Origin: a virus
Lineage: Duplodnaviria; Heunggongvirae; Uroviricota; Caudoviricetes
IMG/VR virus record: IMGVR_UViG_2711768018_000004
Reading direction: 5' to 3' (one strand)
Length of the DNA stretch: 9,833 nucleotides
Of this stretch, positions 1 through 9,833 are shown piece after piece. The notes under the pieces were generated by a model. That model did not search any database. It was not told the origin of the DNA and worked only from the letters and a program-made list of their open reading frames with translations. Both the position numbers and the translations under genes were made by a program. Within the stretch, counting starts at the first letter, position 1. Each line of letters opens with the position of its first letter.

Positions 1-173
1 ATATCTACGGCAGCAAGCCAGTAATGGGTTAAGTGATAACAGGTGTCTGGAAATATAGGGGCAAATCCAGCGTTCATCAGCCCCCGCATTGCCGACAGGA
101 TCACAGACGGGGGGCGCAACTGGTTGTCGTTCAACTGGCCCAGCTACCGTTCTTGTATCAGAGGTGTGGCTGC

Positions 174-1565
174 ATGACAACACCAGTCTGGCGTAATGAT
201 GACCTGGAAGGCGCTGTCATTGGCGCATTCTTTCTGCGTGGGGCAGATCATGAAGTGATGGATATTCTGATCACACTACCGGCGGACATTTTTTCTGTAC
301 GAGCGTATCGGGATATCTACACAGGCATCTGCAGACAGGCCCGTGTTTCAGGAGTGATTGACCCCGTGCTGTTGTGTAATGAGATGCCGGAACTTGCCCC
401 GGTGATTACTGATACCGGGCGTAAAACCTGGGTGAAGTCTTCACTGGAGCACTATGTTGCAGCGTTGCGGCGCAATGCCGCACTGCGCGATGCAGAAAAA
501 ACACTGAATGAGGCGCTGCAGAAATTACGTGATGCGCATACCTGTGAAGCAGCTGAAGATGCCCTGAAGGATGCGCAGAACATGATGGTCACACTGTCGA
601 CAGGAAAGGGCGTCATTCAGCCGGTACATATTGATGATGTGCTTCCGGAAGTGGTTGAGCGTGTTGAATGCCGGAATCAGGGGCTGGAGAAATCCAGGAC
701 GTTGATGACCGGTATTGATGAACTGGACGCAAAAACAGGCGGTATGGAGCCCGGAGACCTGGTATTCATTGCCGCCCGTCCTTCGATGGGGAAAACCGAA
801 CTTGCGCTGGACATCATCGACAAGGTGACTGAGCAGGGGCATGGTGTGCTTCTGTTCACCATGGAGATGGCGAACATCCAGATTGGTGAACGTATGGTGT
901 CTGCGGCTGGAGGGATGCCAGTATCACGCCTGAAATCTGTGGCTCACTTTGAAGATGAAGACTGGGCGCGTTTCTCACAAGGGGTGGGGCGGATGACCGG
1001 GCGCAATATCTGGATGGTGGACCAGGCGAACCTGACCATTGATGAGATATGCGCAACAACGAAACACCATCTGATTAAACATCCGGAAACGGCGCTGGTG
1101 GTGGTTGATTATCTCGGGCTGATAAAAACCCGAACCACGGGGCGTCATGACCTTGCCGTGGGTGAAATCTCAAAGGGGCTTAAAGGCCTGGCAAAATCCG
1201 GTGGTTTTCCGTTGATTGCGCTGAGCCAGCTCTCCCGCGGTGTGGAGTCCAGACCCAATAAACGTCCCATGAACTCAGACCTGAAAAATTCCGGAGAAAT
1301 AGAGGCGGATGCAGACATCATTCTGATGCTTTACAGGGATGAAGTGTACAACCCGGATACACAGGCTACAGGCATAGCAGAAATTAATATCACGAAACAA
1401 CGTAACGGTTCTCTGGGGACGATTTACCGGCGTTTTTATAACGGACATTTTCTGCCTGTGGACCAGGAAAGCGCACAGGTTCTTTCCACCCCAATGCGGC
1501 AGCCCCAGCCGCGCAGATACAGCAATACACGTACCGACAGCAGTAAGATGGAGCGTTTCTTTTGA
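174..1565 (+). CDS. Replicative DNA helicase, DnaB family (phage replication helicase, P22 gene 12-like)
   Basis: Same frame as track ORF 33..1565. Walker A motif ARPSMGKT, C-terminal DnaB motifs (ALSQLSRGVESRPNKRPMNSDLKNSGEIEADADI, ITKQRNG) and an N-terminal LEGAVIGAFFL segment resembling the DnaB N-domain. ATG at 174 is preceded by GAGGTG with a 7-nt spacer and gives 463 aa. The track start at 33 is a GTG placed immediately after an in-frame stop, and the 47 aa it would add are Cys/His/Trp-rich and not protein-like. Confidence 0.85.
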   Translation: MTTPVWRNDDLEGAVIGAFFLRGADHEVMDILITLPADIFSVRAYRDIYTGICRQARVSGVIDPVLLCNEMPELAPVITDTGRKTWVKSSLEHYVAALRRNAALRDAEKTLNEALQKLRDAHTCEAAEDALKDAQNMMVTLSTGKGVIQPVHIDDVLPEVVERVECRNQGLEKSRTLMTGIDELDAKTGGMEPGDLVFIAARPSMGKTELALDIIDKVTEQGHGVLLFTMEMANIQIGERMVSAAGGMPVSRLKSVAHFEDEDWARFSQGVGRMTGRNIWMVDQANLTIDEICATTKHHLIKHPETALVVVDYLGLIKTRTTGRHDLAVGEISKGLKGLAKSGGFPLIALSQLSRGVESRPNKRPMNSDLKNSGEIEADADIILMLYRDEVYNPDTQATGIAEINITKQRNGSLGTIYRRFYNGHFLPVDQESAQVLSTPMRQPQPRRYSNTRTDSSKMERFF

Positions 1566-1576
1566 ACAACCAGACA

Positions 1577-1819
1577 ATGACTTTTACCTCTGAACAATTG
1601 CGTAAACACGCGCAGGAAATGTTGCGACAGGCGGAACAACTGGAAAAAACAGGTGTAACAAAAGATGCCATTCGTCGGGATATGGTGCCAGCGCTCAGGG
1701 AACTGATGCAGGCGAAACATCGCGCACAAAAAGCGGTGGATGAGCTCGTTGATTGTGTGGCAGAGCTGGAAACCAAAGTTGGAAAGTTTGAAAAAATGGT
1801 GCAGGAGGTGCTGCGCTGA
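1577..1819 (+). CDS. Hypothetical small protein (80 aa, charged, predicted helical)
   Basis: Open frame between the helicase and rusA. Its stop TGA (1817-1819) overlaps the rusA ATG (1819-1821) as TGATG, suggesting translational coupling. No recognised motif. First ATG is at 1577; an alternative TTG start at 1562 has GGAG 8 nt upstream and overlaps the helicase stop. Confidence 0.5.
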   Translation: MTFTSEQLRKHAQEMLRQAEQLEKTGVTKDAIRRDMVPALRELMQAKHRAQKAVDELVDCVAELETKVGKFEKMVQEVLR

Positions 1820-2190
1820 TGCGCCATGAGTTTATTTTACCTTATCCGCCGACGGTGAATACTTACTGGCGACGTCGTGGCAGCACATATTTTGTATCAA
1901 AAGTTGGTGAGCGTTATCGCCGTGATGTGACGCTAATTGTTCGCCAGCAGCGGCTGAAATTAAACCTGTCCGGAAGGCTGGCGATAAAGATTATTGCAGA
2001 GCCACCGGATAAGCGCCGTCGTGACCTGGACAATATCCTGAAAGCACCACTGGATGCGCTGACGCATGCCGGACTACTCATAGACGACGAGCAGTTTGAT
2101 GAAATCAATATTGTGCGCGGTCAGCTCGTTCCTGGTGGGCGACTGGGCGTGAAGATTTATGAAATCACAGGTGATAACGATGGCGCGTGA
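1819..2190 (+). CDS. rusA: Holliday junction resolvase RusA
   Basis: 123 aa. Colinear with E. coli RusA as recalled, including the hallmark [22 protein letters not shown] segment (RusA: [22 protein letters not shown]) and the C-terminal GGRL motif. ATG at 1819. Confidence 0.9.
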
Positions 2191-2566
2191 TATTCAGCAG
2201 GTTATGGAACGGTGGGGGGCTTGGGCTGCAAACACTCATGAAGATGTATCCTGGGCGTCGATCGCTGCTGGTTTTAAAGGGTTAATTCCGTCGAAAGTGA
2301 AATCACGCCCTCAGTGTTCTGATGATGATGCAATGATAATTTGTGGCTGTATGGCCCGGTTGAACAAGAAAAATCAGGATTTGCACGATTTGCTGGTGGA
2401 TTATTACGTAGGTGGAATGACTTTTATGAGTCTGGCACGGAAACATGGGTGTTCGGATACCTGTATTGGCAAGCGCCTGCAGAAAGCGGAAGGGGTTATT
2501 GATGGCATGTTGATGATGCTTGATATCCGGCTGGAGATGGACAGATACGTAGAACGAATTATGTAG
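2180..2566 (+). CDS. Q: Late-gene antitermination protein Q (QuuD / phage 82-type Q family)
   Basis: [18 protein letters not shown]...[16 protein letters not shown]...[27 protein letters not shown]...DIRLEM closely matches the recalled DLP12 QuuD-type Q protein. ATG at 2180 is preceded by AGGTGA with a 5-nt spacer. It overlaps the rusA 3' end by 11 nt. The track start at 2159 would add 7 aa without a good RBS. Confidence 0.85.
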
Positions 2567-2570
2567 GTGC

Positions 2571-2600
2571 TTGACCAGACACATTGTCCGGGGCTATATT
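2571..2600 (+). promoter_or_regulatory. Candidate late promoter pR' (sigma70-like TTGACC - 18 nt - TATATT)
   Basis: The -35 TTGACC (2571-2576) and -10 TATATT (2595-2600) begin 5 nt after the Q stop codon. Position immediately downstream of Q matches the conserved lambdoid arrangement of pR' and the Q utilisation site. Confidence 0.45.
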
Positions 2601-2661
2601 CCTCACGCGCCAGCAAAATCTGGCGTCGGGATTGGAACCCCGGATAGAGACCGCGACAGAC

Positions 2662-2686
2662 ACACGCCGCGAGCGTGTTTTTTATT
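2662..2686 (+). terminator. Intrinsic terminator candidate (possible tR' ending a short 6S-like leader RNA)
   Basis: Stem ACACGC (2662-2667) / GCGTGT (2673-2678) with loop CGCGA, followed by a T-run (TTTTTTATT). Lies about 60-80 nt downstream of the predicted start of the promoter at 2571-2600. Confidence 0.5.
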
Positions 2687-2811
2687 GTCGTATGCACGCG
2701 CACATCTGAATTATGGTGGGGCGCATGGGGGAGCTGAAAAGCTCGCCGGTCGGTTTCCCGGTAGTTCCAACCCTGTGCGTCTCACCACCCGATGATTGGA
2801 ACCTGACGGTG

Positions 2812-2840
2812 TTGACAGTTTCAGGTTTGCAGTTTACATT
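2812..2840 (+). promoter_or_regulatory. Second sigma70-like promoter candidate (TTGACA - 17 nt - TACATT)
   Basis: Consensus -35 TTGACA at 2812-2817, 17-nt spacer, -10 TACATT at 2835-2840. Lies about 200 nt upstream of the ORF6N-domain gene start. Could be its own promoter or the true pR'. Confidence 0.35.
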
Positions 2841-2873
2841 TCCCCGCGGTGCTCAAAACACCTCGAAAGCGGT

Positions 2874-2901
2874 ATCCACACCCGATAGCCATGTGGTTTT
2901 T
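2874..2901 (+). terminator. Weak hairpin plus T7 run (attenuator/terminator-like)
   Basis: CCACA (2874-2878) pairs with TGTGG (2890-2894) across an 11-nt loop, followed by TTTTTTT (2895-2901). The stem is short, so this is tentative. Confidence 0.3.
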
Positions 2902-3046
2902 TTGTGTCCAGAATTCTTGGTTTATGACCGGGTGTGCGGCTAATACAATACCAGCAATGGAAATACGCCCGCCGACTTTCGACGGTTTTGAGCGCCCGGT
3001 CACCCTCTCAAAAGGGGTAAATCAAAATATTCGAAAGGACATGTCT

Positions 3047-3610
3047 ATGAATCGCACGTCTATTGAAAAACTCCCGTCACTTACGCATAACCATCTTCCT
3101 GTCATGACAACAGAGCTGCTGGCTGATTTGTACGGAACAGAGCGCCAGCGTTTGACAAACAATTTCAATCGAAACAAAGAACGGTTTATAGAAGGTAAAC
3201 ATTTTTTCCTGATAGAAGGTGATGCGTTACGAGAGTTGAAGAACGAAAACTCTTTAAGAGTTTCTGTGAAAATTGCCCGTAACGTTCGCTCCCTCATCCT
3301 CTGGACAGAACGTGGCGCAGCCCGTCACGCCAAAATGCTCGAAACCGATCAGGCGTGGGAAGTGTTCGAAAAACTGGAAGACTGTTATTTCAACCAGAAA
3401 CAGCCACCAGCGGCACAAAACACATCTATCGAAAATGATGGATGCGCATTACTGAGCCACTTCGATAAACACGGTCAGGTTGAGTTCACGGAAAAGGTAC
3501 CCGCCGATGCGATGGTATGTACTCTGGAACGGTTTAAATTTTATCTGGAGCAACACGGGTGGATCGTTGCCCGTAAAGAGCAACTGGTGGAGCGGTTGAT
3601 GCGGTTTTAA
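3047..3610 (+). CDS. ORF6N-domain protein (Ant/KilA-N-like DNA-binding fold), function unknown; late-region cargo gene
   Basis: 187 aa from ATG 3047, with AAAGGA 7 nt upstream. Residues ~15-110 (TTELLADLYGTERQRLTNNFNRNKERFIEGKHFFLIEGDALRELKN...ILWTERGAARHAKML) follow the ORF6N-domain consensus as recalled. The C-terminal ~75 aa have no motif I recognise. An in-frame ATG at 2957 lacks an RBS. Confidence 0.7.
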   Translation: MNRTSIEKLPSLTHNHLPVMTTELLADLYGTERQRLTNNFNRNKERFIEGKHFFLIEGDALRELKNENSLRVSVKIARNVRSLILWTERGAARHAKMLETDQAWEVFEKLEDCYFNQKQPPAAQNTSIENDGCALLSHFDKHGQVEFTEKVPADAMVCTLERFKFYLEQHGWIVARKEQLVERLMRF

Positions 3611-3687
3611 AAATTTTTTCCGAAAACTTTACGATCGTAAAAAGTTGAATATCCTGTTAAGAGTGGTTACTACGCCACACAGCTTAA

Positions 3688-3711
3688 ACCCGCCGATGAG
3701 CGGGTTTTTTT
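3688..3711 (+). terminator. Intrinsic terminator downstream of the ORF6N-domain gene
   Basis: Stem ACCCGC (3688-3693) / GCGGGT (3700-3705) with loop CGATGA, followed by a 7-T run to 3711. Upstream A-run makes it potentially bidirectional. Confidence 0.7.
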
Positions 3712-3761
3712 ATACCTGAAAAACGGCACAGGACGTTAAACGTGCTGGTGGTCAGATGAGT

Positions 3762-3790
3762 TTGCAGATGTGATGACATATGGTTATTAT
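3762..3790 (+). promoter_or_regulatory. Possible promoter for the tRNA cluster (TTGCAG - 17 nt - TATTAT)
   Basis: The -35-like TTGCAG (3762-3767) and -10-like TATTAT (3785-3790) would place the transcription start a few nt before the first tRNA at 3800. Weak call; the tRNAs may simply be transcribed by readthrough from pR'. Confidence 0.25.
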
Positions 3791-3799
3791 TCTGCCTCC

Positions 3800-3876
3800 G
3801 GCCCTTTAGCTCAGTTGGTCAGAGCGAGCGACTCATAATCGCCAGGTCGCTGGTTCAAGTCCAGCAAGGGCCACCA
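3800..3876 (+). tRNA. ileZ: tRNA with anticodon CAT, most likely tRNA-Ile2 (lysidine type, ileX/ileZ-like); tRNA-Met not excluded
   Basis: Cloverleaf: acceptor GGCCCTT/AAGGGCC, anticodon loop CTCATAA, T-arm GCTGG-TTCAAGT-CCAGC, encoded CCA. Very similar to E. coli ileX as recalled. Confidence 0.85.
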
Positions 3877-3877
3877 A

Positions 3878-3954
3878 CCACCACTAGCTCATCCGGATAG
3901 AGCATCAACCTTCTAAGTTGACGGTGCGAGGTTCGAGTCCTCGGTGGTGGGCCA
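3878..3954 (+). tRNA. argN: tRNA-Arg (anticodon TCT, reads AGA)
   Basis: Acceptor CCACCAC/GTGGTGG, anticodon stem TCAAC/GTTGA with loop CTTCTAA, T-arm CGAGG-TTCGAGT-CCTCG, encoded CCA. Starts 1 nt after the previous tRNA. Confidence 0.85.
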
Positions 3955-3956
3955 GC

Positions 3957-4032
<76 letters not shown>

Positions 4033-4035
4033 TAT

Positions 4036-4110
<75 letters not shown>

Positions 4111-4237
4111 GCGAGATTTGAGACGAAGGTTGTTATTTGCACTGACACAATATTGTGTGGGAATGTCTGACTCCTTACCATCTCCTGTTCTGTGATGTTG
4201 TTTTGTTGCAGTTCCAGTGCTCTTTTTTCAGCACCAG

Positions 4238-4600
4238 NNNNNNNNNNNNNNNNNNNNNNNNNNNNNNNNNNNNNNNNNNNNNNNNNNNNNNNNNNNNNNN
4301 NNNNNNNNNNNNNNNNNNNNNNNNNNNNNNNNNNNNNNNNNNNNNNNNNNNNNNNNNNNNNNNNNNNNNNNNNNNNNNNNNNNNNNNNNNNNNNNNNNNN
4401 NNNNNNNNNNNNNNNNNNNNNNNNNNNNNNNNNNNNNNNNNNNNNNNNNNNNNNNNNNNNNNNNNNNNNNNNNNNNNNNNNNNNNNNNNNNNNNNNNNNN
4501 NNNNNNNNNNNNNNNNNNNNNNNNNNNNNNNNNNNNNNNNNNNNNNNNNNNNNNNNNNNNNNNNNNNNNNNNNNNNNNNNNNNNNNNNNNNNNNNNNNNN
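4238..4600. other. Assembly gap (363 N); unresolved sequence
   Basis: Contiguous run of N. Every track ORF crossing it is an artefact of translating N as X. Confidence 0.99.
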
Positions 4601-4702
4601 ATTGGTGTGCTGGGAAGTCTGCTTCTGGGGCTTCTGACTTATCTGACAAATCTGTATTTCAAAATAAGAGAAGACAAGCGTAAGGCTGCGAGAGGTGAAT
4701 AA
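4601..4702 (+). CDS. S: Holin, phage 21 S21-type pinholin (3' fragment only; 5' part lost in the gap)
   Basis: The in-frame C-terminal 33 aa [33 protein letters not shown] match the TMD2 and C-terminus of the S21 pinholin as recalled. Stop TAA (4700-4702) overlaps the endolysin ATG (4702-4704). Confidence 0.7.
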
Positions 4703-5199
4703 TGTCGCCATCATTACGCAAGGCTGTTGCAGCTGCTATTGGTGGTGGGGCTGTTGCTATAGCATCTGTGTTAATCACTGGCCCAGGTGGTAACGATGGT
4801 CTGGAAGGTGTCAGCTACATACCATACAAAGATATCATTGGTGTATGGACTGTATGTCACGGACACACCGGAAAAGACATCATGCTCGGTAAAACGTATA
4901 CCGAAGCAGAATGCAAAGCCCTCCTGAATAAAGACCTTGCCACTGTCGCCAGACAAATTAACCCGTACATCAAAGTCGATATACCGGAAACAACGCGCGG
5001 CGCTCTTTACTCGTTCGTTTACAACGTGGGCGCTGGCAATTTCAGAACATCGACGCTTCTTCGCAAAATAAACCAGGGCGATATCAAAGGCGCATGTGAC
5101 CAGCTACGTCGCTGGACATATGCTGGCGGTAAGCAATGGAAAGGGCTGATGACCCGTCGTGAGATTGAGCGTGAAGTCTGTTTGTGGGGGCAGCAATGA
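4702..5199 (+). CDS. R: SAR endolysin (phage 21 R21-type lysozyme with N-terminal signal-anchor-release domain)
   Basis: 165 aa. Gly/Ala-rich weakly hydrophobic N-terminus [18 protein letters not shown] (SAR domain), then a lysozyme core with the E-D-T catalytic residues in [28 protein letters not shown] 4 nt upstream of the ATG. Confidence 0.9.
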
Positions 5200-5660
5200 G
5201 CAGAGTCACCGCGATTATCTCCGCTCTGGTTATCTGCATCATCGTCTGCCTGTCATGGGCTGTTAATCATTACCGTGATAACGCCATTACCTACAAAGAG
5301 CAGCGCGACAAAAACGCAAGAGAACTGAAGCTGGCGAACGCAACCATTACTGACATGCAGCAGAGACAGCGTGATGTTAATGCACTCGATGCTAAATACA
5401 CGAAGGAGTTAGCTGATGCGAAAGCTGAAAATGAAACTCTGCGCGCTGATGTTGCCGCTGGTCGTCGTCGGTTGCACATCAAAGCAGTCTGTCAGTCAGT
5501 GCGTGAAGCCACCACCGCCTCCGGCGTGGATAATGCAACCAGCCCCCGACTGGCAGACACCGCTGAACGGGATTATTTCACCCTCAGAGAGCGGCTGATG
5601 ACGATGCAGATGCAACTGGAAGGGGCACAGGAGTATATCCGCACTCAGTGCATTAAGTAG
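5196..5660 (+). CDS. Rz: Spanin inner-membrane subunit Rz (i-spanin)
   Basis: 154 aa, near-identical to lambda Rz as recalled ([34 protein letters not shown]...). N-terminal transmembrane segment and coiled-coil periplasmic domain. ATG 5196-5198 overlaps the endolysin stop TGA 5197-5199. Confidence 0.9.
5416..5598 (+). CDS. Rz1: Spanin outer-membrane lipoprotein subunit Rz1 (o-spanin), embedded in Rz in the +1 frame
   Basis: 60 aa [24 protein letters not shown]...PPPPP..., with a lipobox Cys and proline-rich region, matching lambda Rz1 as recalled. GGAG RBS 7 nt upstream of the ATG at 5416. Confidence 0.85.
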
Positions 5661-5702
5661 CCTTTTTATCGTGGTAAACATTTCGCAGGGTATGAGGTAT
5701 TT

Positions 5703-6053
5703 ATGCCATCACTAATCCCACGTGCCTGCCGTAAGCGTGGATGTGCAGGTACAACCACAGACAGTTCGGGTTACTGCGATAAACATCGCGGTGAAGGCTG
5801 GGTGCAGCACCAGCGCGGACTGAGCCGCCACCAGCGTGGCTATGGCTCAAAATGGACGGTGATTCGTGCCCGTATTCTGAAGCGCGATAAAGGTCTGTGT
5901 CAGTTGTGTCTGCGTGTCGGTGTGGTGAGCGAGGCGAAAACCGTCGACCACATCATCCCGAAAGCGCATGGCGGAACAGACGCAGACAGCAACCTGCAGA
6001 GTCTGTGCTGGCCCTGCCATAAAGCGAAAACAGCGCGCGAACGAATCCGGTGA
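5703..6053 (+). CDS. HNH endonuclease (terminase-associated, HK97 gp74-like)
   Basis: 116 aa with Cys-rich zinc-binding pairs (CRKRGC, CQLC, CWPCH) and the HNH core DHIIPKAHGG...N. Lies immediately upstream of the terminase genes, the characteristic position of the packaging HNH nuclease in cos phages. Confidence 0.8.
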   Translation: MPSLIPRACRKRGCAGTTTDSSGYCDKHRGEGWVQHQRGLSRHQRGYGSKWTVIRARILKRDKGLCQLCLRVGVVSEAKTVDHIIPKAHGGTDADSNLQSLCWPCHKAKTARERIR

Positions 6054-6074
6054 TAATTATTCTCACTTGTAGGG

Positions 6075-6134
6075 AGGGGCGGGGCAAATCCCTGTGACCT
6101 GACGTCTTCCGGACTGCCCGCCCCATCGTTTTTT
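6075..6134. other. GC-rich long hairpin followed by a T7 run; candidate cos (cohesive-end/packaging) region or terminator
   Basis: GGGGCGGG (6075-6082) pairs with CCCGCCCC (6116-6123) across a 33-nt loop containing the GACGTC palindrome, followed by ATCG and TTTTTTT (6128-6134). Sits between the HNH and terminase small subunit genes, where HK97-like phages carry cos. Confidence 0.35.
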
Positions 6135-6174
6135 TATACCCGCGAAAAATGAAATTTAACCAGGAGTGCCGCAT

Positions 6175-6669
6175 ATGGCTGGAACGGCGGGGCGTTCCGG
6201 GCGTCGCCCCAAGCCAACGGCGCGCAAGGCGCTGGCCGGAAACCCCGGCAAGCGAGCCCTGAACAAAGATGAACCTGTTTTTACGCCCATCAAAGGTGTT
6301 GAGCCACCAGAGTGGTTCGCTGAAGAAGATCTCCCTCTCGCCACGATCATGTGGCAACTGACAACCAAAGAACTCTGCGGTCAGGGCCTGCTGTGCGTGA
6401 CTGACCTGGCGGTACTTGAGCGGTGGTGCGTGGCCTATGAGTTCTGGCGACGTGCCGTGAAAAATATTGCCATACAGGGCAACACCATCACCGGTGCAAT
6501 GGGCGGCAGGGTCAAAAATCCGGAGCTGACCGCCAAAAAAGAACAGGAGTCCGAGATGAGCAGCACGGGGGCAATGCTCGGACTCGACCCCAGCAGCCGC
6601 CAGCGTCTGATTGGCCTGGCGGGGCAGAAGAAAGCCACTAACCCGTTTCTGAAAATTATCGAATCATGA
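6175..6669 (+). CDS. Terminase small subunit (P27 family)
   Basis: 164 aa starting [27 protein letters not shown], the typical P27-family TerS N-terminus. AGGAG RBS 8 nt upstream of ATG 6175. Stop overlaps the TerL start (ATGA). Confidence 0.85.
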
Positions 6670-8399
6670 GCCGGAAATCTTACCCCAACGTAAATGCTGC
6701 AAATCAGTATGCCCGGGATGTCGTGCGCGGAAAGATTGTTGCCTGCCAGTTTGTGATTCAGGCCTGCCAGCGCCATCTTGATGACCTGATGGCGGAAAAA
6801 AGTAAGTCGTTTCGTTACCGCTTCGACAAGGACCTGGCTGAACGGGCCGCGAAATTTATTCAGCTGTTGCCGCACACCAAGGGGGAGTGGGCATTCAAAC
6901 GGATGCCCATCACGCTGGAGCCGTGGCAGCTATTTGTGATCTGCTGTGCGTTTGGCTGGGTCAATAAAGGCACCCGGTTGCGCCGCTTCCGGGAGGTGTA
7001 CACCGAAATCCCCCGTAAGAACGGCAAATCAGCAATCTCTGCCGGTGTTGCCCTGTATTGTTTTGCCTGTGATAACGAGTTTGGCGCGGAAGTGTATTCC
7101 GGTGCCACGACAGAGAAACAGGCGTGGGAAGTCTTTCGCCCGGCGCGACTGATGTGTAAACGCACACCCATGCTGACGGAAGCGTTCGGGATTGAGGTTA
7201 ACGCCTCAAACATGAACCGTCCGGAGGATGGCGCGCGGTTTGAACCGCTGATCGGCAACCCAGGTGATGGTTCATCACCCCACTGTGCCGTGGTTGATGA
7301 ATATCACGAGCATGCCACCGATGCGCTTTATACCACAATGCTTACCGGGATGGGGGCGCGACGTCAGCCACTGATGTGGGCCATCACCACCGCCGGGTAC
7401 AACATTGAGGGGCCGTGCTACGACAAGCGGCGGGAAGTCATCGAGATGCTCAACGGCTCGGTGCCTAACGATGAACTGTTCGGGATCATCTATACCGTTG
7501 ATGAAGGTGACGACTGGACCGGCCCGCAGGTGCTGGAAAAAGCCAATCCAAATATTGGCGTGTCGGTTTATCGCGAATTTTTGTTAAGTCAGCAGCAGCG
7601 TGCGAAAAATAACGCCCGTCTGGCAAACGTCTTTAAAACAAAACACCTCAATATCTGGGTGTCGGCGCGTTCGGCGTATTTCAACTTGGTGAGCTGGCAG
7701 AGCTGCGAGGATAAATCACTGACCCTTGAGCAGTTCGAGGGGCAGCCGTGCATTCTGGCCTTTGACCTGGCGCGTAAGCTGGATATGAACAGCATGGCGC
7801 GACTTTATACCCGCGAGATTGACGGTAAAACGCATTACTACAGTGTGGCCCCGCGTTTCTGGGTACCGTATGACACGGTGTACAGCGTCGAGAAAAATGA
7901 AGATCGACGGACAGCCGAACGCTTTCAGAAATGGGTGGAAATGGGCGTTCTGACCGTTACCGATGGTGCGGAGGTGGATTATCGCTACATCCTCGAGGAG
8001 GCCAAAGCGGCGAACAAAATCAGCCCGGTCAGTGAGTCACCCATCGACCCCTTCGGGGCGACCGGGTTGTCACATGACCTTGCTGATGAAGACCTGAATC
8101 CCGTCACTATCGTCCAGAACTTCACCAATATGTCCGATCCGATGAAAGAGCTGGAAGCAGCGATTGAATCGGGACGTTTTCATCATGACGGCAATCCCAT
8201 CATGACCTGGTGTATCGGCAACGTGGTCGGCAAAAACATGCCGGGTAACGATGATGTGGTGAAACCCGTCAAAGAGCAGGCGGAAAACAAAATCGATGGT
8301 GCAGTTGCGCTGATTATGGCGGTTGGCAGAGCCATGCTGTACGAGAAAGAAGACACGCTGTCTGACCACATTGAGTCCTACGGGATCCGCTCGCTTTAA
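6666..8399 (+). CDS. Terminase large subunit (HK97-like, Terminase_1 family)
   Basis: 577 aa with a P-loop-like RKNGKSA segment in the N-terminal ATPase region and a C-terminal nuclease-domain-sized region. Size and position (TerS upstream, portal downstream) are typical. Confidence 0.9.
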
Positions 8400-8410
8400 C
8401 TGAGGTAATT

Positions 8411-8593
8411 ATGATCATGCTGATTCTCGCGCCTCTGGTGGGCGTGCTGGGTGCGCTTTTGCTGGCGTATGGTGCCTGGCTGATTTATCCCCCGGCGGGT
8501 TTTGTTGTTGCCGGGGCGCTGTGCCTGTTCTGGTCGTGGCTGGTGGCGCGATATCTCGACCGTACACGGCAGTCTGTCGGCGGAGGTAAATAG
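8411..8593 (+). CDS. Small hydrophobic protein (60 aa, two predicted transmembrane segments), hypothetical
   Basis: ATG 8411 with GAGGT 4 nt upstream. Strongly hydrophobic sequence [48 protein letters not shown]. Stop TAG overlaps the putative portal GTG start. Could be spurious. Confidence 0.4.
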
Positions 8594-9749
8594 TGTTCTT
8601 TTCGGGATTATTTCAACGAAAAAGCGATGTGCCGGTGACCACGCCAGCAGAACTGCTGATGCTATCGGGCTGTCATACGACACCTATACCGGAAAGCGGA
8701 TCAGTAGCCAGCGGGCCATGCGCCTGACGGCGGTCTATTCTTGCGTCAGGGTGCTGGCAGAGTCTGTTGGTATGCTGCCCTGCAGTCTCTACAAAATCAG
8801 CGGTACCCTGAAAACACGGGCGGTGGATGAACGACTGCATAAGTTGGTTTCGGCAAAACCTAATGGCTACATGACACCGCAGGAATTCTGGGAGCTGGTT
8901 ATTGTCTGCCTGTGTCTACGGGGGAATTTTTACGCCTACAAGGTAAAGGCACTGGGAGAAGTGGTGGAGCTTCTTCCGATAGATCCGGGCTGTGTGGAAC
9001 CGAAGCTGAACAGCCAGTGGCAGCCGGTTTATCAGGTGACGTTTCCGGATGGTTCCGTGGATGTGTTGACCCAGAATGAAATCTGGCATGTGCGCACCCT
9101 GACGCTGGATGGACTTGTCGGGCTGAATCCCATTGCGTATGCGCGTGAGGCCATTTCACTGGCAGCGGCAACCGAGGAGCACGGTGCCAGGTTGTTTAGT
9201 AATGGTGCGGTGACATCCGGTGTGTTGCGTACGGAACAAAAGCTCACGCCGGATGCTTACGAGCGTCTGAAGAAAGATTTTGAGGAGTGTCACACGGGGC
9301 TTGGCAATGCTCACCGCCCGATGATTCTGGAAATGGGGCTGGACTGGAAGTCGATGGCGCTGAACGCCGAGGACAGTCAGTTCCTGGAAACCCGCAAGTT
9401 TCAGCTGGAAGAAATCTGTCGTCTGTTCCGGGTGCCGTTGCACATGGTGCAGAACACCGATCGCGCCACCTTCAACAATATCGAAGAGCTGGGGCTGGGA
9501 TTTATCAACTATTCACTGGTGCCGTATCTGACCCGCATCGAACAGCGGATCAACACCGGACTGGTACGAAAAAGTAAGCAGGGCGTTTATTACGCCAAAT
9601 TTAACGCCGGGGCGTTACTGCGCGGGGATATGAAGTCCCGTTTTGAAGCCTACGCCACCGGGATCAACTGGGGAATTTACTCTTCCAATGACTGCCGCGA
9701 CCTGGAAGATATGAATCCGCGTCCCGGTGGTGTAATGCCGATCAGTTAA
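8593..9749 (+). CDS. Portal protein, HK97 family; reading frame apparently interrupted by a 1-bp indel near 8667-8669 (possible pseudogene or sequencing error)
   Basis: Frame +3 from about 8664 to 9749 encodes a portal-like body (TAVYSCVRVLAESVGMLP... through ...PRPGGVMPIS). The likely N-terminus (GTG 8593, GGAGGT RBS, MFFSGLFQRKSDVPVTTPAELLMLSG) is in frame +2 and hits TGA at 8725-8727. The span 8593..9749 is 1157 nt, not a multiple of 3. Confidence 0.75.
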
Positions 9750-9782
9750 GGATCAGTTGACCGATCCAGTGGCTGTGTAAGA

Positions 9783-9816
9783 ATCCGGAAACGCTCACTT
9801 GTTTCCGGATTTTTTT
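9783..9816 (+). terminator. Strong intrinsic terminator downstream of the portal gene
   Basis: 10-bp stem ATCCGGAAAC (9783-9792) / GTTTCCGGAT (9801-9810) with 8-nt loop GCTCACTT, followed by a T-run to 9816. Confidence 0.7.
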
Positions 9817-9833
9817 ATGCACATTGGACAGGC

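What the first reader, a model, noticed from the sequence alone, without database searches (positions are those of the whole stretch)
3047..3610. Uncharacterised ORF6N-domain gene in the late-region cargo slot between Q and the lysis cassette
In lambdoid phages the slot downstream of Q and pR' and upstream of the holin is where accessory cargo such as Shiga toxin genes is carried and expressed on induction. Here it holds a 187-aa protein with an N-terminal ORF6N-type DNA-binding domain and a C-terminal ~75 aa with no motif I recognise (FEKLEDCYFNQKQPP...FKFYLEQHGWIVARKEQLVERLMRF). It has its own promoter-like element (2812-2840), a ~200-nt leader and a strong terminator (3688-3711). It could act as an antirepressor-like regulator or an anti-defence or superinfection-exclusion factor, but the function is not determinable from sequence.
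Basis: partly seen in the sequence, partly recalled or inferred. Interest (0 to 1): 0.5.

Follow-up and report, generated by a model that had tools for sequence, protein, structure and literature searches.

The report
Antisense-RNA-controlled prophage antirepressor gene
The gene is a relative of a known prophage-inducing protein (Gifsy-1 AnrP), preceded by two copies of a known small-RNA control cassette, and it lies just upstream of the phage late promoter rather than in the toxin cargo slot, so it is largely ordinary.

Summary
The ORF exists as described: 3047-3610, 187 aa, with an ORF6N domain at aa 13-97 (E 8.8e-21). It is not an orphan. It matches PHROG 2379 "anti-repressor" over its full length and is 49% identical to Gifsy-1 AnrP, whose expression induces that prophage.

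The "leader" holds two tandem P1-immI-type control modules. Module 1 is a promoter, an IsrK/a1b1 sRNA and a C4 antisense RNA (2571-2802). The loop of that RNA (CTTTCGA) is complementary to the gene's Shine-Dalgarno region (3031-3037). Loop, upstream target and SD covary through five matched sequence classes in 13 related loci, with 100% pairing and 0/500 shuffles as good.

The 1.1-kb cassette sits between a 933W-type Q and its late promoter PR' (3628-3716). It is therefore not late cargo downstream of PR'. The "gene terminator" is the PR'-proximal terminator.

The C-terminal 70 aa form a separate, shuffled ββαα domain. It also occurs fused to Rha and AntA domains and has no structural neighbour.

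Verdict: a new member of a known kind. The Xcc1-type C4 variant and the double leader add modest novelty.

The parts
2159..2566 (+). Q antiterminator, 933W type, 135 aa (C-terminally shorter than the 144-aa Stx-phage Q)
   Evidence: Pfam Phage_antitermQ 2.7e-52. It is 78-81% identical at the aa level to Q of Stx phages over aa 5-133.
2571..2600 (+). Module 1 promoter (P_isrK): TTGACC-18-TATATT
   Evidence: Promoter scan, 10/12. It is conserved with the Gifsy-1 isrK promoter region and in 19 aligned loci. The isrK promoter was shown experimentally to drive anrP transcription in Gifsy-1.
2594..2683 (+). IsrK-like sRNA carrying the a1/b1 targets (b1 GATTGGAAC 2630-2638), ending in an intrinsic terminator (2662-2678 plus T-run)
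   Evidence: Rfam isrK 77.5 bits (2607-2683) and c4-a1b1 50.1 bits (2594-2646), both above gathering score. Terminator scan.
2709..2792 (+). C4 antisense RNA no. 1 (b' GTTCCAA 2764-2770); coincides with the 'orf45' position of the Gifsy-1 locus (ATGs at 2713 and 2725)
   Evidence: Rfam C4 71 bits. The MFE fold is -44.9 kcal/mol with a long closing stem and CACC tail. The Gifsy-1 counterpart gives the same Rfam hits.
2794..2802 (+). b2 target of module 1 (GATTGGAAC); no gene follows it here
   Evidence: It is an exact repeat of b1 and complementary to b'. b1/b'/b2 covary across loci.
2812..2840 (+).
   Evidence: Promoter scan, 10/12. The -35 is invariant and the -10 conserved in 7 diverged leaders with variable flanks.
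2848..2903 (+). Predicted short a1b1 RNA no. 2: a1 loop GCTCAAAAC 2851-2859, b1 TCGAAAG 2863-2869, hairpin CCACA/TGTGG 2876-2896 plus T7 2897-2903 (IsrK analogue)
   Evidence: Complementarity to C4 no. 2. Duplex energy is -27.6 kcal/mol, with 0/500 shuffles as good. The hairpin pair at 2878/2894 shows a compensatory change in 5 sequences. 98% of cells are paired, with 5 covarying pairs.
2926..3009 (+). C4-like antisense RNA no. 2 (Rfam sRNA-Xcc1 family): b' CTTTCGA 2976-2982 in a hairpin loop, a' GTTTTGAGC 2985-2993 single-stranded, 3' CACCC tail
   Evidence: Rfam sRNA-Xcc1 77.4 bits against a gathering score of 53. The architecture matches the C4 model. The same leader occurs in 37 viral-contig stretches.
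3007..3039 (+). Target region of C4 no. 2 in the ant mRNA: a2 candidates CTCAAAA 3007-3013 (hairpin loop) or TCAAAA 3022-3027; b2 TCGAAAG 3031-3037 overlapping the SD AAGGA 3035-3039
   Evidence: Exact complementarity. The b':b2 helix has 7 pairs, 100% paired in 13 sequences. Five pairs show changes on both sides, 0/500 shuffles reach the score, and slid controls give 0.
3047..3610 (+). ant gene, 187 aa: ORF6N domain (aa 13-97, nt 3083-3337), conserved helix block to aa ~116, disordered linker aa 115-131, C-terminal ββαα domain aa ~132-187 (nt 3440-3607)
   Evidence: The C-terminal domain is shared at 90% identity with a Rha-domain protein.
3628..3716 (+). 933W-type late promoter region: remnant of the Q 3' end (TTTACGATCGTAA 3628-3640), PR' with inferred start near 3662, hairpin-T7 terminator 3686-3713. 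This terminator also ends ant transcripts.
   Evidence: It is 85% identical to the sequence directly after Q in VT2phi_272 and BP-4795. The PR' TSS mapping comes from Sy et al. 2020. The same segment follows ant at +21 nt in 42 of 80 related loci. Terminator scan.
3800..4110 (+). Four tRNA genes (Met-CAT type, Arg-TCT, Thr-TGT, Gly-TCC) in the true post-PR' cargo position
   Evidence: ARAGORN and Rfam tRNA. Window 3783-3954 is homologous to the tRNA block upstream of stx2 in VT2phi_272.

Best explanation
The gene encodes an AnrP/Ant-type antirepressor, a protein whose production tips the prophage from lysogeny towards lytic growth. It most likely does this by inactivating a CI-type repressor without needing RecA. 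Its synthesis is held in check after transcription by a P1-immI-type antisense RNA cassette.

The module's own constitutive promoter (2812-2840) makes mostly a short terminated RNA that carries the a1 and b1 sequences. Read-through transcripts carry a C4-like RNA (2926-3009), presumably excised by RNase P as in P1. The b' loop and a' strand of that RNA pair with a2/b2 on the ant mRNA and cover the Shine-Dalgarno sequence, blocking translation. The a1b1 sequence competes for the same a'/b' sites and so relieves the block. It can do so in cis on the precursor or in trans as the short sRNA, as IsrK does in Gifsy-1. A second, upstream IsrK-C4 module of different specificity (2571-2802) has no gene of its own here.

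The whole 1.1-kb cassette is inserted at the 3' end of a 933W-type Q gene, upstream of PR'. Ant would therefore be expressed from its own promoters and from early pR read-through, not as a Q-dependent late gene.

Shown here: the domain and family matches, the RNA family matches, the complementarity and covariation, and the position relative to PR'. Shown by others for homologues: AnrP and Phi24B Ant promote induction, IsrK pairs with the C4/orf45 region, and C4 blocks translation in P1. Inferred: repressor binding, the direction of regulation in this module, and RNase P processing.
For: Protein:
- ORF6N, E 8.8e-21.
- PHROG 2379 anti-repressor over the full length, 4.4e-85.
- 49% identity to Gifsy-1 AnrP, same 187-aa length.
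- AnrP expression raises antQ-operon mRNA and induces Gifsy-1.
- Phi24B Ant (ORF6N + P22_AR_C) is needed for full pR' induction, and Phi24B-like phages carry the same IsrK-C4 leader at 94.8% identity.

RNA elements:
- isrK, c4-a1b1, C4 and sRNA-Xcc1 all score above Rfam gathering thresholds.
- The same isrK/C4 set lies upstream of anrP in Gifsy-1 and upstream of an ORF6N ant in the P1-like phage RCS47.

Pairing:
- Exact complementarity b'/b1/b2 and a'/a1/a2.
- Five matched b1/b'/b2 sequence classes, always abutting the SD.
- b':SD helix 100% paired, 5/7 pairs with double changes, 0/500 shuffles, slid controls 0.
- a1b1:C4 98% paired.
- RNAalifold independently recovers the a1b1:a'b' helix.

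Same leader, other genes: it drives Bro-N, Rha, KilA-N and ORF6N+P22_AR_C genes, all of the Ant-type repertoire.

Position.
Against: - No repressor gene is in the window, and no binding partner can be named.
- AnrP's direct binding to a repressor was not shown in the paper read.
- The predicted b'a':TIR duplex is only -14 kcal/mol, and 67/500 shuffled targets do as well. The case for SD occlusion therefore rests on covariation, not energy.
- In Gifsy-1 the published model is translational activation through an upstream translated orf45 coupled to anrP. Here no such coupling is possible: the orf45-like frame ends at 2943, 104 nt before the ATG.
- The C-terminal domain differs from that of AnrP (~25% identity) and from P22_AR_C, so the target may differ.
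Confidence: 0.65

Rival explanations
1. Late-expressed accessory cargo (a moron). The gene would be transcribed from PR' under Q control and would act on the host or on other phages, for example in anti-defence or superinfection exclusion, rather than on the phage's own switch.
For: It lies between Q and the lysis genes. About 51 of 80 close homologues also follow a Q gene directly. Weak PADLOC hits to the candidate defence family PDC-S05 (1.4e-7) cover the ORF6N part only.
Against: - The PR' segment of 933W-type phages lies downstream of the gene at 3628-3716.
- In Gifsy-1-type loci the Q82-associated isrJ segment likewise follows the gene, and it abuts Q in phages that lack the gene.
- The same cassette also occurs in the nin region (Nil2 antA/antB), near int (Phi24B-like phages) and in a P1-like plasmid prophage. 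It is therefore not tied to the late operon.
- No named defence or anti-defence family matches.
Confidence: 0.1
2. A DNA-binding transcription regulator or growth modulator of the Rha/Roi/KilA kind. The ORF6N winged-helix domain would bind DNA directly, on phage or host targets, and the protein would not act by sequestering a repressor.
Confidence: 0.2
3. A decayed or silent remnant. The double leader would result from deletion of an upstream ant gene (Nil2-type antA-antB tandem), and the surviving gene might be non-functional.
For: Nil2 has module 1-antA-module 2-antB. In some double-leader loci, b2 of module 1 no longer matches its own b' (L068, L072).
Against: - The ORF is intact and full length, with invariant core residues.
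- Module 2 retains perfect b1/b'/b2 and a1/a'/a2 matches.
- The identical arrangement recurs in more than 13 independent viral contigs and, at 70-88% identity, in others.
- In this window b1/b'/b2 of module 1 still match.
Confidence: 0.05

Closest known systems
Gifsy-1 isrK-orf45-anrP-isrJ locus (Hershko-Shalev et al. 2016, PMC4825925)
   Same: The protein is 187 aa and 49% identical, with a 33-residue identical block. It lies directly after a Q gene. The same promoter, IsrK/a1b1 sRNA and C4-region RNA are present, and the two ATGs of 'orf45' fall at the equivalent +107 and +119. The b1:b' pairing corresponds to the IsrK:orf45 pairing proven there by compensatory mutations.
   Different: A second, Xcc1-type module is interposed here, so the orf45-like frame is not coupled to the ant start. 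The Q is 933W-type rather than 82-type. The downstream element is the 933W-type PR' segment rather than isrJ. The C-terminal domain is only ~25% identical.
Bacteriophage P1/P7 immI operon (c4 antisense RNA, icd, ant; Citron and Schuster 1990, as summarised in PMC12197685 and PMC7313666)
   Same: The antisense RNA is encoded in the leader of the ant transcript. Two short complementary elements recur upstream (a1, b1) and downstream (a2, b2). The downstream site overlaps a ribosome-binding site. Specificity classes differ by a few bases, as between P1 and P7. A P1-like phage (RCS47) has the IsrK-C4 leader in front of an ORF6N ant.
   Different: There is no icd-like coupled ORF: b2 covers the SD of ant itself. 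The host is a lambdoid prophage rather than a plasmid prophage. RNase P processing and Rho-dependent polarity are untested. Two modules lie in tandem.
sRNA-Xcc1 (Rfam RF02221), described as an integron-encoded, HrpG/HrpX-controlled trans-acting sRNA of Xanthomonas
   Same: Element 2926-3009 matches the model end to end at 77 bits. An sRNA-Xcc1 upstream of an ORF6N gene was noted, without a mechanism, in whitefly APSE phages (PMC7313666).
   Different: Here it behaves as a C4-type cis-encoded antisense RNA with matched a/b targets on an antirepressor mRNA. Rfam places it in no clan with C4, and none of the papers read makes this link.
Phi24B / Nil2 / P22-type Ant proteins (ORF6N or P22_AR_N plus P22_AR_C)
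   Same: The ORF6N N-terminal half is 54-67% identical. The same RNA leaders are present. Phi24B Ant promotes induction.
   Different: Their C-terminal domain is P22_AR_C. The window protein has an unrelated ~55-aa ββαα domain.

Membership tests
Pfam ORF6N (PF10543) domain proteins | Match to the ORF6N profile above the gathering score | tested here: met
   74.4 bits against a cut-off of 27.8, E 8.8e-21, aa 13-97, profile positions 5-86 of 86.
PHROG 2379 / AnrP-type antirepressors | Full-length similarity, including the C-terminal domain | tested here: met
   phrog_2379 covers 2-187 of the protein against 3-187 of 187, E 4.4e-85. Identity to AnrP is 49% over 184 aa, E 6e-58.
PHROG 2379 / AnrP-type antirepressors | Expression induces the resident prophage or inactivates its repressor | not testable with these tools
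   This is shown only for the homologues AnrP and Phi24B Ant.
Gifsy-1 isrK locus | IsrK sRNA with its own promoter and terminator immediately upstream, complementary to a downstream leader segment | tested here: met
   Rfam isrK 77.5 bits at 2607-2683, promoter at 2571-2600, b1/b' complementarity.
Gifsy-1 isrK locus | orf45 stop codon overlapping the anrP start (AUGA), giving translational coupling | tested here: not met
   The orf45-like frame runs 2713-2943 and ends 104 nt before ATG 3047. Module 2 lies in between.
Gifsy-1 isrK locus | isrJ sRNA downstream of the gene | tested here: not met
   No isrJ hit in the window at E<=1. The 933W-type PR' segment occupies that position.
P1 immI-type c4 antisense control | C4-family RNA encoded in the leader of the ant transcript | tested here: met
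   Rfam C4 71 bits at 2709-2792. The Xcc1-type element at 2926-3009 has the same architecture.
P1 immI-type c4 antisense control | a'/b' complementary to a1/b1 upstream and to a2/b2 downstream, with b2 at the ribosome-binding site | tested here: met
   b2 at 3031-3037 overlaps the SD at 3035-3039. Five matched covarying b1/b'/b2 classes were found.
P1 immI-type c4 antisense control | icd-like small ORF translationally coupled to ant | tested here: not met
   No ORF lies between C4 no. 2 and ATG 3047. b2 abuts the ant SD directly.
P1 immI-type c4 antisense control | RNase P processing of the precursor, and repression of translation by the mature RNA | not testable with these tools
   Only the tRNA-like closing stem and the CACC(C) tail are seen.
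Late-operon cargo (moron) downstream of PR', like stx | Location downstream of the Q-dependent late promoter and its terminator | tested here: not met
   The PR' homologue is at 3628-3716, downstream of the gene.
Known anti-phage defence proteins (PADLOC) | Match to a named defence family | tested here: not met
   Only weak hits of the ORF6N part to the candidate family PDC-S05 (1.4e-7). There is no BstA or other named system.

The most novel reading that the evidence does not exclude
The RNA family annotated as sRNA-Xcc1, which the literature treats as a virulence-linked trans-acting sRNA of Xanthomonas and Xylella, is in fact a second lineage of P1-c4-type immunity RNAs. Each copy sits in an antirepressor leader. 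Its loop is matched to the Shine-Dalgarno region of the gene and to a decoy site on a co-transcribed short sRNA, and it comes in at least five matched sequence classes (a sixth lacks an identified b2).

On this reading IsrK is the a1b1 decoy, and the 'orf45' of Gifsy-1 is the C4 RNA. Tandem modules of different specificity, as in this window, would let one prophage sense or derepress the antirepressors of co-resident prophages through short decoy RNAs acting in trans.
Probability: 0.5. Interest if true: 0.55.

Novelty: new member of a known kind. Interest (0 to 1): 0.33.

Why it matters
The gene itself adds little. It is one more AnrP/Ant-type antirepressor, and pieces of it occur in about a fifth of complete E. 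coli genomes.

Three side results are more useful.

1. The cassette lies between Q and PR' for two different Q types. Annotators should therefore not read genes after Q as late cargo by default. Such genes could give RecA-independent induction routes in Shigella and E. coli prophages, including Stx phages.
2. Three-way covariation gives direct sequence evidence that an sRNA-Xcc1-type RNA controls translation of the adjacent antirepressor. It also defines its specificity code, which predicts which prophages cross-regulate.
3. The C-terminal 70 aa are an unnamed, shuffled domain with no structural relatives. This domain is a candidate determinant of target specificity.

Tried and rejected
- **Longer ORF from GTG 2849 (253 aa) or ATG 3041.** Rejected. 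The upstream part is conserved as RNA elements, and only ATG 3047 is conserved.
- **LexA control, as for the Gifsy GfoA-type antirepressors.** No consensus box was found. The one-mismatch CTGN-type site at 2803-2818 overlaps the -35 of P2, has a GC-rich spacer and is not conserved in homologous leaders. Rejected.
- **P_isrK as the late promoter.** Rejected. The same promoter-IsrK unit follows three Q types and also occurs in nin regions and in a P1-like phage. The 933W-type PR' segment is found downstream.
- **NCBIfam.** No match.
- **Word-indexed search with the C-domain alone.** It returned only 17 fragments. The exhaustive representative search gave 11 representatives.
- **Duplex energy as evidence for SD occlusion.** Not significant on its own.
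- **Genome-contig scan.** It returned mostly distant Firmicutes ORF6N proteins, which were not informative about the leader.

Full report
**Observation**

The window is part of a lambdoid prophage. Its gene order is as follows:
- DnaB-type helicase
- RusA
- Q (2159-2566)
- the ORF in question (3047-3610)
- four tRNA genes (3800-4110)
- a masked stretch
- holin end, lysozyme, Rz/Rz1
- HNH endonuclease
- terminase
- portal

The ORF is 187 aa and carries an ORF6N domain at aa 13-97 (E 8.8e-21). The promoter-like site at 2812-2840 and the terminator at 3686-3707 are both found by the consensus scan.

**What the protein is**

The protein is not an orphan.
- It matches PHROG 2379, annotated anti-repressor, from residue 2 to 187 (4.4e-85).
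- It has thousands of relatives in Escherichia, Shigella and Salmonella. The closest is 99% identical, from Shigella sonnei.
- It is 49% identical over 184 residues to STM2616 of Gifsy-1.
- STM2616 lies directly after Q and is preceded by isrK.
- STM2616 is therefore the AnrP of Hershko-Shalev et al. 2016. That paper shows that anrP expression raises transcripts of the antQ operon and induces Gifsy-1.
- A second studied relative is the Ant of Phi24B-like Stx phages. Its ORF6N half is about 66% identical, and its knockout lowers pR' reporter induction.

**Structure and domains**

The C-terminal 70 residues are a separate module.
- A 90% identical copy is fused to a Rha domain in other prophages.
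- More distant copies are fused to ORF6N, Rha or AntA+Ash.
- Modelled alone, it folds as two strands and two helices at pLDDT 81.
- It has no Pfam match.

**The leader: two control modules**

The 480 nt between Q and the ORF hold four Rfam matches above gathering score:
- c4-a1b1 at 2594-2646
- isrK at 2607-2683
- C4 antisense RNA at 2709-2792
- sRNA-Xcc1 at 2926-3009

The first three recur in the same order upstream of anrP in Gifsy-1. They also recur upstream of an ORF6N-containing ant in the P1-like phage RCS47. The two ATGs that the Gifsy-1 paper assigns to 'orf45' (+107 and +119 from the isrK start) fall at 2713 and 2725, inside the C4 match. That paper mentions neither P1 c4, nor RNase P, nor Rfam.

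The C4 and sRNA-Xcc1 models have the same architecture: a long closing stem, inner hairpins, a single-stranded stretch and a CACCC tail. The window thus has two tandem modules of the P1 immI kind.

**Module 2, next to the gene**

This is the module that matters for the finding. Next is b1 (TCGAAAG, 2863-2869). Then come a hairpin and seven T residues (2876-2903), and then the C4-like RNA.

In that RNA, b' (CTTTCGA, 2976-2982) lies in a hairpin loop, and a' (GTTTTGAGC, 2985-2993) is single-stranded. Downstream lie the a2 candidates (3007-3013 in a hairpin loop, or 3022-3027). After them comes b2 (TCGAAAG, 3031-3037), which overlaps the Shine-Dalgarno AAGGA seven nucleotides before ATG 3047.

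**Comparative evidence for the pairing**

The same leader occurs in 37 stretches of viral contigs, in 17 sequence variants. b1, b' and b2 change together through five matched classes:

| b1 and b2 | b' |
|---|---|
| TCGAAAG | CTTTCGA |
| TCAGTAG | CTACTGA |
| CAAGTAG | CTACTTG |
| CAGAAAG | CTTTCTG |
| CCAGTAG | CTACTGG |

A further variant (L141) pairs b1 ACAAACAG with b' CTGTTTG, but no b2 lies within 75 nt of it.

On a 13-sequence alignment the b':b2 helix is 100% paired. Five of its seven pairs change on both sides. No shuffle of 500 reaches the observed score, and structures slid by 1-3 columns show no double changes except one pair at +3. The a1b1:a'b' pairing gives the same picture, and RNAalifold recovers it unprompted.

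Module 1 shows the same three-way covariation, including a compensated one-base insertion. The equivalent pairing in Gifsy-1 was proven by compensatory mutations.

Energy alone is weak evidence for the SD interaction: -14 kcal/mol, with 67 of 500 shuffles as good. The a1b1 site binds much more strongly, at -27.6 kcal/mol with 0 of 500. That fits a decoy role.

The same leader also precedes genes with Bro-N, Rha, KilA-N and ORF6N+P22_AR_C domains. It is thus a general control cassette for Ant-type genes.

**Position relative to the late promoter**

The Q protein is of the 933W type. In Stx phages VT2phi_272 and BP-4795, the sequence that directly follows Q is 85% identical to window 3628-3716. 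That sequence runs from the last 13 nt of the Q reading frame through a hairpin with seven T residues.

Sy et al. 2020 mapped the PR' start of the Sakai Stx2a phage. With the coordinate offset checked against the terminator position, it falls about 22 nt after the Q stop. This puts the window's PR' start near 3662 and the 3686-3713 terminator within its first 50 nt.

The ant cassette (about 2558-3627) is therefore inserted at the 3' end of Q, upstream of PR'. The tRNA genes are what occupy the stx-like position.

The arrangement is general. Of 80 related viral loci, about 51 have a Q gene directly upstream. In 42 of the 80, the 933W-type PR' segment lies 21 nt after the ant stop, and in 6 the isrJ segment lies 10 nt after it. 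In phages without the cassette, the isrJ-like sequence abuts an 82-type Q.

The cassette also occurs in nin regions (Nil2 antA and antB) and near int.

**Mechanism proposed**

Constitutive transcription from the module promoters gives mainly short a1b1 RNAs. Read-through gives a precursor from which the C4-like RNA is released. That RNA pairs with a2/b2 and blocks ribosome binding, which keeps Ant off in the lysogen. Excess a1b1 RNA, or heavy read-through from the early operon, relieves the block. Ant then promotes induction.

The RNA anatomy and its covariation are shown here. The biological effect of Ant rests on two homologues. Repressor binding, RNase P processing and the exact direction of control are inferred.

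**Rivals**

Three alternatives were weighed:
- a Q-dependent cargo or defence role. The position of PR', and the cassette's occurrence outside late regions, make this unlikely.
- a direct DNA-binding regulator. The fold leaves this possible.
- a decayed remnant. The intact, recurrent arrangement makes this unlikely.

**Novelty**

The gene is a new member of a known kind. Two points are not stated in the papers I could read:
- the sRNA-Xcc1-type element acts as a C4-type antisense RNA on an antirepressor Shine-Dalgarno sequence, with a readable specificity code;
- IsrK and 'orf45' correspond to the a1b1 and c4 elements of P1.

One paper noted an sRNA-Xcc1 upstream of an ORF6N gene but proposed no mechanism.

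Noticed in passing
L003 (Gifsy-1) 34131-34329; window 2594-2792: The 'orf45' of the published Gifsy-1 isrK locus coincides with an Rfam C4 antisense RNA match, and IsrK coincides with the c4-a1b1 target motif. The 2016 paper does not mention P1 c4, RNase P or Rfam. Its model of a translated orf45 and the P1 model of a processed antisense RNA have apparently never been reconciled.
   Followed up: partly
L003 33380-33515; L145 (phage CobraSix) 1201-1306: The isrJ sRNA region of Gifsy-1 is homologous to the sequence that directly abuts 82-type Q genes in Enterobacter and Klebsiella phages lacking the ant cassette. IsrJ is therefore probably the terminated PR' leader RNA of Gifsy-1, analogous to StxS of Stx phages.
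   Followed up: partly
window 3628-3640 and 2521-2566: A 13-nt remnant of the 3' end of a 933W-type Q reading frame (TTTACGATCGTAA) survives downstream of ant. The working Q is 135 aa, against 144 aa in Stx phages. This marks the cassette insertion point.
   Followed up: yes
window 3716-3782, compared with L104 2026-2374: The window lacks the ~350-nt segment that in Sp5-like Stx phages holds the StxS sRNA and the mapped tR' terminator. The hairpin-T7 at 3686-3713 is therefore the only terminator between PR' and the tRNA genes.
   Followed up: partly
window 3800-4110: Four tandem tRNA genes are present: CAT (called Met by ARAGORN; the homologous gene is annotated ileZ/tRNA-Ile in Stx phages), Arg-TCT, Thr-TGT and Gly-TCC. 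A promoter-like site lies at 3761-3790. Stx phages carry Ile-Arg-Arg at this position.
   Followed up: no
window 4238-4600: A run of 363 N masks the start of the lysis cassette. The reading frame that emerges at 4601-4702 ends ...[22 protein letters not shown], which from memory resembles the C-terminus of lambda S-type holins.
   Followed up: no
L098-L103 1-558; E. coli hits H182-H185: A Rha-domain protein of 185 aa carries a C-terminal 70 aa that are 90% identical to those of the window protein. This shows recent domain shuffling between ORF6N and Rha regulators.
   Followed up: yes
L134 10678-10895; L068 and L072 module 1: Some leaders are hybrids. In L134, b1 belongs to a different specificity class from b' and b2. 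In L068 and L072, the b2 of module 1 does not match its own b'. Recombination breakpoints thus fall inside the leaders, and short a1b1 RNAs may target the C4 RNAs of other prophages.
   Followed up: no
L094 2663-2953; L141 2085-2382; L134 10760-11415: Several loci carry two sRNA-Xcc1-type elements in tandem, rather than one C4-type plus one Xcc1-type. A published Xylella genome table lists five to seven such elements, some adjacent to isrK and C4 (PMC12189769).
   Followed up: no
window 2803-2818: A one-mismatch LexA-box-like sequence (CTGACGGTGTTGACAG) overlaps the -35 of the module 2 promoter. Its spacer is GC-rich and it is not conserved in related leaders, so it is probably a chance match.
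   Followed up: yes
P0140 (265 aa) and the 217-230-aa homologues: Some database entries for this family are N-terminally extended by translation through the C4 RNA region (MVGRAGEP...PPDDWNLTV...). These extensions are probably gene-calling artefacts.
   Followed up: no

Follow-up and report, generated by a model that had tools for sequence, protein, structure and literature searches.

The virion chromosome ends of phage SfI were located by run-off sequencing, which on comparison with the prophage left a 10-nt gap, 5'-TGCCCGCCCC-3', and the authors concluded that SfI packages its DNA by a cos mechanism; the same paper terms the cos mechanism of SfV only 'postulated' (PMC3636060). The cohesive ends of HK97 are 10-nt 3' overhangs, and its HNH protein, gp74, binds the large terminase subunit (TerL) and stimulates cos cleavage (PMC9410871). 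In the view taken in the literature, one of the two nicks comes from the HNH enzyme and the other from TerL (PMC12967558). HNH enzymes encoded next to phage cos sites (those of GVE2 and phage gamma, among others) are nickases that recognize CG^GT, which reads AC^CG on the other strand, with ACTG tolerated as a star site (Xu and Gupta, PMC3592412; here and below the caret marks a cut or junction). The small terminase subunit (TerS) of HK97 binds CTAACCCGATTTTTT at positions +15 to +29 through one G:C contact and an A-tract (PMC11331095). In phage lambda, the cosQ element that lies beside the cohesive end functions in termination (PMC4669245).

The DNA analysed here, a stretch of 9,833 nt that we call the window, represents the late region of a lambdoid prophage in which every gene lies on the plus strand. 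Its genes and larger features are as follows.

33-1565, plus strand: DnaB-like helicase
1819-2190, plus strand: RusA
2159-2566, plus strand: Q antiterminator
2849-3610, plus strand: ORF6N-domain protein
3686-3715: canonical intrinsic terminator (8-bp stem, 6-nt loop, T-run), called by the terminator scan
3800-4110, plus strand: four tRNA genes in tandem
3800-3876: tRNA Met(CAT)
3878-3954: tRNA Arg(TCT)
3957-4032: tRNA Thr(TGT)
4036-4110: tRNA Gly(TCC)
4238-4600: masked run of 363 N
4702-5199, plus strand: lysozyme
5184-5660, plus strand: Rz
5703-6053, plus strand: HNH endonuclease with zinc ribbon and HNH motif (Pfam PF01844, E 1.6e-16)
6054-6174: gap of 121 nt between the HNH and TerS genes
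6175-6669, plus strand: TerS of the P27 family (PF05119, E 3.7e-20), with its ATG at 6175
6666-8399, plus strand: TerL, ATPase and nuclease (PF03354 and PF20441)
8502-9749, plus strand: portal protein (PF04860, E 3.3e-107)

The order HNH - TerS - TerL - portal, which an earlier note had read from the sequence, agrees with the Pfam assignments of all four genes, and the four reading frames are intact. The HNH product is an accessory nuclease of the packaging machine; it is 99% identical in amino acid sequence to phiP27 L34, 78% to SfV orf53 and 34% to HK97 gp74 (E 2e-10), and it matches the GVE2 HNH nickase (GVE2 HNHE, PDB 5H0M) over its full length, zinc ribbon and HNH motif included (E 1.1e-12). 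TerS is 98% identical in amino acid sequence to SfV orf1 and 48% identical to phiP27 L35. TerL is 78% identical to the phiP27 terminase and 26% identical to HK97 gp2 over 522 residues (E 8e-31), and it groups with the HK97 cos terminases. Upstream of these genes, the tRNA cluster and the terminator at 3686-3715 sit downstream of the Q gene, in what is usually the pR'/tR' late-control region of lambdoid phages. The N run separates the tRNA cluster from the lysozyme gene; open reading frames listed across it are artefacts, and an apparent holin gene that ends at 4702 retains only its C-terminal 33 codons, the remainder being lost in the run.

The gap between the HNH and TerS genes holds the following elements, named for the parts that they may play in packaging.

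6072-6090, plus strand: upstream box, GGGAGGGGCGGGG followed by CAAATC, containing the 5' arm (6076-6083) of an inverted repeat
6091-6114, plus strand: spacer of 24 bp, fixed in length and variable in sequence, ending in AC (6113-6114) and including GACGTC (6101-6106)
6115-6124, plus strand: cohesive-end sequence TGCCCGCCCC, the cosN equivalent, which also includes the 3' arm of the inverted repeat
6129-6149, plus strand: TTTTTTT-ATACCCGCG-AAAAA, a TerS-class-specific element containing the T-run, a putative cosB-like TerS binding site
6162-6166: ribosome-binding site AGGAG of the TerS gene

The central observation is that positions 6115-6124 are identical to the decamer mapped on SfI virion DNA, a sequence that occurs once in the window. 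The earlier note had proposed a cos site here in preference to a terminator and had named virion ends mapping elsewhere as the outcome that would speak against it; the SfI ends, which come from a phage nearly identical to the window in its cos region and TerS, fall inside the 6071-6134 interval that it had marked. The window also carries the pattern (T/C)GCCCGCCCC of a 10-nt cohesive end between HNH and TerS genes. Other records point to the same register. The phiP27 record (AJ298298) annotates a misc_feature 'cos-site' at 21806-21815 on the homologous CGCCCGCCCC, which is identical to the window decamer at 9/10 positions. The linear SfI record ends in ...GGACTGCCCGCCCC, directly after the decamer, and restarts with GTCGTTTTTTTATACCCGCG..., and that of the Edwardsiella phage EPP-1 likewise ends directly after its decamer (...GTACTGCCCGCCTC). 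The HK97 record ends in ...ATGACCGCCGCCAAA and begins with GTTTGAATTTAACGCTAACCCGATTTTTTT, placing its terminal CGCCGCCAAA in the same register as the window decamer; its numbering agrees with that published for the TerS site, in which T16, the G:C pair at 21 and the A-tract at 24-29 are specified (PMC11331095). The alignment to known cos regions that the earlier note had suggested as a check thus yields homology both to the annotated phiP27 cos-site and to the right end of HK97. The GenBank records of SfV and SfIV start 7 nt upstream of the decamer, at the equivalent of window position 6108 and inside the spacer; we regard the SfV start as conventional rather than mapped, since the SfI paper calls the SfV mechanism 'postulated'.

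Judged from its sequence, the 121-bp gap is very probably the cos site of an SfV/SfI/phiP27-type lambdoid prophage, with packaging that would be HK97-like and HNH-dependent. We place the nicks at 6114/6115 on the bottom strand and at 6124/6125 on the top strand, which would give 10-nt 3' overhangs; the ends are taken to protrude at 3' because the SfI run-off reads left a gap and not an overlap, and because HK97 has 3' overhangs.

A search of phage records with megablast returned matches to SfI, SfII, SfIV, SfV, Salmonella phage ST64B, the Stx2e phage phiP27, several Klebsiella phages and others. The window is closest to the SfI/SfV/SfII/SfIV set, with which it shares an identical decamer and a 98% identical TerS. 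From the end of the decamer through the TerS start, the window and SfV are identical (73/73 nt), and SfI differs from the window downstream of the cut only at the first base. What separates the window from the SfI/SfV type is its left side, as the HNH gene and the left edge of the G-box (the G-rich part of the upstream box) are of phiP27 type. Conversely, phiP27 shares with the window the HNH protein, the G-box, the 24-bp spacing, the AC junction, nine bases of the decamer, the TTTTTACACCCGCGAAA element that follows the decamer and a TerL at 78% identity, but its TerS is only 48% identical, its spacer is of other sequence and without GACGTC, and DNA homology to the window stops at about 6147.

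HK97 is a more distant counterpart. It has the same gene order, homologous TerL and HNH proteins and an HNH protein that stimulates cos cleavage; its G-run and CAAATC stand exactly 24 bp before GAC^CGCCGCCAAA, a GC core beside an A/T tract follows the cut at a distance of about 15-30 bp, and the start codon of TerS falls at +50, compared with +51 in the window. It differs in that its TerS is unrelated at both sequence and profile level, its gp74 is without an N-terminal zinc ribbon, and no inverted repeat connects its G-run and cohesive end. The likeness to lambda is one of logic, as in both cases a conserved upstream element, a cohesive end with a conserved left half and a variable right part, and a downstream site, specific to TerS, that determines packaging specificity make up a tripartite site (PMC4669245). 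Lambda, however, has 12-nt 5' overhangs, no HNH protein, unrelated terminase subunits and an IHF-assisted cosB. Its cohesive end, GGGCGGCGACCT, is absent from the window even with 2 mismatches allowed, and because of this absence, and because the terminase families differ (P27 and HK97 in the window), the site is not of lambda type. The window cos belongs to the SfV/SfI/phiP27 cos family, itself part of the broader group of HK97-type, HNH-dependent cos systems.

To describe how the site varies, cos regions were collected from 80 viral contigs chosen by HNH similarity, 41 loci from bacterial genomes taken at one genome per species, and phage records, which together yielded about 70-80 distinct regions. 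Forty-nine distinct relatives, HK97 included, align without gaps over 66 columns; the invariant columns are 6076-6078 and 6082 in the G-box, AAATC at 6086-6090, AC at 6113-6114, GCC at 6116-6118 and C at 6121, and as many of the relatives are close kin, this invariance partly reflects shared descent. One IMG/VR contig, L020, is identical to the window across the cos region. Over the wider set, the G-box is found in about 80 distinct cos regions across Enterobacterales and always at a fixed distance from the cut, and the general layout is a G-rich box with (C/T)AAA(T/A)(C/G), a spacer of exactly 24 nt that ends in AC, and the decamer. The spacer keeps this exact length with differing sequence in the window, SfV, SfI, ST64B, phiP27, the Klebsiella phages, EPP-1, HK97 and Yersinia prophages, the last of which preserve the 24-nt spacing although their decamer is the A/T-rich CTATCATCGT. 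In a count made over 80 distinct regions without an AC filter, AC closes the spacer in 79 (78 by script and one, L138, by re-registration by hand), against a background frequency of 5% for AC; the sole exception is a Paraburkholderia locus. The blocks and their spacing are therefore conserved in the relatives far beyond chance. We found no description of the G-box or of the spacing rule in the searchable literature, older subscription papers being outside our reach.

The decamer itself is conserved in its left part, (C/T)GCC, and varies among relatives in its last three bases, and a constant G-box stands beside TGCCCGCCCC, CGCCCGCCAA, CGCCCGCCTA, CGCCCGCCTC, CGCCGCCTGA, CGCCGCCTCA or CTATCATCGT. 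The GACGTC palindrome was also considered as a cut site and rejected, as it is missing from the spacers of phiP27-type phages, Klebsiella phages, EPP-1 and HK97 and is confined to the SfV-type spacer.

The features on which the earlier note had based its proposal are present in the gap: a G/C-rich tract, GGGAGGGGCGGGGC, occupies 6072-6085; a perfect 8-bp inverted repeat is formed by GGGGCGGG (6076-6083) and CCCGCCCC (6117-6124) with 33 nt between the arms; and GACGTC lies where it was described, at 6101-6106. The T-run does begin 4 nt past the stem, after ATCG, and comprises seven T at 6129-6135, one base beyond the end of the marked interval (6134). The weight placed on these features shifts, however, because the hairpin is not the functional unit, the palindrome is specific to a lineage, and the T-run belongs to a TerS-linked element. 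As a structure, the hairpin did not hold up. The DNA fold of 6071-6134 has an energy of -13.1 kcal/mol (z = -1.53), which 19/200 shuffles match, and the RNA fold of the whole gap gives z = -1.21. Of 2000 dinucleotide shuffles of the gap, 122 (6%) contain a perfect 8-bp inverted repeat whose loop is no longer than 40 nt, and the window as a whole contains 10 such 8-mer repeats, compared with 5.6 +/- 3.1 expected. Neither Rfam at a permissive E-value (5600-6600) nor a terminator and promoter scan of 5000-7000 produced a match or call in the gap. Covariation between the arms in the 49 distinct relatives scores 0.087, compared with 0.086 for shuffled alignments (189/500 shuffles score at least as high), and sliding the partner column by +3 leaves the share of paired cells nearly unchanged (71.9% and 73.0%). 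All eight Watson-Crick pairs are kept in 11/70 distinct relatives, and only 3/8 are kept in 30/70, in which the G-box is unchanged. The 3' arm is the cohesive end itself and the 5' arm is part of the separately conserved G-box; the stem arises because two G/C-rich sites happen to be complementary in one lineage, and the inverted repeat is a by-product of two G/C-rich protein sites and not a folded structure.

These results bear on two other readings of the gap. In the first, the stem at 6076-6083/6117-6124 and the T-run at 6129-6135 would form a Rho-independent terminator that ends the lysis/HNH transcript. A GC-rich 8-bp stem and a T7 run do exist, and the stem appears in the RNA fold predicted for the gap, but with a loop of 33 nt and a T-run set 4 nt apart from the stem, the scan that calls the canonical terminator at 3686-3715 is silent here. 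In addition, the fold is no better than that of shuffled sequences in DNA or RNA (z of -1.5 and -1.2), the stem is broken in most relatives without compensatory change, and the late operon controlled from Q (2159-2566) must read past this point to reach TerS, TerL and portal, which lie on the same strand. The T-run, moreover, is not a terminator tail, because it is conserved together with an ACCCGCG-AAAAA element that tracks the TerS class, and we regard a terminator as extremely unlikely. In the second reading, the inverted repeat would extrude as a hairpin or cruciform, a structural cos signal for terminase or the HNH protein. In its favour, branched DNA can be a substrate of HNH-family enzymes, and the cut region of the SfV/SfI/phiP27 lineage is flanked by a perfect 8-bp G/C repeat. 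Set against this are the same relatives counted above, in which full pairing is confined to 11 of the 70 and 30 retain three pairs beside an unchanged G-box; HK97, which has the same layout and spacing and no such repeat; covariation equal to that of shuffled controls; a stability of z = -1.5 only; and a centre of symmetry at about 6100 that is off-centre to the nicks. Such a signal is very unlikely.

Downstream of the cut, conserved sequence continues past the 6129-6149 element to about 6159 (TGAAATTTAA). The sequence TTTTTAYACCCGCGAAA is present at +7 to +23 in every relative that has a TerS of SfV or P27 type, two types that are 48% identical to each other, and these relatives come from Escherichia, Shigella, Salmonella, Klebsiella, Edwardsiella, Providencia, Lonsdalea, Leclercia and Kosakonia. 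Relatives with other TerS classes carry unrelated sequence in its place: a third class (22% identical) has ...CGCCGCAGGTT(C/A)GAAAACTTTTTT after the cut, and the F1055 type has TTTTTACGCGCC(C)AAAATAAG. This co-segregation is consistent with the view that TerS probably binds the element at 6129-6149. Within it, TACCCGCGAAAAA at +13 to +25 resembles the HK97 TerS site, and the likeness is one of resemblance only. Neither BLASTP nor Pfam detects similarity between the window TerS and HK97 gp1, hhalign of a profile of six P27-family TerS sequences against gp1 returns a probability of 0.3%, a PDB profile search with P27-family TerS gave no matches, and a single-sequence AlphaFold model of TerS (pLDDT 39.5) is too poor for a fold search. 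Because the window TerS is not detectably related to HK97 gp1, the DNA-binding mode of the latter transfers by analogy only. Among the TerS proteins compared, that of EPP-1 (L012 48-641) differs from the window TerS in internally repeating, in tandem, about 37 residues of the N-terminal arm.

The same comparison reveals how the site is assembled from exchangeable parts. The same decamer types are paired with different downstream classes, and therefore units composed of HNH gene, G-box and spacer on one side, and of TerS site and TerS gene on the other, recombine at the cut. Across the relatives, modules of the HNH side and the TerS side are shuffled exactly at the cos cut, which makes the cos site a mosaic boundary. 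The window is an example within a single locus: its left side is of phiP27 type (the HNH protein at 99% amino acid identity and the left edge of the G-box), and its spacer, decamer and TerS are of SfV type (TerS at 98%). This makes the window a P27/SfV recombinant whose crossover lies at about 6085-6094.

A working model for the site can be put together from these parts. After induction, concatemeric DNA would be recognized and cut within the gap by TerS and TerL working with the HNH nuclease, and staggered nicks flanking 6115-6124 would produce the 10-nt 3' cohesive ends TGCCCGCCCC. The right-hand DNA, with the TerS gene first, would enter the capsid first, and the left-hand DNA, which ends with the HNH gene, would enter last. 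The three parts of the site, namely the G-box with CAAATC, the decamer and the TerS-linked element, would then parallel cosQ, cosN and cosB of lambda, with TerS presumably seated on the downstream element. In position the G-box resembles cosQ: it lies on the side that is packaged last, at a constant distance from the nick, and it is equally conserved; it may position the HNH protein or TerL, or it may signal termination, and we infer that one of these two proteins binds it.

The division of the two cuts is suggested by the left cohesive-end junction. It reads AC^CG or AC^TG in 79/80 distinct relatives; the CG form is the one most of them have, and the window and SfI have the TG form. If the overhangs are 3', the bottom-strand nick coincides exactly with the arrow of the nickase site, AC^YG. 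This match suggests that the AC^YG junction is the HNH nickase motif, and that the HNH enzyme would nick the bottom strand at AC^(C/T)G and TerL the top strand. This assignment agrees with the published proposal of one nick from each enzyme, and with the binding of TerL and the stimulation of cos cleavage by gp74. As a counterpoint to a sequence-specific nick at this junction, HK97 gp74 and lactococcal HrdP are reported in the literature to cut non-specifically in vitro. One further proposal, which we put forward tentatively and consider rather doubtful, is that the G-box and CAAATC form a docking site that places the HNH protein, alone or with TerL, for the bottom-strand nick at AC^YG, TerL cutting the top strand 10 nt away. 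If true, docking would give a mechanistic account of the need of HK97-like cos phages for an HNH protein and of the way in which the 3' overhang is fixed.

The activity of the window's own copy was weighed against a further alternative, namely that the gap serves headful packaging as a pac site, or that the prophage is cryptic and the site a dead relic, cut no longer. Prophages of the SfV/P27 type are often defective, and this one could be; in megablast searches, no complete E. coli genome matches the 3-kb region above about 95% identity. On the other hand, TerL groups with cos terminases of the HK97 kind, the HNH gene directly upstream is a signature of HK97-type cos systems, the cos region, decamer included, is intact over its whole length and identical to that of functional SfI, and the HNH, TerS, TerL and portal frames are uninterrupted. 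A pac site or relic is accordingly scarcely credible, and the site is best read as a cos site of the SfI kind.

The 116-nt cos region is present in 1185/5426 complete E. coli genomes, mostly at an identity of at least 95%. The window cos is an already known one, belonging to a very common SfV/P27-type prophage of E. coli and Shigella, and its identification is correct but ordinary. For annotation, it fixes the physical virion chromosome ends for a prophage type found in about a fifth of complete E. coli genomes, and it means that annotators should take a 'hairpin plus T-run' located between HNH and TerS genes for cos, not for a terminator. The by-products of the comparison extend a known system and reveal no new one; they offer modest leads on the question of the HNH protein, in that the 24-bp spacing, the AC^YG junction and the exchange of modules at the cut could guide experiments on its role in HK97-type packaging.

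Two minor observations concern the surroundings of the site. An extra small gene lies directly downstream of the HNH gene in twelve Enterobacterales prophages (L099, L103, L105, L106, L111, L112, L115, L117, L118, L123, L128 and L129). It stands between the HNH gene and the G-box in L099, L103, L118 and L123, and no G-box was found within the fetched flank of the others; direct adjacency of HNH and cos is therefore not universal. Some of the extra genes encode CxxC-rich peptides that resemble zinc ribbons. At the far end of the window, a terminator-like hairpin lies 3' of the portal stop codon at 9781-9819, with arms AATCCGGAAAC (9782-9792) and GTTTCCGGATT (9801-9811); unlike the 'hairpin' of the cos site, it has the textbook shape, an 8-nt loop followed by a run of eight T.

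Follow-up and report, generated by a model that had tools for sequence, protein, structure and literature searches.

A frameshifted and IS4-truncated portal pseudogene in an IS-bounded prophage remnant of Shigella sonnei

The analysed stretch of DNA, referred to as the window, has a full length of 9,833 nt and comprises a ~9.7 kb IS-bounded remnant of a phiP27/SfIV/ST64B-like prophage in the chromosome of S. sonnei. This species is reported to carry several phiP27-like prophage regions, which are common to its complete genomes (PMC5447701). The gene content of the remnant was determined to be: dnaB-like helicase, rusA, Q, an ORF6N-domain gene, holin, lysozyme, Rz, HNH, terS, terL, ymfR and a truncated portal gene. 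The terminase large subunit gene (6666..8399, plus strand, 577 aa in the ORF list) is intact and contains the Pfam domains TerL_ATPase and TerL_nuclease. For comparison, loci were collected by exact-protein look-ups of the 577-aa terminase and of a 343-aa ORF from the portal region, which are indexed in 4305 and 1695 collection blocks, respectively. The look-ups resulted in 20 fetched loci from 19 NCBI assemblies. In two of these loci, L007 and L013, an additional IS is present inside the dnaB-like gene.

The left boundary of the remnant is the terminus of an IS3-family element (1..66), which we take to be IS2-like. Position 1 of the window corresponds to position 980 of the fetched locus L004 and maps inside a transposase gene with HTH_Tnp_1/rve domains (L004 1-1037). 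In L004, IS4 is truncated by an IS copy whose terminus, TGGATTTGCCCC, reads in reverse complement as the window sequence at 55-66, GGGGCAAATCCA. The window thus runs from IS to IS, as expected of a short-read assembly broken at repeats. On both sides, IS elements and host genes follow directly in the fetched flanks, and gene calling there gave no integrase, repressor, capsid or tail gene. The region of phiP27 covering the portal 3' end, protease and capsid gave no blastn match in any of the 20 loci. At the place of the head module, terS, terL and ymfR were found upstream of the portal gene, and IS4 and host genes downstream of it, without protease or capsid genes.

The direct reading of the window at 8580-8600 is GCGGAGGTAAATAGTGTTC. 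A Shine-Dalgarno-like GGAGGT (8582..8587, plus strand), invariant across the homologues aligned, lies within this stretch 5 nt upstream of the codon GTG 8593. The original prediction, made from the window sequence, had placed the same motif 6 nt upstream. The GTG overlaps the end of a ymfR-like 60-aa gene (8411..8593, plus strand, ORF list), since the stop codon TAG 8591-8593 of the latter shares G8593 with the portal start. phiP27, E. coli A36 and K-12 e14 are annotated with the same overlap, and the phiP27 annotation of the ymfR-like gene product is a membrane protein.

The reading frame opened by GTG 8593 stops at TGA 8725-8727 after 44 codons, which is seen in the ORF list and had been stated in the original prediction. 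According to the ORF list and the homologue alignments, this ORF (8593..8727, plus strand) is the 5' fragment of the portal gene. Only its codons 1-21 (8593-8655) are native, and the other 23 codons are out of frame. From about 8655 onward, the portal-like sequence continues in the frame of the ORF 8502..9749 (stop TAA 9749). This portal body, encoding the native residues 22-380 (8655..9732, plus strand), lies in the -1 frame relative to the start and contains the entire Pfam Phage_portal core. Between the stop codon TGA 8481 and position 8750, the only start codons of the body frame are TTG 8502, 8505 and 8508, all of which are located within the ymfR-like gene, and ATG 8718. The start-codon scan thus agrees with the prediction that the portal body is in another frame and that no start is available to it from 8626 to ATG 8718.

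Homologues of the portal gene were searched by megablast among 5,426 complete E. coli genomes and GenBank phages. The search returned many intact homologues annotated as "phage portal protein", the best of which were ~94% identical, with the gene order terminase large subunit, ymfR or small membrane protein, and portal. The top E. coli and phage matches were exactly 1 nt longer than the window across the stretch of the frame break. The position of the indel was determined by alignment with four homologous portal gene starts (phiP27, E. coli A36, SfIV, and K-12 e14). The intact portal genes of phiP27, E. coli A36 and SfIV are 1242 nt long (413 aa) and begin at the same GTG, which is also the start of the truncated beeE of K-12 e14. 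Every homologue examined starts at the equivalent of GTG 8593 and continues in a single frame, which bears out the proposal that the N-terminus of the window gene is out of frame with its body.

The sole gap in the DNA alignments is found between window positions 8655 and 8656 (plus strand), where the homologues have GAGCTGGCGGA and the window GAACTG-CTGA. One G of an ancestral GG was lost at this site, changing CTGGCK to CTGCT; the homologues read CTGGCG compared to CTG^CTG in the window. Codon 22 has lost its first base, which stood in a GG doublet rather than in a homopolymer run. Ribosomes that start at the native GTG 8593 therefore meet a stop after 44 codons. The 1-nt indel anticipated in the original prediction does exist, but not at the G-run GGG 8667-8669, where it had been placed: this GGG is invariant in all four homologues, and the true site is 12 nt upstream. 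Since the missing base belongs at 8655/8656 and the GGG is conserved, the joined peptide proposed earlier, AELLMLSGLSYDTYTG, is wrong. The insertion of an extra G after 8654 gives ...TTPAELADAIGLSYDTYTG..., and the repaired junction peptide AELADAIGLSYDTYTG is identical to K-12 e14 BeeE over the junction.

A deletion of one base in a draft contig may also result from an assembly or sequencing error, in which case the true genome would have the extra G. The window is indeed a draft contig with an N gap (4238-4600), and some other assemblies of the locus hold indels private to them. However, an 81-nt probe across the deletion (8620-8700) was unchanged in 20 of 20 fetched loci from the 19 assemblies, which include both complete chromosomes and short draft contigs, each of the latter being common to 7 to 20 or more samples. 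One of the chromosomes is CP000038.1, that of S. sonnei Ss046 (PMC5447701), to which the window is 100% identical over 4601-9833 (5233 nt) and 970-4237 (3268 nt). A second 81-nt probe, over the portal/IS4 junction, matched without change in each of the 17 loci extending to it. Both lesions of the portal gene are real and are identical in every fetched assembly covering them. The frameshifted 36-mer and the repaired 27-mer had no exact match among one-genome-per-species contigs, where S. sonnei is presumably unrepresented.

The indels that vary among the assemblies served as a control. Seven such sites were detected, each in one to three assemblies and only elsewhere than at the deletion; the assemblies differing from the window by indels were those of L007, L010, L013, L017, and L019. 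Homopolymers of 5-6 nt account for five of these sites (A5 at 6145, A6 at 6535, A6 at 6796, G5 at 6881, and C5 at 8489), in contrast to the GG doublet of the portal deletion. Assembly errors in this region thus have a recognisable pattern, which the portal deletion does not follow. The agreement between many assemblies effectively refutes, at the level of sequence, the alternative offered in the original prediction that a draft homopolymer error had caused the frameshift, and the probability left to such an artefact is close to nil. The other option of that prediction, a real frameshift in a defective prophage, is upheld by the same deletion in Ss046 and in 20/20 loci, and more strongly than could be known when it was made.

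The N run at 4238-4600 (363 N) had been considered as a point in favour of an assembly error. It replaces 667 bp of the Ss046 sequence (L020 3269-3935) and is unrelated to the portal gene; the length of the gap is not the true length. In Ss046, the 667-bp stretch is mostly non-coding-looking, lies upstream of the holin gene and runs into it. Differences private to one to three assemblies were observed at window positions 5663, 6145, 6535-6536, 6765, 6796, 6881, 7263, and 8489. In a few chromosome-scale assemblies the private indels split terS, terL or ymfR; here the error probably lies in the assembly of those records and not in that of the window. A different kind of variation was seen in the complete genome CP044191.1 (L009/L018), where 80 alignment positions differ from window 4731-5627; blastn gave 69 mismatches and 7 gap openings. 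The differences are confined to ~900 bp that span lysozyme and Rz, and CP044191.1 is otherwise identical within the compared stretch, the portal frameshift included. The patch looks like gene conversion from a paralogous lambdoid prophage.

The two frames of the portal gene overlap at 8593-8724, and a programmed -1 slip of the ribosome or of the RNA polymerase within this overlap would yield the full portal protein. The direction required is -1, G8655 belongs both to the last native codon read in the start frame and to the first one read in the body frame, and an A5 run is found at 8619-8623. The A5 run is, however, also present in homologues that do not need slippage, and no X XXY YYZ heptamer occurs in the zero frame between 8593 and 8725. 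Moreover, the two-frame layout is not conserved, as phiP27, E. coli A36, SfIV and K-12 e14 are all read in a single frame from GTG. Having found neither a slippery heptamer nor conservation of the layout, we regard recoding as unsupported and its probability as vanishingly small. Furthermore, neither the 3' end of the gene nor any of its partner head genes is present at the locus, which would leave a recoded product without assembly partners there.

The second lesion is located at the 3' end of the gene. The left end of IS4 (TAATGCCGATCAGTTAAGG..., 9733..9833, plus strand) starts directly after ...CGTCCCGGTGGTG and replaces portal codons 381-413, that is, the last 33 codons. The homologues continue with RPGGDVYLTPMNM... 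for 33 further codons; the window reads instead RPGGVMPIS*. Over 9728-9833 the window matches an IS4 (InsG) copy at 100% identity, and the element was assigned to IS4 by its terminal sequence and a 442-aa transposase with the domains Nterm_IS4 and DDE_Tnp_1. The complete element is present in L009, L012, L017 and L018, and in L009 it occupies 11016-12441. A search for the right inverted repeat of IS4 as the perfect complement of the left end gave no match; in L009 the right end is ...CTGACTGGCATTA, with the imperfect inverted end ...GGCATTA. The original prediction overlooked both the IS4 lesion at 9733 and the lack of the remaining head/tail module at the locus.

The IS4 copy of L009 is flanked on the left by ...CCCGGTGGTG and on the right by CAGCCCTTGAG..., the latter belonging to the raiA upstream region. 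No target-site duplication was found between these flanks, as a simple insertion would have left, and no portal 3' end was found beyond IS4. Therefore, IS4 marks the junction of a deletion or an inversion. Two chromosomal arrangements were detected to the right of IS4 in the complete chromosomes among the fetched loci, one with the bamE-recN-nadK-grpE side and the other with the raiA-pheL-pheA-tyrA-aroF side, and the S. sonnei strains thus differ by an IS-mediated rearrangement at this point. In other strains an IS3-family element adjoining bamE cuts into IS4 itself.

Gene callers report a 343-aa ORF from the internal ATG (8718..9749, plus strand), which ends with VMPIS* inside IS4. The 343-aa ORF scored 359.8 bits against PF04860 at model positions 2-321 of 321, and the repaired protein scored 359.2 bits (E = 2.6e-107) over the same positions. 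The Pfam Phage_portal core corresponds to residues 47-373 of the intact protein and both lesions are just outside it; therefore, the 343-aa ORF still matches the entire model, and automated annotation can mistake it for an intact portal. The phiP27 orthologue matched the HK97 portal 8cez_A with E = 1.5e-53 over residues 17-387. Instead of a single intact ORF of ~413 aa, the window contains a 44-codon ORF, a frame change and a 3' truncation. By its sequence, the window gene belongs to the HK97-family portals, as a pseudogene rather than as a functional portal gene.

The complete Pfam model within the 343-aa ORF, together with the adjoining terS, terL, HNH and lysis genes, which are intact in most assemblies, may be taken to indicate that a truncated portal-core protein is made from ATG 8718 and kept for a host or satellite function. 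No Shine-Dalgarno-like sequence was found upstream of ATG 8718, however, and for this reason expression of the 343-aa ORF is unlikely. Ribosomes from the coupled ymfR/GTG start would terminate at 8727, past the ATG, and the end of the ORF consists of the IS4-derived residues VMPIS. The intact neighbours are no evidence of selection either, because the S. sonnei genomes compared are nearly identical. A retained 343-aa product is therefore considered very improbable. We would give still less credence to the idea that the 343-aa ORF and terS/terL/HNH form a domesticated packaging or portal-like module (e.g. for a helper or satellite phage), or that a low-level -1 slip at G8655 gives a near-native portal.

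Among known systems, the window is close in DNA sequence to the phiP27 group. The phiP27 portal (NP_543090.1, L38) and its relatives in SfIV, SfII, SfI and ST64B share from ~94% (phiP27) down to 89% DNA identity with the window, the same order of HNH, terS, terL, ymfR-like gene and portal, and a GTG overlapping the upstream stop codon. In the phiP27 group, the portal is intact with 413 aa and is followed by protease and capsid genes, whereas in the window one G is missing in codon 22, codons 381-413 are gone, and there are no downstream head genes. The closest parallel is beeE of the K-12 cryptic prophage e14, which belongs to the same portal family, has the ymfR overlap and is likewise a decayed portal gene. 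The decay differs in form: in beeE the native start frame is preserved, and ~140 native residues remain before a deletion joins the gene to tail genes, in contrast to the frameshift at codon 22 and the IS4 truncation at codon 380 of the window gene. The HK97 portal gp3 (PDB 8cez, 8fql) is a functional dodecameric portal, whereas the window copy is not translatable as one chain. IS-driven genome decay is general in Shigella. The window locus resembles it in being IS-bounded and in having IS4 at the junction of a rearrangement, with no target duplication beside it, and no feature sets the locus apart from this kind of decay.

Taken together, the portal gene is very probably a pseudogene with two independent lesions that has decayed neutrally in an IS-bounded S. 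sonnei prophage remnant. The first lesion is the G missing between 8655 and 8656. The second is IS4 at 9733, removing the last 33 codons, with the protease, capsid, connector and tail genes absent from the locus. Both lesions presumably arose once and were then inherited clonally in S. sonnei; as one clonal species was sampled, the agreement of the assemblies shows inheritance, not repeated selection. The remnant presumably cannot make a head, and therefore the portal frameshift would be without a consequence of its own. It may represent the neutral decay of an already useless gene or one of the inactivating hits. No near-identical allele was found among the complete E. coli genomes (best 93.9%), which provided no intermediates to order the lesions.

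The frameshift should be annotated as that of a genuine pseudogene and should not be "corrected". The 414-aa portal called in the Ss046 style from TTG 8502, which overlaps ymfR, is an ORF-extension artefact, and so is the 343-aa call from ATG 8718. Prophage finders should score the region as a non-inducible remnant. For S. sonnei, the sequence has been publicly available from the Ss046 genome onward, and the portal gene is an ordinary decayed phage gene in an IS-rich chromosome.
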